Assembly (NCBI GenBank): GCA_963790475.1
Contig: CAWBOS010000012.1
Coordinates: forward strand, 960,001 to 1,024,000
Origin: an uncultured delta proteobacterium
GTDB lineage: Bacteria; Desulfobacterota; RBG-13-43-22
Length of the DNA stretch: 64,000 bases
Direction: 5' to 3'
Shown here: one piece after another, positions 1 through 64,000 of the stretch
Position numbering within the stretch: the first letter of the stretch is position 1
Layout: the number at the start of each line of letters is the position of its first letter
The notes under the pieces: model-generated
Seen by the model: only the letters and a program-made list of their open reading frames with translations
Database searches by the model: none
What the model was told of the DNA's origin: nothing
Made by a program: the position numbers and the translations under genes

Positions 1-123
1 ATTCCATCGGGGTGTTCCTTTCATCCCCGTTGTCCTTATGCCTTTGAACGGTGCCGGGTTGAAACCCCGGAACTCATTTCCTTAGAAAAACTGCACGAGG
101 CGGCCTGCTGGCGAAATGTCTAA
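1..123 (+). CDS. 3' end of oligopeptide/dipeptide ABC transporter ATPase (OppD/DppD-like), partial
   Basis: Frame 1 reads [18 protein letters not shown]...HEAACWRNV*, the oligo_HPY C-terminal Cys motif; it overlaps the start of the next ATPase. Confidence 0.85.
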
Positions 124-1111
124 TAATAACGATAAAATTCTTCTTGATGTCCAGGATTTAAAAATGTATTTCCCCATTTCCGTGGGGTGGTTGCTTAAAA
201 AGACAGTCGGTCATATTAAAGCCGTAGACGGCATCAGCTTTAAGATCGCCAAAGGGGAAACCTTGGGACTGGTCGGAGAAAGCGGCTGCGGCAAGACCAC
301 CACCGGACGAACGATTCTCCAACTGGAGCGCCCGACTTCAGGCCGTATTTTCTTTGAAGGGGAAGATATCACCGGGATGGAAGAAAAAGCCCTGAGGACC
401 CTTCGAAGGAAAATGCAGATGATTTTCCAGGACCCCTTTGGTTCCCTCAATCCCCGAATGACCGCCGGTGAAATCATCGGTGAACCGCTGCTGATTCACC
501 GCCTGACTCACAGTAAGAAGGAATACCAAGATCAGGTCAAAGAATTGATGACCATCGTGGGCTTAAGTCCGACCACGATGGAAAGGTATCCTCATGAGTT
601 CAGCGGGGGACAGAGGCAAAGGATCGGAGTGGCCAGGGCCCTTTCGGTCCGGCCCAATTTGATTGTTTGTGATGAACCGGTCTCGGCCCTGGATGTTTCC
701 ATTCAGGCCCAGATCATCAACCTACTGGAAGAACTCCAGGAAAAGTTCGACCTCACTTATCTTTTCATCGCCCATGATCTGGCCGTGGTCAGACATATCA
801 GCGACCGGATTGCCGTGATGTATCTAGGCGAAATCGTCGAAATAGCCACCAGGGGTGATTTATACCGGAACCCTATTCATCCTTATACCAGATCTCTCCT
901 CTCGGCTATCCCGGTCCCGGATCCGATTGTGGAAGCGGAGCGGGAACATGTGCTTCTGGAAGGGGAGGTGCCCAGCCCGTTTAATCCGCCTTCAGGTTGC
1001 AAGTTTCATCCGCGATGTCCTACTGCCCAATTTCCTCGTTGCCGGGAGGAAAAACCCAAGCTGGTCGAAATCGAAGGCGGGCATCATTGGGTGTCTTGTT
1101 ATAGGGATTGA
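116..1111 (+). CDS. oppF: Oligopeptide/dipeptide ABC transporter ATP-binding protein (OppF/DppF-like)
   Basis: Walker [18 protein letters not shown] signature, [13 protein letters not shown]...CKFHPRC tail. Confidence 0.95.
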
Positions 1112-1235
1112 TCCGGTCTATTTGGTCTGTTTGGTGTGGTTGGAATTTAAGCATAATGTAATTGAAATAAAGATTTTAACCTTTAACCTCAAACTTTAAT
1201 ATTTGGGAACTTTTTTTTGAAAGGAGCAAAGTATC

Positions 1236-3146
1236 ATGTACCAAAGGAAAAGATTACTAAGTATTTTTGCAGGCCTGGTCTTTTTAATGTTTCTGACGGC
1301 CCTTATCCCCGCTGTGGGATCTGCCGCCAAGGCTAAACCGGCTTCCGCCAAATCAATCGCCGCGGCGCAACAACTTACTGCCGGGCAGGAATTTCCCGTT
1401 ACCGGAAAAGAATATCTGGAATGGGCGAAAAAAAGAGGAATGACTTGGGATACCAGCTACTGGCCGACCAAACCGGTACGGGGAGGGGTTTTTCAATCAG
1501 CGGCCCCCTTGTATATCGGGCTGATGAACCCCAACCACTGGCCGGTAAACGACTGGGTGACCATCAGTTATTTTTATGACGAACTTGTTTGGACGGATGG
1601 AAATTATAAACCCACCGTGCCCTTTCTGGCCGAATCCTGGAAATATCTGGACCCAAAAACCGTGGTCATGAAACTTCGGCAAGGGGTACAGTTTCATGAC
1701 GGGACGCCTTTTAATGCCGAAAGTGTTAAGTATCAGATGGAGTGGATCAAGGATCCCGCTAATGGGGCCTGGACCCGGGCCTGGCTTGAACCCCTGGAAT
1801 CGGTCGAAATCATCGATAACTACACGGTCAAGTTTCATTTTAGTAAACCCTGGGCCTCCTTCATTGGGGTCATGTCCAATGTTCCTGGAAAAATGATCTC
1901 AACCAAGGCCCTGAAAGCCGATGTAGCTTTAAGAGAATCTAAAAAATTGGCCGGCCAGGTGGAAAAGGAAAAGAAGAATGTGGCCGATACGGAGAAGGAA
2001 GTCGCCGCCGCCACCGGTGAAGCGGCTGAAAAGGCCAAGGCCAAGCTGGACGCGGCTAAGAAAAAATTAGCTCCCCTGGAGGAACAATACAAAAAGGCTG
2101 CTGCCCTGGCTGAAGGGGCCAAGCCATTGGACAACTTTCCGGTCGGCACAGGTGAATTTATGTTCGAGGAGGGCAGTCCGGGCAATTACCTAAAATTGAA
2201 AAGGAATCCTAACTGGTGGTGGGGAAAATTCATCGGAAAACCGGACATGCCTTACCTTGACGGACTCAATGTCAGTATCATCCCTGATCCATCGGTCCGA
2301 CTGGCCAATCTACGGGCCGGAAAACTTGATTATATGGTGATTGACCCTTCCCAGTACCCTATGGTCAAGAATGACAAGAGTTTGAACGTCTATGTCTATC
2401 CCCTAAACTGGGTGGTGGGCCTGCGTTTTAACCAGAAAGATGGACCCTGCAAAGACATTAGGGTCCGCAAAGCCATCTCCATTGCCCTGGATCGAAAGGC
2501 CCTGATTAACGGCGTGGCTTTCGGTTTGGGTGACCCGTCCAGTGGTCCTTTCCCCAACCAACACTGGGCCCATAATCCCAGTCTCAAGCCGCTGGCCTAT
2601 AACCCGGAACTTGCCAAGAAATTACTGGCCGAGGCCGGGTATAAAAACGGGTTGACCATAAAGGGATATATGTACAACGAATCCGGGTCCCAGACCATGG
2701 CCGAGGCGGTTAAAAATATGCTGGCCAAAGTAGGCATTAACTGGAAGGTGGAGTTGCTCGATCCGGCGGCTGCCGCTGAAAAGATGAGAAAGCTCGATTA
2801 CGATCTGGCCACCAATACCTGGACCTGGATCTATGACCCGGACCTCCTGCTCACCGGCTGGTACGATACGGATGGAGGGTTTAACTTCGGCAAGAGTAAC
2901 AATAAGAAAGTCATCTCCCTGATTGAGGCCGGGCGTGAAGAGGTGGACCTGGCCAAGAGGACCAAGATCTATTGGGAAATTGAAAAATTGCTCTACGACA
3001 ACTATGAGGACGTCTATTTATATTACCCCAGGACCGTAACCCTTTTTCGCAAGAACGTCCAGGGCTGGAACAATGACATGTACTGGAAGATGAAAGATAT
3101 ACAATGGTGGTCACACCCCCTGTGGTTTAAAAATGGAAAGCGGTAA
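1236..3146 (+). CDS. ABC substrate-binding protein, family 5, with a ~70-aa charged helical insert
   Basis: Signal peptide; LRQGVQFHDGTPFNAESVK, PVGTGEF, DIRVRKAI motifs; RBS aaggag. Confidence 0.9.
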   Translation: MYQRKRLLSIFAGLVFLMFLTALIPAVGSAAKAKPASAKSIAAAQQLTAGQEFPVTGKEYLEWAKKRGMTWDTSYWPTKPVRGGVFQSAAPLYIGLMNPNHWPVNDWVTISYFYDELVWTDGNYKPTVPFLAESWKYLDPKTVVMKLRQGVQFHDGTPFNAESVKYQMEWIKDPANGAWTRAWLEPLESVEIIDNYTVKFHFSKPWASFIGVMSNVPGKMISTKALKADVALRESKKLAGQVEKEKKNVADTEKEVAAATGEAAEKAKAKLDAAKKKLAPLEEQYKKAAALAEGAKPLDNFPVGTGEFMFEEGSPGNYLKLKRNPNWWWGKFIGKPDMPYLDGLNVSIIPDPSVRLANLRAGKLDYMVIDPSQYPMVKNDKSLNVYVYPLNWVVGLRFNQKDGPCKDIRVRKAISIALDRKALINGVAFGLGDPSSGPFPNQHWAHNPSLKPLAYNPELAKKLLAEAGYKNGLTIKGYMYNESGSQTMAEAVKNMLAKVGINWKVELLDPAAAAEKMRKLDYDLATNTWTWIYDPDLLLTGWYDTDGGFNFGKSNNKKVISLIEAGREEVDLAKRTKIYWEIEKLLYDNYEDVYLYYPRTVTLFRKNVQGWNNDMYWKMKDIQWWSHPLWFKNGKR

Positions 3147-3301
3147 TTTAACGAAAAACAGGCTATAGGCAATAGGCACGAGGCCAAAGGAAGTAAGGGT
3201 TAGAAGGATCTATTAGTTTGACCCCTCTCGGGCTTGAGGCCTTTCGGATGGTAGCGATCAAAGTAACTATTGAATTCGTAAATTAGCAGAAAGTCCCTTA
3301 C

Positions 3302-3378
3302 CGTCATCCCTTACCGTTATTCCGACGAAAGTCGGAATCCATCCCGCCTTTGGCGGGACCGGTTTTCACCGGGGTGAC
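3302..3378. repeat. Degenerate REP-like palindromic repeat (GTCATTCCGGCGAAAGCCGGAATCC family)
   Basis: gttattccgacgaaagtcggaatcc...ccggggtgac matches other copies in the window. Confidence 0.6.
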
Positions 3379-3615
3379 AATTTCTATAAAGTTTATGATC
3401 ACTAATATAGTGCTCATCGTGATTGAGCACGAGGGATAATAATCGGAAAACAGCCCCCTGAATCTCCCTTTTTAAGAGTTGGAGTTTTTTTAGGTTCCCT
3501 TCTCTAATAAGGGGGATGAGGGGGGTTTTTATTTTAGATTATAGAATAACGCTCTCGGATTAACTCCGAGGCCGGCTTGGTTACAGGGTAGAAGATTTTA
3601 TATGCCAAGCACTAT

Positions 3616-3750
3616 TAATGAATATCTAAAAAGTCGTCACCCCGGTAAAAACCGGGGTCCAGGCAACTTAGGGCTACTTAAAAACACTGGATTCCGGCTT
3701 TCACCGGAATGACAAAAATGGGATCTCGGCGACTTTTTATAGATCCATCA
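3616..3750. mobile_element. MITE-like element carrying a REP doublet
   Basis: Imperfect terminal IRs taatgaatatctaaaaagtcg / cgactttttatagatccatca; same layout as 13798-14067 and 41766-41899. Confidence 0.65.
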
Positions 3751-3782
3751 GCATATTTTCGAATCCTTAAGGAGGAACGACT

Positions 3783-6185
3783 GTGAATAATCAGGTATCA
3801 AGAAATGAGATGTGGATCGACTCACCCCTGGGAAAGCGTTTACCGGATGCGGGGGGATCGCCGGTAGGTGTGGCCCGGCTTGATCCGGAAAAGGCTTATG
3901 CCGGAGTGGGTGAACTTCTTCAGCAGGTCATCAACGAATCCAGTCAAGAGGCCTGGAATAAGATCAAGGCCAAGATCGATTATACCTATGAAGGCCTGGA
4001 TTACGCATTGGGTCCTCTGAAGGAGGAGACTGGCTTTGAGAAAGAAATTAAAGCTCGATTGGACAAAGGGGAAAAATTCCTTTTTAAACCTAACCTGGTA
4101 GCGCCCTTTAATATTGACCCCCAGACCCATGGGCCTACCACGGCAAGTACAACCTGCACTGAATGGCCATTTGTGGCTGCCCTCATGCGTTGGTTTCATG
4201 ACCGATTGGGAGTTCGTTATCATCAAATGGCTGTGGGTGAAGCGGCTACAGCTATGTCGGCCGCCGCCGGATTTTTTTCCATGATTAATCCTGAAGGAAA
4301 AACGGTTACTACCGAAGCTGTTATTGAGGGCCGGTCGGGCAATTTTTATGGAGGTTGGGGGTTTTATTTTGTCCGGAAATATTTGGGCGAATGCCCTGGG
4401 GTTGAACATAATGATGATCCGATGCAAGGCTATGAGAGTAGTGTGGCCGGATTGTACACCCCTCCCGGGCGTGTGGATCATGAACTTAGGGCGTTCGATC
4501 TGAACCGGATTGATGATCCCCAAAAGGGCCGGGAGATTGAAGTGCCGGGTGGCATCAATTTTAAAACTTTAACTCTACACAAAGCCATTATAGGAGGCGA
4601 TCCGACGGAACCCCAGGATCGAAAGAATTATCCAGGATGCATCCTGGTCAACATACCCAAAATGAAAGTACATACCCAGGCCCTTTTCACCAACATCATT
4701 AAAAATTTGGGGATCGGCCTTTATCCGATGCAATTTTCCAAGGGAGGCGACTGTTGCTGGGAATACAGCAACCCCCAGTGTCCGGTTCCCGGGATGAAAG
4801 GTGGTGTTCCCCATGAAGTCTGGGTTCCGGAAATGGATTATGAGACCTGCCTTCCGGTAGTAGATCAGTCCGGAAAATTGAATTTGAAAAAGACCGGAGG
4901 CCTAACCGCGACCATGGTTGATATTGTTAAAGCGGTTCAAAACCAGGATATACTCATGATCCACATTGTTGATGCCATCCAAGCGATCAATGTGGACCAT
5001 ATGGGTTCGGATATGGCCAAAAGAGAGGCAGAAGGACTGGTTTTTGCCGGGCTGGACCCGGTGGCTGCCGATTTATTGTGCGCCAGGTACATGTTCAGCA
5101 ATGTGCCTTTAAGAGAAGCCCTGGAGGTGAAAATAGACGACGGTGTAGGAGGTTTCTTCCCTCAGGCCGTTCCCTTGCCGACCGTGGAAGGGAACAATAT
5201 CATCACCGGAAAAGGATATGATTGCCCCTTGGCACGCGATAACTGTTTTGAACAAGCCGAAGTGAGAGGTTTGGGCAAAAGGGCTTATCATGTATTGGGA
5301 TGGGACGCAGTCACTGACAGTCCGCTGGTATCCCTGGAGGGACATCTGGGCCGGGTGAAAGACGGAATTTTTATCGATGTCAATACCAAGTCCCTTTATT
5401 TTGGCTTCTTCAAATTTCCCTGGGATCTTCAGAAAACCGCCTTTGGCTACCTCTCGGCCGTCGATCAGTTAACCGGCTCATCTTGGAAGAAAGAATTTTT
5501 AGAAGCTTTCGACGAGAATGGCGATGGAATTATCAGCTATTGGGAAACAGGCAAAAAAGGGATAGAAGCCCTTTTTCTGCATCAAGGAGGATATTCGACT
5601 TCCTGCCTGGCTACAGAACCGCTGGGCTTTATTTCCGGACGGGTCAAAACCATGATGAAGACCATCAAACTCGCAGATCCCCGGAGAAACAGCCGTGGTT
5701 ATGATTTTCTCCGGGAATCTTCATTCGGTACGATCTGTCTGGTCGCTTTCAGAATGTCCCAAATCGAAATGGAAAGCCCGGACCTTTTTGTCCCTGGTAT
5801 GACTTGGGGCAAGGGGAAATGGCCCAGCTTTCAGACGGCCCAGTTTCTTTCCTTGGGCATGCAGCTTTATGGGCAGGGCTTTCCTTTCCAACCCGGTTTT
5901 CCCAGCCTCTATGGATCAGCCGTTTATTATGCCGATCTGACCCAAACGGGGGGTAAATATATAGGGCTCACCTCCGGCCGACAGCCGGACCCTGAAAAAC
6001 TCCAAGCCTATGTGGCCGGGGTCCAAAAAGGCCAGGATCAAGCTATGGATTTTGTCTTTTACGTACCTCCAGGTTATGAAAATCTTGGAGGATCCCCTCT
6101 GCCGAATGTGGAGGCCACCGATGATCCGGCCAAGGTCTTGACCATTCGGTTCAATGGGGGCCAGGAGATTTGGGGGGAGGTTTAG
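3783..6185 (+). CDS. Large DUF362-domain (putative Fe-S) protein with an EF-hand-like loop
   Basis: KPN, GEA, NIPKMKVH, IKNL and DPVAAD motifs typical of DUF362; DENGDGIISYWE loop; GTG start after aaggagg. Confidence 0.75.
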   Translation: MNNQVSRNEMWIDSPLGKRLPDAGGSPVGVARLDPEKAYAGVGELLQQVINESSQEAWNKIKAKIDYTYEGLDYALGPLKEETGFEKEIKARLDKGEKFLFKPNLVAPFNIDPQTHGPTTASTTCTEWPFVAALMRWFHDRLGVRYHQMAVGEAATAMSAAAGFFSMINPEGKTVTTEAVIEGRSGNFYGGWGFYFVRKYLGECPGVEHNDDPMQGYESSVAGLYTPPGRVDHELRAFDLNRIDDPQKGREIEVPGGINFKTLTLHKAIIGGDPTEPQDRKNYPGCILVNIPKMKVHTQALFTNIIKNLGIGLYPMQFSKGGDCCWEYSNPQCPVPGMKGGVPHEVWVPEMDYETCLPVVDQSGKLNLKKTGGLTATMVDIVKAVQNQDILMIHIVDAIQAINVDHMGSDMAKREAEGLVFAGLDPVAADLLCARYMFSNVPLREALEVKIDDGVGGFFPQAVPLPTVEGNNIITGKGYDCPLARDNCFEQAEVRGLGKRAYHVLGWDAVTDSPLVSLEGHLGRVKDGIFIDVNTKSLYFGFFKFPWDLQKTAFGYLSAVDQLTGSSWKKEFLEAFDENGDGIISYWETGKKGIEALFLHQGGYSTSCLATEPLGFISGRVKTMMKTIKLADPRRNSRGYDFLRESSFGTICLVAFRMSQIEMESPDLFVPGMTWGKGKWPSFQTAQFLSLGMQLYGQGFPFQPGFPSLYGSAVYYADLTQTGGKYIGLTSGRQPDPEKLQAYVAGVQKGQDQAMDFVFYVPPGYENLGGSPLPNVEATDDPAKVLTIRFNGGQEIWGEV

Positions 6186-6295
6186 TATCAAGTTTTGAGT
6201 TCGGAGTAATTAGTAATTGAAAAAAGGGTTCTCTCCGAACTCCGAACTAATCACTCCGAACTATTACCGCAGAACTTAGAATTAGGAGGTAATTC

Positions 6296-7192
6296 ATGCC
6301 CTATTTTGAAAGAGGTCATGTCCGCATCTATTATGAAGATGTCGGAAAAGGAGAACCCATCATCGCCAATCACGGGTTGATGGAAGACTGCGGATACTGG
6401 AGCGAGACGGGGATAACGGCCAGGCTGGCAGAGCACTATCGGGTCATCTCCATGGATATGCGCGGTCATGGCCGCACGGTCGTCTCCGGGCAGCCTTATG
6501 GCTTTGATGTGGGGACCATGGCCAATGATTTTGGGGCCCTGGCCGATTCATTGGGCCTGGATAAGTTTCATATCCTAAGTCACGCTACCGGTGGAATGGT
6601 TGCCGTTCGCTACGCCATGACTACCTCCAAAAGACTTTTAAGCCTTATGTTGACTGATACCGGTTCGGCCACAGCCCCAGAAATGCCGGCGCCAGATGGG
6701 CAGGCGATGCTGGACCCGGAAGCGCGAAGAGAGGCCTTTACCTTGGGGGCCGAAGCGCGAAAAATCACGTCCGTTGAAGACTGGATGACCTATGCCAAGG
6801 CCAATCCCGGCCCCTTTCTCTTTAAGATGGCCGAACAACCTGAGGCAGAACGCATGTGGGGAATCTACGAAGGATTTCTTCGCCGGAGCGACCCGGTGGC
6901 CATTGGTAATTTCATGTTGAGTTTTTACGCCGATCCGGACCCGATGATTGAAGGGTTGAGGCAGATCGCCTGCCCGACTATGATTCTTCTTGGGGAATTC
7001 GACCTGGTGTTCCTGGGACCGAGCGAAATCCTCGCTCGAGAGATTCCTGATAACAGGCACGTGATTCTGAATAGTGTGGGACATATGACGGCCATCGAAG
7101 ACCCGGAACGAACGGTCAAGGAGATACTCGATTTTCTGAAGGCAGTGGGCGGCAACCGGAAAGGCAAAGAAGAAAGGTTGATGGTCCAGTAG
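6296..7192 (+). CDS. Alpha/beta-fold hydrolase
   Basis: HG, DMRGHGRT and C-terminal GH motifs; the nucleophile elbow reads SHATGG rather than GxSxG. Confidence 0.85.
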   Translation: MPYFERGHVRIYYEDVGKGEPIIANHGLMEDCGYWSETGITARLAEHYRVISMDMRGHGRTVVSGQPYGFDVGTMANDFGALADSLGLDKFHILSHATGGMVAVRYAMTTSKRLLSLMLTDTGSATAPEMPAPDGQAMLDPEARREAFTLGAEARKITSVEDWMTYAKANPGPFLFKMAEQPEAERMWGIYEGFLRRSDPVAIGNFMLSFYADPDPMIEGLRQIACPTMILLGEFDLVFLGPSEILAREIPDNRHVILNSVGHMTAIEDPERTVKEILDFLKAVGGNRKGKEERLMVQ

Positions 7193-7215
7193 ATATTCTC
7201 TGAAAGTCCAACAAA

Positions 7216-7293
7216 GTCATTCCGGCGACAGCCGGAATCCAGTGTTTGTAAATAGTTTTATGTAACCTGGACCCCGGCTTTCGCCGGGGTGAC
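7216..7293. repeat. REP doublet
   Basis: gtcattccggcgacagccggaatccag...ctggaccccggctttcgccggggtgac. Confidence 0.8.
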
Positions 7294-7350
7294 AACTTTT
7301 TAGGCAATTGTCAAGTTTAACAACTTTCTAATCGAAAGGAGTTTAACATC

Positions 7351-9174
7351 ATGGTCGAAAGAAAAAGATTTTTAGGAATTCTGGCGAGCGTAACCTTTCT
7401 TTTGTTTCTACTCGGTTTACTTCCCGGTATGGGAATGACCGCACCTGCGGAAAAAACCTACATGGGAATGGAGTGGGGAACGAAATATTGGCCAACTAAA
7501 CCGGTACGAGGGGGAATTACTAATTCCGCCTCCCCATTGTATATCGGTTTGATGAATCCCCATCACTGGCCGGTAAACGACTGGGTGACCTTAGGATTCT
7601 TCTATGAAAAACTCATTTACACCGATGGGAAATTCAGACCCGCGGTACCCTGGCTGGCTGAGTCCTGGAAATACATCAACGACGTGACGGTGGTTATGAA
7701 GCTCCGTCAAGGCGTTCAGTTTCATGACGGCTCTCCCTTCAATGCTGAAAGTCTCAAGTATCAAATGGAATGGATCATGGACCCCAAAAACGGGGCCTGG
7801 ACCCGATCCTGGCTGGAACCAATCGCTTCCATTGAAGTGGTGGACCCCTACACGGTCAAGTGGCATTTCAAGAGACCCTGGGCCGGATTCCTGGGTATGA
7901 TGGCTTATACCCCGGGATATGTCATTTCAGCCAAAGCCCTGAAGGCCGACGTCGCCTTGAGGGAGTACCAAAAATTGGCCGGCCAGGTGGACAGAGAAAA
8001 GAAAAATGTGGAGCAGGCCGAGAAGGAGGCCGCCGCCGCTACTGGTGAAGCGGCTGAAAAGGCCAAGGCCAAGCTGGAAACGGCCAAGAAAAAATTGGTG
8101 AGTCTGGAAGAAGAATATAAAAAGACGGCTGCTCTGGCTGAAGGGGCCAAGGATTTGGATAATAATCCGGTAGGGACGGGACCCTATATGTTGGAGGAGG
8201 GGAATCCCGGCAATTACGTAAAGTTAAAAAGGAACCCCAACTGGTGGTTTGGAAAATTTATCGGACATCCGGAAATGCCTTACTTTGACGGGATCAAAGT
8301 CAGCGTTATCCCCGATCCCTCGGTCAGACTGGCTGCCCTCAGGGCCGGAAAACTTGATACCATGTATGTCGATCCATCCCAGTACCCTATGATCAAAAAT
8401 GACCGAAATTTACAGATCTTTACTTATCCCGGGACCCATCTGGTCGCCATGCGTTTTAACTTGAAAGATGGCCCCTGCAAGGACATCAGGGTCCGCAAGG
8501 CCATATCCCATGCCCTCGATCGAAAGGCCCTGATTGCCGGGGTCACCTTCGGATTGGGCCGACCGGCCAGTTGTATGTATCCTACTGATCACTGGGCGCA
8601 TAATCCTAATCTTAAACCGGTCAGTTATGACCCTGAGCTCTCCAAGAAGTTGCTGGCCCAGGCCGGCTATAAAAACGGATTGACCATAAAGGGAAATATG
8701 GCCAACACGGCTGGATCAACCACTTTAGCGGAAGCCATCAAGGCCATGCTGGCCAAGGTGGGTATTACCTGGAATGTGGAGTTGCTCGATCCGGCGGCCA
8801 TCAGCGAAAAGCTGAGAAAAGTCGATTATGATTTTGCCGGAGGGGGTTGGGCCTGGATCTTCGACCCGGATCAAATGGCCACCGGACTTTACCATCCGGA
8901 GGGAGGTTTTAATTATGGAAGGAGTAACAACCCTAAAGCGATCGCTTTGATCGAAGCCGCCCGCAAAGAGCTTGACATCGAAAAGAGGACCAAGCTTTAT
9001 TGGGAGTTGGAAAAGGTGATTTATGACAATTACGAAGATGCTTTTCTATGGTATCCCATGGACATAACGATTTATCGTAAAAACGTCCTGGGGTGGAACA
9101 TGGATATGTATCTTAAAATGAGAGAAGCACAATACTATTCCCACCCCATGTGGTTTAAAAACGGAAAACCGTAA
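7351..9174 (+). CDS. ABC substrate-binding protein, family 5 (paralogue of 1236-3146)
   Basis: Same motifs and same helical insert; close similarity by eye. Confidence 0.9.
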   Translation: MVERKRFLGILASVTFLLFLLGLLPGMGMTAPAEKTYMGMEWGTKYWPTKPVRGGITNSASPLYIGLMNPHHWPVNDWVTLGFFYEKLIYTDGKFRPAVPWLAESWKYINDVTVVMKLRQGVQFHDGSPFNAESLKYQMEWIMDPKNGAWTRSWLEPIASIEVVDPYTVKWHFKRPWAGFLGMMAYTPGYVISAKALKADVALREYQKLAGQVDREKKNVEQAEKEAAAATGEAAEKAKAKLETAKKKLVSLEEEYKKTAALAEGAKDLDNNPVGTGPYMLEEGNPGNYVKLKRNPNWWFGKFIGHPEMPYFDGIKVSVIPDPSVRLAALRAGKLDTMYVDPSQYPMIKNDRNLQIFTYPGTHLVAMRFNLKDGPCKDIRVRKAISHALDRKALIAGVTFGLGRPASCMYPTDHWAHNPNLKPVSYDPELSKKLLAQAGYKNGLTIKGNMANTAGSTTLAEAIKAMLAKVGITWNVELLDPAAISEKLRKVDYDFAGGGWAWIFDPDQMATGLYHPEGGFNYGRSNNPKAIALIEAARKELDIEKRTKLYWELEKVIYDNYEDAFLWYPMDITIYRKNVLGWNMDMYLKMREAQYYSHPMWFKNGKP

Positions 9175-9233
9175 AAAAACAGGCTATAGGCTATCGGAGC
9201 CTCTTGCCTAAAGAACATTATTAATTATGAAAA

Positions 9234-9322
9234 AGGGTTTAAGGGGTCAAGGAGTCAAGGGGCCAAGTCAAAGGCGTAAAGTTAAAAGCCTCGAACCCTT
9301 GAATCCTCGAACCCTTGAACCC
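9234..9322. repeat. Inverted arrays of 8-mer tandem repeats
   Basis: (ggggtcaa/ggagtcaa)n ... (tcgaaccc/ttgaatcc)n; related copies near 31000, 36940 and 38720. Confidence 0.7.
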
Positions 9323-9348
9323 TAATCTGAAATAAAAAGGAGAGAAAA

Positions 9349-10569
9349 ATGGCTTACAGAGACTTGGATTTTAATCTAACCGATGAACAAAAAGCTCTAA
9401 GAGATACCATCAGAAAGTTCGGCGCCGAGGTGATGCGCCCGGCCGGAGAAAAACTGGATAAGATGGCTAACCCGGCGGAGGTTATCGCCAAGGGATCGCC
9501 CCTGTGGGATGTAATCAGGACCTATCGTGAACTGGGATTTCATAAGAGAGCCCTTCCCAAGGCCCTGGGCGGGATGCAGGAAGATATGGACCCTATGTCC
9601 AATCTGCTCATTGGTGAAGAGATGGGCTATGCCGACGCCGGTCTGGCCATCAGTTTGGGGGCGGGCGGTATGCCTTTCGCTTACGCGGCCCTGTTCCCGA
9701 ATCCGAAGCTCCAGGAACTGGCCCGGGCCTACGCCGAAGACACCAAAGGGGAACTGGTCGGCTGTTGGGCCATCACCGAACCGGACCACGGCGGGGACTG
9801 GTCACTGGGTGGTGAGAACCCCAAGTGCGGCCCTTCGGTTCGGGGCGTTCTCAAAGGAGACGAGTATATCGTCAATGGTCAAAAGGCGGCCTGGGTCAGC
9901 AATGGGACCGTCGCCACCCATGCTGTTTTTCATGTCGGGCTGGAGCCCGAAAAGGGGATGATGGGTCAGGGCTTGGCCATTATTCCTCTTGATCTTCCCG
10001 GCATTACCAAAGGTAAACCGCTGGATAAAATCGGGCAGCGCGCCTTGAACCAAGGGGAGATTTTTTTTGAAGATGCAAGAATACCCAAAGAATACATGGT
10101 CGTAACACCTGATTTGGGAGTCATGGAGAACATGGGAGAATTCATCCTGGCCGGGGCCAACGGCGGCATGGCCATTACCTTTGCCGGATTGGCCAAGGCG
10201 GCTTATGATGAAGCCTTTAAATATGCCAATGAACGGATTCAGGGTGGTGTTCCGATTATCCAGCATCAGAATATTCAATTGAAGATATTCAAGATGTTTA
10301 CCCTGGTCGAAGCGGCCAGGGCCGCAACCCGCAGGATGGCGATGTATAATGCCGTTAATATGCCCCCTTCCGGGGCTCATGCCGTGGCCGCCAAATGCTT
10401 TTCGACGGAAACGGCCTTTCAGGTTTCCAGCGAAGCCGTACAAATTTTTGGCGGAAACGGATTAAGTCGGGAATATCCGGTCGAGAAGATGTTCCGGGAT
10501 GCCCGTTCGGCTATGATCGAAGATGGGGTCAATGAAACATTGTCCTTGTCCGCGGTGCAGTATTTGTAA
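9349..10569 (+). CDS. Acyl-CoA dehydrogenase
   Basis: WAITEPDHGGD, NGQKAWVSNG, QIFGGNG, IEDGVNE. Confidence 0.93.
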   Translation: MAYRDLDFNLTDEQKALRDTIRKFGAEVMRPAGEKLDKMANPAEVIAKGSPLWDVIRTYRELGFHKRALPKALGGMQEDMDPMSNLLIGEEMGYADAGLAISLGAGGMPFAYAALFPNPKLQELARAYAEDTKGELVGCWAITEPDHGGDWSLGGENPKCGPSVRGVLKGDEYIVNGQKAAWVSNGTVATHAVFHVGLEPEKGMMGQGLAIIPLDLPGITKGKPLDKIGQRALNQGEIFFEDARIPKEYMVVTPDLGVMENMGEFILAGANGGMAITFAGLAKAAYDEAFKYANERIQGGVPIIQHQNIQLKIFKMFTLVEAARAATRRMAMYNAVNMPPSGAHAVAAKCFSTETAFQVSSEAVQIFGGNGLSREYPVEKMFRDARSAMIEDGVNETLSLSAVQYL

Positions 10570-10575
10570 TCTACC

Positions 10576-10641
10576 GTATTCCGGCGGAAGCCGGAATCCA
10601 GAATCTCAACTCCTCTGGACCCCGGCTTCCGCCGGGGTGAC
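10576..10641. repeat. REP doublet
   Basis: gtattccggcggaagccggaatccag...ctggaccccggcttccgccggggtgac. Confidence 0.8.
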
Positions 10642-10664
10642 AATATAAAAAATAATTCATTTGT

Positions 10665-10737
10665 GTCATTTCGACCGAAGGGAGAAATATTAGTTTCTTC
10701 CACTTGTATAAGATCACTCCCTCTCGTTCGGGATGAC
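10665..10737. repeat. Second REP family (GTCATTTCGA..G..GAGAAAT...GGGATGAC)
   Basis: Related copy at ~13910-13989. Confidence 0.6.
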
Positions 10738-10777
10738 AAAAGAGATTGGATCATTCATTAAAACCGGGAGAAATATT

Positions 10778-12736
10778 ATGGCTAAGATGCTTTTCGAGCC
10801 TTTAGAAATCGGCAGCATGAAATTGAAAAACAGGATTGGTCTGGCTCCGATGCTCAACATGCCGGATGTCTGGACAACCTTTACCATTACCGACAGGACT
10901 ATAAAGTGGTTTGAGGCCAGGGCCAAAGGGGGCGCCGGACTGATCATGACCGGAACGTTTGTTCTGGATTTACTGGGTGTTCCCGGGGCTCTGGATCAAT
11001 TTAATAAATTGGCCGATACTGTCCATGCCTATGGAGCCAAATTGGGTGTGCAGGTTGGGGCTGGTGGTGTTCTGGGCGGGATAGGACCATCCCCCATGCC
11101 CTATCCGGACAAGCGACATCCCAAACAATCTATCTTTGAATACATGACCGGTGAATTATCTTTCATGCCCGGCATAGAAACAATTGTGGAAATCAGCCAA
11201 GAAGAAATTGAACGTCTGAAAGGGGCTTTCCCGGCGGCGGCCAAGGCTCTTAAGGATGCCGGAGTGGATTGCGTGGAACTCCATTGCGCCCATGGCGGGG
11301 CCACCCTCTACTGTGCCTTCATTTCACCGTTCTACAACCGGCGCCAAGATGAGTACGGCGGGAGCTGGGAAAACAGGCTGCGCTTTCCGGTGGAAACTAT
11401 CAAGGGAATAAGGGCGGCCGTAGGACCGGATTATCCCATCCTGGCCAGGATCGATGCCGATGAGTTGTTGGGCCAAGAAGGGATCACGGTGGAGGATACG
11501 GTTAAGTTCACCGTCCCGGCTCTGGAGGGTGCAGGAGTGAGCTGTTTTGATGTGACCCAGGGATCTATTCTGCATTCCCCTGAAGGCATCACCATACCGC
11601 TTTATTATAAACGCGGATGCTATATTCAACACGCTGAGGCGGTTAAAAAGGCCAGCAAACTGCCGGTCATCGGGGTGGGAAGGATCGTCGATCTGGACAT
11701 GGCCGAAAAGTTTTTACAGGAGGGCAAGGCCGATGTTATCTACCTGGGCCGCCAACTGACTTCGGATCCGGAAACACCCAACAAATATGTCCAGGGCCGG
11801 ACGGATGAAATCAGGAAATGCATCGGCTGTCTTGAGGGTTGTGGGAATCCTTGCCCGGTCAATTATGATATTTTTCCTGATGCCATCCCTTTTATCCCGG
11901 CGGAAAAGAAAAAAAAGATCCTTATCATCGGCGGCGGCGTGGCCGGTATGGAGGCCGCCAGAATATGCGCCCTTCGTGGGCATCAGGTGGTATTGATGGA
12001 AAAGGAGGCTGCTTTGGGAGGGACCGTTGCCGCTCTGGCCCAAGACCCTCTTTCTGCAGAATTTAAAAATTTTGTGGAGTATCTAGGGACCCAGATGAGG
12101 AAGTTAAACATTGATGTGCGGGTCTGCCGGGAAGCCGATGCGTCGATTATTGAAGAAATAAAGCCGGAAGCAATTATCCTGGCAACAGGGGCTTCCTTGA
12201 GAATTCCGGATTTGGCTGAAAATAAACCCGGCGTACTGGACCATGTGGAAGCCCTGAAAAATCGCCCGGCCATAGGGCAGAAAGTGGTGGTCTGGGGATT
12301 GATGTATGGGGCTGAATTTGCCATATCCCTGGCCAGAGAAGGGAAAGAAGTCACCCTGATCGGGGAAGCCGGGGAAGATACCCTGGCCAGCCATGCCTCC
12401 ATGAACCGGAGATGGTGGATCGTCAGAAAGTTAGTTGATATCAGTGTTGTCAGGGCCAGCGCTGAGGCGCAAAAAGTGTCCAATCCCAAGGTGCTCTTCC
12501 ATATTAAAGTGGAGGACATCAACTCTGAAGGAATTGTGGTGACAGACAAGGAAGGGAAACGGAATATTTTACCTTTCGATACCTTGATTATTTCCAGAGG
12601 GCGGAAGAAAAACGACGAACTTTTTACGGAGATCGAACAAAAGGCCCCGGAAGTGTATAAGATCGGCGATTGCTCCGCTGCCGGGAATATTTTGGGGGCC
12701 GTCTGGAGTGCCAACGAGGTGGCGAGAAAAATTTAA
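10778..12736 (+). CDS. NADH:flavin oxidoreductase (OYE / 2,4-dienoyl-CoA reductase / BaiH-like) with an Fe-S and FAD domain
   Basis: LKNRIGLAPM, ELHCAHG, NRRQDEYGGSWENR, CIGCLEGC, GGGVAG; start moved to the ATG after gggag. Confidence 0.9.
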   Translation: MAKMLFEPLEIGSMKLKNRIGLAPMLNMPDVWTTFTITDRTIKWFEARAKGGAGLIMTGTFVLDLLGVPGALDQFNKLADTVHAYGAKLGVQVGAGGVLGGIGPSPMPYPDKRHPKQSIFEYMTGELSFMPGIETIVEISQEEIERLKGAFPAAAKALKDAGVDCVELHCAHGGATLYCAFISPFYNRRQDEYGGSWENRLRFPVETIKGIRAAVGPDYPILARIDADELLGQEGITVEDTVKFTVPALEGAGVSCFDVTQGSILHSPEGITIPLYYKRGCYIQHAEAVKKASKLPVIGVGRIVDLDMAEKFLQEGKADVIYLGRQLTSDPETPNKYVQGRTDEIRKCIGCLEGCGNPCPVNYDIFPDAIPFIPAEKKKKILIIGGGVAGMEAARICALRGHQVVLMEKEAALGGTVAALAQDPLSAEFKNFVEYLGTQMRKLNIDVRVCREADASIIEEIKPEAIILATGASLRIPDLAENKPGVLDHVEALKNRPAIGQKVVVWGLMYGAEFAISLAREGKEVTLIGEAGEDTLASHASMNRRWWIVRKLVDISVVRASAEAQKVSNPKVLFHIKVEDINSEGIVVTDKEGKRNILPFDTLIISRGRKKNDELFTEIEQKAPEVYKIGDCSAAGNILGAVWSANEVARKI

Positions 12737-12798
12737 ATAAAACCGTTCGTCGTTCGGCGTTTATCGGAAATCAATTTTTTTACCAAAACCCAAAATTC

Positions 12799-12875
12799 GT
12801 CATTCCGGCGAAAGCCGGAATCCAGTGTTTTTGAAAAGTTGTTTCTTCCTGGACCCCGCCTTTCGCCGGGGTGAC
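12799..12875. repeat. REP doublet
   Basis: gtcattccggcgaaagccggaatccag...ctggaccccgcctttcgccggggtgac. Confidence 0.8.
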
Positions 12876-12939
12876 AGCAAAAGAGTACTGGAATAATAAA
12901 ATAAACCTGATCATTTTAGGAAATCTCAAAGGAGTCCTT

Positions 12940-13782
12940 ATGGCTGAACTAAAATATTTTCAGATTGAAACAGATGGCCCGATCATCATCTGGAAGTTCC
13001 ACAATCCTCCCCAGAACCTGATGAACGTAGAGGCTATGACTGAGCTGGGAGAGCAGGTGGATGCCTTTGACCAGAACCCTGAGCTTCGTGTCGGGATCTA
13101 TACCAGTGCCACCCCCGGTCTTTTTGTCCAGCACTTCGATGTCTCCATTCTCAAAGACTGGGGTCAGGGCTTGAGCCAATTACCCAAAGAGGAGGTGGCC
13201 CAACAACTGGCCCTGCTTCCTCCCCCTCAAGGGCTTTCCGGTCATACCAAGAAGCCTATCATCTGTGCCATCAACGGTCCGGTGGAAGGGGGCGGTTGTG
13301 AAATGTCCCTGGGTTGTGATTTTCGTTTTATTTCACGAGACTCGTTTATGGCCCAACCGGAGGTCTATCTCGGCTTTCCTCCCGGCGGCGGGGGCACCCA
13401 GCGTCTGGCCAGACTTCTGGGATCGGCCAAGGCCCTGGAACTATGTCTCACCGGGCGTAGAATCTACGCCGACGAAGCGGAAAGACTCGGTCTGGTCACC
13501 AAGGCCTGTGATCCAAATGAACTCATGCCTGTGGTCCTGGCCTTTGCCCGAGAACTGGCGAACAAACCAATGGTGGGAGTCATAAATATTAAAAAGTGCA
13601 TTTACGAAGGTTTGGACGTGACTCTTCAGGAAGGTCTGCTTCTTGAACGTAGGATTTTTTTTGAATCCCTCCTGAATCCCGAGACTTTGGAACTTATGAA
13701 ACTCTACGTGGAAACAGGACAAGACAGAGAAAAGGCGCTTGAATTCCTGCAAGAGAAGCTACAGGCAGAGAAAGAAATATAA
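12940..13782 (+). CDS. Enoyl-CoA hydratase/isomerase (both catalytic Glu present)
   Basis: GGGCE, QPE, GGGGTQRL; RBS aaggag before the ATG at 12940. Confidence 0.9.
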   Translation: MAELKYFQIETDGPIIIWKFHNPPQNLMNVEAMTELGEQVDAFDQNPELRVGIYTSATPGLFVQHFDVSILKDWGQGLSQLPKEEVAQQLALLPPPQGLSGHTKKPIICAINGPVEGGGCEMSLGCDFRFISRDSFMAQPEVYLGFPPGGGGTQRLARLLGSAKALELCLTGRRIYADEAERLGLVTKACDPNELMPVVLAFARELANKPMVGVINIKKCIYEGLDVTLQEGLLLERRIFFESLLNPETLELMKLYVETGQDREKALEFLQEKLQAEKEI

Positions 13783-13797
13783 TGAGGGATCAGGAAT

Positions 13798-14067
13798 TGA
13801 CGAATTCGTGAATAATCGTCGCCCCGGCGAAAGCCGGGGTCCAGGCAATTAACATCAGTCAAAAATACTGGATTCCGGCTTTCGAGGCTGTGTCGCAATT
13901 ACTTTTTTTGTCATTTCGAAGCGAAGCGAGAAATCTTGGCCTTAATAAGTTCAACATGTTAAGATTCCTCTCACACCTTTGGGATGGCACTTATTTCAAT
14001 TGCGACACGGTCTCTTCGCCAGAGGAATGACGAATCCGGGCTCCGGCGACTTTTTACGAAGTTTCCA
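13798..14067. mobile_element. REP-carrying MITE interrupted by a nested MITE
   Basis: Outer ends match 41766-41899; the inner element is listed separately. Confidence 0.7.
13884..14014. mobile_element. Nested 131-bp MITE
   Basis: TIRs gaggctgtgtcgcaatt / aattgcgacacggtctc (15/17 match), flanked by a TTC duplication. Confidence 0.8.
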
Positions 14068-14109
14068 TTGATAAACATTGCTGGTTTATTCTTGAAGGAG
14101 ATAATAAAA

Positions 14110-15702
14110 ATGACCGAACAACAAATGTTGAATTACCTGCCCGATCTCATTGAGTATCAGGCCAAAACATTAGGTAATAAACCCTACATCCTCTGGGGAG
14201 AAGAAAAAATAAGTTTTGAAGAGTTCAATCGGGCAACCTGCCGTGCGGCTAATGGACTGGCGGCCTATGGGGCAAAAGAAGGGGATGGATTGGCCATCCT
14301 CATGGGAAATTGCCCGGAATTCCTTTATCTCTTCTACGGACTGCCCCGGGGAGGATTTTACACGGTCCCCGTCAATGTCTCTTTGAAAGGGGAAGGATTG
14401 AAATTCATCCTTACCCACTCGGAGGTAAAATTTCTGGCCGTGGATGATACCCTGTATCCCAAGGTCGCTGAACTCGGGACCCCCCTGGGGACCATCAAGA
14501 AGATCTTTGTTCACCGAACCACGGAGAATCCGCTCCCCGAAGGGACGATAGATCTTCAGGAATTATTAAAGGCTTCATCTGAAAAACCCAACTACCAGAT
14601 GAAGGAAGGGACCATGGCCTATCTGATGTATACCTCGGGAACAACAGGCTTTCCCAAAGGGGTGGTCAACCGGAACCGGGCCGGAGCGGCGGAGTGGTTC
14701 CGGTTTGTGGCCTCTCAGATGATCAATCCCGGGGAGGACATCCTCTATACCTGTCTGCCGTTATTTCACGCCAATGCCCTTATCCTGACCGCAGGATGGG
14801 CCATGGCCGGAGGAGTTTCCTTTGGATTGGACAAAAAATTCTCGGCTTCTCAATTTTGGGACCGAATCCGATTTTATGGCGCGACCCAATTTAATGGACT
14901 GGGGGCCATGATCCCTATCCTCATGAAGCAGCCGGAGAAACCCAATGACGCGGACAACCCGGTTCGTGTCGTCCACTCCGCCGCCTGCCCGGCCAACCTT
15001 TGGCAAGCCTTTGAAAAGCGATTTAACATCAAGCTCTGGGAGGGATACGGGGCTGTTGATGGAGGTGGGGTCACCATCTCCAATCAGGGTGATGCCCCGG
15101 TCGGCTCGGTCGGTAAACCACCCCCGCACATTATTTGGAAACTGGTCGATGAAAATGGAATTGAAGCGCCCCAGGGGGAACCGGGAGAATTGATCTCTCA
15201 GGTTTTGGATAGAAAGACCGGCGGCGTCGAATATTTCAAAAACCCCAAGGCCTCCGCTGAAAAGGTGGTAGGGGATTGGATCCATAGCGGCGATCTCTTT
15301 TATGCCGATAAGGACGGCTTCCTCTTCTTTTTAGATCGAAAGACGGATTCCATGCGTCGGCGGGGAGAAAATATTTCTTCCTTTGAGGTCGAAAATGTGG
15401 TGGAAAAATTTCCTGCCGTGGCCGAATGCGCGGCCTTTGGCGTCCCTTCAGAATTGGGTGAAGACGAAGTGATGATTTGGGTCAAGCCCAGAGAAGGCCT
15501 TCAGCTTGACCTCAAAGAACTGATTGGTTTTTGCGCTGAGAACATGGCCCATTTTATGGTCCCAAGGTTTGTGGATGTAGTGGAAGACATCCCCAGAACC
15601 AGCACTTTGCGGATCATCAAGGCCGATATGAAAAAAAGAGGGGTTTCTGATCGGACCTGGGACCGGGAGAAAGAGGCACCGGAACTGAAGATTAAAAAAT
15701 AG
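14110..15702 (+). CDS. ATP-dependent acyl-CoA ligase (CaiC-like)
   Basis: YTSGTTGFPKG, SGDL, RRRGENISSFEVE; RBS aaggag, start MTEQQ. Confidence 0.92.
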   Translation: MTEQQMLNYLPDLIEYQAKTLGNKPYILWGEEKISFEEFNRATCRAANGLAAYGAKEGDGLAILMGNCPEFLYLFYGLPRGGFYTVPVNVSLKGEGLKFILTHSEVKFLAVDDTLYPKVAELGTPLGTIKKIFVHRTTENPLPEGTIDLQELLKASSEKPNYQMKEGTMAYLMYTSGTTGFPKGVVNRNRAGAAEWFRFVASQMINPGEDILYTCLPLFHANALILTAGWAMAGGVSFGLDKKFSASQFWDRIRFYGATQFNGLGAMIPILMKQPEKPNDADNPVRVVHSAACPANLWQAFEKRFNIKLWEGYGAVDGGGVTISNQGDAPVGSVGKPPPHIIWKLVDENGIEAPQGEPGELISQVLDRKTGGVEYFKNPKASAEKVVGDWIHSGDLFYADKDGFLFFLDRKTDSMRRRGENISSFEVENVVEKFPAVAECAAFGVPSELGEDEVMIWVKPREGLQLDLKELIGFCAENMAHFMVPRFVDVVEDIPRTSTLRIIKADMKKRGVSDRTWDREKEAPELKIKK

Positions 15703-15811
15703 GTGTAAGGTTTAAGGTTCAAGGTTTAAGGCCAAAAACACAAAATCGAATACAAAGAATATTTATTGCCTTTGCCTTTGCCTTAACCTTATACCTTATA
15801 CCTTATACCTT
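15701..15811. repeat. Inverted heptamer tandem repeats
   Basis: (aaggttt/aaggttc)n ... (ccttata)n; similar arrays at ~6190-6270, 20700-20800, 22036-22060, 25663-25750, 29089-29180. Confidence 0.7.
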
Positions 15812-15830
15812 TTATTTATTGGAGGAACTT

Positions 15831-17111
15831 ATGAGTAACAAGGTTTATATTATCGGAGTAGGAATGACTAAATTCGGCAAGCATCTGGATCTGGGGATCA
15901 AACAATTGACTGGCCAAGCCCTTGATCTGGTATTGAAGGATGCTGGATTGGAGAGGAAGGATTTGGAGGCGGCCTGGTTTTCCAATACCGGCTGGGGGAT
16001 AAGTGCCTATCAGCATGGGATACGGGGCCAGGTGGCCCTTTCAGCCAATGGCTTGGACAAAATTGCCATGACCAATGTGGAAAATGCCTGTGCCAGCGGG
16101 AGTACGGCCTTTCATAACGGCTGGGCGGCCATCAAGGCCGGGATCTACGATTGCGTTCTGGCCATAGGGGCTGAAAAAATGTACTTTGTGTCGGCGGACC
16201 CGAAAGACCGGGCCAGGTCCTTTGAAGGGTTTATCTCCGGAACGGATGTGGAGGAAACCCGGGCCATGATGGAGAAGCAAAAAGAGGCCGCCAGGCTGAA
16301 AAAGGAACAGATGGAAAAGGAGGCCCGGGAAAAGGGCCTGGAAATAAAAAAGGAGGAGGGGTCCAAAGGGGGCCATTCCATTTTTATGGACTTTTATGGA
16401 GCCGGAGCCCGGAGGCACATGAAGGAATATGGGACCACTCAGCGTCAACTGGCGGTTATTGCCGCCAAGGCGCACAACAACTCGGTGCTGAATCCTCTGG
16501 CCCAATATACCTTTCCACAAACCGTGGAGCAGGTCATGCAGGACCGGGTAGTGTCCTTTCCTCTGACCAGGGCCATGTGCGCTCCTATCGGAGACGGTGC
16601 GGCGGCGGCCATTCTTTGCAGTGAAAATTTTCTAAAGAAACATTCCGCGGACCGGGTCGTTCTGGTCCGCGCCTCCGTCCTGAAATCGGGAACAAGAACA
16701 GGGCCCAACGATGTCACCGCTCGGGCCTGCAAGGCGGCCTATGAACAGGCCGGTCTCGGGCCGGAGGATATCCATGTGGTCGAAGTTCATGATGCTACCG
16801 CCTTTGGTGAGCTCGTCCAATCCGAGGAGATGGGCTTTTGTCCCAAGGGTGAGGGGGGACCCTTTGCCGAAAGCGGGGCCACGGCCCTTGACGGCCGGAT
16901 ACCGATCAACCCCAGTGGAGGACTCATCTCGCGCGGCCATCCCATCGGGGCTTCCGGCCTGGCCCAAATGTACGAGTTAGTGACCCATTTACGTGGGGAA
17001 GCGGGAAAGCGTCAGGTGAAAAATCCACGCATTGCCATGACCGAAAACGGCGGCGGAACCATCGGCAACGGCGAGGCGGCCATGACCATCCATATTTTGG
17101 AGAAGGTCTGA
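15831..17111 (+). CDS. SCP-x type thiolase family protein
   Basis: NACASGS, EVHDAT, NPSGGLISRGHPIGASG. Confidence 0.9.
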   Translation: MSNKVYIIGVGMTKFGKHLDLGIKQLTGQALDLVLKDAGLERKDLEAAWFSNTGWGISAYQHGIRGQVALSANGLDKIAMTNVENACASGSTAFHNGWAAIKAGIYDCVLAIGAEKMYFVSADPKDRARSFEGFISGTDVEETRAMMEKQKEAARLKKEQMEKEAREKGLEIKKEEGSKGGHSIFMDFYGAGARRHMKEYGTTQRQLAVIAAKAHNNSVLNPLAQYTFPQTVEQVMQDRVVSFPLTRAMCAPIGDGAAAAILCSENFLKKHSADRVVLVRASVLKSGTRTGPNDVTARACKAAYEQAGLGPEDIHVVEVHDATAFGELVQSEEMGFCPKGEGGPFAESGATALDGRIPINPSGGLISRGHPIGASGLAQMYELVTHLRGEAGKRQVKNPRIAMTENGGGTIGNGEAAMTIHILEKV

Positions 17112-17305
17112 TTGTCTGGTCTGTCTGGTCCATCTCGTCTATTTGGTCTATCTGGCCTGTTTTCTTCATTGGTTATATTTAGCCAGGGGCGTGAGCCTTG
17201 GGCGCAAAGAAAAAGGTTTTTTGCAATTCTTCATCAAGGAAAGCGCCCCTTATCCATATTTTTTCAACATTGAACATTGAACGTTGAACTTCCTTCGGAG
17301 GTTTT

Positions 17306-18106
17306 ATGTTTACCTTCAAGCCTGAGTCTTTTTACATGATGCCTTTTCATTTCGGCCCCCGGGCCCAGAAAGGCTCAGCCAAGTATGGTGATGTGACCAC
17401 CATTGCCGTGTCCTATCTGACCGATCGTAAGATGCTTTGTGATTACCTGCCCGAACCTTTTGAAGTAGGGGCGGAACCTCTGGTCTCAGTTTCTTTTTCC
17501 ATGAACCGGGAGGTCGCCTGGCTGGCCGGGGGAAGCTACAATATTATCGGGGTAAATGCTTCGGCCGTTTTCAAAGGTAAAGTCGATCACCTGGCCGGGA
17601 GTTATTGCCTGGTCTTATGGGAAAATCTCACCGATCCTATTCTTACGGGAAGAGAAATTCAGGGGATTCCCAAGATTTATGCTGATATTCCTGATCATAC
17701 CATCCTTGACGGAGTTTGGAGCACCTGTGCCAGCTATCGGGGACATAAGATCGTGGACCTGATGATCAAAGATCTCCAGCCCGTGACAGGTGATCAGTTA
17801 AAAGAAATTGAAAAAATGTCCCGGGATGGAAACTGGATGGGATGGAAATATATCCCCAAAACAGGGGGGCCGGGCGCGGAAGTGAGCCATGCCACCCTTT
17901 TTCCCACCAACCCCGCCTTTGATCTTATCTGGACCGGAAAGGGAGAAGTACAATGGAACCGTTTAACCTGGGAACAGAATCCGACCCAGTTTCATATTGT
18001 CAATGCCCTGGAAAAACTCCCGATCCTTGAATATCGTTCGGCATTGGTGATGAAAGGCAGTTCCGACCTTAGCGTGGCCTCAAAACCGGTAAGACCTCTT
18101 CGCTGA
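17306..18106 (+). CDS. Acetoacetate decarboxylase-like family protein
   Basis: GREIQGIPK motif with the Schiff-base Lys; YLPEPFEV. Confidence 0.8.
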   Translation: MFTFKPESFYMMPFHFGPRAQKGSAKYGDVTTIAVSYLTDRKMLCDYLPEPFEVGAEPLVSVSFSMNREVAWLAGGSYNIIGVNASAVFKGKVDHLAGSYCLVLWENLTDPILTGREIQGIPKIYADIPDHTILDGVWSTCASYRGHKIVDLMIKDLQPVTGDQLKEIEKMSRDGNWMGWKYIPKTGGPGAEVSHATLFPTNPAFDLIWTGKGEVQWNRLTWEQNPTQFHIVNALEKLPILEYRSALVMKGSSDLSVASKPVRPLR

Positions 18107-18140
18107 TCAACTGAAGCGGGATCATGAAAAGGTATCTCGA

Positions 18141-18242
18141 ATGACTGTCAAAGAAATAGAAAACGTCTGTTTCGTGGGCGGAGAATGGCTTCTCTCCACC
18201 AAGCGCATGATCCATATTGTGAGGCTGAAGCAGGTATGTTAA
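18141..18242 (+). pseudogene. Remnant of a 3-hydroxyacyl-CoA dehydrogenase-like gene (N-terminus only)
   Basis: MTVKEIENVCFVGG resembles the first Rossmann strand of HADH, then loses similarity and stops. Confidence 0.4.
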
Positions 18243-18326
18243 CCTCAAGTACTCTGGGATATTCCTGACGGGGGAGAATTCAAGGCGGGTTCACTCCTGA
18301 ACTGAAAACCGGTGGAAAGGACAGCT

Positions 18327-19532
18327 ATGGAATTCAAATTTAACCCAAGAGAAGAAGCCTTCTGCCAGGAGGTAGAGTCTTTTTTAAATTCGGCGCTCCC
18401 TCCGGATTGGGCCGAAAAAAATATCAGCTGGCCCGGCGGCTACGCCTCTATTGGCTACAAGGGCGATGACGCCTTAGAGACGATTGCCCGTTACAGAAAG
18501 AAACTGATCGAAAAAGGTTGGAATACCATTTCCTGGCCTAAGGAATATGGGGGCCGTGAGTATTCCTACGTTGAGCAAGCTATTTTCGACGAGCGGACCA
18601 GTTATCATCGTGCTCCCATCTCCGACGTTATTGCCGGAGGCATGGTGGCTCCAACCATCCTCAAAGTCGGAACTGAGGAGCAAAAAAAGAAATGGATACC
18701 CAGGATCGCCTCGGGCGAAATAACTATGTGGTTAGGCTACAGCGAACCTAACGCCGGCTCCGACCTGGCCGGAATTCAAACCACGGCCGCCCTGGACGGC
18801 GACGAATACGTCATCAACGGGCAAAAGGTATGGAGCAGCGGAGCCCACCTGACTGATTACGCCTGGCTGATTGCCCGGACCGATCCCGAGGCCTCCAGGC
18901 ATAAAGGGGTCAGCTTTTTTATCGTCGATAATAAAAGTCCCGGTATCTCCATCCGTCCCTTGGTTAACATTTTAGGCGAGCGTCATTTCAACGAGGTCTT
19001 CTTCGATAATGTTCGTGTTCCCAAAGAAAACCTGGTCGGGCAAAAGAATATGGGTTTTTATCACCTGATGACCGCCCTGGATTTTGAACGGGTCATCCTG
19101 GTCGGTATCGGGGGCTTTAAACGGGTTTTCGAGGAACTGGTGACCTATGTGAAAAAAACCAAAGGGGACGGTGTGCCTTTGAGCAATCACCAGTCGGTGC
19201 GTCTCAAACTGGCCCGTATTGCCACGGAGATCGAGGCCGGATACCTGCTGGTCTGGCGCACGGCCGAAATGCTGGACAAGGGCTTATCTCCCACGGTCGA
19301 ATCCTCGGCCCTGAAACTGGTCGCCACTGAACTCAGCCGGAAGATGGCTGAGGTGGCCATGGACATTTTCGGCCCCTACAGCCTGATAGAAGAGGAGACC
19401 GCCTTCACGCCTTTTCGAGGCCTGGCCCCTCGCGGCTATCTCGACTGCATTTCTGCCACCATCGGGGCAGGGACCTCAGAAATACAGCGAAACATTATAG
19501 CTATCAGAGGCCTGGGTCTTCCCAGATCCTAA
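18327..19532 (+). CDS. Acyl-CoA dehydrogenase (catalytic subunit of a probable alpha2beta2 pair)
   Basis: GYSEPNAGSDL, NGQKVWSS, FNEVFFDNVRVP, LDFER, GAGTSEIQRN. Confidence 0.93.
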   Translation: MEFKFNPREEAFCQEVESFLNSALPPDWAEKNISWPGGYASIGYKGDDALETIARYRKKLIEKGWNTISWPKEYGGREYSYVEQAIFDERTSYHRAPISDVIAGGMVAPTILKVGTEEQKKKWIPRIASGEITMWLGYSEPNAGSDLAGIQTTAALDGDEYVINGQKVWSSGAHLTDYAWLIARTDPEASRHKGVSFFIVDNKSPGISIRPLVNILGERHFNEVFFDNVRVPKENLVGQKNMGFYHLMTALDFERVILVGIGGFKRVFEELVTYVKKTKGDGVPLSNHQSVRLKLARIATEIEAGYLLVWRTAEMLDKGLSPTVESSALKLVATELSRKMAEVAMDIFGPYSLIEEETAFTPFRGLAPRGYLDCISATIGAGTSEIQRNIIAIRGLGLPRS

Positions 19533-19560
19533 AGCGGCAGAGATCAAAAGGAGCAAGAAA

Positions 19561-20694
19561 ATGAACCTGGATTTTTCAGAAGATCAAAGAATCCTCAGGA
19601 AGGCGGCCAAGGATTTTTTTGTCAGGGAGTGTCCTCAACTGTTGATCCGGAGCATGAGAGAGCATGAGACCGGGCACGACGCCATACTCTGGGGGAAGAT
19701 GGCTGATCTGGGCTGGTTGGGAGTGATCGTACCCGAGGAATACGGCGGAACCGGTGGAACCTTCCTGGACCTGGCCGTCATTCTCGAGGCCATGGGCGAG
19801 GTCTGCTTACCGGGACCGTTTTTCTCAACAGCCGTACTCGGGGCGAATGCCATACTTCTGGCCGGGACCGAAGAACAGAAAAAAATCCTCCTTCCCCAAA
19901 TAGCCGAAGGCAGGCTGTTGCTGGCCCTGGCCCTGAACGATCCGGGAAATTGGGCAGGAGTCGAAAATAACAACACCCTTGCCAAAATAGACGGGTCGGG
20001 GTACATACTTGAAGGGATAAAACATTTTGTAGAAAACGCCCAGGTCGCGGACAAGATCATTTGCGCGGCCCAGGTGACAGACACGAGCGGCCGCCAGGAG
20101 GGAATGACCTTATTTGTGGTGGATGGGGACAGCCCGGGGATCGAGATCAGGCCCTTTCGAACGCTGGCTTACGAACGGCATTGTCAGGTGGTCTTCCAGG
20201 ACCTCCACTTAGATGAAAAGGCCATGTTAGGAGCGGCGGGTAAGGCCGGTCCGGCCCTCGAAACCCTTCTGCAAAGGGCTGCCGTAGCCAAATGTGCTGA
20301 GATGCTCGGTGCGGCCCAGGTGTCTCTCGACCTCACCCTGGCCTACGCCAAGGAGCGGGTACAGTTCGGCCGGCCCATAGGCAGTTTTCAGGCGGTTCAG
20401 CATCATCTGGCTAACATGGCCGTGGATGTCGACAGTATGAGGGATCTGACCTATCAGGCGGCCTGGAGAATATCCGAGGGATTACCCGCCGGCACCGAAG
20501 CGGCCATGGCTAAGGCCTTTTGCAGTGAGGCCGCGGCCAGGGTGACCCGTTTCAGCCATCAGGTACACGGGGCCATCGCCTTCTGCGATGAACACAATTT
20601 GCATTTCTACTATCGCAAGGTCAAGGCCGCGGGTCTGACTTTCGGGGACAGCGAATACCATCTGGAAAAAGTGGCTCGATCTTTAGGGTTGTGA
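19561..20694 (+). CDS. Acyl-CoA dehydrogenase (short, degenerate partner subunit)
   Basis: ERVQFGRPIGSFQAVQH, QVHGAIAF; lacks the canonical TEP/GTSE motifs. Confidence 0.9.
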   Translation: MNLDFSEDQRILRKAAKDFFVRECPQLLIRSMREHETGHDAILWGKMADLGWLGVIVPEEYGGTGGTFLDLAVILEAMGEVCLPGPFFSTAVLGANAILLAGTEEQKKILLPQIAEGRLLLALALNDPGNWAGVENNNTLAKIDGSGYILEGIKHFVENAQVADKIICAAQVTDTSGRQEGMTLFVVDGDSPGIEIRPFRTLAYERHCQVVFQDLHLDEKAMLGAAGKAGPALETLLQRAAVAKCAEMLGAAQVSLDLTLAYAKERVQFGRPIGSFQAVQHHLANMAVDVDSMRDLTYQAAWRISEGLPAGTEAAMAKAFCSEAAARVTRFSHQVHGAIAFCDEHNLHFYYRKVKAAGLTFGDSEYHLEKVARSLGL

Positions 20695-20867
20695 ATAAAA
20701 GGTTCAAGGTTTAAAATTCAAAGTTTGGAGTTTAAAGTTCAAGGTTTGTAATTTGAAGTTTTAAATTTGCACTTTGCAATTTGAGATTTGACTTTTGGTT
20801 TACGTCATTTATTGAATCCTGGGAATCCTTTTCTCTAATTAAATTTATTATTTTAGGAGAAGGTTTA

Positions 20868-22022
20868 ATGGCCAAACGGACCCTGAGGACAAAACTGTGT
20901 GATTTGCTGAACATCGACTACCCGATCATCAGCGCCGGCATGGGGCCCAGTCTGGTGGGTGAAAAAACGGGCGCACCGAAAGAACTGGTGGTGGCGGTCT
21001 CTGAAGCCGGAGGGCTCGGCGTCCTGGGTGCGGCCGGATACACGGTGGAGGAACTGCGCCAGGAGGTTCGGGAGATCAAGAAAATGACCGATAAACCTTT
21101 CGGTGTGGACCTGCTGCTCCCCAGCCAGACGGTCAGCATGGGTGACCAGGAACTCCAGGGACCTTCTGAAGTTGCCTTAAGCGAGGTGATCAAAAACCTG
21201 CCCCAGGCCCACTATGAATGGATCATGAAGGTCAAAGAGGAAATGGGGCTCCCGGATATCGAGGCCAAAGTCCTGTCAGGATCTACCACCTCACGTCCCC
21301 ATGCCTCCATCAAGGTATGCATCGAAGAAGGTGTTCCCTTATTTTGCTCAGGCCTTGGAAATCCGGGTTTCATGGTTAAAGAAGCTCACGCGGCCGGAAT
21401 GAAGGTGCTGGGGATATCCGGGAATACCAAAAACGCCAGAAGGATTGCCCAGGGCGGGGCGGACCTGGTCGTGGCTCAAGGGCATGAGGGCGGCGGCCAC
21501 ACCGGGCGCATTGGCTCTATCGCTTTATGGCCTCAGGCGATTGACGCCTGTTCACCGACGCCGGTCCTGGCTGCCGGAGGCATCGGCGACGGCCGGGGAG
21601 TGGCTGCGGCCCTGGCTGTGGGCTGTGTCGGCGTCTGGGTGGGCACACGTTTCCTGGCCTCGGTTGAAGGAGGGGCCTTGCCCATACAGAAAGAAACCAT
21701 TCTCGAAGCTACGGATGAGGACACCAGGAGGTCCTATCTGTATACCGGTAAAACCTCCCGAACCATTTCTAACCGTTTTCATGATTTGTGGGAGAATTCA
21801 GGTTTGGAGCCTTTGCCCTTTCCTATCCAGGTCATTTTTGCCTCAGCCTTGGCCGAGATGTTCAACAAGGCGGAGATGAAGGAATATATGGGACCATTTT
21901 CCGGTCAGATCGCCGGGTTGATCACCGAGATTAAACCGGCGGCCCGGATAGTAGAAGAAATGGTAGAAGAAGCGGTTGATATCTTAACCAGGAGGCTGCC
22001 GGGATTTGTTATTGCAGAGTAG
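20868..22022 (+). CDS. Nitronate monooxygenase / FabK-like flavoprotein
   Basis: PIISAGMG, QGHEGGGHTG, AAGGIGDGRG, VGTRF. Confidence 0.88.
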   Translation: MAKRTLRTKLCDLLNIDYPIISAGMGPSLVGEKTGAPKELVVAVSEAGGLGVLGAAGYTVEELRQEVREIKKMTDKPFGVDLLLPSQTVSMGDQELQGPSEVALSEVIKNLPQAHYEWIMKVKEEMGLPDIEAKVLSGSTTSRPHASIKVCIEEGVPLFCSGLGNPGFMVKEAHAAGMKVLGISGNTKNARRIAQGGADLVVAQGHEGGGHTGRIGSIALWPQAIDACSPTPVLAAGGIGDGRGVAAALAVGCVGVWVGTRFLASVEGGALPIQKETILEATDEDTRRSYLYTGKTSRTISNRFHDLWENSGLEPLPFPIQVIFASALAEMFNKAEMKEYMGPFSGQIAGLITEIKPAARIVEEMVEEAVDILTRRLPGFVIAE

Positions 22023-22103
22023 AAAACAGGTTGTTAGGCTGAAGGCTGAAGACTGAAGGTTGAAGAAAATGAATTAAGTAAGGAATTAGGAGGTTCGTAC
22101 TAA

Positions 22104-22358
22104 ATGAGTGAACACGGGAAAAGAGTTGAAGTGAGGGCCCAGATGTCCGGGGTTTTCTATAGAAAATCCGGGCCGACGGAGCCTCCCTATGTCGAAGTGG
22201 GCGACCAGGTCAAGAAGAAACAGATCCTGGCCCTTTTGGAGACTATGAAGGTTTTTCAGAAGGTCAAATCCCCAGTCGAGGGGACAATCCTCGAGATTGT
22301 TGCTGAAAACGAGAAACCCCTGAAGGATGATGATCTGATGTTTGTGATCGAGGCATAA
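22104..22358 (+). CDS. accB: Stand-alone biotin carboxyl carrier protein
   Basis: GVFYR..P..PPYVEVGD and the ETMK biotinylation motif. Confidence 0.85.
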   Translation: MSEHGKRVEVRAQMSGVFYRKSGPTEPPYVEVGDQVKKKQILALLETMKVFQKVKSPVEGTILEIVAENEKPLKDDDLMFVIEA

Positions 22359-22528
22359 CGAAAATAAAGATTCATGCTACAAGGCCTGCGGGCAGGCAGG
22401 AGGTGTACGGTCTACGGTTTTACCTTAAACCTCCTGCCTGCCCGCAGGCCCTGAACCTTTGATTTTGAACCTATTTCCTTAACTGTGGCGCCCCACGGGG
22501 GCATTAGCTTAACAAGGAGAAAACGGAC

Positions 22529-24079
22529 ATGGGCGAGTGGATGGACAGCTACCTCAAAAGGCTTGTTAAAAACAGGGAAGAAAACCAAACCGGCGGAGGG
22601 AAAGAGCGCATCGAGGTCCAGCACGGCCTGGGCAAGCTCACGGCCCGTGAAAGGATCGAGCGGCTGGTGGATCCGGGTAGTTTTGAGGAATTCGGTTCAC
22701 TGGTCAGGGACCCTTACACCCGGTTTGCCAAGATTCCAAAGCCCAGCCCTTCTGACGGGGTGGTCATGGGCATGGCCAAAATAAAAAACCGGCCGGTCAT
22801 GATCTACTCCCTGGATTTTACGGTCATGTCCGGTTCGATCGGGGATCAGGGAGTCTGGAAGATCGCTGAACTGGTCCAGATGGCCGGACAGGAACAGACC
22901 CCCCTTATTGGTCTGATCGATTCGGCCGGTTCGAGGCTGACCTTCAAGGGCGGTTTCGCCGGGCTGTTTGGTTTGGGACGACTGCTCAGAAATTACTGTT
23001 TATATTCCGGGGTGATTCCTCAGATCACCCTGGTCCTGGGGCCCTGCACCGGGCCGATGGCCAAGGTAGCGGCTCTGTCCGACTTCCTGATCATGAACCG
23101 GAAGACGGGCTTTTTGTGGCTGGGAGGGGAGATCGAATCAGAAGATGCCGGCTCGGCAGAGTTTCACATGACCCGATCGGGCCAGTGCGACCTTATAGCC
23201 GACAGCGATGAAGAAGCCCTTGGTATGGTCGAACAGCTTTTGGATTTCATCCCTCAGAATTGCTGGGGCAAACCCGCCGCTGTCCAATCCACCGACGATC
23301 CGCAGAGGGTGGAGGAAGGGCTCCTGGAAGTGATGCCGAACAACCCCAAGTTTACCTACGATATGCACGAGGTCATCAACCTGATTACGGACCAGGGGGA
23401 ATTCTTTGAATTGAAAGATGGTTTCGCGCCCAACCTGATCATCGGTTTCGCCCGCTTCGACGGTATGGTCACCGGGATTGCCGCCAGTAATCCGGACGAA
23501 CTGAGTGGCATCATGGAACCCGATTCCTCCGATAAATATGACAAGTTCATGATGTTCCTGGACGCCTTTAACATCCCGCTTCTGACCATCTCCGACACCA
23601 CGGCCTACCCGCCCGGAGACAAATGGGAAAGGAAGGGCGTCATCCGGCACGGGGCTAAAAACCTGCACGGGTACAGCCATCTGACCAACCCCAAGGTCAC
23701 CCTGGTTTTGAGGCGGTCTTACGGCGGGTCGAATATCACCATGGGCTGCAGCAAAATGGGACCGGATTTCATCTTCGGCTGGCCGACCGTGGAGTTCGCC
23801 CCCACCGGACCTGAGTCCATCGTCCAGGCCGTCTTTCACAAAGAGCTGGCCAAGGCCAAGGAAGAGGGGAATTACGAGGAGGTTTACAACTCGTTGCTTA
23901 TACCGCTCAAAGAACAATTCAGCGTCATAAATATGGCCCGGGCCTTTACGACCTACTATACGGTCCATGAAGTGATTGATCCCAGGGAAACCCGTATCCA
24001 TATCATCAGGGCGCTTCATGCCTCGGAGGGAAAGATTGAGGAACTGCCGGACAAGAAACGATATATCAAGCCTGCTTAG
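22529..24079 (+). CDS. Acyl-CoA carboxylase carboxyltransferase subunit 1
   Basis: GKLTARERI, DFTVMSGS, YSGVIPQI, RRSYGG, VIDPRETR. Confidence 0.92.
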   Translation: MGEWMDSYLKRLVKNREENQTGGGKERIEVQHGLGKLTARERIERLVDPGSFEEFGSLVRDPYTRFAKIPKPSPSDGVVMGMAKIKNRPVMIYSLDFTVMSGSIGDQGVWKIAELVQMAGQEQTPLIGLIDSAGSRLTFKGGFAGLFGLGRLLRNYCLYSGVIPQITLVLGPCTGPMAKVAALSDFLIMNRKTGFLWLGGEIESEDAGSAEFHMTRSGQCDLIADSDEEALGMVEQLLDFIPQNCWGKPAAVQSTDDPQRVEEGLLEVMPNNPKFTYDMHEVINLITDQGEFFELKDGFAPNLIIGFARFDGMVTGIAASNPDELSGIMEPDSSDKYDKFMMFLDAFNIPLLTISDTTAYPPGDKWERKGVIRHGAKNLHGYSHLTNPKVTLVLRRSYGGSNITMGCSKMGPDFIFGWPTVEFAPTGPESIVQAVFHKELAKAKEEGNYEEVYNSLLIPLKEQFSVINMARAFTTYYTVHEVIDPRETRIHIIRALHASEGKIEELPDKKRYIKPA

Positions 24080-24100
24080 CGCTGTCGAAGGGAGACTGAC

Positions 24101-25657
24101 ATGGGAAAACGTATGGAAGAGGCTATTAAACGCTATGAGGATATTCAACAGCAAAACCTTTTGGGCGGCGGCATCAAGGATATCGAACGGCAGCACGCCA
24201 GGGGCAAACTCACCGCCAGGGAACGCATCGATCTGTTTATCGACCCCGGTACCTTCAGCGAACTGGGGTCCAGCGTGGGCACGACGGGTATGCGCATGGA
24301 CGGCCGCATCCCCGTGGCCCCTTGTGACGGTGCCATAGTCGGAACGGCCAAAGTGCATGGCCGGCCGACCATGATCTATGCCTCCGATTTCACGGTGCTG
24401 GGAGGATCGACCGCGGCCCAGCACCTGATGAAATATGCTGAGACCCTGATCATGGCCGCCAATTGGGGCATCCCCCTGGTCAACCTGCTGGATTCTTCAG
24501 GCGGACGGCTCGGATATTCGGATGTCACCGGCGCCGGTATAGATTGGCATTTTCGACTCGAATCCCTGTATTCCGGTGTGATTCCCCAAATCACGGTCTT
24601 GATGGGACCTTGTATCGCCGGCGGGGCTTATTTGCCCACTCTGTGTGACTTCCTGCTCATGAGCCGGATCTCAGCCAATATGTGGCTCGGCGGCCCGAGA
24701 CAGACCGAGGCAGCCACATCGGAAAAATTCGACCGGAACGTGGGCGGCGCGGATTATCACATGCAGCTCAGCGGATCGGCCGACACGGTGGGGAAGGATG
24801 ACGCGGAAACTATCGCCCAGTGCCGAGAGCTGATCCGTTACCTGCCCCAGAACTTCAGGGAAAAGGCACCTGACTGGGAAAGAAAAGATGATCCGGGCAG
24901 GGAGGTCAAGGCCCTGGAAGAACTCATCCCTGACGATTTTGAGCAAACCTACGATATGCACGAGGTCATTAAGATACTGGTCGATGACAGAGATTTTTTC
25001 GAGATCAAGGACGAGTACGCTAAAAACCTGATCACCTGTTTCTGCAGGTTCCATGGGGAGGTGGTCGGGCTGGTAGCCAACAATCCGAGTCACCCCGGCA
25101 GCATTCTGGAAGTGAACGCTTGTGATAAATATTACCGTTTTCTGCAAGTTCTGGATGCTTACAACATCCCCCTGATCAACCTGGTGGACACTCCCCCTTT
25201 GGTGCCGGGAGAGTCGGAGGAGACCAGGGGTCTGCTGAGACATATCGGAAAAATCGTGGATGTTTATACCACCGCTACCGTGCCCAAAATAAGCGTCGTC
25301 CTGCGGGAAGCTTATGCCGACACGGGGAGTATGATTATGGGGGTCCCCAAGAGCATGGGTGCCGATCTGGTCTATGCCTGGCCTCTCACCCGGTTTGCCG
25401 TGGAAGCCTCTGAAATAGACTATCGCCGGGTTTACGGTAAAGGAATCGAGGAGGATGCCTATGAGGCTTATTTGAACCGTTCGCGGGAAAAGGTCGAGGC
25501 CTTCGAAGCCGGCCTGACCTGGACCGCCCAGGTGGTTGATGAGATCATTAGGCCCAAAGACACACGGAGGAAAATCATCGAGGCTTTGGAAGTCACCCGG
25601 AACAGACGCGAAAAACTTCCGCGGCGAGCCAAAATGCACACCTCGCCTCCGACGTAA
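24101..25657 (+). CDS. Acyl-CoA carboxylase carboxyltransferase subunit 2
   Basis: GKLTARERI, DFTVLGGS, GPCIAGGAY, IIRPKDTR. Confidence 0.92.
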   Translation: MGKRMEEAIKRYEDIQQQNLLGGGIKDIERQHARGKLTARERIDLFIDPGTFSELGSSVGTTGMRMDGRIPVAPCDGAIVGTAKVHGRPTMIYASDFTVLGGSTAAQHLMKYAETLIMAANWGIPLVNLLDSSGGRLGYSDVTGAGIDWHFRLESLYSGVIPQITVLMGPCIAGGAYLPTLCDFLLMSRISANMWLGGPRQTEAATSEKFDRNVGGADYHMQLSGSADTVGKDDAETIAQCRELIRYLPQNFREKAPDWERKDDPGREVKALEELIPDDFEQTYDMHEVIKILVDDRDFFEIKDEYAKNLITCFCRFHGEVVGLVANNPSHPGSILEVNACDKYYRFLQVLDAYNIPLINLVDTPPLVPGESEETRGLLRHIGKIVDVYTTATVPKISVVLREAYADTGSMIMGVPKSMGADLVYAWPLTRFAVEASEIDYRRVYGKGIEEDAYEAYLNRSREKVEAFEAGLTWTAQVVDEIIRPKDTRRKIIEALEVTRNRREKLPRRAKMHTSPPT

Positions 25658-25786
25658 GCAAACAGGCTATAGGCGATAGGCAATGGGCAATAGGTGACGA
25701 CTTCTATGTATTGGTTTTCCCTATCGCCTATAGCCCCTTGTCCATAGCCAAATTCTTATTTTCGAACTTATTTAGGGAGGATCATT

Positions 25787-26659
25787 ATGAGTGACAAAGC
25801 CATCATTTCCTGTGCCTTGACCGGTGTTCTGACCAATCCGGCCGTTTTCGACGTTCCGGTGACACCTGAGCAGATGGCCGACGCCGCCGAACAGGCCTGG
25901 AACGAGGGTGCGGTCATTGTCCACTGCCATTTCCGGGATCAGCGGGAGGGGATGGGGTTTCTGCCCACCTGGGACGTGGGGTGGGTCAGTGCCATTATTT
26001 CCGCCATCAAGGAGCGGATACCGGGCATGATTATCAACCAGAGTACGGGCGTCAACGGACCGGATATCTCCGGTCCGGTCGCCTGTCTCGAAGCCCTCAA
26101 ACCCGAAATGGCCGCCTGCAATGCCGGGACACTCAACTACCTCAAACTCAAGAGCGAAGGGACCTGGGCCTGGCCGCCCATGATTTTCGACAACCCGGTG
26201 GAAAAGGTTCAGCGGTTTCTCGAGGTCATGAATGCTAACACCATCATCCCCGAGTTCGAGTGTTTTGATACCGGTATCGTCAGGAGCGTGGCCATGTACA
26301 AAAAGGCCGGCCTGTTCGAGGGAGACCCGCACATTTCGCTGGTTATGGGCGTGGCCAGCGGCCAGGCCGCCAGGCCTGAGTGGTTGCCCCTGCTCAAGGA
26401 CGAGATGCTCCCCGGAACACACTGGCAGGTGATCGCCATAGGCCGGGAAGAGGTTTGGCCCCTGCATCGTCGGGCCCTGGAACTGGGAGGAAATGTTCGA
26501 ACCGGTCTGGAAGACACTTTTTATCTGCCCGATGGACGGAAGGCCAGGAACAACGGAGACCTAGTCAAAGCCCTGGCCGACATGGTGCGGGAGGTGGGCC
26601 GGGATATCGCCGGGGCCGAGGAGGCTCGTCGAATCCTGGGTATCAAGAACAGGACCTGA
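25787..26659 (+). CDS. Beta-keto acid cleavage enzyme (BKACE/Kce, DUF849)
   Basis: ISCALTG, PVTPEQ, HCH metal motif, PEFECFD, VRTGLED. Confidence 0.92.
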   Translation: MSDKAIISCALTGVLTNPAVFDVPVTPEQMADAAEQAWNEGAVIVHCHFRDQREGMGFLPTWDVGWVSAIISAIKERIPGMIINQSTGVNGPDISGPVACLEALKPEMAACNAGTLNYLKLKSEGTWAWPPMIFDNPVEKVQRFLEVMNANTIIPEFECFDTGIVRSVAMYKKAGLFEGDPHISLVMGVASGQAARPEWLPLLKDEMLPGTHWQVIAIGREEVWPLHRRALELGGNVRTGLEDTFYLPDGRKARNNGDLVKALADMVREVGRDIAGAEEARRILGIKNRT

Positions 26660-26733
26660 TAGCTTGGAAAAGGGCAGGGTGAAGCACAGAGGCCTTCCTG
26701 ATTTTATGGCCAGTAAGGAGGGGGGGGATTCCG

Positions 26734-27525
26734 GTGAAAAAGATCTGTAAAGACCTGGAGGATGAATACGAGGCCCTGGATGCCATTGTATCGGGACTGG
26801 ATGAGGCAGGCTGGGAAACCAAAACTTCTTTTTTTGAATGGACGGTGAAAGACGAGATCGCCCATATTGCCTTCTTCGACGGCACGGCGAGATTGTCGAC
26901 CACCGATCCTGAGGCATTCAATGAACATGTCAAAGCCCTTTTCGGCGGCAAGGTCGAAGCTTTCGACCAGCTGAACACCTTGAAGAAAATGGCCTATCCC
27001 GATCTGCTCCAATACTGGCGCGAAGAAAGGACCGCCCTGGTCAACGCCCTGTCGCGCCTGGGTCAGAAGGACCGGCTGCCCTGGTACGGGCCGTCCATGT
27101 CCGCCGTATCCTTTGCCACCGCCCGCCTGATGGAAGCGTGGGCCCACGGTCAGGATGTGGCGGACGCCCTTGGTGTAAGCCGGCCGGCCACGGACCGACT
27201 CTATCACATCGCCCACCTCGGTAATATCACCTATAGCTGGAGCTTCACCAATCGTCAGATGGAGGCCCCCCGGGTCCCGGTCCGTGTCGAACTTACCAGC
27301 CCTTCCGGTGAGCTGTGGATCCGGGGACCCGAAGAAGCGCGGGACATTATCCGGGGCAGCGTGTTAGGTTTCTGTCTTGTGGTGACCCAACGCCGGCACT
27401 TCGCGGATACCGACTTGGTCATAACCGGGGATGCTGCGGAAAAATGGATGTCCGTGGCTCAATGCTTTGCCGGTCCTCCGGAGACGGGACCGGAACCCGG
27501 GAAATTTCCCAAAATGGGCGCCTGA
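26734..27525 (+). CDS. TIGR03084-type MDMPI/DinB-fold metal-binding protein
   Basis: WTVKDEIAHIAFFD, PWYGPSMS, ARLMEAWAHGQD, AQCFAGPP. Confidence 0.85.
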   Translation: MKKICKDLEDEYEALDAIVSGLDEAGWETKTSFFEWTVKDEIAHIAFFDGTARLSTTDPEAFNEHVKALFGGKVEAFDQLNTLKKMAYPDLLQYWREERTALVNALSRLGQKDRLPWYGPSMSAVSFATARLMEAWAHGQDVADALGVSRPATDRLYHIAHLGNITYSWSFTNRQMEAPRVPVRVELTSPSGELWIRGPEEARDIIRGSVLGFCLVVTQRRHFADTDLVITGDAAEKWMSVAQCFAGPPETGPEPGKFPKMGA

Positions 27526-27585
27526 ACCACATTATTTTAGCAGGAAGCACTATGGCGTAAATATTTTGCTCCTATGCCTTCAAAC

Positions 27586-27679
27586 GTCATTCCGGCAGGT
27601 TTTAAGCCGGAATCCAGTGACTTTGATTTCCTATTTCTTTGAAAAACCCGGATTCCCGATAAAGACATTCGGGAATGAC
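27586..27679. repeat. REP doublet variant
   Basis: gtcattccggc...gccggaatccag ... ggattcccga...tcgggaatgac. Confidence 0.7.
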
Positions 27680-27713
27680 GAAAAAAGTGTTGCTATAGTA
27701 ATAAGGAAATTTC

Positions 27714-29081
27714 ATGTTTAAAAAAATCCTAGTGGCCAACAGGGGAGAGATCGCCCTCAGGGTCATCCGCGCCTGCAAGGAGCTGGGCATTTCCTGCGTC
27801 GCCGTGTACTCGGAGGCCGACGCCTCGTCCCTCCATACCCGGTTGGCCGATGAGCGGGTATTGATCGGACCTCCCCAAAACGCCAAGAGCTATCTGAGCA
27901 TTGAAAACATTCTGGCTGCGGCCAGGGAAACGGGCGCGGACGCCATCCATCCCGGCTATGGCTACCTGGCCGAAAACGAGGAATTCGCTCTGGCCTGTGA
28001 AGCCCAGGGCCTTGTATTTATCGGGCCGACCCCCGAAAACCTGCGAATGGCCGGGGATAAGATCGCCGGGAAATTAATTATGCGCCAGGCAGGTGTGCCG
28101 GTCATTCCCGGCGGTGACGGCTTGGTGAAAAATATCGATGAAGCGCTTCGTATCAGCCTGGAAGTGGGATACCCGGTGGTGATCAAGGCGGCCGGGGGAG
28201 GTGGAGGACGGGGGATTCGCATTTGCGCCACGGAAGAGACTCTGGCCGAAGAATTCCCGGTGGCCGGGATGGAAGCAGGGGCCGCTTTTGGAAACAAGGG
28301 GCTATACATCGAAAAATTCATCGTCCAGCCCCGGCATATTGAGTTCCAGATCTTGGCCGATTCCTTCGGAAACATCTGTCATCTCGGTGAGCGCGAATGC
28401 AGCATTCAACGCCGCTTTCAGAAACTCATCGAGGAATCCCCTTCGCCCAGACTGACTTCGAAACTCCGGAAGGTTATGGGTGAAGCGGCCATAACCGCGG
28501 CCAGGGCCATCAACTATGTCAACGCCGGGACCGTGGAGTTCCTGGTGGACCATGAGGACCACTTTTATTTCATGGAAATCAACGCCCGTATTCAGGTCGA
28601 GCATCCGGTGACCGAACTGACCACCGGCATCGATCTGGTCAAGGAGCAAATAAGAATCGCTTCCGGTGAGCGGCTGGATTATTCCTTTGAGGATCTCAAC
28701 CTCAGGGGCTGGGCCATCGAGTGCCGGATCAATGCCGAGGACCCGGACCGGGGTTTCCTGCCTTCTCCGGGCACAGTCGAACGATACCAACCTCCTGGAG
28801 GATACGGGGTCCGTCTGGATACCCATCTTTACCAGGGCTATGAGCTGCCTATCTATTACGATTCGCTGATTGCCAAACTCGTTACCTTTGATGCCACCAG
28901 GAGCGGTGCGATTCAGGTGATGAAAAGGGCCCTGGAGGAGTTCAAGATCGAACCGCTTAAGACCACAATCCCCCTTTACCGTCGAATCATGGAGGACGCT
29001 GATTTCCAGCGAGGTGAATTCACCACCGATTATATCAAAAAGTTCGTTCCTGATAATGAGGATGATGAGGATGAGGACTAA
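27714..29081 (+). CDS. accC: Biotin carboxylase
   Basis: ANRGEIA, HPGYGYLAEN, ERECSIQRR, EINARIQVEH, YYDSLIAKL. Confidence 0.96.
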   Translation: MFKKILVANRGEIALRVIRACKELGISCVAVYSEADASSLHTRLADERVLIGPPQNAKSYLSIENILAAARETGADAIHPGYGYLAENEEFALACEAQGLVFIGPTPENLRMAGDKIAGKLIMRQAGVPVIPGGDGLVKNIDEALRISLEVGYPVVIKAAGGGGGRGIRICATEETLAEEFPVAGMEAGAAFGNKGLYIEKFIVQPRHIEFQILADSFGNICHLGERECSIQRRFQKLIEESPSPRLTSKLRKVMGEAAITAARAINYVNAGTVEFLVDHEDHFYFMEINARIQVEHPVTELTTGIDLVKEQIRIASGERLDYSFEDLNLRGWAIECRINAEDPDRGFLPSPGTVERYQPPGGYGVRLDTHLYQGYELPIYYDSLIAKLVTFDATRSGAIQVMKRALEEFKIEPLKTTIPLYRRIMEDADFQRGEFTTDYIKKFVPDNEDDEDED

Positions 29082-29249
29082 AAACCAAGTTCGGAGTCCT
29101 GAGTTCGGTGTTCGGAGTTAAGGGAAAAATGTTCAAGTCTTGTTATTTTGCTCCGAACTAATTACTCCGAACTCTAAGCTTGAGTCACAACTCTAAGCCC
29201 ATGAAACCTCGAAACCTTGAACCTACTTTTAAACTTATGGAGAAAAGTT

Positions 29250-30038
29250 ATGGCTGAGACTAAGGAAGTCTTATATGAAGTCAAGGACCGCATTGCCACT
29301 ATCACCCTCAACCGGCCCGATAAGCGTAATTCGATCAACGCCGGTATCACAGTCGGCGTGACCTTGGGTCTTGATCAAGCCGACCAGGACCCTGCTGTGT
29401 CGGCCGTCATCCTGAACGGAGCCGGCGGTCATTTCTGCTCCGGGGCCGATCTCGGCGGAGGCGGCTTTTCAGGCCAGCAATCCTTCCTGGAAGTGCACGA
29501 GGGCCGGGGGCAATTCACTCAATTGCTTCTGAAAATGAACCAGTGCCGAAAGCCCATTCTGGCCGCTGTCGAGGGCTATTGCCTGGCCGGTGGTATGGGC
29601 CTGTGCCTGTCGAGCGATATCGTTATCGCCAGCGAAGACGCCCAATTCGGCACTCCTGAAATCAAGCGCGGCCTGTGGCCCTACATGGTCACCGCGGTCT
29701 TGATTCGTAATCTGGGCCGAAAAAAAGCCTTAGAGCTGTGTATGACGGGGGATAGAATACCTGCGGCGGAGGCCGAACGTATCGGTATGATCAATTATGT
29801 CGTTCCTAAGGCCGAATTCAAGGACAGAGTAGGCCAAATGGCCAAAAAACTGGCCTCCTTCAGCCCCGCGGTTATGGGACTGGGCAAACGGTCTTTTTAC
29901 CAGATGGCCGACATGACCGTCGAAGATGCCTTGGAATATTTGAAATGCCAGCTCACCATCAATGCTCAAACCGAGGATATCATGGAAGGGGTGCGCGCTT
30001 TTCTGGAAAAACGGGATCCCCAGTGGAAGGGGAGGTAA
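29250..30038 (+). CDS. Crotonase family (methylglutaconyl-CoA hydratase-like, single Glu)
   Basis: FCSGADL, AGGMGL, TPEIKRG. Confidence 0.88.
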   Translation: MAETKEVLYEVKDRIATITLNRPDKRNSINAGITVGVTLGLDQADQDPAVSAVILNGAGGHFCSGADLGGGGFSGQQSFLEVHEGRGQFTQLLLKMNQCRKPILAAVEGYCLAGGMGLCLSSDIVIASEDAQFGTPEIKRGLWPYMVTAVLIRNLGRKKALELCMTGDRIPAAEAERIGMINYVVPKAEFKDRVGQMAKKLASFSPAVMGLGKRSFYQMADMTVEDALEYLKCQLTINAQTEDIMEGVRAFLEKRDPQWKGR

Positions 30039-30211
30039 AATTCAGCGTTCAGCGTTCGGCGTTCGGTGAAAACCCATTTTCAGTATTTCACTTTCATGCA
30101 ATTTCAGGGGACTACGAAGCATGAAAAATCCCCCCCTCCCTAACCCCCTCCGAGGGGTCTGCGGGGCGGCAGGGGCAGGGGTGGCTTTTTTCGTATTAAA
30201 GGAGGACTAAC

Positions 30212-30970
30212 ATGGAAAATGAAATAAAAGAATTTGAAACCATCATCTATGAGAAGAAGGGAAAGATAGCCAGTATTACCCTGAACCGGCCGGAGAAGCA
30301 TAACGCCCTCAGTTATCAGCTGCTTGATGACCTTGATGCCTCCCTGGATTATGCCGAAGCGGATGAAAGCACCAATGTTCTGATTTTGAAGGCCAACGGT
30401 AAAAGTTTCTGCTCCGGTTTTGATTTAAAGGGGAGTTATTATCTTACTCCCCCCGAAGGCGGATGGAAGTATAGAAGTTCCTATAATATCCTGAATAAAA
30501 AAATTTATGCCAAGTACACCAGAATCTTTAACTTTCCGAGGGTCACTATTGCCCAGGTCCATGCCCGCTGTACCGATGCCGGTTGCTACCTCCAACTCTC
30601 CTGCGATATTACCATCGCCGCTGAGGATGCCGTGTTCGGTCACCCGGCGCAACGCTGGGGCGGTTCCCAATCTACCCCTCTATGGCAGCTTTATCTCGGC
30701 GCTAAAAAGGCCCGCTATCTGTTGATGTCCGGCCGTCTGATCAACGGAAAACAAGCCGCCGACATGGGATTGGTCAGCCTGAGTGTCCCGGGTGATAAAC
30801 TCGAGGAAGAGGTTAACACCCTGGCGGCAGAGATCGCTGCCATTCCCCGTGACGGGGCCCTGCACAACAAAATCGCCATGAACACCGACCTTAAAATTTT
30901 GGGGGTGGATGCCCTTTTCGACTATTACGGTCAGATGAATCGCTACACCCGGTTCATAAATAAAGAGTGA
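30212..30970 (+). CDS. Crotonase-family protein lacking both canonical Glu
   Basis: LNRPEKHNAL, FCSGFDL; DAGCYL and HPAQR at the Glu positions. Confidence 0.85.
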   Translation: MENEIKEFETIIYEKKGKIASITLNRPEKHNALSYQLLDDLDASLDYAEADESTNVLILKANGKSFCSGFDLKGSYYLTPPEGGWKYRSSYNILNKKIYAKYTRIFNFPRVTIAQVHARCTDAGCYLQLSCDITIAAEDAVFGHPAQRWGGSQSTPLWQLYLGAKKARYLLMSGRLINGKQAADMGLVSLSVPGDKLEEEVNTLAAEIAAIPRDGALHNKIAMNTDLKILGVDALFDYYGQMNRYTRFINKE

Positions 30971-31114
30971 TCGGAAGATAGGGTTTGAAATTCCAGGATT
31001 CGAGGGTTCAAGGGTTTTCACGCCTTTCGACAATCCCATATTTTTATAGATCAGCAGGATCGAGGGGACCGGCTATTTTTGTACTAAGCCAGCTTGTTTG
31101 AAAAGGAGTTGAAA

Positions 31115-32296
31115 ATGACTATCACCTCGAGGTTTATTTTAGTTTTGTTGCTAACGCTATCTTTTTTTAACGGATTCGGTATCCCGACTTCTTCAAATCC
31201 CCTCTTAGGATTCACTTTGGCCGCGCAGAAAGACGGAGTTCTGGGTCAAGGGGAATACACGGGTAAATACTGGCCGACCAAGGAATGGAGAGAGTGCCGG
31301 CCTGAAGCCGTTGGTCTGAATTCGGAAAAACTGCGTCAGGCCATTGAATATGCGGCCACATCCGCTTTCAATACGGATGGACTGGTCATTATCCGCAAGG
31401 GATACATCGTCGGTGAGGCCTATTTCGGTAACTTTAAAATCGATTCGCGACATGTCAGCCACTCGATGGCCAAAAGTTTTACCGGCACCCTGGTGGGCAT
31501 CGCCATTGATAAAGGACTAATTAAGGATATCGATGAAAAAATCTGCCAATATTACAAGGAATGGGATTGTAACAAAAAGGACGATTTTCGAAGCCGGATT
31601 ACCATTCGCCACGCCATGACCCTGACTTCGGGACTCGAATGGCAGGAGAACTGGTCCAGATGGGATCCGGCCACCAACGATGCCTTGAAAATGGGCCAAA
31701 GCGGGCATTACCTGAAATATATGGCCCAAAGGAAAGGGCTTTATGAACCCGGTCAGCGGTTTTATTATTCCACGGGTGATCCCATGCTCCTGTCCCGGGT
31801 TATCCAGGAAGCCACCGGAATGACGGCCTTTGAATTCGCTCGAAAAAATCTTTTTTCGCCTTTAAATATGACCAATATCAACTGGGAAAAAGACCAAGAC
31901 GGTTACACGGCAACGGCCTGGGGACTGCAAACCACTGTGCGGGACTTTGCCAAATTCGGTTTCCTGTTTCTCAATAAAGGCCGCTGGGAGGACAAACAAA
32001 TCGTTTCCGAACAATGGGTGGAAAAATCGACCAAGACAGACCCCACCGTCCAAATGTGGAATGCCTATGGATACCTCTGGCATGTTAATTTACCCCTCCG
32101 GTTGAAGGTTAACCAGTCCCCCGTTCCCATAGACGCCATTCCTGCGGACGGATTCATGGCCGAAGGGGTTCTGGGCCAGAATATAATCATCATCCCTTCT
32201 AAGGACCTGGTGATTGTCCGGGTGGCCAACCAGACCAAAGGGCCGATGGACCTGGTCAAATTTCTGAACATGGTGCTGAGCGCCATTGAAAATTAG
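31115..32296 (+). CDS. Secreted serine hydrolase, beta-lactamase class C / NylB-like
   Basis: Signal peptide, SMAK (SxxK), YST, YGYLW. Confidence 0.88.
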   Translation: MTITSRFILVLLLTLSFFNGFGIPTSSNPLLGFTLAAQKDGVLGQGEYTGKYWPTKEWRECRPEAVGLNSEKLRQAIEYAATSAFNTDGLVIIRKGYIVGEAYFGNFKIDSRHVSHSMAKSFTGTLVGIAIDKGLIKDIDEKICQYYKEWDCNKKDDFRSRITIRHAMTLTSGLEWQENWSRWDPATNDALKMGQSGHYLKYMAQRKGLYEPGQRFYYSTGDPMLLSRVIQEATGMTAFEFARKNLFSPLNMTNINWEKDQDGYTATAWGLQTTVRDFAKFGFLFLNKGRWEDKQIVSEQWVEKSTKTDPTVQMWNAYGYLWHVNLPLRLKVNQSPVPIDAIPADGFMAEGVLGQNIIIIPSKDLVIVRVANQTKGPMDLVKFLNMVLSAIEN

Positions 32297-32358
32297 TTCT
32301 TTTTGCGAAACTATCAATAGGAGAGAGCCGAAATCAGATCAAATGAAAGGAAGATAAG

Positions 32359-33255
32359 ATGAAGCTGAAAGGTAAAGTGGCCCTGGTCGCCGGAGGCGGA
32401 CAGGGGATCGGTGAAGGGATTTCCCTTTGTTTTGCTGAAGAAGGAGCGGATGTCGCCATCGCTGATATCAACGCTGATAACGCCAAAAAGGTTGCTGAAA
32501 AAATCGAAGCGATGGGGTGTAAGGCGCTTGTCTTATCCGCCGACCTTACTGAAGACAACGAAGCTCAAAAAACCGTTCAGGAGACTGTTGATTTTTTTGG
32601 CAGGATCGATATTCTGGTTAACAATGTCGGTGGGGTAAATGCGGAGACGCTGATGCAGGTCGGGGAGCATCGAACCACCCTCGGGGATGAAAGCCTACCA
32701 GAATTTATGTATTTCAATTCAAAAGTTTGGGATCAATATTACAAATTGAACCTGAAAACGCATGTGATTCTAAGCCAGGCGGTAACCCCCCATTTTATTA
32801 AGCAGCGAAGCGGCAAGATCGTGAATATATCCTCTGTCTCCGGAAGGCTCCCTGAGCCGGGCCACATGCCCTATGGTTCCATGAAGGCCGGTGATATTTC
32901 CTTGACCTGGTCCTTGGCCAGGGCACTGGCTCCTTACAATGTGACGGTTAACTGCATCTGCCCCGGGTTTGTGTATACTCCCCTCTGGGATATGGGGGCA
33001 ACGGCCCGTTTCAATATGATTCGTGAAGCCAAGGCTAAAGGACAGGGGCTTCCCCCAGGTGTTGCTGCCGATGATGTTGAAAGGCTCTCCCCGAGGGAAT
33101 TGTGGCTGAAGTATATCGTCGTACCTTCCACACCACTTGGAAGAGAGCAGACGGCGGAGGATATGGGGCGGGCGGCGGTTTTCCTGGTTTCGGACGATGC
33201 CAAAAATATTACCGGACAGATCCTGCATGTGGACGGCGGAATGACCATGAGATGA
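32359..33255 (+). CDS. Short-chain dehydrogenase/reductase
   Basis: GGGQGIG, NNVG, YGSMK, ITGQILHVDGG. Confidence 0.92.
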   Translation: MKLKGKVALVAGGGQGIGEGISLCFAEEGADVAIADINADNAKKVAEKIEAMGCKALVLSADLTEDNEAQKTVQETVDFFGRIDILVNNVGGVNAETLMQVGEHRTTLGDESLPEFMYFNSKVWDQYYKLNLKTHVILSQAVTPHFIKQRSGKIVNISSVSGRLPEPGHMPYGSMKAGDISLTWSLARALAPYNVTVNCICPGFVYTPLWDMGATARFNMIREAKAKGQGLPPGVAADDVERLSPRELWLKYIVVPSTPLGREQTAEDMGRAAVFLVSDDAKNITGQILHVDGGMTMR

Positions 33256-33315
33256 AGGAGTACATTATTATTTGTCTCGGAATTGAATTGGATATCGTTT
33301 TTAAATGAAAAATTT

Positions 33316-33396
33316 CTGGACCCTGGATTTCGCCGGGGTGACCAATAAAGGGAAAATATGCATTTCGCGTCATTCCGGGCTTGACCCGGAATCCAG
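33316..33396. repeat. Two REP half-units
   Basis: ctggaccctggatttcgccggggtgac and gtcattccgggcttgacccggaatccag. Confidence 0.65.
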
Positions 33397-33459
33397 GGAC
33401 TCTTTTTTTTCTATGTTGAGACTAATAATAAAAATAATGGGTTTTTGATAGGAGCTGTT

Positions 33460-34283
33460 ATGAAAGCTTGTGTGGCCACGGGAGAAAAAAGACGGATCGA
33501 GTGTCAGGAAGTGCCGACTCCTTCCATTGGACCGGGGATGCTTCTGCTGAAAACTCGATATGCCTGCATCTGCGGCAGCGATCTTGAATATCTGGACGGT
33601 TCTCTGTCCCTTGTCGGCCAGGGGGTCACCCATCTGGGGGCGGTTTTGGGCCACAAGACCGCTGGAGATCTAGGATTGGATACCCAACCGGGAGCAGCCG
33701 ATTTGATCGGCCAGGTCTTCGGCATTCAACCCGGTTCTGTCCCGGGCCACGAATTTGTGGCCGAAGTGGTCGAGGTAAAATAGGTTTGCTGGCCATGTTG
33801 TCGGCCAGGGTATACGGAGCTTCACCGATCATCGTGGTCGATGTAGTCCCCTCTCGTTTGGAAAAGGCCCTGGAGTTGGGTGCCGATGCCGTGATAAATG
33901 CCGGCGAAGTTGATGCCGTGGCCGAAGTTGCTAAACTTACCGGAGATGGGGCCAACGCGGTTATCATTTGTGTTCGGGACGGCGAGGTCTTGAACCAGGC
34001 GGCGGAAATGGGCAGTCGCGGGGCTACCATTGTCCTGGCCGGCTTTGTCCCGCCCATGAAAGTAAATCCCATGCTCTGGACCGTCAAGCAATTGAGGATT
34101 GTGGGCGTGTTGGGCGGGCCGGCCGACAGCGGGAACGTCTCAGAATTGTCCCTGTATCTCATTGCTCATAAACAGATCGATCCTCGGCCGCTGATTTCAG
34201 AAATTATCCCTTTTACAGAGGTCCAGAGGGCGGTTGATTCGGTTTATGGCGGAGAAAATATAGCCGTTCTATTGAAGCCATAA
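33460..34283 (+). pseudogene. Zn-dependent alcohol dehydrogenase with an internal deletion and frame change
   Basis: ICGSD...GHEFVAEVVEV joins directly, out of frame at ~33775, to GKIGLLAM of the Rossmann domain; the middle segment is absent. Confidence 0.8.
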
Positions 34284-34328
34284 AAGGGGAAAAATGGTTA
34301 GTTTAACTTTAGAGAAAGGGAATAATGA

Positions 34329-34928
34329 ATGGCTGATAAAAAACCTGAAGAGCTGAAAATTACCAGGCGGCAATTCATTGCCGGGGCGGGCACCGTTCTC
34401 GTCTTAGGTACGGTTCCGAAACTGGCCGTCGGCGTCACCGGGATGGCAAAAGCAGGCAGTGGGAAGATACTTGAAGGGGTTCCGGTGTCCGCTTTGATTG
34501 TCCATGATTCTAACCTATGTGCCGGTTGCGGGGTTTGCGGGCTCATGTGCGCCTTCTACCACGAGAAGGAATACGGGGCCTCGCTCTCACGTAATGAATT
34601 GGAGAGAGATCCCTTTCGTGTCGAATATACTTTTTACGTCTGCCAACAATGCACCTCCCCCGACTGCTATTTCGCCTGTCCGAATAAAGATGAAGCCTTA
34701 TGCGTGGATAAAAAGACCGGGGTGAAATATGTCAATACCGCCAAATGCGTGGGGTGCGGCAGTTGCACCGAGGCTTGCCGGTTCACCCCTCCCCGGGCCA
34801 ATGTCCATCCTGTAAAGAAGGTTTCCTTTAAGTGCGATTTGTGCCGCGAGAGGGTAGAGGGCCCAATTTGTGTGGAGTATTGCACGATGCATGCCCTGCG
34901 TAAAGTTTCAGGGAAGGAAAGGGGATAA
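34329..34928 (+). CDS. Tat-signal 4Fe-4S dicluster protein (AOR-associated, YdhY-like)
   Basis: TRRQFI twin-arginine motif; CAGCGVCGLMC, CQQC...C, CVGCGSCTEAC, KCDLC. Confidence 0.88.
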   Translation: MADKKPEELKITRRQFIAGAGTVLVLGTVPKLAVGVTGMAKAGSGKILEGVPVSALIVHDSNLCAGCGVCGLMCAFYHEKEYGASLSRNELERDPFRVEYTFYVCQQCTSPDCYFACPNKDEALCVDKKTGVKYVNTAKCVGCGSCTEACRFTPPRANVHPVKKVSFKCDLCRERVEGPICVEYCTMHALRKVSGKERG

Positions 34929-34930
34929 AC

Positions 34931-36810
34931 ATGAAACCCTACGGCTGGAGCGGAAAAATACTCTGGGTGGATCTGACCACCCGCAAAATCAGCATGGTCC
35001 CCACTTCCGATTTTGAACCGGAGAAATATCTGGGCGGGATCGGTTTGAACAGCAAGATATTCTGGGAAATGGGGTGCCCCAGAGTCGAGGCCTTTGATCC
35101 CCAAAGCCCGCTGCTTATTGCTATTGGACCGGTAACCGGAACGGCGGGACCTTTCAGCCGGGCGGAAGTTTGTGTTATCGCCCCCCAGGCCTATCCGCAG
35201 GAAACCTTCGCTTATTCGGGGATTGGGGGAAAAATTCCCGTGGAAATCAAGTATGCCGGCTATGACGCCCTCGTCATAGTGGGTAAGTCCGACCAACCGG
35301 TGTATCTGTCCATAGCCGATGACCAGGTGAAGCTAAATGATGCCAAATCGATATGGGGCCTGGATACCTTCGAAACGCAAAAGGCCTTAATGGCCGCCCA
35401 TTCCAAAGCCGCTGTTCTGACTATCGGACCGGCCGGAGAAAATTTGTGCCGCGTGGCCATTATTCTCAATGAAACCGCCAGCGCCGCCGGTCAGGGAGGA
35501 TATGGGGCGGTTATGGGCTCCAAGAATCTAAAGGCCATAGTGGTCAAGGGCTCTGGGATCATGAAAGTGGCCAAACCGGATGTCCTGATGAAGCTTCAGC
35601 AGGAACGGATGAAGGACAGGGAGTGGCTTACCGGTGCAGCCCAGTCCTGGGGCAGGTATCCTTTGACCGGAGGCCAGATAGCCCGAAACATGCGGAGCTA
35701 AATATTTCAAACGTGTCGGGGGATGCCACGGCTGCACCTATCAATGTATGGGCATTTATGACATCCCGGGCATCGGCAAGGGTGCCCAGATGTGCGTGGA
35801 AGCCTGGTATGGATGGTTCAGCGGTGGTAGCTCCGAAGGGTACTGGGAAGGCAATATCCTCTCCCAAAAATTGGGGATCAATAACTATGAGCTTTTGGGC
35901 ATTATGTCCTGGCTGGTTACAATGCGTGGGATGGTGGACAAGAAAGCTTTGGGGGTTACTTCCATTCCGGTCATTGATCATAGCATTCAATACGAATTCG
36001 GTGGACAAAATGCCCACCATCAGTTTCCTGGTCGAGTTACTCAATGGCATGGCCAGCGGCAAAAGCATTCTCTCCCAGGGCACGGCCCGGGCCGCAGAGA
36101 AATTGGGACCCGCCGCTCAGGCGGCCTTTAAAGAAGTCTTTCCGGCCCGGGGGTATACACGCCATCATATCGAAAACGTCGGGTCGGCTCTGCACTGGGC
36201 CATGGATTCCCGCGACCCTTATAATTCATGCCATGATTATACCATGCCCTATCAAGGGTTTGGATATAATACCCAAGTGGCTTCTCACTTCGGTGTCCCG
36301 GGTGGTGATATGATGGGCGGCAGGAAGAATGTCTATGAAAAAACCGAATACCAGACCGCCTGGGTGCAGAATCACCAGAGCATTAAAAACTCCATGCCGA
36401 TCTGCGAATATGCCAGCATGCCCGCCAGCTTTTTTCATCCGCCGGCTATGGATATCCGCATTTTTGAATCCAGTGTTCTTTCTGCGGTCACCGGGATTGA
36501 TTATTCGGTGGAAAAATTGTGGGAAGCAGGGGAACGGATCACCAACATGAGGCGGGCTATAGCGGTTTCCAGGGAAAACCGGAGTCGGGAACAGGACACC
36601 CTTAGTCCGATCTGGTTTGAGAGGCGGGTTGGTCCTGCTGAAGCCCTGGGGGCCCCTTTGGATAAAACCAAATGGGAGGCCTTGAAAGACAGATTCTTTA
36701 GGCTCAGAGGCTGGAATAAAACGACCGGCAGGCCCACCAGGGCCAAACTGGAAAAACTCGGAATGAAAGGTGTAGCCGATCGGCTGGAGAAAGAGGGCAG
36801 ACTGGGATGA
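34931..36810 (+). pseudogene. Aldehyde:ferredoxin oxidoreductase family gene with two +1 frameshifts (or sequencing errors)
   Basis: AOR N-terminus (IGPAGEN, GAVMGSKNLKAI); frameshifts at ~35682-35698 and ~36024-36027 join CHGCTYQC and the GRPTRAKLEKLG C-terminus. Confidence 0.85.
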
Positions 36811-37032
36811 GGGGTAAGAGAAAAAAAGTTCGAAGTTAAGAGTTCGGAGTCCGGAAAAAACCCATGATATGATCCATGGCGCCGGGAATGCGAGTGACTG
36901 TTCAGACATGCTTTTCACTCCGCCTGCGGCCCTCGACCCCTTGAATCCTTGAACCCTTTTTCATAGATGATGGTGCCCCCTGGGGCGTGACGGTTATAAA
37001 CAAACTATAATAAGAATCGGAGGAAATTTGAA

Positions 37033-38712
37033 ATGACCATGATTGACGGAGGAGCCCTGGTCGGTAAGGCCCTGGCCAATGAGGGCGTGGAAAAGGCCTT
37101 CGTTTTGTGCGGCGGACATATTATGCCGATTTTTTATGGGATGCGCAATGCGGGGATTGAAATCATCGACATGCGCCATGAGTGCGCGGCAGTGTACGCG
37201 GCCATCGCCTATACCAGGGCCGCAGGCAAGATGACGGTGGTGGTGACCACTGCCGGTCCGGGCGTCGGGAATACGCCGGCGGGAATGATGGAAGCTCAAT
37301 CGTTGGGTATTCCTCTCCTTCAGATCGGCGGGGCGGTGGCCATGACCAAGAGGGACGCTGGGGATCTTCAGGACATGTCCACCTTGAATGTAATGGAATC
37401 CTGTTCCAAGTGGGCCCGGAAAATCACTCTCACGGAGCGGATCCCGGAGTATGTCTCGATGGCTTTTCGCCAGGCCCAGGATTCAACCCCGGGACCGGTC
37501 TATCTGGAGATTCCCACGGATTTATGTTTCAACAAGGTGGAAGAGGGAAATATATCATTCCCAGTGAATTATCGTGCAAAGGCGATTCCTTTTGGCGATC
37601 CGGTTTTGATCGATGCGGCGGCAGACCTTTTAGTCAAGGCCAAGCAACCGGCTATTATTGTCGGTGACGGCGCTTTGTCATCGGTTGGGAATAAAGCCTC
37701 GGCTGTGGCGGGCCTCTCGGATTATTTAAAAATACCGGTTGGTGTCTCTGGGTCCTCGTGCCGGGGGTTGTTCGGGGACGAATATAAAAATCCGCTACTC
37801 AGAACCAATGCCATCTGGTTTGCTGATGTGATTTTAACCCTGGGCTGTCGTTTTGATTTCCGTCTGGGATTGGGGACTATGGTGCCGAAAGAGGCTAAGG
37901 TTATCCAGGTTCATACGGATATGTCGCAGATCGGTTTCAACCTGCGGGCAGATATTGGAATCGTCGGGGGAACTGGCCCGGTGGCCGGTCAATTGCTGGA
38001 AGTGGTAAAAACTAAAAGGAATAAACCCGCAGAGGTCTCCTGGGTTGGTCCGGATCCAAAATCCATGAAGGCGCAAATGTCAGAAGCTTACGGGGCGGAG
38101 GGTATCCCAATTCACCCGGCCCGTTGTGCCGGTGAGGTGGCCAAGTTTCTGGAGCAGGATGGCCGGGATTGGTCATTGATCTGTGACGGGGGCGAAGCCG
38201 CGGTTTGGATGATCATCGCCGCCACGGCCCAACGTCCGGGGCAGATCCATTCTTCGGGTCCAAACGGTACGATCGGTACCGGGCCCGCTCTGGCCGTCGG
38301 GGCCTGGGCGGCCAACCGGAAACCGGTCTTGTGGTATACCGGGGACGGGAGCTTCGGATTTTATGCCATGGAAATGGACACCATGGCCAGGCTGGGGATT
38401 CCTGTGGTTTGCGTCGTTTCCAATGACTCGGCCTGGGGGATGATCCGTCTGGCGGAGAGGTATATCCGGCCCGAAGAAATCGAAACCAGGGGGCAGTGCC
38501 ATGTGGAGCTGCATCATATGCGGGCTTATGAGAAGATGGCGGCTATGTGGGACGGGTATGGCGAATGTGTTACCGATCCGGCGGAGATCATACCGGCCAT
38601 CAAACGGGCGGCAGCCAACGGCAAACCGTCGATTATTAATGTGGAAGTGGACAAGGTAAGCCTTTCACCAATGATCGCCGGCTTCGCCAACATGGTCAAG
38701 CCGGACAAGTAA
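37033..38712 (+). CDS. TPP-dependent enzyme (acetolactate synthase-like / 2-hydroxyacyl-CoA lyase-like)
   Basis: GGHI, MRHE, TAGPG, GDGSFG...NDSAWG. Confidence 0.9.
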   Translation: MTMIDGGALVGKALANEGVEKAFVLCGGHIMPIFYGMRNAGIEIIDMRHECAAVYAAIAYTRAAGKMTVVVTTAGPGVGNTPAGMMEAQSLGIPLLQIGGAVAMTKRDAGDLQDMSTLNVMESCSKWARKITLTERIPEYVSMAFRQAQDSTPGPVYLEIPTDLCFNKVEEGNISFPVNYRAKAIPFGDPVLIDAAADLLVKAKQPAIIVGDGALSSVGNKASAVAGLSDYLKIPVGVSGSSCRGLFGDEYKNPLLRTNAIWFADVILTLGCRFDFRLGLGTMVPKEAKVIQVHTDMSQIGFNLRADIGIVGGTGPVAGQLLEVVKTKRNKPAEVSWVGPDPKSMKAQMSEAYGAEGIPIHPARCAGEVAKFLEQDGRDWSLICDGGEAAVWMIIAATAQRPGQIHSSGPNGTIGTGPALAVGAWAANRKPVLWYTGDGSFGFYAMEMDTMARLGIPVVCVVSNDSAWGMIRLAERYIRPEEIETRGQCHVELHHMRAYEKMAAMWDGYGECVTDPAEIIPAIKRAAANGKPSIINVEVDKVSLSPMIAGFANMVKPDK

Positions 38713-38821
38713 CAGGGTTCCAGGGTTCGAGGATTCAAGTCCCGCCAAAGTTATGGCCTCTTGAACCCTTTTTTTTCATTCTTCATCGGTGCCCACTTCA
38801 ATCAGCGTGGGTCTTGAAAAA

Positions 38822-39403
38822 ATGGAAGAACTTTTCGATCAATGGCCGGAAAAATACGAGCAATGGTTCCAGACCCCGATCGGGCGTCTGGTGGAGGAAT
38901 ATGAAAACAGACTTATTTTAGAGATGCTCCAACCTCTTCCCGGAGAGAAGATACTGGATGCGGGATGTGGCAGCGGTGTTTTCACCCGCCATCTTTTGGC
39001 CGCCGGCGCTCAGGTAGATGGCCTGGAGATCTCTCTCCCCATGCTTCAAAGGGCCAGGGAAATATCAGCGGGATATCCGTTCCGAAGCATTCAGGGAGAT
39101 ATGCTCCATCTCCCCTTTCGGGATAATCGATTCGATAAGGTCATTTCAGTTACCGCCATCGAGTTTGTCCAAGATGCTGGAGTTGCTGTACTAGAGGCCT
39201 TCCGGGTTACCAGGCCCGGAGGGGTTGTCTTGGTCGCAACCCTGAATAGTCTCAGCCCCTGGGCTTCCCGTCGACTGGAGGCGGCAAAAAAGGGACATCC
39301 CCTATTCAATCAGGCCATCTTCAGATCACTCGCTGAGATACGAACGCTGGCAGCGGTTGACGGAATCGTGATGGATAAAGCCTGGTTAAAGCAGGCTCAG
39401 TAA
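38822..39403 (+). CDS. Class I SAM-dependent methyltransferase (C-terminus possibly truncated)
   Basis: LDAGCGSG, LPFRDNRFD, RVTRPGG. Confidence 0.8.
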   Translation: MEELFDQWPEKYEQWFQTPIGRLVEEYENRLILEMLQPLPGEKILDAGCGSGVFTRHLLAAGAQVDGLEISLPMLQRAREISAGYPFRSIQGDMLHLPFRDNRFDKVISVTAIEFVQDAGVAVLEAFRVTRPGGVVLVATLNSLSPWASRRLEAAKKGHPLFNQAIFRSLAEIRTLAAVDGIVMDKAWLKQAQ

Positions 39404-39462
39404 GACAAGGGCTTAAGTCAAGAGGAATATGAGGTTTGGATTAGAGTTCGGATTGGACGGAT

Positions 39463-39702
39463 ATGCTGATTAGGATTGAAATATCCAGCGTTCTTCAACC
39501 CATGATTCCGGTTTCCGGCAAAAATCTTTCAGGAGACCAATGGGAGGTGCCCGAGGGGACGCATACAGGAAATATTTTGGATTTATTGAGTCTGACCCAC
39601 ATTCCGACTATGCTCATTCTCAATAAAGGTGTGGTAAACGAAAAAGCTTTCCTAAGGGAGGGAGACAGGTTAAGGATTTTTCCGTTGGTTAGCGGGGGAT
39701 AA
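39463..39702 (+). CDS. MoaD/ThiS-family sulfur carrier
   Basis: LREGDRLRIFPLVSGG C-terminal diglycine; next to AOR. Confidence 0.88.
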   Translation: MLIRIEISSVLQPMIPVSGKNLSGDQWEVPEGTHTGNILDLLSLTHIPTMLILNKGVVNEKAFLREGDRLRIFPLVSGG

Positions 39703-39745
39703 AAAGTGGCTGGCCACAGGAGGGGCAGAGGGTCTGCCCTGTGAC

Positions 39746-39859
39746 GTCATGCCGGACCCCGTATCGGGTACGGGGCAGGCCCGATCCGGCATCCAGGGAA
39801 TTAAAAACTCTGGATTCCGGCTGGAGTCTATCCCGCACTTGATGCGGGACCGGAATGAC
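39746..39859. repeat. Branched REP doublet
   Basis: gtcatgccgga...tccggcatccag ... ctggattccgg...ccggaatgac with extra internal hairpins. Confidence 0.7.
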
Positions 39860-39941
39860 ATTATAGGCACTTATTATTGTCTTGTACTACAATTGGGAAG
39901 AAATTAAGATACCGAAAAATAGAAAAAGAGAGGAGTTTGTT

Positions 39942-41648
39942 ATGAAGATATTACGGGTGAACACCAGCAATCTGGAGACTCATTATGAAGACCTTCCTGC
40001 GGACTGGAAGATACTCGGTGGCCGGGGGCTTTCAGCCAAAATCATCAAGGCCGAAGTTCCACCTCAAAGCGATCCCCTCGGTCCGGAGGCCAAAATGGTC
40101 ATTGCCTCAGGACCACTGGCCGGCACCCTGGCCCCTTCCTGCGGTCGCATCTCCATAGGCGGAAAAAGCCCGCTGACCAAGGGGATCAAGGAGGCCAATG
40201 CCGGAGGCCCGGTTGGCCAGGATCTTGATAAATTAGGAATCAGGGCCATCGTCATCGAGGGCCTGCCCAAGTCGGATAAATTATACATCCTCTCCATCAC
40301 CAAGGATGGCGCCAAGTTAAAGGATGGAGAGGCCTATCGAGGCCTGAAGACCTATGACCTGGCCGATGCTTTGCGGAAAGAATACCATGACAAGATATCG
40401 ATCATCTCCATCGGGCCCGTGGGAGAACGAAAATCCCGGGCTTCGTCGATAGCTTTTACCGACAAAGATGGGCACTGCTCCAGACACGCCGCCCGAGGCG
40501 GACTGGGAGCGGTCATGAGCGCCAAGGGCTTAAAAGCCATCGTGATCGATGACCAGGGAGTGCCGCCCATCGTTTACGCTGACCGGAAAGCCTTTCAGGA
40601 AGCGTTGAAGAACTGGCCCGAAGTCCTTAAAAAGGATCCGTCGTTGGCCGGTACGAGCAAATACGGAACTCCCGGAATCATCGTTCCCTTGAGAAGTCTG
40701 GGAAGTATGCCCTCTAAAAACTACAGCAGTGAACCGACCGAAGGCTTTGAGGCCCTGGCCGGACCGTCCCTGGAAAAGATCAACCAGGAAAGAAAGGGCC
40801 GCATGGATGCCTGCATGCCCGGTTGCCTGGTCCGCTGTTCCGTTGTTTACAATGACGCCAACGGAAACCACCTTACCTCAAGTTACGAATATGAGACTCT
40901 GGCGCTCATGGGCACCAATTTAGGGATTGCGGACCCGGATGCCGTGGCCAGATTCGATCGGATCTGCGATGACCTGGGAATCGATACCATTGAACTGGGA
41001 AGTGCCCTGGGGGTGGCCGCATCGGCCGGAAAAATGGAGATGGGAAACGTGGCTTCGGCCCTGGCCCTCCTGGATGAAGTGGAAAAAGGAACGCCCTTCG
41101 GCAGAATCCTGGCCGATGGGGTGGTGGCCACAGCCAAATCGCTGGGGATTACCAGGATACCGGCCTTTAAAGGCCAGGCCATTCCGGCCCACGATCCCAG
41201 AGTAACCAAGGCCACGGGTGTAACTTACCATACCAGTCCCATGGGCGCGGATCATACGGCCGGAGTCTCCTATGAAAATCCCATGTCCAATGAAGGGCAG
41301 GTGGAGCGCTCCCTTAAAGCCCAAATCATGACTGCCATGATGGACTCTCTCGGTTACTGCATATTGGCTGCACCAACGAATAGAAAGGCTCTGCTTAGTT
41401 TTTTGAAAGATTTGATCAACGCCAGGTACGGTCTCAATGTCGATGAAAACGATCTTATTAAGATAGGCAGGGAAACTTTGAGGGATGAAGTCGCTTTCAA
41501 TAAAAAAGCCGGCTTTATCGAGGCCAACGATCCGGCGCCGGAATTTGTCCGAACCGAGCCCCTGGCCCCGACTCAAAGCGTTTTTGACGTGCCCGTGGAG
41601 CAAATAGACAGGATCTGGGATCAATTGAATACCATAATAGTCATCTGA
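39942..41648 (+). CDS. aor: Aldehyde:ferredoxin oxidoreductase (W/Mo-pterin)
   Basis: KSPLTKGIKEANAGG, ARGGLGAVMSAKGLKAI, CMPGCLVRC, EYET, DDLGIDTIE. Confidence 0.93.
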   Translation: MKILRVNTSNLETHYEDLPADWKILGGRGLSAKIIKAEVPPQSDPLGPEAKMVIASGPLAGTLAPSCGRISIGGKSPLTKGIKEANAGGPVGQDLDKLGIRAIVIEGLPKSDKLYILSITKDGAKLKDGEAYRGLKTYDLADALRKEYHDKISIISIGPVGERKSRASSIAFTDKDGHCSRHAARGGLGAVMSAKGLKAIVIDDQGVPPIVYADRKAFQEALKNWPEVLKKDPSLAGTSKYGTPGIIVPLRSLGSMPSKNYSSEPTEGFEALAGPSLEKINQERKGRMDACMPGCLVRCSVVYNDANGNHLTSSYEYETLALMGTNLGIADPDAVARFDRICDDLGIDTIELGSALGVAASAGKMEMGNVASALALLDEVEKGTPFGRILADGVVATAKSLGITRIPAFKGQAIPAHDPRVTKATGVTYHTSPMGADHTAGVSYENPMSNEGQVERSLKAQIMTAMMDSLGYCILAAPTNRKALLSFLKDLINARYGLNVDENDLIKIGRETLRDEVAFNKKAGFIEANDPAPEFVRTEPLAPTQSVFDVPVEQIDRIWDQLNTIIVI

Positions 41649-41765
41649 TGGCTTCAAAGGTTGTCCGAAAAATTTTTATGCTGAAGGCTCGACTGAGAGG
41701 TTTGAAATTCTATGGTGATCATTGCTCGTTTCTCGTTCTGGTTTTAACCTGCAACCAGTAACCGG

Positions 41766-41899
41766 TGATGAATTCGTAAAAAGGCGTCACCCCGGCGAAA
41801 GCCGGGGTCCAGGATATTATAACTAGTTAAAAATACTGGATTCCGGCTTTCGCCGGAATGACGATTGCGGGCTTCCGGCGACTTTTTACGAAGTTCTCA
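41766..41899. mobile_element. 134-bp MITE carrying a REP doublet
   Basis: TIRs tgatgaattcgtaaaaag / ctttttacgaagttctca; flanked by a CCGG duplication; inserted into a heptamer array. Confidence 0.8.
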
Positions 41900-42008
41900 C
41901 CGGTAACGAGCAACGGGCAAAGCTGTCGTTAGCCCTTAACAGAGCTCATTTCAGCGTTAACTGCTTAGAGGATATTTTGTAAGAATCTAAATAGGGAGGT
42001 AATTTGAA

Positions 42009-43937
42009 ATGCCGGATATTGATATCGATGCGCCGGGAAAAACCCTGATGCTGATGGGCAATGAAGCCATTGCCCGTGGTGCCCTGGAGGCCGGGGTGGG
42101 ATTTATCGCTTCCTATCCCGGTACACCCGCATCGGAAATCCTACCCCGACTGGCGGAGGTTGCCAAACGCCGGAACCTGTACGCTGAATGGTCGATCAAT
42201 GAAATCGTCGCCCTGTGGAATGCCAACGCCGCGGCTACCGCGGGAATCCGCTCCATGGCCTCGATGAAACAGAACGGGACCAATGTGGCCATGGATGCTA
42301 TTGCCAATCTGATGGAAAGAGGTCTGCATGGGGGCGGCGGAATGATCCTGGTCAATGCCGATGACCCCGGTCGGAGAAACAGCCCTAATGAGCAGGATAC
42401 CCGGGGTATCGCCAAGATGCTGGATATCCCTCTGCTGGAACCGGGTGATTTCCAGGAGGCCAAAGACATGATCCCCTGGCTCTATGACTTGTCGGAAGAA
42501 TTGGATTGTATGGTCATGCTGCGCGAAGTGGCCAAAATCGGCCACACCAGGGGCAATGTCATCCTGGGTGAGCTTCCCGCCCGGGAACAGAAGGCCCGCT
42601 TCGATCTTGTCCCCAAGATTCCCATCTTTGGACAAACCAATCTCCATGCCCGTCTGCATGAGAAACTGAAAAAGGCTATGGAACGGTTTGAAACCTCACC
42701 CTTCAACCGCTATATGGGTCCTGACGCCCCGGATTTGCTGGTCATCAGTTGCGGGGCCTCTTTTCTCTACACCATGGAAGCGGTCCGAATACTCGGATTG
42801 CAGAATCGGGTCGGGGTTTTAAAACTCGGTACCCTCTGGCCCCTGCCCGAAAAATTGGTTGAGGATTACCTCCGAAAAACGCGGCAGGTATTGTTTGTCG
42901 AGGAAGTACACCCCTTCGTCGAACAGAGCGTCATGGAATTCACGGCCAGTCTGGGACCGGCCGGTCCAAGACCGTATTTTTACGGCAAGCGATCCGGACA
43001 TATTCCTTTCTACGGAGAGTTAACCCCGGATGATGCCCTGAAGGCCATTGCCGGAATTATGGGGATCCAATACCAGGCCCGGGACCCGGAGTATGCCCAA
43101 AAAGTTCAGGCCGCTTCCCGGGAAGAAGTAATCATGCGTCTCGGTTCATTATGTGCCGGCTGCCCCCACCGGGCCAGTTACTGGGCCATTCATCGGGCGC
43201 TCACTCTCGATGGGCGGGGCGGGTTTGCTACCGGCGATGCCGGCTGCATGAGTGCCGGCTTCGGTCCCGGCGGATACTTTGTGGCCAAAATCGGCAACTG
43301 TATGGGTGGGGGGGCCGGACTGGCCGATGGTTACGGCAAGCTTAAGCAATTCGGGTTCACCCAGCCGGTGATCGGCGGTGAGGGGGACTCCACCTTTTTT
43401 CATGCCAGCATTCCGGCCCTGCTCAATGCCGTCTGGAACCGGTCGGACTTCACTCTGGTTGTTTATGACAACAGCACGACGGCCATGACCGGCTTTCAAC
43501 CCCATCCGGGTGTCGGAAGGACCGCCATGGGAGACCAGGGGATAACCGTTCCCATCGAAGACGTCTGCCGCGCCTTCAAGGTACGGGTGGAAATTTGCGA
43601 TCCTTTCGAACTGGAAAAGACCACCCAGGTGCTGCTCGATGTCCTGCGGGACGAAGGTCACGGCCCCAGGGTCGTCATCATGCGCCATGAGTGCGAACTG
43701 CAAAGAGGCAGACGGGAAAAGAGGCCCTATGAGGTGGCGGTGAATCCTGATAAGTGCCTGGGCGAGAGCTGCGGCTGTAACCGTTTATGTGTCCGGGTAT
43801 TCCGCTGTCCGGGACTCCGTTGGGAAGAACAGACCGGCAAATCGGAAATCGATGAGGTGATCTGCAGCGGTTGTGGACTGTGTACCGACATCTGTCCGCA
43901 AGGGGCGATTGAGAAAAAAGCGATAGGGGGGAGGTAA
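42009..43937 (+). CDS. iorA: Indolepyruvate:ferredoxin oxidoreductase alpha subunit
   Basis: MGNEAIARGALEAG, YPGTPASEI, LCAGCPHR, GDSTFFH, C-terminal ferredoxin. Confidence 0.92.
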   Translation: MPDIDIDAPGKTLMLMGNEAIARGALEAGVGFIASYPGTPASEILPRLAEVAKRRNLYAEWSINEIVALWNANAAATAGIRSMASMKQNGTNVAMDAIANLMERGLHGGGGMILVNADDPGRRNSPNEQDTRGIAKMLDIPLLEPGDFQEAKDMIPWLYDLSEELDCMVMLREVAKIGHTRGNVILGELPAREQKARFDLVPKIPIFGQTNLHARLHEKLKKAMERFETSPFNRYMGPDAPDLLVISCGASFLYTMEAVRILGLQNRVGVLKLGTLWPLPEKLVEDYLRKTRQVLFVEEVHPFVEQSVMEFTASLGPAGPRPYFYGKRSGHIPFYGELTPDDALKAIAGIMGIQYQARDPEYAQKVQAASREEVIMRLGSLCAGCPHRASYWAIHRALTLDGRGGFATGDAGCMSAGFGPGGYFVAKIGNCMGGGAGLADGYGKLKQFGFTQPVIGGEGDSTFFHASIPALLNAVWNRSDFTLVVYDNSTTAMTGFQPHPGVGRTAMGDQGITVPIEDVCRAFKVRVEICDPFELEKTTQVLLDVLRDEGHGPRVVIMRHECELQRGRREKRPYEVAVNPDKCLGESCGCNRLCVRVFRCPGLRWEEQTGKSEIDEVICSGCGLCTDICPQGAIEKKAIGGR

Positions 43938-43943
43938 GATCAG

Positions 43944-44561
43944 ATGAAAGATTTGATAAAAGACCCGCTCAGTCTCATTGTTATCGGTGTTGCCGGACAG
44001 GGCAACGTGGTCACCTCTCAACTTATCTGCGACGCCTTGATGAACGAGGGCTTTCGGGTGACCTTCGGACAGACCTATCCGGCCCAGCAGCGGGGGGGAC
44101 CGGTGATCAACTATATCAGAGTATCCAAAGATATCCAGGCCAGCCCGATCATCCCCCAAGGGCGGGCGGATGTCATCGTGGCCATGGAACCGGTGGAAGC
44201 CATGCGGATGCTGAACCAATACGGCAATCCGGATGTGGTTACCATAGTCAACCCCAGACCGATACAGGCCATCGACATCACCGGTCTGGGTGCGAAATAC
44301 CCCTCGGTGGAAAAACTCATGAAAGACATAACCGCCCTGTCCGCCAAAACATGGGTTGTCCCGGCCACGGAAGAAGCCAAGAAATTGGGCAACCCCATTA
44401 TGGCCAATGTCATACTGGTCGGGGCCCTCGTTGGTTCCGGTCTGCTTCCGCTGGACCGAAAGTCTATGGAACCGTTGCTTCGGAAACGTTTTCCTAAAGC
44501 CCTGGATATTAATATGAAGGCCTTCGATAAAGGCATTGAGCTCATGAAACAATACGGGTGA
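43944..44561 (+). CDS. iorB: Indolepyruvate:ferredoxin oxidoreductase beta subunit
   Basis: GVAGQG, QRGGPV, ANVILVGAL, NMKAFDKG. Confidence 0.9.
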   Translation: MKDLIKDPLSLIVIGVAGQGNVVTSQLICDALMNEGFRVTFGQTYPAQQRGGPVINYIRVSKDIQASPIIPQGRADVIVAMEPVEAMRMLNQYGNPDVVTIVNPRPIQAIDITGLGAKYPSVEKLMKDITALSAKTWVVPATEEAKKLGNPIMANVILVGALVGSGLLPLDRKSMEPLLRKRFPKALDINMKAFDKGIELMKQYG

Positions 44562-44615
44562 GCGGTTTCAAGGTTTATCGAAAATCGGCTGATACCGACA
44601 AAGGGGATTCTTAAG

Positions 44616-45512
44616 ATGGTTATGATACGGAAAGAGGGTAAAATCGACGGACATACCTATCTGATCGACGCGGTTCACCAGGGGGTGAGCCGGGGGCACG
44701 CCGTCTACCTGCTTAAAAGCAGTGATGGCGGGACCTGTTTGATCGACTCCGGCACCAAAGATTCGGCTAAGGTCATCCATGAAAAACTGAAAAACCTTGA
44801 TGCCTGGCCGGTGGAGAGGATCATTCTTACCCACTCCCACTGGGATCATACCCAGGGGATCGGTTTCCTTCGGGAAAAAGCCGCGGGAACCGGTAAAACT
44901 CCTGAGGTCTTCGCTTCGGAAAAAGCCGGGCCTTTTCTGGCAGATCAATCCTTTAATATTTGCTTCGGCACGGATCAGGCACCCTATGATAATGTTGACG
45001 GGGTTCTTCCCTTGAAAAACGGCCAATCCATCGAGGTGGGCCGTGATGTGAAGATACAAATCGTGGAAACTCCCGGGCACATGGTGGATCATATTTCAAT
45101 TTGGGAAGAAAATACCGGAAATCTTTTTGTGGGGGATGCCATCGGGATGAAGTGGGGGGATCATCTGGTCGTGCCCAATCCGAATTCCCGTTTCTGGAAC
45201 GAGAAAGACTTCCTTAATTCTATCGAAGTCATTAAATCCCTGGAGCCAAGAAGAATTTGTCTGGGCCATTTCGGATGCCTCACCGGTTCGGATGCACTAT
45301 CTTTTCTGGATGAAACCGTTTCTTTCTATGAGAAATGGATGGAGATATTTTACAAGAATTCAGGTCGGTTGGATGACATCCCCTTTCTGGTTGACCGAAT
45401 ATGGGAAGAAATCTATCACGGTAATCTTGAAGGGCTTAAAGCCCTTGTGCTGCCGGGGTTGATGCATGCTGTTGAATTGGCGGCCGGGGCCTATGCCGAA
45501 CAACACTCCTAA
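44616..45512 (+). CDS. MBL-fold metallo-hydrolase
   Basis: THSHWDH, TPGH, GDA, GHFG. Confidence 0.9.
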   Translation: MVMIRKEGKIDGHTYLIDAVHQGVSRGHAVYLLKSSDGGTCLIDSGTKDSAKVIHEKLKNLDAWPVERIILTHSHWDHTQGIGFLREKAAGTGKTPEVFASEKAGPFLADQSFNICFGTDQAPYDNVDGVLPLKNGQSIEVGRDVKIQIVETPGHMVDHISIWEENTGNLFVGDAIGMKWGDHLVVPNPNSRFWNEKDFLNSIEVIKSLEPRRICLGHFGCLTGSDALSFLDETVSFYEKWMEIFYKNSGRLDDIPFLVDRIWEEIYHGNLEGLKALVLPGLMHAVELAAGAYAEQHS

Positions 45513-45541
45513 AGGATTGGGTCCCTGGGAGAGGAGTTTTT

Positions 45542-46000
45542 ATGGAAAACACTTGGAAGCTGCATCATGTCGGAATACCCGTCCGGGATTTGGATAAGTC
45601 AATAAAAGATTACCAATCCTTAGGCACAACCACATTTCAACCGGAATTCGTGATCGACAGCAGCAAATTTGCCGAGTATCTGGTGTACGGTAAGACCCCT
45701 GATCCCGTGGTCAAGACCAGAGTGGCCATGGGACAGGTGGGTCCCCTGAGGGTAGAGCTGCTGCAACCTCTTCAAGGGGAAACGGTTCACAAAGAGCTCC
45801 TGGAGAAAACGGGTGAAGGCATCGGACATATTGCCTACACGGTGGATAACCTGGAAGAAGAAACCGCCAAGCTGGCGGAGAAAGGATTCCAGGTCATCCT
45901 CAGTATCATTCGGCCAGGTCAAACAAGACGCAGTGCGGTTTATATCGACACCCGCAGCAGCTTCAGTAACCTTCTAATCGAACTGATACAGGCCAGCTAG
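45542..46000 (+). CDS. VOC/glyoxalase family (methylmalonyl-CoA epimerase-like)
   Basis: HHVGIPVRD, VELLQP, GEGIGHIAY, IELIQ. Confidence 0.88.
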   Translation: MENTWKLHHVGIPVRDLDKSIKDYQSLGTTTFQPEFVIDSSKFAEYLVYGKTPDPVVKTRVAMGQVGPLRVELLQPLQGETVHKELLEKTGEGIGHIAYTVDNLEEETAKLAEKGFQVILSIIRPGQTRRSAVYIDTRSSFSNLLIELIQAS

Positions 46001-46184
46001 CAAAAAAGTTGACGACAGTCAGTGTGTCAAACTCATCAACCAAACAATCATCGAAAAGAAATTTCCTGGGCTTCGTTTTCAAATATTCTCAAAGTTTAAC
46101 GGTATCTCCCTCGAGGATTCCGCTCCTAAGAGGATTACTCCCTGGATTTGTCGGGAGGTTCCGATGAAAAAGGGAGGTTTATTG

Positions 46185-46250
46185 ATGAGACTACTCCAAG
46201 GGGAAAAGATAATTGAAGTGGGAGGGATTGGACCAAGGCCAGGAAGAGAG
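46185..46250 (+). pseudogene. N-terminal remnant of a CaiB/BaiF (AMACR-like) CoA transferase
   Basis: RBS gggagg followed by MRLLQGEKIIEVGGIGP, which resembles L.G..V.E.AGIGP; similarity is lost afterwards. Confidence 0.45.
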
Positions 46251-46339
46251 CCTAAGCAACCCAGAAAAAAAGAATCCGTTCACTTTTTCGAGAGCGGGTA
46301 TGTCAAATCAAATGATCAAGAAGAGCTAAGGAGGAGAAT

Positions 46340-47240
46340 ATGTCCTATTTTCAGAACGGAAATGCCCGGATATACTATGAGGATGTGGGAGAAGGGGATC
46401 CCATCATCGCCAACCACGGGTTGGCCGAAGACACCACCTACTGGAGTGAACCAGGGGTCACCGCCGCTCTGGCCGAGAAGTATCGCATAATCTCAATCGA
46501 CATGCGGGGCCACGGCCGGACCGTTGTCGAGGGTGAATCGAAGGGTTACGATGAAATCACTATGGGAAATGATTTCACCGCCCTGGCCGACCATCTCCAA
46601 CTTGGCAAGTTTCACCTTCTGAGCCATGCCACCGGTGGGATGGTCGCTGCCCGCTACGGTATCCGACACTCCGACAGACTTCTCAGCCTGATGCTCACCG
46701 ATACGGGATCGGAGACCCTGCCGAAGATGTTCGCCCCCGACGGCCACGAGATTACTGAGGAGGAACAGGAGCAGCTTCGAGAACTGGGCGAACAGACCAG
46801 GCAGGAGTGGGTCAGAAATCAACCGCCACCACCAAGCTACATGCAGCGAAAAGCCAATTGGCGCAGCAACCCGGGGGTCTTTACCTTCAAGATGTCCGAA
46901 CATCCTTACAGCGAAAAGATGTACGCGATTATGGATGACTGGGGCCAGCGTCGTAATCCATGGGGCCCTTATGGAATTTATGCAGAGCTTTTACACCGAT
47001 CCTGATCCCATGGTGGAAGGATTACGGCAAGTCAAATGCCCGACGCTGCTGCTGATCGGTGAATTTGACCTTGTCTTCCTCAAACCGACCGAGCTGATGG
47101 CCAAGGAGATACCGGACAACCGGCATGTGGTTATGCGGGGGTGCGGGCACATGACCGCCCTGGAGGCGCCAAAGTGGACGGCCCATGAACTAATCGATTT
47201 TCTTGAATGTGTGGTAAAAAAGGGACGAGCCAACTGGTAG
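46340..47240 (+). pseudogene. Alpha/beta hydrolase paralogue of 6296-7192 with a +1 frameshift in a G run
   Basis: Co-linear with the paralogue if one G at 46962-46965 is removed (...NPW/ALMEFMQSFYTDPDPM). Confidence 0.85.
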
Positions 47241-47338
47241 ACAAACAGGACCCGTCAATAGGTTTGGGGTTCAGGGTTTAGTAGCGTTGACATCACATCC
47301 GAAGAATCATATTATCACCTCGCATAAAAAGGAGACGA

Positions 47339-47863
47339 ATGATGAGCATAAAAATACCCCTACCCAAAATTGAAGACTTGCCGGAAGAGATCCGGGAGAT
47401 GGTATCCTCCTCACCCCTGAATGTAGTCAAAATGATGGCCAACGCCCCCGCCAGTTTTCTGGGTTTCCAGAAGTTTGCCGGAGGTGTGCTTTTTAAAAAT
47501 CAATTTGACCCTCGCAAACGGGAAATCGCTATTTGCCGAATCGGTCATGTCACCAAAGCCGATTATGAATGGACACATCATGTTAGGGTAGCCAAGGGTT
47601 TGGGGGTCACCGATGAAGAGATAATGATAATCGGTTCAGAAAATCCCGTGACTTCACTGGATGAAGAAAGTAATCTTCTCTGCCGCGTTGCCGATGAAAT
47701 CAGTCTGAATGTCCGTTTAAGCGATGAGGCCCTAACCCGGATACTGGAGCGATATGGGGTTCGGGGTTCCACCGAACTTATCCTCTGTTGCAGCTACTTT
47801 AATATGATCAGCCGGTTTTTAGAATCGACAAGGATTGAGCTTGAAACGACGGCGGGTTCATAA
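47339..47863 (+). CDS. Carboxymuconolactone decarboxylase/AhpD-like protein
   Basis: REIAICRIG, YEWTHH, YFNMISRFL. Confidence 0.85.
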   Translation: MMSIKIPLPKIEDLPEEIREMVSSSPLNVVKMMANAPASFLGFQKFAGGVLFKNQFDPRKREIAICRIGHVTKADYEWTHHVRVAKGLGVTDEEIMIIGSENPVTSLDEESNLLCRVADEISLNVRLSDEALTRILERYGVRGSTELILCCSYFNMISRFLESTRIELETTAGS

Positions 47864-47869
47864 GAAGGG

Positions 47870-48050
47870 ACATGGTCGCCTCGGTCCTTATCAAGGTCTT
47901 GAAAACGGGAAAGTTTTAAAAGGGAATCCCGGGATATCAGAAGAAGATGGTGTCGATCTGGGCCTATTTGGCCCATCTGATTACTCGATAAGCATCGGCA
48001 AACCGGTGCAGGCCGGAAGCCAAGAGGTCCAAAAGGCCCACTGTTTGGAG
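47870..48050 (+). pseudogene. Fragment of an HpcH/HpaI aldolase
   Basis: [20 protein letters not shown]...EVQKAH matches the GPxD motif region; no full-length ORF. Confidence 0.6.
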
Positions 48051-48058
48051 GAAAAGAT

Positions 48059-49066
48059 ATGGACAAGCCAAAAATATATGTCACCCGGCGGATCGCTCAG
48101 ACAGCGCTGGACATGATCGCGGGTGAAACGGAGATGGAGGTTTGGGCCGGCGAACTACCGCCACCCTACCAAACCCTGCAGGAGAAAGCCGGGTCTGCCG
48201 ATGGTCTCCTGACGTTGCTTACCGATCGGATCGACACCGCCCTGCTGGATAAGGCCCCACACTTGAAAGTGATCAGTAACCTGGCTGTGGGATACGACAA
48301 CATCAATGTTACCGAGGCCACCGCTCGGGGAATCCTCGTGGGCAATACCCCTGACGTTCTAACCGAAACCACGGCCGATATGGCCTTTGCCCTGCTCATG
48401 GCTTCAGCCCGTAGGTTGGTCGAGGGCCACGAATACACCAGGAAAGGTCTTTGGAAAACCTGGGGTCCCATGGTCCTCCTGGGGCAGGACGTTTACGGGG
48501 CTACACTGGGCATAATCGGGTTGGGCCGTATCGGGGTTGAGATGGCCAGGAGGGCCCGGGGGTTTGACATGCGAATTCTGTATCACGGACCAAACCGGAA
48601 AAACGAAACGTTGGAAAAGGAATTAGAGGTTGAGTATGTAGCCGAACTGAAGGACCTATTGGCATCCTCCGATTTTATCAGCGTTCACGTCCCGCTGACG
48701 CCCTCTACGGAGAGACTCATCGGCCGGGCTGAATTTCAGCTCATGAAAAGAACCGCCGTGTTCATCAACACGGCGCGAGGAGGCATCGTGGACCAGCAGG
48801 CCCTTTATGAAGCCCTCAGGTCCGGACAGATCTTTGCCGCCGGACTGGATGTAACTGCTGTTGAACCTGTTCCCCGGGATGATCTCCTGCTTACGCTCAA
48901 CAACGTCATTATCACCCCGCATATCGGCAGCGCCAGCGTCAAGACTCGGGAAAAGATGGCTATGATGGCCGCCGAAAACCTGCTGGCAGGCATCAAGGGA
49001 AAACTTCCGCCGAATTGTGTTAATCCGGAGGCACTTCGGATTTCCCCCCATGTTCGCCCCACTTAA
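48059..49066 (+). CDS. D-glycerate dehydrogenase / glyoxylate reductase (D-2-hydroxyacid dehydrogenase)
   Basis: [32 protein letters not shown]. Confidence 0.93.
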
Positions 49067-49078
49067 ACTCTCGACTTA

Positions 49079-49870
49079 CTATGAGCCGGCGGTTCCCTTC
49101 TCCTTATTCTGAGCGGCACGGGCCGCGGCCAGGTCGGTGTAGACCGCCCGCATCATGAAACCGGCATCCGAATTCAGGGTCACGAAGTTGAAACCGGCTT
49201 GAAGCCGGCGCTGGGTATAGGCCAGACCGTTGGTGTGGATACCAACGGGCAGACCATGCTTTTTACAGGTCGATAGGATCCTGTCGACCGCCGCCAGGTG
49301 CAGCGGGTCATCGGTATCGCCGCGGGCCGGCAAACCCAGGGCCAGGGCGAGATCCGACGGGCCGACATAGATAGCGTCCAGCCCGGGCGTGGTCACAATA
49401 GACTCGAGGTTTTCGATTCCTTCCTTGGTTTCAATCATGGCGATGCAGGCGATCTGGCCATTGGCTTCCGTTGCATAGCCACGACCGCCATAGAGCGCGG
49501 CGCGCAGGGGGCCGAAGGATCGGGTGCCAACCGGCGGATAGCGGCAGGCCGAGATCGCGGCCAGGGCATCTTCGCGGTTGTTGACCAGCGGCACGATTAC
49601 CCCCAGGGCGCCAGCGTCCAGCACTTTCATGATCTCCTTAGGGTCGTTGCCGGATACACGCACAATCGGCGTTACCGCGGTGGTAGAGATGGCCGGAAGC
49701 ATGTGCAGCAGGTCCCGGTAGTCCAACAGCCCGTGCTGCAGGTCTATGCAGAGCCAGTCGAAACCGGCGTTGGCCATCATTTCGGCGATGTGCGTGTTGG
49801 CCAAAGACAACCAACCGCCAATTGTCTGCTCACCGGCGCGCCATTTGGCAAGTGCTGTGTTCTTTCTCAT
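49079..49870 (-). CDS. HpcH/HpaI class II aldolase
   Basis: IDLQHG, LDAGALG, RYPPVGTRS, MIET, VGPSDL; visibly GC-richer than its neighbours. Confidence 0.92.
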   Translation of the reverse strand: MRKNTALAKWRAGEQTIGGWLSLANTHIAEMMANAGFDWLCIDLQHGLLDYRDLLHMLPAISTTAVTPIVRVSGNDPKEIMKVLDAGALGVIVPLVNNREDALAAISACRYPPVGTRSFGPLRAALYGGRGYATEANGQIACIAMIETKEGIENLESIVTTPGLDAIYVGPSDLALALGLPARGDTDDPLHLAAVDRILSTCKKHGLPVGIHTNGLAYTQRRLQAGFNFVTLNSDAGFMMRAVYTDLAAARAAQNKEKGTAGS

Positions 49871-49882
49871 GAATTCCTCTGT

Positions 49883-50023
49883 GAGACCTTCTAAAAATAC
49901 CCCTTTTGCCCAATCTCTGTGTCAGACTCAAATTTCAATCCTCGAAATATTCCACATATTCCTGCGGTTGAAATTTTCGCCTTCCTTGACCTTGAGCAAA
50001 ATTGAACATTTTTGAAAGGTCTT
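49883..50023. mobile_element. ~140-bp MITE
   Basis: TIRs gagaccttctaaaaat / atttttgaaaggtctt; CTCTGT repeated on both flanks. Confidence 0.7.
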
Positions 50024-50454
50024 TCTCTGTTGGGTTCTTTCGTTACCTTGTCTGAAATTCCGGAGCCGTTACTTCCTTATTATCAATACAATATACTATA
50101 GGGAAACAGCGATAGACCGTCAAGGAAGAACTCTTTTTTTATCTTCTTTCCGGGATTGTACAAACATTGGTCCTCAATGCCTGACCCCAGGCCGCTGGAA
50201 ATCTGGAGGTCTTGACGGGATTATTTGAGCAACCTGAGAGTTTTTACTAAGGGGAACGGGGTGGTTTGAAGAAGTACTTCCTCCTACTGTTAAATTCCAT
50301 TTTTGAAAAAATACAATATACCAAGTACAAATCGTTGACGAACCTTCCTATTTACTGGTCCTACTCCAAAGAAAAATCCCCTTATTTACTATTCCTAAAA
50401 ATCGTGTATGATGGAATCCATTTAAAACCCGGAACAATAAGATAACCCATCTTC

Positions 50455-50544
50455 CAGCAACGTCACTTAACCCTAAAGGGGGGCAAGAATATGGAGGAAT
50501 TTAGGAGACCCCGTTTCTCAACTGAGAGATGGGGTTTTTTATTT
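50455..50544 (+). ncRNA. Repeated leader/sRNA module, copy A, with intrinsic terminator
   Basis: agcaacgtcacttaaccctaaagggggg...atggaggaa...gaccccgtttctcaactgagagatggggtttttt. Confidence 0.6.
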
Positions 50545-50697
50545 TGCAATTAACCTATAATACGAGTTCTCTAAAAGGTCGGGGCCAACAATGTTTGGTT
50601 GAATTAACGAACCTCAACCTGTAGTATCGGGAGAAACCGACCTGTTAAAAGATATGGAGTGAAAAAGAGAAGAGTTCTTAATCTGAAGGGATAAAAG

Positions 50698-51501
50698 ATG
50701 GATTTTGAATTTATACTTTTCGAAAAAAAGGATGGGATTGCCGCGGTAACATTGAACCGGCCTGATAAATTAAACGCCCTGACACCCCAAATGAGGGTGG
50801 AAATGCGAAAGGTGTTTGAAGAGGCGGCTGAGGATGACGGCGTTAGAGTATTGATTCTTACCGGAGCAGGACGGGGTTTTTGCGCCGGTGCGGATATCGT
50901 TACCGTTGCCGAACGCGCCGAACTGGCCGATGACGAGTCTATGAGGGCCTTACGCCTGCAACCGGTCGCTACAAACCGGCTGGCAACGTTGCTTCGAAAC
51001 CTTAGCAAACCGACGATCTGCGCGCTCAATGGGATTATTGCCGGCGGCCCTATTGCGCTTGCCTTGAGCTGCGATATAATCATCGCCTCGGACCAGGCCA
51101 GGTTCCGTATGGCCCTGACGCGCGTGGGCCTTTCATTGGAAAATGGCATCTCCTATATGCTTTCCAGGCGAATAGGGTCCCATTTAACCCTGGAACTCGC
51201 CTATACCAATGATATCATCGATGCTCAGGAGATGGAGCGGATCGGTCTGGTCAACAGGGTTGTCCCACATGACAAACTGATGCAAACGGCCAGGGATATG
51301 GCCCAAAAAATGTTTGATATTCCCCCGCTTGGTCTGGCCATGGCTAAGAAATGTGTCTATAAATCCCTTGAGGCTCCTGACCTGGAGACGCAAATTGCTT
51401 TTGAAATGCTCCTGGGCAAGACCTTGAGTCAGACCGAAGACCGTAAGGAAGCGGTTCAATCCTTTATGGAGAAACGAAAACCGGTTTATCAAGGGAGATA
51501 G
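50698..51501 (+). CDS. Crotonase family (PaaG/isomerase-like)
   Basis: LNRPDKLNAL, FCAGAD; canonical Glu absent, LENG at the PDxG position. Confidence 0.88.
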   Translation: MDFEFILFEKKDGIAAVTLNRPDKLNALTPQMRVEMRKVFEEAAEDDGVRVLILTGAGRGFCAGADIVTVAERAELADDESMRALRLQPVATNRLATLLRNLSKPTICALNGIIAGGPIALALSCDIIIASDQARFRMALTRVGLSLENGISYMLSRRIGSHLTLELAYTNDIIDAQEMERIGLVNRVVPHDKLMQTARDMAQKMFDIPPLGLAMAKKCVYKSLEAPDLETQIAFEMLLGKTLSQTEDRKEAVQSFMEKRKPVYQGR

Positions 51502-51566
51502 AAGCCCTTAGAATCAAAAATTTTTAAAAACTTAACAGATACCTTTTAACCAGGAGGAGGGGAAGT

Positions 51567-52418
51567 ATGTGCGAGTATTGTGAGAAATTTGGGAGCGATG
51601 ATATCTGGTACCTGAATCGGAAAGGATATGCCAGGCAGTTGTATCGCCGGAAATTACCCGGGGAGAAATTCGTCCCCGAGGCCATATCCTACCGCCAGGA
51701 AAGGAGCCGTCTCCGGGATCTATGGGCCGATGCCCGCCTGAAAAAAGATCAGGAAAAAACAAAGAAGCTCTCCCAGGATTTGGACCGGCTCTATCAGGAA
51801 AACGAACCCTGTCAGGTCCTGCCCTTGAAAGACTGTTACAAAATCCTGGAGTATTCAAATCCGATTGCCTCCATGTCCTGCATCTGCCGCAAACAAACCC
51901 GGGCTACGGATGAGCGTCACCCGGACGAATATTCCTGCCTGGGTCTGGGGACGGGAATGCTGAAGTGGGAAAGGTGGCCGGAAAGATACCGGGGCGGCGT
52001 TCAATTCTTATCCACCCAGCAGGCCAAGGAGTGGTTTGACAAGTGGGACAAGGCCGGCATGGTGCATATGATTATGGTCTACGGTACGGAAAACGAAGGC
52101 CTCCCTTTTGTCGGAGGATTGTGCAACTGTGACTATCCCGACTGTATACCTCTCAGGATACGGCATGACTATGATATCAAGCATGTGCTTCTAAAGGCCC
52201 ATTACGTGGCCGTTCCGGATTACGACCTTTGCACGGGCTGCGGGACCTGCGTCGAAAGATGCCAGTTCGGGGCGATTAAGATGGAGGTCACCACCGGCAA
52301 GACGAACATTGATATGTTTAAGTGTTTCGGCTGCGGTGTCTGCGAAACGGGATGCCCGACTGAAGCCATAACTTTGGAACGCCGGGAGAAATTCCCCGCC
52401 TTAAGGGAGGAATGGTAA
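51567..52418 (+). CDS. Cys-rich protein with C-terminal 2x[4Fe-4S] domain
   Basis: MCEYC, CICR, LCNCDYPDC, CTGCGTCVERC, CFGCGVCETGCP. Confidence 0.85.
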   Translation: MCEYCEKFGSDDIWYLNRKGYARQLYRRKLPGEKFVPEAISYRQERSRLRDLWADARLKKDQEKTKKLSQDLDRLYQENEPCQVLPLKDCYKILEYSNPIASMSCICRKQTRATDERHPDEYSCLGLGTGMLKWERWPERYRGGVQFLSTQQAKEWFDKWDKAGMVHMIMVYGTENEGLPFVGGLCNCDYPDCIPLRIRHDYDIKHVLLKAHYVAVPDYDLCTGCGTCVERCQFGAIKMEVTTGKTNIDMFKCFGCGVCETGCPTEAITLERREKFPALREEW

Positions 52419-52419
52419 A

Positions 52420-52668
52420 ATGGCCTATCAACATATTGCGATTGATTATGACAAGTGCACGACCCCTTATGCCTGTAAGAGATGTCTTCAAGTTTGTCCA
52501 CAGGCGGTATTTGCGGTCATGGCCGTAAAAACGAAAAAATTTCAGGAAACGGACGAAAATGAGCCGGGCGCTTTCAAACTCACAGTTCCTTTTGGTGACA
52601 AGTGCACGGTCTGCAACGATTGCGTCGAGGCCTGTCCGGTCAAAGCCCTCAGCGTTACCTACGAATAG
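52420..52668 (+). CDS. Ferredoxin (2x[4Fe-4S])
   Basis: CTTPYACKRCLQVCP and CTVCNDCVEACP. Confidence 0.88.
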   Translation: MAYQHIAIDYDKCTTPYACKRCLQVCPQAVFAVMAVKTKKFQETDENEPGAFKLTVPFGDKCTVCNDCVEACPVKALSVTYE

Positions 52669-52678
52669 GAGATCGATT

Positions 52679-53254
52679 ATGGAGGACAAAAAAGGATACT
52701 CGTTTGAGCTGCACGAAGATATGTTAAGTCTTATTGAAAATGAGTTTTCGCCACAGGAAATCGCAGCCAACCTGGCCGCCGCGATTGAGAGAAAATCTTC
52801 TCCGGAAATCCCGGAGATCGGCAAAAAGATTTTTAGCGAATATGGAAGGCGTTGGGCCGAGCGGGTTCTCGAGTTGGGGGAATCCTACCCGGACCGGACC
52901 TATGAGGTCCTGCGGGAGGCCATCGACGCAACAGGAAGTCCGGCATTTCCATTGATTCCACAGAGATTCATTGAGATAGCTTATTTGAGTACACAGAAAA
53001 TCTCCACCCTACCCATCTCGGAGAACAACATTGCCCGTTTGATCTTCAGGATCGGGAACTGCCGCACTTATCAGTCCGTTTCCGACCGATTGGGCCAAGA
53101 GACGGCCGGGCTTTTGTCCTGCCGTGAGGGTTGTCTGAATTTGTGTCAGGGGATTATAGAAGGCCTTGGCCTGGAGGGGATCGAAACGGAGGTATCCGCC
53201 GGAATGCCGGATCAGGGCTATTGCCAATTTATACTTAACAACACCAAAGCATAG
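52679..53254 (+). CDS. Hypothetical protein, possibly ATC-hydrolase/V4R-like
   Basis: RBS aggag; spaced Cys (NCRTY, SCREGCLNLC, GYCQF). Confidence 0.65.
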   Translation: MEDKKGYSFELHEDMLSLIENEFSPQEIAANLAAAIERKSSPEIPEIGKKIFSEYGRRWAERVLELGESYPDRTYEVLREAIDATGSPAFPLIPQRFIEIAYLSTQKISTLPISENNIARLIFRIGNCRTYQSVSDRLGQETAGLLSCREGCLNLCQGIIEGLGLEGIETEVSAGMPDQGYCQFILNNTKA

Positions 53255-53432
53255 AAAAGGGAATGGGACGCCCTGAGGACGTCCCATTCAGTCGAGGGAG
53301 TTACCCAGAGAGCCGCCTCATCTTCTGATGGGGCAGACTGTTAAGTCTTGGGGTCGTTGACCAAGTTTTATTGCCTGAAAGATTAGTGAACATGAACAAG
53401 GGAATTCTTATTAAGAAAGGAGATTAACCATC

Positions 53433-54389
53433 GTGGCACAGTTTAAATTAAACCAGGTAGACAAGTTGGAAATATTGACACTGGAGGACAACTATCTCGA
53501 CTTGGTCTCCGGAGATAATTCCGACATAGTCGCAAGAGCGATGCCACTCAAAGATATGCAGTTAAAAAATTCAATCTTAGCTGAGCATGGTTTCTCCGCC
53601 ACGGTTACCACGATTACACAGGAGAGGTCAAGAATGATGCTTTTTGACTTCGGTTTTTCTGAAGATATTGTTGCCCGGAATGCTGATGCCCTGGGAGTGG
53701 ATTTAACCAAGGTTGAAGTGGCCGCCCTTTCTCATGGTCATATAGACCACTTCGGCGGACTTGAACAAGTAGCAACAAAAATTGGAAAGAAAGGTGTGGG
53801 ACTAATCCTGCATCCTTTTGCATTCAGAAAAAATAGATACGTCGAAATCAGGCCAGGCGTTAAGATAATACTGCCTTCAATAGAAAAAGAAAAAGTCGAA
53901 GCCGCAGGGTTGAAGATTGCCGAAGTGAAAGAACCTTTACTGTTATTGGACGGAGACGTGTTGTTCTTAGGGGAAATACCCAGGAGGACCGCTTTTGAAA
54001 AAGGATTACCAAATGCATTCTACGAGGAAAATGGTCAGAAAGCTTTGGATTCTACCGAAGACGACACTTCCTTGGTTATGAACGTGAAGGGTAAAGGTCT
54101 GGTGGTGCTATCGGGCTGCGCCCATTCGGGCATAGTGAATACAGTCGAGTATGCAAGAGAGATTACAGGCATAAATAAAGTGCATGTAATTATGGGAGGA
54201 TTTCACCTAACCGGCCCGGCATCAGCACCAATTATTGATATCACGGTAAAAGCAATTATGCAGATAAACCCGGACTACGTCATCCCGACTCACTGTACCG
54301 GAAGAAATGCCACCCTGGCCATTGAAAAGGCTATGCCTGATAAATTTCTGGTGAACATGTCGGGGACGAAAATGACCTTTGCGGCCTGA
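53433..54389 (+). CDS. MBL-fold hydrolase (COG1237-like)
   Basis: AEHGFS, SHGHIDHFGG, SGCAHSG, GGFHL, PTHCTG. Confidence 0.9.
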   Translation: MAQFKLNQVDKLEILTLEDNYLDLVSGDNSDIVARAMPLKDMQLKNSILAEHGFSATVTTITQERSRMMLFDFGFSEDIVARNADALGVDLTKVEVAALSHGHIDHFGGLEQVATKIGKKGVGLILHPFAFRKNRYVEIRPGVKIILPSIEKEKVEAAGLKIAEVKEPLLLLDGDVLFLGEIPRRTAFEKGLPNAFYEENGQKALDSTEDDTSLVMNVKGKGLVVLSGCAHSGIVNTVEYAREITGINKVHVIMGGFHLTGPASAPIIDITVKAIMQINPDYVIPTHCTGRNATLAIEKAMPDKFLVNMSGTKMTFAA

Positions 54390-54551
54390 TCAAATTCCTC
54401 CTTTTTCGAGGGGACATTAAATTGTGAAAGTCAGGATTGACTATCCAGGCATTGTCGCGTTTGATGGGGACTTCTTTCTGTAATCGTTCAGTTGCGTTTT
54501 TGAAAAATCAGAGGAGTTCAAACAGAAATAAATGAAACTCTATAAAATAAC

Positions 54552-54693
54552 TTGACTTTTTAGAAGTTTTGAGATAAAAAAAATTTTCATGAAAACATAG
54601 AACTTTTTCTTGTTGGCAACCTTTAACCAAAGGAGTGTCAAGGGAGAAATTTTTGACCCCATTTCTCAATAGAGCGATGGGGTTTTTTATTTT
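54552..54693 (+). ncRNA. Repeated module copy B1 (upstream TTGACT box + leader + terminator)
   Basis: ggcaacctttaaccaaaggagtgtcaaggga...gaccccatttctcaatagagcgatggggtttttt. Confidence 0.65.
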
Positions 54694-54715
54694 CAATTTA
54701 ACAATGAAACTTAAA

Positions 54716-54830
54716 AGCAACGTCCCACCCTAAACATGGTTTGTTTCTGGAGGATTTATGAAATGGAGTTTTCAGAAGATGACCCTATGAAGCCTCCAGA
54801 GAATTTTTATGCCTTCTTAGGGGCTTTTCT
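54716..54830 (+). promoter_or_regulatory. Module B2: leader micro-ORF MKWSFQKMTL (54758-54790) plus terminator-like hairpin
   Basis: agcaacgtcccaccctaaa, SD ggagga, ATG...TGA, agcctcc...ggggctttt. Confidence 0.5.
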
Positions 54831-54893
54831 ATTTAAATCGGGAAAATGAAGTTCGTTTATTAATTGTTAGGCAAAATCTTTTAGAGGTTTAAA

Positions 54894-55625
54894 ATGGAAA
54901 AAGCTATATTTTGTAAAGGATGCCGGATTCAGTGGCATGGGATTATTCCCATTCGAGGGCCACTTTCAATGCCTTTCAGATTATTTGGAATTAAACCGAG
55001 TAAAATGAACCCAAATATCTGCAACTTGTGCGAGACAAAATTTACAAAAATCAAGCACGCTAAACGAATTATCTTCCCTGCTACAGTCATGTTTGCCGAT
55101 ATTCGTGGATATACAAGTTTTTTTGAGATTATGGATATTCCGAGTGTTGCCTGTTTACTGAGTGGTTTTTATGAAAATTGTGGCTATGTAATATGGGAAA
55201 GAGATGGCCTCATTTTCAAGTTGATAGGAGATGCAATGTTAGGTGTTTTCAATTTTCCAATCACTCGAGATGATCATGTTAAACAAGCAGTGATATCCGG
55301 ATTAGAGTTACAAAGGAAATGTTTGACTATGAAGGCGTCTTTAGAAAAACCTGAAGAGTATTCAAAAGATCTTGGTATTGGTGTTGGTATTCACACTGGA
55401 AATATCGCAGTCGGAGAGATAGGGCAGTTTTGCAAAGATTTTACAGTGATTGGAGATGTTGTGAATTTAGCGGCAAGACTACAAGGAGTTGCCAAATCAG
55501 GTGAAGTTGTTATTTCAGAAGACGTATATCGGGAAGTGCAAAATGATTTTCCGAACGCCAATACCCGGATATATGAACTTAAAGGAATTAAGGACCGCAT
55601 TAAAGCGCATGTTTTACGTCCTTAA
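54894..55625 (+). CDS. Class III adenylate/guanylate cyclase with an N-terminal 4-Cys module
   Basis: FADIRGYT, KLIGDA, DFTVIGDVVNLAARLQ; CKGC...CNLC. Confidence 0.9.
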   Translation: MEKAIFCKGCRIQWHGIIPIRGPLSMPFRLFGIKPSKMNPNICNLCETKFTKIKHAKRIIFPATVMFADIRGYTSFFEIMDIPSVACLLSGFYENCGYVIWERDGLIFKLIGDAMLGVFNFPITRDDHVKQAVISGLELQRKCLTMKASLEKPEEYSKDLGIGVGIHTGNIAVGEIGQFCKDFTVIGDVVNLAARLQGVAKSGEVVISEDVYREVQNDFPNANTRIYELKGIKDRIKAHVLRP

Positions 55626-55862
55626 GATGTTGTCAGAATCTTATCCACTTAGGTATTTTGTTGCCGGAATAATAGAATCGGAATAGGGGCAGTATGGCCG
55701 GACAAAGAATAACCAGAAGGCAAAAAGACATCTCCCGGCTTTTGCGCGAAAAAAAATATAATCCGCCTCAGAGGTCGAAAAAGGATAATACGTTTCCATC
55801 AAAAAAGCGCGGTAGATAAAAGAGGCGTTTTTGATAATAGATATCAGGAAAGGAGTCATCTT

Positions 55863-56468
55863 ATGAAAAAGTATCGCTTGATTATAGGTTTGATTATTTT
55901 TCCCCTATTGATAGTAATCGCCTGCGGGGAAGAGGAGAAAAGCGACCAGGGAAGGGTAATTGCATTTGACAAAGCCAAACGGACAATAACCTTGATCAGG
56001 GATAAGGATTTTCTCCAATACCCTAATAACAGGGCAATGCTCCCGGTTACCTATGACCTGCCCCAAGACATTATTGGAATTAAACCGGAACTAAAAGTCG
56101 GTTTAAGAATGAAGTTAGATTCTGCAAATAACCAAATCATCATTTATGATCCGATCGATCGCAATTTCAAGACCATCCCTTATACCCTCTTGGATAAAAA
56201 AGAAGGGGTTTTATTGGACAACTCCTTGGTTTTTGATACCAATACTAATAAGCCTAAAAAGTTCCCAATTATCGACCGAGAAAGGAAATTAATCACTGTT
56301 TATTCCAGGAGACAACAGATATTGGCTACCTTCAGTCTTCCTCAAAAATTCTTTGACTTGCCGGAATATACTTGGAATGCTGGAGATGAGGTTCGGATTT
56401 ATTATAAGAAAGAAGGGAAAGCACTAAGCCTAACGAATATTACCAAGTACGGTTTGGTTAGAGATTAG
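55863..56468 (+). CDS. DUF4881-like lipoprotein
   Basis: Lipobox VIAC; QGRVIAFDK, RMKLD, AGDEVRIYYK recalled from the deltaproteobacterial DUF4881 family. Confidence 0.75.
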   Translation: MKKYRLIIGLIIFPLLIVIACGEEEKSDQGRVIAFDKAKRTITLIRDKDFLQYPNNRAMLPVTYDLPQDIIGIKPELKVGLRMKLDSANNQIIIYDPIDRNFKTIPYTLLDKKEGVLLDNSLVFDTNTNKPKKFPIIDRERKLITVYSRRQQILATFSLPQKFFDLPEYTWNAGDEVRIYYKKEGKALSLTNITKYGLVRD

Positions 56469-56596
56469 AAGGACACAAAACGGCCTTTTTATGCACATTT
56501 CAACGGTAATTGTTGATTTTCGGAGTGATCGCTTTAGAATAGTTGTGCTCGGCTGCCAACAGATATCTCGACCTACCTGTCCGATGAAATATCATA

Positions 56597-56743
56597 CTAA
56601 GGATTTTAATTGACTTATTGATTGTGAAGGGATAGAGATTTTTATGTAATATTAAGCTATGTTATTGGAGACAACCCTTAACTAAGGAGTGTCGATGGAA
56701 GAATAATAGACCCCATTTCTCAGAAGAGAAGTGGGGTTTTTTT
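56597..56743 (+). ncRNA. Repeated module copy C (upstream box, TAATAT, leader, M-E-E micro-ORF, terminator)
   Basis: ctaaggattttaattgact...tgtaatatta...caacccttaactaaggagtgtcgATGGAAGAATAA...gaccccatttctcagaagagaagtggggttttttt. Confidence 0.7.
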
Positions 56744-57028
56744 ATCTTGAATCCTTTATAGACGCTGAAAATTTTGACCATTACTGAATATTGCAGCAGA
56801 AAAATGATGTTGGTCAAACAGAGAGGAGGGTATTTGCTGGGCCAAAGACAAGAGGCGAATTGGCAATGAAATAAGATAGAATATAAACTCGTAAGGTAAC
56901 CACGGCTCCAATAATTCAATTTTTTCCATTCTTAAAACCAGTCCCCAGTTAGGGAGGGATGTTTTTCAGAAATTGTATTTTGTTTTTTATTGTGTTTTGG
57001 TAATCGGCATCTTGTGAAGGGATATAAT

Positions 57029-57331
57029 ATGACATTATTAGCTCATTTTTTTGCTGCTGTGTTTTTTGTAAATGGGGTTCCTCATTTTGTACACGGGGTT
57101 TCTGGACAATCGTTCCAAAGCCCCTTTGCCAGCCCACCAGGAGTTGGAGAATCATCTTCTATAGTCAACGTGCTTTGGGGATCATTCAACTTTATCGTTG
57201 GGTACGTTTTACTTTTTTGTATCGGAAGTTTCCATATGGCTCCAAATTTGGATACTCTTGTTACCACTATCGGTGGACTTTTAACTGCGCTTGCTTTGTC
57301 CTGGCACTTTCAAAGGGTTAGAAGCAAGTAG
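57029..57331 (+). CDS. Small membrane protein
   Basis: About three hydrophobic segments; NGVPHFVHGVSG..FQSPFASPPG motif. Confidence 0.75.
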   Translation: MTLLAHFFAAVFFVNGVPHFVHGVSGQSFQSPFASPPGVGESSSIVNVLWGSFNFIVGYVLLFCIGSFHMAPNLDTLVTTIGGLLTALALSWHFQRVRSK

Positions 57332-57539
57332 ACAAGCACCGCAGGATATTCCTTTTTGAAAGCGTCCTTAGGTGCATTATAGAAGAGGAACAAAAATGAA
57401 TCATGGTGGGTTTTAATGGAAAAGGTTTTTGGGGATCTCTGCGGCCAAAGCCAGAATTTCTCGCTCTACTGGGATACCATTGACCAAGAGCGGGAGGGAA
57501 AGGAAGCTGGGGAGGATAGTCAGCGGGGGTGAACTTGAT

Positions 57540-57819
57540 CAATCATATAGTTCTTCTGGGATCAGGATATTGGGGCCGGAAAGATTTGTCGTGAAATGAA
57601 AATCCCAGATAGAGAAATCTGCCGCCCTTGATGGCCCTTTCCGCCCAATTAAACACCTCCAGCATAATTAACCCCGTGATCCACTGCATAATGGATCATC
57701 TTGATGGCCTCGGGTTCATTGATTTTTGCCTGATCGTTATCGATTACCGGAAGCCGCATAGCCCCGAAACCAAGGGCCGAAACCTGCCAATCAAGTTTAC
57801 CGAAAGGTCGAAACTTCAT
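57540..57819 (-). pseudogene. Collapsed aldo/keto reductase gene
   Basis: RBS + [24 protein letters not shown]...AVDHGVNY, then out-of-frame GRFLYLGFSFHD and SGPNILIPEEL pieces; not in the ORF track. Confidence 0.75.
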
Positions 57820-58125
57820 TGATCAATTCTCCTCCAAAATAGCCACTGAAATGGGTTTGATATTAGTTATTAAGGATTTAAAAGAATATAGACAAAATCT
57901 CAGTACGAGTCAATTCCTATTGATGTTTTGGTGATATCGTTTTAATTGGGTTGGAGAAACAATTTTCTTGAGAACTTAAGTGCTACTTCCTGAAATCTTC
58001 ACTCCTTCATTTCAGAAAAAAGACAAGGGTTCAAAGGATAATTATTAAGTTAACAGTGGAAGCCATGAATTCTGGCCTCGATATTATGGAACGTACTCCC
58101 CTAATGTTCTATCCGAATAATTCCC

Positions 58126-58290
58126 TTGACATTTTCTCTCAATCTGAGTTTATATTTATTTACTAAATAGAAAGTTAACCTCCCAACCAAACCCCGGCCT
58201 TTTTAGGAGTGGGACATGAAGTGGGAGTATCAAAAAGTACTGATACGAAGCCTCCGTGAGGGATCATCCCCTTATGGAGGTTTTTTATTT
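58126..58290 (+). promoter_or_regulatory. Module E: TTGACA promoter-like box, leader micro-ORF MKWEYQKVLIR... (58216-58305) and intrinsic terminator
   Basis: ttgaca at 58126; agttaacctcccaaccaaa; SD aggag; hairpin aagcctccgtgaggg...cccttatggaggtttttt. Confidence 0.6.
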
Positions 58291-58371
58291 TCGACCGACG
58301 TTTGATTTTATTATTATAGGATTGCTGAGAGATTTCAAAGAATTTCCCAAATGATATGAAGGAGTACTATC

Positions 58372-59064
58372 ATGAGTGAACCCAACCGATCTGATAAAAC
58401 TTTTTATATTATCATGAAACGAATGGTGGAGACGGGGGTGGCACCCCACTATACGGAGATAGCGGCGGAGTTAGGGGTTCCTCCAGAGGGCGGTAAAAAA
58501 GCTCTTCAGGATCTTTTCTCCACACCGATGTTCCCTGGATGGTTATATCCAAATACGGATTACATTACTTCTTTTCCACCCTTTAACAACCTTCCCACCC
58601 AGTATCGTTTAACAATTGATGGCCAACAAAAATGGTTCGGTCAATGAGGATTTGAGTCGCTGGCGGTCAGCTGGCTTTTCCCGGGGAAGGTTGTCCGGAT
58701 TGATGCTCCCTGTCTTGACTGTGGATCTCCGATCAAAGTGGAAATGAAAGATGGTGTGGTTGAAAAAACTGACCCAGAAGGTCTTGTTGCCTACACCTGT
58801 GTCCCTCTTCGCGAGTGGTTTAATAACCTGGCCCATTCCTGAAGCACTATGAATCTCTTCCGGTCGGAAGAGCATGTTCGTAATTGGAGCGGTTTCAAAA
58901 CAAACACCGAAGAAGGAATCGTTCCACTGCTTGATATGGCCAGAGGTTTTTCCGGTAATTTTTTTAAGCGCCGTCTGGATCCAGATTATTTTTCTCATAT
59001 GCAGGAATATTTAATGGAGCTGGTCGGAACCTGGAAAGAGATGGGTTCTTTCTGGACACTTTAA
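58372..59064 (+). CDS. MerB (organomercurial lyase)-fold protein with two in-frame UGA codons, probable double selenoprotein (230 aa, U92 and U157)
   Basis: Single frame from the ATG (RBS aaggag) to TAA, interrupted only by TGA 58645-47 and 58840-42; WFGQ*GFESL...PCLDCG...HS*STMNLFRSEEH aligns with MerB YAWCALDTL...HCAATG...FCCHVHFFAS. Confidence 0.85.
58648..58681 (+). promoter_or_regulatory. Candidate SECIS element 1
   Basis: GAGUC-GCUG[GCGGU]CAGC-U-GGCUU stem-loop immediately 3' of the first UGA. Confidence 0.6.
58843..58878 (+). promoter_or_regulatory. Candidate SECIS element 2
   Basis: CUCUUCC[GGUC]GGAAGAG perfect 7-bp stem; G-first loop begins 19 nt after the second UGA. Confidence 0.7.
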
Positions 59065-59149
59065 GGTTGATAATAACAACGAGTAAGGGGCTCGTCAGAA
59101 ATGGCGAGCCGATAGCTTAACGTGTTGAAAACGGATTTGCAATGATTCG

Positions 59150-59185
59150 AAAAGCCTCTAATTCTTTTGAGTTAGAGGCTTTTTC
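59150..59185. terminator. Bidirectional intrinsic terminator
   Basis: aaaagcctctaattc-tttt-gagttagaggcttttt. Confidence 0.75.
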
Positions 59186-59431
59186 TTTCTGAGAAATTAT
59201 CTTCTTACAAATGGCAATGATTTAACTATTTATAATTATAGGCTTTAATGTTATATCATAACGGTATTATCAACACGTTAAGCTATCGGCTCGTCAAAAA
59301 TGGTCCTGCCTTTTTTATGTGGACTTCGAACGGTATTCGATTATTCCCAGGGTTGTCTGGAAAAAGGATTTGTAGGTGCTACTCGGCAGCCATCAGATAT
59401 ATTGACACGGTCTGTCTGGGGAAATCTCTTT

Positions 59432-59550
59432 CTAAGGATTTTAGTTGACTTTTTAATTGGGCGAGGATTAAAATTCCTGTGTAATATTAGGCTGTTTTCT
59501 TATCGGCAACCCTTATATAAGGAAGGTATGAGGTTTATACTCCTACCTTA
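59432..59550 (+). promoter_or_regulatory. Module D1 (upstream box + leader) ahead of the GSU3473-like gene
   Basis: ctaaggattttagttgact...tgtaatatta...ggcaacccttatataagga, co-linear with copy C. Confidence 0.65.
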
Positions 59551-59570
59551 CAAGAGGAGCTTTAAAGAAA

Positions 59571-59771
59571 ATGATCCTGCGCGTCCAATACAAAAATGGT
59601 AAGTATGATTACGTCAACCGGCGAACCCTCGATGCTCTCATCAAACAAGAAGCGATCGAACAGTTCTATCGCCCCCAGGAAAAAAAATGGGTCAACATCA
59701 ACATCGATCCGATAAGGGGGAAAGAGAGCATTTTTTACTTTGGAATGGAAAGAAGGCAGTTAACCCTTTAA
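59571..59771 (+). CDS. GSU3473-family-like small protein
   Basis: ILRVQYKNGKYDYV...LDALI...WV.I..DPIRG...Y.G.ERR pattern recalled from Geobacter small proteins; RBS gaggag. Confidence 0.7.
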   Translation: MILRVQYKNGKYDYVNRRTLDALIKQEAIEQFYRPQEKKWVNINIDPIRGKESIFYFGMERRQLTL

Positions 59772-59832
59772 CCAAGGGAGTGTCGATGGAATAATAGGCC
59801 CCATTTCTCAAGTGAGAGGTGGGGTTTTTTAT
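59758..59832 (+). ncRNA. Repeated module copy D2 (leader, M-E micro-ORF, terminator)
   Basis: taaccctttaaccaagggagtgtcgATGGAATAAtaggccccatttctcaagtgagaggtggggtttttt. Confidence 0.7.
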
Positions 59833-59969
59833 TCGGGAGATACCCCTTGTCATCATTTATTGGTAAAGTCCCGCCCCGCATAGCCCCGTTTCTTTCTCCA
59901 TGTCCTCTTAAACTCCGGGGTGAAATTATTTTTGGCCAGGAATGGTTATTTATATCAATTGCCTCCCTT

Positions 59970-60644
59970 CTAAAGTTCCATGTCCTTAAGGTCATCAGCC
60001 AAAATCAGTGTCGGTTCGGTTAAAGATTGGATTTCTTCAGGATTCCATCCGGGAGCAACCTCTTTCAGGATCAGCCCCTTGGCTGTGACCTCAATAACGG
60101 CCAGGTCGGTGACAATCAGGTCAACACAGCGCGGGCAGGTTAAAGGAAGGGTACACTTCTTTACTATCTTGATCCGGTTATCCCGCGTCGTGTGCTCCAT
60201 GGCCACGATAACTTTCTTGATCCCCACAGGCATATCCATGGCCCCGCCGATATTCCCCAGTTTGCCGACCGGGTCCAGGGACCAATTGGCGAGATCTCCC
60301 TGTTCAGACACCTGGAGGGCCCCAAGAACGGTCACATCAAGATGCCCCCCTCTGACCATGACAAAAGAATCCGCGTGATTGAAAAAACACATGCCCGGTT
60401 GCGGGGCCAGAAATTTCCCGCCGGCATTGGTCAGATTAAAATCTGCCAAGGCTTCCTCACCTTCGGTCAAGATGCGTCCGTAACCGAGGATGCCCTGCTC
60501 GGAATGGAAAATGACGGTTTTATCGGGCGGGATATAACTAACCGCGTCCGCGCCGATACCAAACCCAAGATTAACATAATCCCCATCCTGGAATTCTTTG
60601 GCCACCCTCATGGCAACGACTTCCGTATCCAGCCTGATTTTCAT
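59970..60644 (-). CDS. 3-oxoacid CoA-transferase subunit B
   Basis: VNLGFG, HSEQG (catalytic Glu), RGGHLDVTVLGALQV, GGAMD. Confidence 0.93.
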   Translation of the reverse strand: MKIRLDTEVVAMRVAKEFQDGDYVNLGFGIGADAVSYIPPDKTVIFHSEQGILGYGRILTEGEEALADFNLTNAGGKFLAPQPGMCFFNHADSFVMVRGGHLDVTVLGALQVSEQGDLANWSLDPVGKLGNIGGAMDMPVGIKKVIVAMEHTTRDNRIKIVKKCTLPLTCPRCVDLIVTDLAVIEVTAKGLILKEVAPGWNPEEIQSLTEPTLILADDLKDMEL

Positions 60645-61438
60645 TTCACCTCTCCTTGATTTATCCGCACGATACGATTTACAAAGATTCCCGGTGTAAC
60701 GATGGATTCGGGGTCCAGTTCCCCTGGATTCACAATTTCATCCACTTCAACAATGGTTATTGTGGCTGAGGTCGCGATCAGAGGGTTAAAACTTCTTGAA
60801 GAACCCCGGTAGATCAGATTCCCCAGCAGATCGGCCTTATAGGCCCTGACAAAGCCGATATCAGCCTTGAGCGGTGTTTCAAAAATATAGTCTCGACCCT
60901 GGATATTTCTCTTTTCCTTGCCTTCCTGATAAACGGTATCCACCCCAACCGGGCTGTAAAACCCGCCTAGTCCGGCTCCCCCGGCCCTGATTCTCTCGGC
61001 CAGCGTTCCCTGAGGTACGATTTCCAGTTGAATATCGCCCTTTTTGACCGCCTTTTCCAGGGGAGATTCAATTCCCATGACCGACGTGCCCGCCCATGAA
61101 GTGATCGCTTTTTTTACCTGGCCGTTTTCAATTAAGATGGCCGGTGTTGTATAGCTTTGACCCAGGATAAGTGAATATAACCCCGGGGCGTTGATTCTCT
61201 CCCTTAGTCCGGGTATATCCTCAGATGACTTTTCTTGATATTCCAGCATCCCCACTCCGGATATCTGTCCCAGGTTACAGCCAATAAGGGTTAAGTCCTT
61301 GGCCCCCTGCTCTTTAAGCGCTTTAATCAGCTTTTGGGCAATACCACCAGGGCCGCTAAAAGAGTGAAGCATAATGGTGGAGCCGTCCGGGATATCGGCC
61401 ACAGCTTCTATGAAAGTCCTGAATACTTTGTTTTTCAT
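60641..61438 (-). CDS. 3-oxoacid CoA-transferase subunit A
   Basis: PQGTLAERIRAGGAG, GNLIYR, FNPL, TPGIFV. Confidence 0.93.
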   Translation of the reverse strand: MKNKVFRTFIEAVADIPDGSTIMLHSFSGPGGIAQKLIKALKEQGAKDLTLIGCNLGQISGVGMLEYQEKSSEDIPGLRERINAPGLYSLILGQSYTTPAILIENGQVKKAITSWAGTSVMGIESPLEKAVKKGDIQLEIVPQGTLAERIRAGGAGLGGFYSPVGVDTVYQEGKEKRNIQGRDYIFETPLKADIGFVRAYKADLLGNLIYRGSSRSFNPLIATSATITIVEVDEIVNPGELDPESIVTPGIFVNRIVRINQGEVK

Positions 61439-63141
61439 TTCAATTGTTCTCTCAGCTCTCGCTTGAGAACCTTTCCGGCGGCGCTTACGGGAATCTCGTT
61501 TATAAAAATCACCTCTCTGATTTTTTTGTAGGCAGCCACCTCGCTATTTAAAAATTGCATCACTTCCTCACGGGTGACCTCCTCACCCGGAGCGAGCTTC
61601 AGGAAGGCGACCGGAATCTCCCCCGCATCCGAATCGGGTTTACCGACCACAGCACATTGTTCAACAGCCGGATGCCGGAAGAGAATCTCTTCCAGTTCCC
61701 TTGGATAGACGTTGTAGCCCTTGTAGATGATCATGTCCTTCAGTCTGTCTGTAATAAAAAGGTAGCCCTCTTCATCCATTTTGCCGATGTCACCGGTATG
61801 AAGCCATCCATCCTTCAGTACCTCCGCTGTGGCCTCCGGTTTGTTGTAATACCCTTTCATGACCTGAGGACCTTTGATCAAAACCTCACCTTCCTGTCCG
61901 GGAGGAAGTTCATTCCCTGTGGTGACTTCTACAATCTTGACTTCGGTATCGAAAACCGGCAGACCGACAGATCCAACCCGTGCGCCGGCTGCGCTGAGAG
62001 GCGTCATCGTGGCGCCCATAGTACACTCGGTCAAGCCATATCCTTCGCTGATGTATTCCACTCCGAAAGCTCCGGTAAGTTTTTCAATTATCGCCACGGG
62101 CAAGGGTGCGGCACCTGAACCGGCAAACCTTACGTAGGAAAGGTCATGTTTCTCAAAATCCGGATGATTGATCATGGGAATATACAACTGCGGGGCGCCG
62201 CCGATATAGGTCGCCTTGTATTTGACGATGGCATCCATATACTCTTTCGCATCAAACCTCGGCAGGACCACCATGGTATTTCCCATAAATATCTGGGCAT
62301 TGAGATACCCTACGGTTCCCATGGCATGAAACCAGGGCACCACAACAATAGAGGTTTCCTCATCCCGTCGTATCGGCAATTCTGATAGGAGAACACCGTC
62401 GGGGTATATCGCTTCCCATACCCCGTCTATTTCCTGCACCACAGCGCCGCTGGCCCAGTTGCCGAATTGAAGGACATTGGCCTCGACGTTGGCATGCGTG
62501 AGAACAACGCCTTTTGAAAGTCCAGTGGTACCTCCGGTATAGGCCAGGTGGGCCACATCGTTAGCGGTATCGATATCCACCTGACCGGTGAAAGGCTGGT
62601 ATTTTTTTAAGAGAGGGGCCATATCGGTGGTGTCCGGCACATCCACTTTGGCCAAGGGTTTGAGCGGAGCGGTGATCGGATTGAAACAGTCAGCAATGCT
62701 GGTGGTGATCACCCGTTTAACCTCGGTCTGCGGAATAGCCGAAGCCATACCGGGGTAAAGAAGATCCAGTGTAATTAAGGTTTCAGCCCGGCAATCATTA
62801 AGCTGATAGGTGAATTCTCTGGGTGAAAGAAGAGGACTGAGAGGCGTAAAAACCGCACCGATTCTCATGATGCCGTAATAGGCAATGGCGAATTGGGGGC
62901 AGTTCACCAGATGAATAGAAACCCGGTCTCCCTTTTTAACTCCCAGATCAAGAAGGGCGGAGGCGAAACGTTCGGCAAGCTCCTTGAGTTCGGCATAGGT
63001 GATTTCCGTTCCGGCGAATATGATGGCCAGTCGATTGGGGACCCTTCTTGCGGTTTGTTCCAGGATGTTAAAAATAGGTTTTCCCGGATAAAATTGATTT
63101 CTGGGAAAGCCCTTCGGCCAGGCGTTGAAGTTCTTAGACAT
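61435..63141 (-). CDS. Long-chain fatty acid-CoA ligase
   Basis: YTGGTTGLSKG, GYGLTE, TGDIG, GKVLKRELR; start MSKNF after aggagg. Confidence 0.93.
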   Translation of the reverse strand: MSKNFNAWPKGFPRNQFYPGKPIFNILEQTARRVPNRLAIIFAGTEITYAELKELAERFASALLDLGVKKGDRVSIHLVNCPQFAIAYYGIMRIGAVFTPLSPLLSPREFTYQLNDCRAETLITLDLLYPGMASAIPQTEVKRVITTSIADCFNPITAPLKPLAKVDVPDTTDMAPLLKKYQPFTGQVDIDTANDVAHLAYTGGTTGLSKGVVLTHANVEANVLQFGNWASGAVVQEIDGVWEAIYPDGVLLSELPIRRDEETSIVVVPWFHAMGTVGYLNAQIFMGNTMVVLPRFDAKEYMDAIVKYKATYIGGAPQLYIPMINHPDFEKHDLSYVRFAGSGAAPLPVAIIEKLTGAFGVEYISEGYGLTECTMGATMTPLSAAGARVGSVGLPVFDTEVKIVEVTTGNELPPGQEGEVLIKGPQVMKGYYNKPEATAEVLKDGWLHTGDIGKMDEEGYLFITDRLKDMIIYKGYNVYPRELEEILFRHPAVEQCAVVGKPDSDAGEIPVAFLKLAPGEEVTREEVMQFLNSEVAAYKKIREVIFINEIPVSAAGKVLKRELREQLK

Positions 63142-63263
63142 GGGAAACCTCCTTCTTAAAGTTGGCATAAAGTACAGGGCAGCAAAAAAGAAATCATTTT
63201 AAACCCAATTTTATCCCCGGCAGATAGTCAGATTAATTATAACTTTTTTTTAAGAAAAACAGG

Positions 63264-63371
63264 ATGCCCTCCTTCCCTCCATGGTTTGAAAAACAGGCCA
63301 CGATCCGGTTATCCATCTCGCAGGGGAAGCTGCACCTGTTCGACCCGGAAACGAAAAAGAGGATCGATTGA
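63264..63371 (+). pseudogene. C-terminal remnant of a MalK/UgpC-type ABC ATPase
   Basis: ...IRLSISQGKLHLFDPETKKRID* resembles the TOBE tail LHLFDxETGxRI. Confidence 0.5.
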
Positions 63372-63385
63372 ACCTCACAAAAATA

Positions 63386-64000
63386 TCATAATCCAAAATC
63401 TTTCAATTCCTGCAGGAGAATTTTCAAAGCGCCCTCGACCTCAGACCCTGCCTTTTTTAAAGGCATCCTTGGTTCACCCCCAAAATAACCTTGCAGGTCC
63501 ATGACCGCCTTTAATCCGCCGATCCCATAAGTAGCCGTCACCGCTTTGGCAATGGGGGTGAGCCGATTCTGCAGGTCCAGAGCTTCGGCACATTTCCCCT
63601 CTCTATAAAGATCCAAAATTCCGGTGCATAAATCAGGGAGGGCATTGGCTACGGCCAGGATGCCCCCCTTCGCACCGACACACAAGGCGGGGAAAAGGAC
63701 CGGTGCCGAGCCGACGAAAACATCAAAGTCCTTATCGGACAGGTGGATGATCTGACTGAGCTGTTCTATATTTCCCGAACTGTCCTTGGCTCCCAAAATG
63801 TTGGGGTGTCGGGAAAGCCGGGCGACCAATGAAGGCTCTAAGTTAACCCCGGTAAACTGGGGGACATTATAGACCAGAATGGGAATACGGGAGGCCTCAG
63901 CCACAGCCCAAAAATGATCATAAAGAACCTGGGGAGTCATCGATCCTTTAAAGTAATAAGGGGTCACCACCAAGGCCAGGTCAGCACCCAGACTGGCCGC
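63386..64000 (-). CDS. DHDPS/NAL-family aldolase (5' end outside the window)
   Basis: VVTPYY, VYNVPQFTG, GAKDSSG. Confidence 0.9.
   Translation of the reverse strand, partial: AASLGADLALVVTPYYFKGSMTPQVLYDHFWAVAEASRIPILVYNVPQFTGVNLEPSLVARLSRHPNILGAKDSSGNIEQLSQIIHLSDKDFDVFVGSAPVLFPALCVGAKGGILAVANALPDLCTGILDLYREGKCAEALDLQNRLTPIAKAVTATYGIGGLKAVMDLQGYFGGEPRMPLKKAGSEVEGALKILLQELKDFGL

Follow-up and report, generated by a model that had tools for sequence, protein, structure and literature searches.

A MerB-like gene with in-frame UGA codons at both metal-ligand positions: a predicted double selenoprotein family in Desulfobacterota-type genomes

The question raised by the locus at 58372-59064 is whether two short reading frames are the remains of a broken gene or the parts of one gene in which TGA is read as selenocysteine (Sec), and, if the latter, what a protein related to MerB would do with two Sec residues. 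To our knowledge, no enzyme other than MerB is known to cleave C-Hg bonds, and MerB does so by means of two thiolates. Mercury is bound far more tightly by selenium than by sulfur. The locus lies in a 64,000-nucleotide stretch of DNA from an uncultured delta proteobacterium, and we refer to this whole stretch as the window. A first interpretation of the window, made without database searches (the sequence-only reading), had proposed a single frame interrupted by two TGAs only. Translation of the window agrees with this proposal: the 91-aa ORF (58372-58647) and the 71-aa ORF (58849-59064) share one plus-strand frame of 230 codons plus TAA, in which the only internal stops are two TGAs (Table 1). 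Given the terminator-like element at the end of the upstream unit, the gene appears to have a start region of its own (58285-58371). Directly upstream of the gene lies a broken aldo/keto reductase gene, and the contamination of the source metagenome-assembled genome (MAG) is 9.68%.

Table 1. Positions in the window of the MerB-like gene, its predicted elements and flanking features
Feature	Position	Strand	Basis
CDS of 230-residue MerB-fold selenoprotein (ATG to TAA; TGA=Sec at codons 92 and 157), predicted	58372..59064	+	Frame, PF03243, AF2/Foldseek
Ribosome-binding site AGGAG, with ATG 7 nt further on	58360..58364	+	Direct sequence reading
UGA1 = Sec92, MerB Cys96 position, motif WFGQU[GA]FE	58645..58647	+	MerB alignment; family conservation
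GAG = Glu95, MerB Asp99 (proton donor) position	58654..58656	+	MerB alignment; family conservation
SECIS-like hairpin 1: 6-bp stem GCUGGC/GCUGGC (two G.U pairs), loop GGUCA	58659..58675	+	Fold, codon freezing
CxxC = Cys114-Leu-Asp-Cys117; first Cys at MerB Cys117 position	58711..58722	+	MerB alignment; invariant in alignment A1
UGA2 = Sec157, MerB Cys159 position, motif [SA]U[SA]TMN.FRSE	58840..58842	+	MerB alignment; family conservation
SECIS-like hairpin 2: 7-bp stem CUCUUCC/GGAAGAG, GGUC tetraloop	58855..58872	+	Folding energy, covariation, codon freezing
Terminator-like hairpin and T-run, end of upstream unit	58247..58284	+	Consensus scan only
15-bp inverted repeat, 4-nt loop, 86 nt past the stop; possible transcript end	59150..59183		Inference only

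The read-through protein matches Pfam family PF03243 over residues 73-189, with 70.8 bits against a cut-off of 27. Its AF2 model has a pLDDT of 91.1 and a pTM of 0.88, and all 11 Foldseek matches in the PDB at E<=0.001 are MerB or MerB2 (TMq 0.47-0.60). These results support the MerB fold that had been proposed from the letters of the gene. The same proposal had placed, by eye, the TGAs on Cys96 and Cys159 of MerB, a Glu on Asp99 and a CxxC on Cys117. A HMMER alignment with solved MerB chains arrives at the same placement, i.e., U92 corresponds to the first catalytic Cys (Cys96), E95 to Asp99, C114 to Cys117 and U157 to Cys159. The canonical triad Cys96/Asp99/Cys159 is not met as such; the residues at its positions are Sec, Glu and Sec, which are chemically analogous. 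The protein also remains below the cut-offs of the canonical MerB models (NF033555 and NF009710), with 23.9 bits against 200 and 30.3 bits against 193.

Among 102 related loci for which DNA is available, the codon at site 1 is TGA in 100 and TGC (Cys) in two, and the codon at site 2 is TGA in 101 and TGC in one. TGG was found at neither site in these loci, and such constancy goes far beyond what chance would give. The sequence-only reading had regarded Trp or other residues at these positions in homologues as a potential refutation; in readable DNA, the codons are always TGA or Cys at both sites and never TGG. The source genome alone carries five MerB-like loci, all with two TGAs and all above the PF03243 cut-off; the fifth, a divergent paralogue, has Asp at the proton-donor position. 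Two TGAs are also present in 25 of the 26 matches among 41 relatives, and in 33 of the 34 matches among 301 genomes of the phylum. Within the genome-contig loci (80 of 466 stretches), 78 of 80 have the pattern U-E-C-C-U, and all 80 have Glu at the proton-donor position and Cys at both ends of the CxxC. This Glu and these two Cys residues are also invariant in alignment A1, whose mean column identity is 72%. The Sec/Glu/Sec family with its invariant CxxC is multi-copy in the source genome and widespread in Desulfobacterota-type MAGs, whose owners are sediment bacteria of the sulfate-reducer type.

Relatives with Cys are known at both sites (L063, L105, P0168, P0198 and P0199). At the level of sequence, the MerB-like family meets the criterion for a bacterial selenoprotein that combines a conserved in-frame UGA with Cys-containing homologues. 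The U/U, C/U and C/C forms are interleaved on a phylogenetic tree, from which we infer that the Sec/Cys state has changed several times in the family. It should be considered that the tree was built quickly under LG+G4, has a midpoint root and only SH-aLRT values as support, and gave long-branch warnings; we draw no direction of change from it.

In the SECIS of the E. coli fdhF gene, the UGA is immediately followed, still within the coding sequence, by a hairpin that carries GGUC in its apical loop. The sequence-only reading had noted a hairpin with CGGUC at its apex after each TGA of the MerB-like gene, and the two hairpins listed in Table 1 bear this out. Their GGUC loops start 17 nt (hairpin 1) and 19 nt (hairpin 2) past the last base of the UGA. 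The likeness to the fdhF-type element consists of the position within the coding sequence just 3' of the UGA and of the apical GGUC about 20 nt downstream. However, the MerB-like gene has two elements within one short gene, and its stems are only 6-7 bp long as drawn, with no bulged U identified.

Hairpin 2 is unusually stable when considered alone (z -2.13; 6 of 200 shuffles fold equally well). In the alignment, 97.4% of its cells are paired, two of its pairs are changed on both sides, and its covariation score is reached by none of 500 shuffles. The folding energy of hairpin 1 is unremarkable (z +0.25; 121 of 200 shuffles fold equally well). Its cells are paired in 99.1% of cases across 88 distinct sequences, and compensatory changes and covariation were sought in these sequences without any being found. 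Codon entropy is 0.40 inside the two SECIS windows, compared to 0.87 elsewhere (Mann-Whitney p=1e-5). Frozen synonymous codons occur in hairpin 1 at L97 (CTG in 91 of 97) and V99 (GTC in 87 of 98), and in hairpin 2 at R164 (CGG in 98 of 99) and S165 (TCG in 99 of 99). Both hairpins are lost in the Cys/Cys variant L063, while in the Cys/Sec variant L105 hairpin 1 is weakened and hairpin 2 alone is intact. The GGUC hairpin seen as hairpin 2 recurs in the fifth, divergent paralogue. A simple fold of the SECIS in selD of the source genome did not recover this GGUC hairpin, and we therefore claim no organism-wide SECIS consensus. A search of the whole window with Rfam at gathering thresholds gave 0 matches. 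Because we know of no curated bacterial SECIS family in Rfam, this result is not evidence either way. We consider the criterion of a SECIS hairpin directly downstream of each UGA to be met, with the caveat that these are predicted elements for which there are no SelB-binding data.

Two further possibilities that would have refuted a selenoprotein, namely missing Sec genes and read errors at the TGAs, do not apply. The source genome encodes selA (629.5 bits), selB (390.6 bits) and selD (394.1 bits), each above its cut-off, and a tRNA-SeC with anticodon tca. Contigs of two DNA and two RNA-library runs have no alternative letters at either TGA. Some joints and loose ends in the read contigs look like other family members that align solely at the conserved SECIS segments, and we did not take them as rearrangements. 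Segments left uncovered by the RNA-library runs, runs contributing a small share and the habitat labels of such runs do not enter the evidence. Evidence of expression is weak, as all of it comes from short contigs of two RNA libraries in which DNA may be present. A tryptic-type peptide across residue 92 would read WFGQ-U-GFESLAVSWLFPGK. That the gene encodes a real double selenoprotein is in our view very likely indeed, although the incorporation of selenium is inferred and there is no protein-level evidence of it.

We compared the family to known systems. Its fold is common to MerB (plasmid R831b; PDB 3F0O, 3F0P, 1S6L) and MerB2 (PDB 5C17), which are the sole significant Foldseek matches. MerB and the family have in common two metal-ligand positions and an acidic proton-donor position, and MerB Cys117 is equivalent to the first Cys of the family's CxxC. 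However, the family has Sec in place of both ligand Cys residues, Glu in place of Asp99 and an extra Cys that makes the CxxC. Its identity to MerB and MerB2 is about 18-20%, and its genes lie outside the mer operon and number up to five per genome in MAGs of anaerobe type.

SaoL (NF040728) has been described as a MerB-like selenoprotein of the nine-gene SAO locus, with one Sec in a CU dipeptide and with Cys99 and Asp102 retained, according to the accessible portion of the description (Haft & Gwadz, bioRxiv 10.1101/2022.07.06.499078). As far as this portion goes, SaoL and our family are both MerB-family selenoproteins of anaerobic hosts, with Sec at the MerB Cys159 position and truncation at the UGA in databases. 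The family differs from SaoL as so described in that it has two Sec residues and a Glu, reads ...HSUST... where SaoL has its CU dipeptide, and lacks a conserved neighborhood. On NF040728, the best of the five matches in the source genome scores 38.4 bits, where the cut-off is 140.

Other two-Sec proteins likewise have two Sec residues that are presumed metal ligands, but they have different folds and carry Sec in short local motifs (CU, UxxU), whereas the Sec residues of our family are 65 residues apart and would be brought together by the fold. NCBIfam models of these other proteins do not match the MerB-like protein at E<=1. The family is absent from a 2026 inventory of 119 families, insofar as that inventory was available, and neither searchable literature nor searchable models gave us an account of a MerB family with two Sec residues. 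Only part of this literature is accessible, and supplements of the surveys cited in PMC13188914 could list the family under another name. The two-Sec MerB family differs from both canonical MerB and SaoL, and it is apparently undescribed so far.

Genomic context gave nothing usable on function. With 1.5-kb flanks at 22 loci, the best cluster of conserved neighbors was present in only 3 loci, and with 6-kb flanks at 84 loci, the best cluster (acyl-CoA dehydrogenase) was present in 10. Among the neighbors of the five paralogues, Pfam recognizes amidase, SDR, glyoxalase, ferredoxin, 3-hydroxyacyl-CoA dehydrogenase, aldo/keto reductase, ETF, sulfatase, cytochrome c3 and CoA transferase, and nothing that belongs to the metal, mer, ars or sao genes. 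The best MerA match in the source genome has 353.9 bits against a cut-off of 454.45, and SaoP reaches 98.6 bits against 295. The search for an SAO locus covered only SaoP and SaoL, and not all nine families. Within this scope, the absence of a mer or sao cluster that was noticed in the window is confirmed: merA, SaoL and SaoP are not over their cut-offs, and there are no mer or sao neighbors.

The sequence-only reading had also suggested a check for hgcAB, and HgcA was indeed found in the source genome. Of the 41 genomes of relatives, 11 combine the MerB-like gene with HgcA and 20 lack the two; the MerB-like gene occurs without HgcA in 5 (completeness 85-100%), and HgcA occurs without the MerB-like gene in another 5. 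HgcA is thus present in 11 of the 16 carriers of the MerB-like gene and absent from 5. Because of the genomes that have only one of the two genes, we rejected a strict link between them. We present no statistics on this co-occurrence because the genomes are kin.

As a whole, the explanation toward which we lean is a stand-alone MerB-fold double selenoprotein that carries out MerB-type protonolysis of C-metal bonds; lysis, binding and substrate are all inferred. For each UGA, recoding as Sec would depend on a separate SECIS hairpin that lies within the coding sequence and carries GGUC in its loop. The two selenolates (Sec92 and Sec157) would hold the soft metal or metalloid center of an organometallic substrate, and Glu95 would protonate the leaving carbon, as in MerB-type cleavage. 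The first candidate substrate would be methylmercury or another organomercurial. Since MerA would take no part, slow release of the bound metal is conceivable, as is its transfer to an unknown acceptor. There is a chemical precedent in that a selone-based MerB mimic cleaves C-Hg bonds and selenoamino acids demethylate MeHg chemically, according to the part of PMC10114901 that was accessible.

For the organometal C-metal lyase function taken by itself, which is an inference, we regard the case as evenly poised. Context provides no support, as the neighbors are ordinary metabolic genes, none of them conserved. An essential Asp is replaced by Glu, the canonical MerB models failed, and TM-scores to MerB are only 0.47-0.60. 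HgcA is missing from 5 of 16 carrier genomes, and no MerA is over the cut-off. Moreover, it can be inferred from chemistry that a pair of selenolates should let go of Hg(II) only with great difficulty, so that catalytic turnover on mercury is doubtful. The more specific hypothesis that the family is a mer-independent organomercury/organometal demethylase of anaerobic Hg-methylating Desulfobacterota seems to us unlikely.

It is possible, although we would call the idea no more than tentative, that the protein does contain two Sec residues yet has no lyase activity. It could bind soft metals or metalloids (Hg(II), methyl-Hg, As, Cd or Cu) with high affinity, as a trap or a chaperone, or it could be a selenium carrier or a redox protein with diselenide cycling between Sec92 and Sec157, possibly together with the CxxC. 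Such roles are compatible with the invariance of the CxxC and with the lack of both a MerA over the cut-off and a conserved partner to remove the product. As many as five copies in one genome would agree with stoichiometric binding or with a variety of ligands, and a bis-selenolate should, by inference, bind Hg very tightly. In addition, redox or metal-binding roles are presumed for most selenoproteins not yet characterized, according to the available part of a 2026 review. However, the proton-donor carboxylate is strictly kept (Glu in all 80 loci listed and Asp in the fifth paralogue), and it is not needed for binding alone. The alignment also indicates that the entire MerB catalytic geometry is conserved.

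Explanations without Sec fare far worse. A reading of TGA as Trp or Gly, whether by an alternative code or a local non-Sec reading, could be invoked because 16 of 23 aligned database homologues have W at both sites. However, all 16 are on contigs of at most 1.9 kb and appear to come from gene prediction under a code in which TGA is Trp; we infer this without their DNA. Several observations make this reading extremely improbable: the lack of TGG in the 102 loci, the true Cys variants, the full Sec machinery, and the use of TGA as an ordinary stop, which ends 15 of the 39 ORFs of at least 250 aa in the window and is a true stop in three members of the family. That the TGAs are damage to a Cys/Cys MerB-like gene, or assembly or sequencing errors, with fragments or no product as the result, might be suspected from the broken aldo/keto reductase, the contamination of the MAG and the splitting of the gene by gene callers (fragments of 91 aa, about 155 aa and about 71 aa in databases, family-wide), but is scarcely credible given the recurrence of both TGAs in many genomes (at 100 of 102 loci for the first and 101 for the second), an otherwise intact and conserved frame, a SECIS hairpin behind each TGA and the agreement of independent runs.

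A natural version of MerB with two selenolates, as in the MerB-fold double selenoprotein that we favor, and with one recoding element per Sec, would be an unusual active site. The family is also a clean natural experiment on the exchange of Sec and Cys, in which the SECIS decays once the codon is Cys. Because the gene is split at the UGAs, standard merB surveys miss the family. Systematic mis-calling of the gene, which is broken into pieces or, on short contigs, given Trp at the two positions, distorts these surveys as well as counts of selenoproteomes. The carriers belong to the dominant mercury-methylating group of sediments, wetlands and soils, and anaerobic mer-independent demethylation pathways remain uncharacterized, so far as the accessible part of PMC10114901 goes. 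If the demethylase hypothesis is true, the bis-selenolate site would capture and cleave trace methylmercury in sulfidic sediment without MerA, and the cells that make methylmercury would also set the rate of its breakdown.

In our judgement, the gene at window positions 58372-59064 (+) almost certainly encodes a real double selenoprotein of the MerB fold. It consists of a single frame of 230 codons that ends in TAA and whose only internal stops are two TGAs, codons 92 and 157 (sites 1 and 2; U92 and U157, where U is selenocysteine). The sequence-only reading had joined a 91-aa and a 71-aa fragment into this frame and had placed a hairpin with a CGGUC apex downstream of each TGA; the ORF list and the read-through frame agree with the former claim, and both hairpins are present. 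Because AGGAG lies 7 nt upstream of the ATG, a terminator-like hairpin precedes the gene and an inverted repeat follows its stop codon, the gene looks monocistronic.

Features of the MerB-like gene and its flanks (window coordinates)
Feature	Position	Strand	Remark
Aldo/keto reductase remnant	57340-57822	-	divergent, directly upstream of the MerB-like gene
Terminator-like hairpin	58247-58284		closes upstream unit
91-aa ORF	58372-58647	+	table-11 ORF list
TGA1, codon 92	58645-58647	+	in-frame internal stop
Hairpin 1	58659-58675		after TGA1; GCUGGC-GGUCA-GCUGGC, CGGUC apex
TGA2, codon 157	58840-58842	+	in-frame internal stop
71-aa ORF	58849-59064	+	table-11 ORF list
Hairpin 2	58855-58872		after TGA2; CUCUUCC-GGUC-GGAAGAG, CGGUC apex
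30-nt inverted repeats	59102-59131 and 59267-59296		93% complementary
15-bp inverted repeat	59150-59183		3' of stop

The two 30-nt repeats flank 135 nt that hold the 15-bp hairpin, and this pair, between the MerB-like gene and a CoA-transferase operon, looks like a small MITE-like element or terminator cassette. On the other side, the aldo/keto reductase remnant retains an intact 56-aa N-terminus followed by stops, and an intact aldo/keto reductase gene (L111:4918-5856, -) occupies the same divergent position upstream of the paralogue L003. The shared arrangement could go back to duplication of a two-gene segment, or the two genes may be loosely paired in function; aldo/keto reductase is absent from the neighbour clusters present in at least 6 of 84 loci.

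Residues 73-189 match the Pfam MerB family (PF03243; E 1.3e-19; 70.8 bits, cut-off 27). All NCBIfam scores are below threshold, both for SaoL, the described MerB-like selenoprotein with one selenocysteine (38.4 versus 140 bits), and for MerB (30.3 versus 193 and 23.9 versus 200 bits), and no other NCBIfam model matches at E<=1. The top PDB sequence matches are MerB2 (5C17; E 1e-6, or 4.7e-8 with the family profile) and MerB. In these alignments WFGQ-U-GF-E-SL falls on MerB YAW-C-AL-D-TL, and ..S-U-STMNLF on ..F-C-(C/S)HVHFF, so that U92, E95 and U157 are equivalent to Cys96, Asp99 and Cys159; Cys114 of the invariant PCLDCG sits on Cys117. The same equivalences had been proposed by eye. An AlphaFold2 model that used a family alignment of 18 sequences has high confidence (pLDDT 91.1, pTM 0.88), and its 11 Foldseek matches in the PDB at E<=0.001 are all MerB or MerB2 (TMq 0.47-0.60), which, with PF03243, supports the predicted fold.

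Both TGAs are conserved far beyond this gene. The protein query recovered four paralogues in the genome of the window (G000), each with exactly two TGAs. Among 41 relative genomes, 16 have matches (15/20 of the same family, 0/20 of other families of the phylum), and exactly two TGAs are found in 25 of the 26 matches, the other being a 96-residue N-terminal fragment. An even sample of 301 phylum genomes gave matches at E<=1e-20 in 29 genomes (18/200 genera), with two TGAs in 33 of 34; the last spans residues 1-83 only. In a scan of 185,579 species genomes, 466 stretches were found to encode a relative, and the best 80 of these all come from MAG records, for the most part titled Desulfobacterales, Desulfobacteraceae, Syntrophales, Syntrophobacteraceae or 'Deltaproteobacteria', with one titled Dehalococcoidia and one Acidobacteriota. 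Positions 92/95/114/117/157 are U-E-C-C-U in 78 of the best 80, the exceptions being loci L063 (C-E-C-C-C) and L105 (C-E-C-C-U). The sequence-only reading had proposed to test whether homologues carry Cys or TGA at both positions, and the 102 loci for which there is DNA all do: TGA occupies site 1 in 100 of them (TGC in the other 2) and site 2 in 101 (TGC in the other), and TGG occurs at neither. It is important to consider that these loci are not independent, as they comprise 88 and 83 distinct 48-nt sequences at sites 1 and 2.

The GGUC loops start 20 and 22 nt from the U of the respective UGA, which we take to be the geometry of the E. coli fdhF SECIS. Folded alone, hairpin 2 is unusually stable (z -2.13; 6/200 shuffles as good) and hairpin 1 is not (z +0.25; 121/200). 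Among 83 distinct sequences, 97.4% of hairpin 2 cells are paired, versus 43-59% with the partner slid; two pairs (11 cells) change on both sides, and the covariation score is reached by 0/500 shuffles. One compensatory change, U-A to G-C, forces a coupled protein change from NLFRSEE to NCFRSEA. For hairpin 1, 99.1% of cells are paired in 88 distinct sequences, none with a compensatory change, and covariation is uninformative. Constraint at synonymous sites backs both hairpins independently. Across 99 distinct coding sequences (without L009 and L019, whose ends are divergent or cut), the mean relative codon entropy of conserved residues is 0.40 in the two SECIS windows (n=13) versus 0.87 at other conserved codons (n=58; Mann-Whitney p=1e-5). 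Frozen codons include Phe163 TTC (98/99), Arg164 CGG (98/99) and Ser165 TCG (99/99) at hairpin 2, and Leu97 CTG (91/97) and Val99 GTC (87/98) at hairpin 1. The Cys/Cys variant L063 has lost both hairpins, and the Cys/Sec variant L105 has a weakened first and a perfect second hairpin, though these natural controls amount to only 3 Cys sites.

A fifth, very divergent MerB-family locus in G000 (L113; C6:349417-349752, -) also has TGAs on both ligand positions, with Asp (U-A-A-D) instead of Glu, a CxxC, and a UUCUUCU-GGUC-AGAAGAA hairpin at the family's distance after the second TGA. On this sequence evidence, two-Sec MerB-like proteins may exist in more than one subfamily.

TGA is not generally reassigned here, since it terminates 15 of the 39 window ORFs of at least 250 aa and is a true stop, after the homologous region, in family members L003, L011 and L022. 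The Sec machinery that the sequence-only reading called for is complete in the genome (6.34 Mb in 20 contigs, with completeness 100 and contamination 9.68): selA (629.5 bits), selB (390.6) and selD (394.1), all above curated cut-offs, and tRNA-SeC with anticodon tca (aragorn); selD itself contains one in-frame TGA. The intact selA (G000:C20:490-1848) is on a 3.2-kb contig, and a second copy (G000:C13:443305-444664) is in four pieces with TAA and frame changes. As contamination stands at 9.68%, a second organism could be the source of some of the features that are multi-copy in this MAG.

Errors at the TGAs would have refuted the reading. None was seen: contigs from two DNA and two RNA-library runs, placed on 58300-59120 at >=88% likeness, carry no variant letter at either TGA. 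Contigs of the RNA libraries span both TGAs, which hints only weakly at expression, given that DNA can be present in libraries of this kind. Depth in metagenome and metatranscriptome contigs climbs 10- to 100-fold only over 58636-58691 and 58832-58887 (in run X2, ~309 and ~700 at the two SECIS segments versus 5-10 elsewhere), which fits many family members sharing only these nucleotide-conserved segments. The two ~50-nt stretches could act as nucleotide probes for the whole family.

A HMMER search of 1.84 billion representatives gave 655 matches at E<=0.001. Frequent fragments are 91 aa ending at residue 91, ~71-77 aa from residue 160, and ~155 aa with Cys at site 1 and ending at residue 156, which we take to be Cys/Sec forms; full-length Cys/Cys relatives occur at 24-40% identity. 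A word-indexed search gave 497 matches at E<=1e-10, named, where at all, 'hypothetical protein' or 'Alkylmercury lyase'. Among 23 of these 497 database proteins that were aligned (P0152-P0215), 16 have Trp at both sites, all from contigs <=1.9 kb, three are true Cys/Cys (contigs 4.5-210 kb) and four end before site 2. The Trp/Trp entries are probably gene calls with a TGA=Trp table, an inference made without the entries' DNA and backed by the lack of TGG in the 102 loci. Calls of this kind are a systematic artefact of annotation, by which selenoproteins on short metagenome contigs are concealed.

A quick maximum-likelihood tree was computed from 76 rows. They comprise 46 loci that remained when the 99 distinct sequences were thinned at 80% identity, together with 14 fragments presumed to be Cys/Sec, 15 database proteins of the Cys/Cys type and the fifth paralogue, whose position is unsure on a long branch. 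One starred clade of 51 rows takes in 44/45 U/U rows (residues at sites 1/2), plus 4 C/U and 3 C/C, while C/U and C/C make up the deeper branches. The starred branches imply a minimum of 5 changes in the U/U label, and the four close G000 paralogues are spread over different subclades. Because the root is a midpoint and there were long-branch warnings, we infer no direction of Sec/Cys change.

Genomic context says little about function: no conserved neighbour gene was found in 84 loci, and the genes adjoining all five G000 paralogues are ordinary metabolic genes. As the sequence-only reading had noted for merA and sao in the window, no MerA, SaoL or SaoP (another SAO-locus family) reaches its cut-off in G000. 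HgcA, which it proposed to look for, is encoded there (L109; C10:447409-448386, -; NF040863, 438.6 bits versus 275; NVWCAAGK motif). The L109 open frame extends N-terminally, with a CC dipeptide where most HgcA proteins have a CU motif according to the Haft & Gwadz preprint. Co-occurrence of HgcA and the MerB-like protein is loose (41 genomes: both 11, MerB-like only 5, HgcA only 5, neither 20).

A serious rival is that the protein is a trap, chaperone or redox protein, because a bis-selenolate should bind Hg(II) very tightly, which counts against a catalytic Hg lyase, and because MerA is lacking over cut-off. What mainly speaks for protonolysis of a C-metal bond in the manner of MerB is that two soft ligands and a carboxylate are strictly retained on the MerB catalytic positions. 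A review of demethylation (PMC10114901) reports C-Hg cleavage by a selone-based mimic of MerB and chemical demethylation of MeHg by selenoamino acids, and describes anaerobic mer-independent demethylation pathways as still uncharacterised. We infer a C-metal lyase with about even confidence, and methylmercury demethylation in vivo, specifically, appears unlikely although it is possible.

In SaoL, as described in the Haft & Gwadz preprint, the single Sec is part of a CU dipeptide, Cys99 and Asp102 are retained, and the gene belongs to a nine-gene SAO locus. The two-Sec family, in contrast, scores below the SaoL cut-off, has neither the CU motif nor the SAO locus, and carries a second Sec and a Glu. 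SaoL (CU, 1 Sec) is the sole MerB-like entry among the 119 prokaryotic selenoprotein families/subfamilies in Table 1 of a 2026 review, and the single such entry in a 2022 review, as far as these sources were available. At the level of listings and abstracts, no description of a two-Sec MerB was found in the open-licence PMC/bioRxiv literature that was accessible, supplements aside, and an earlier description elsewhere is not excluded. With the MerB-like selenoprotein SaoL already known, what is apparently new here is a family of MerB-type selenoproteins in which the site is bis-selenocysteine and the gene itself contains two SECIS elements.
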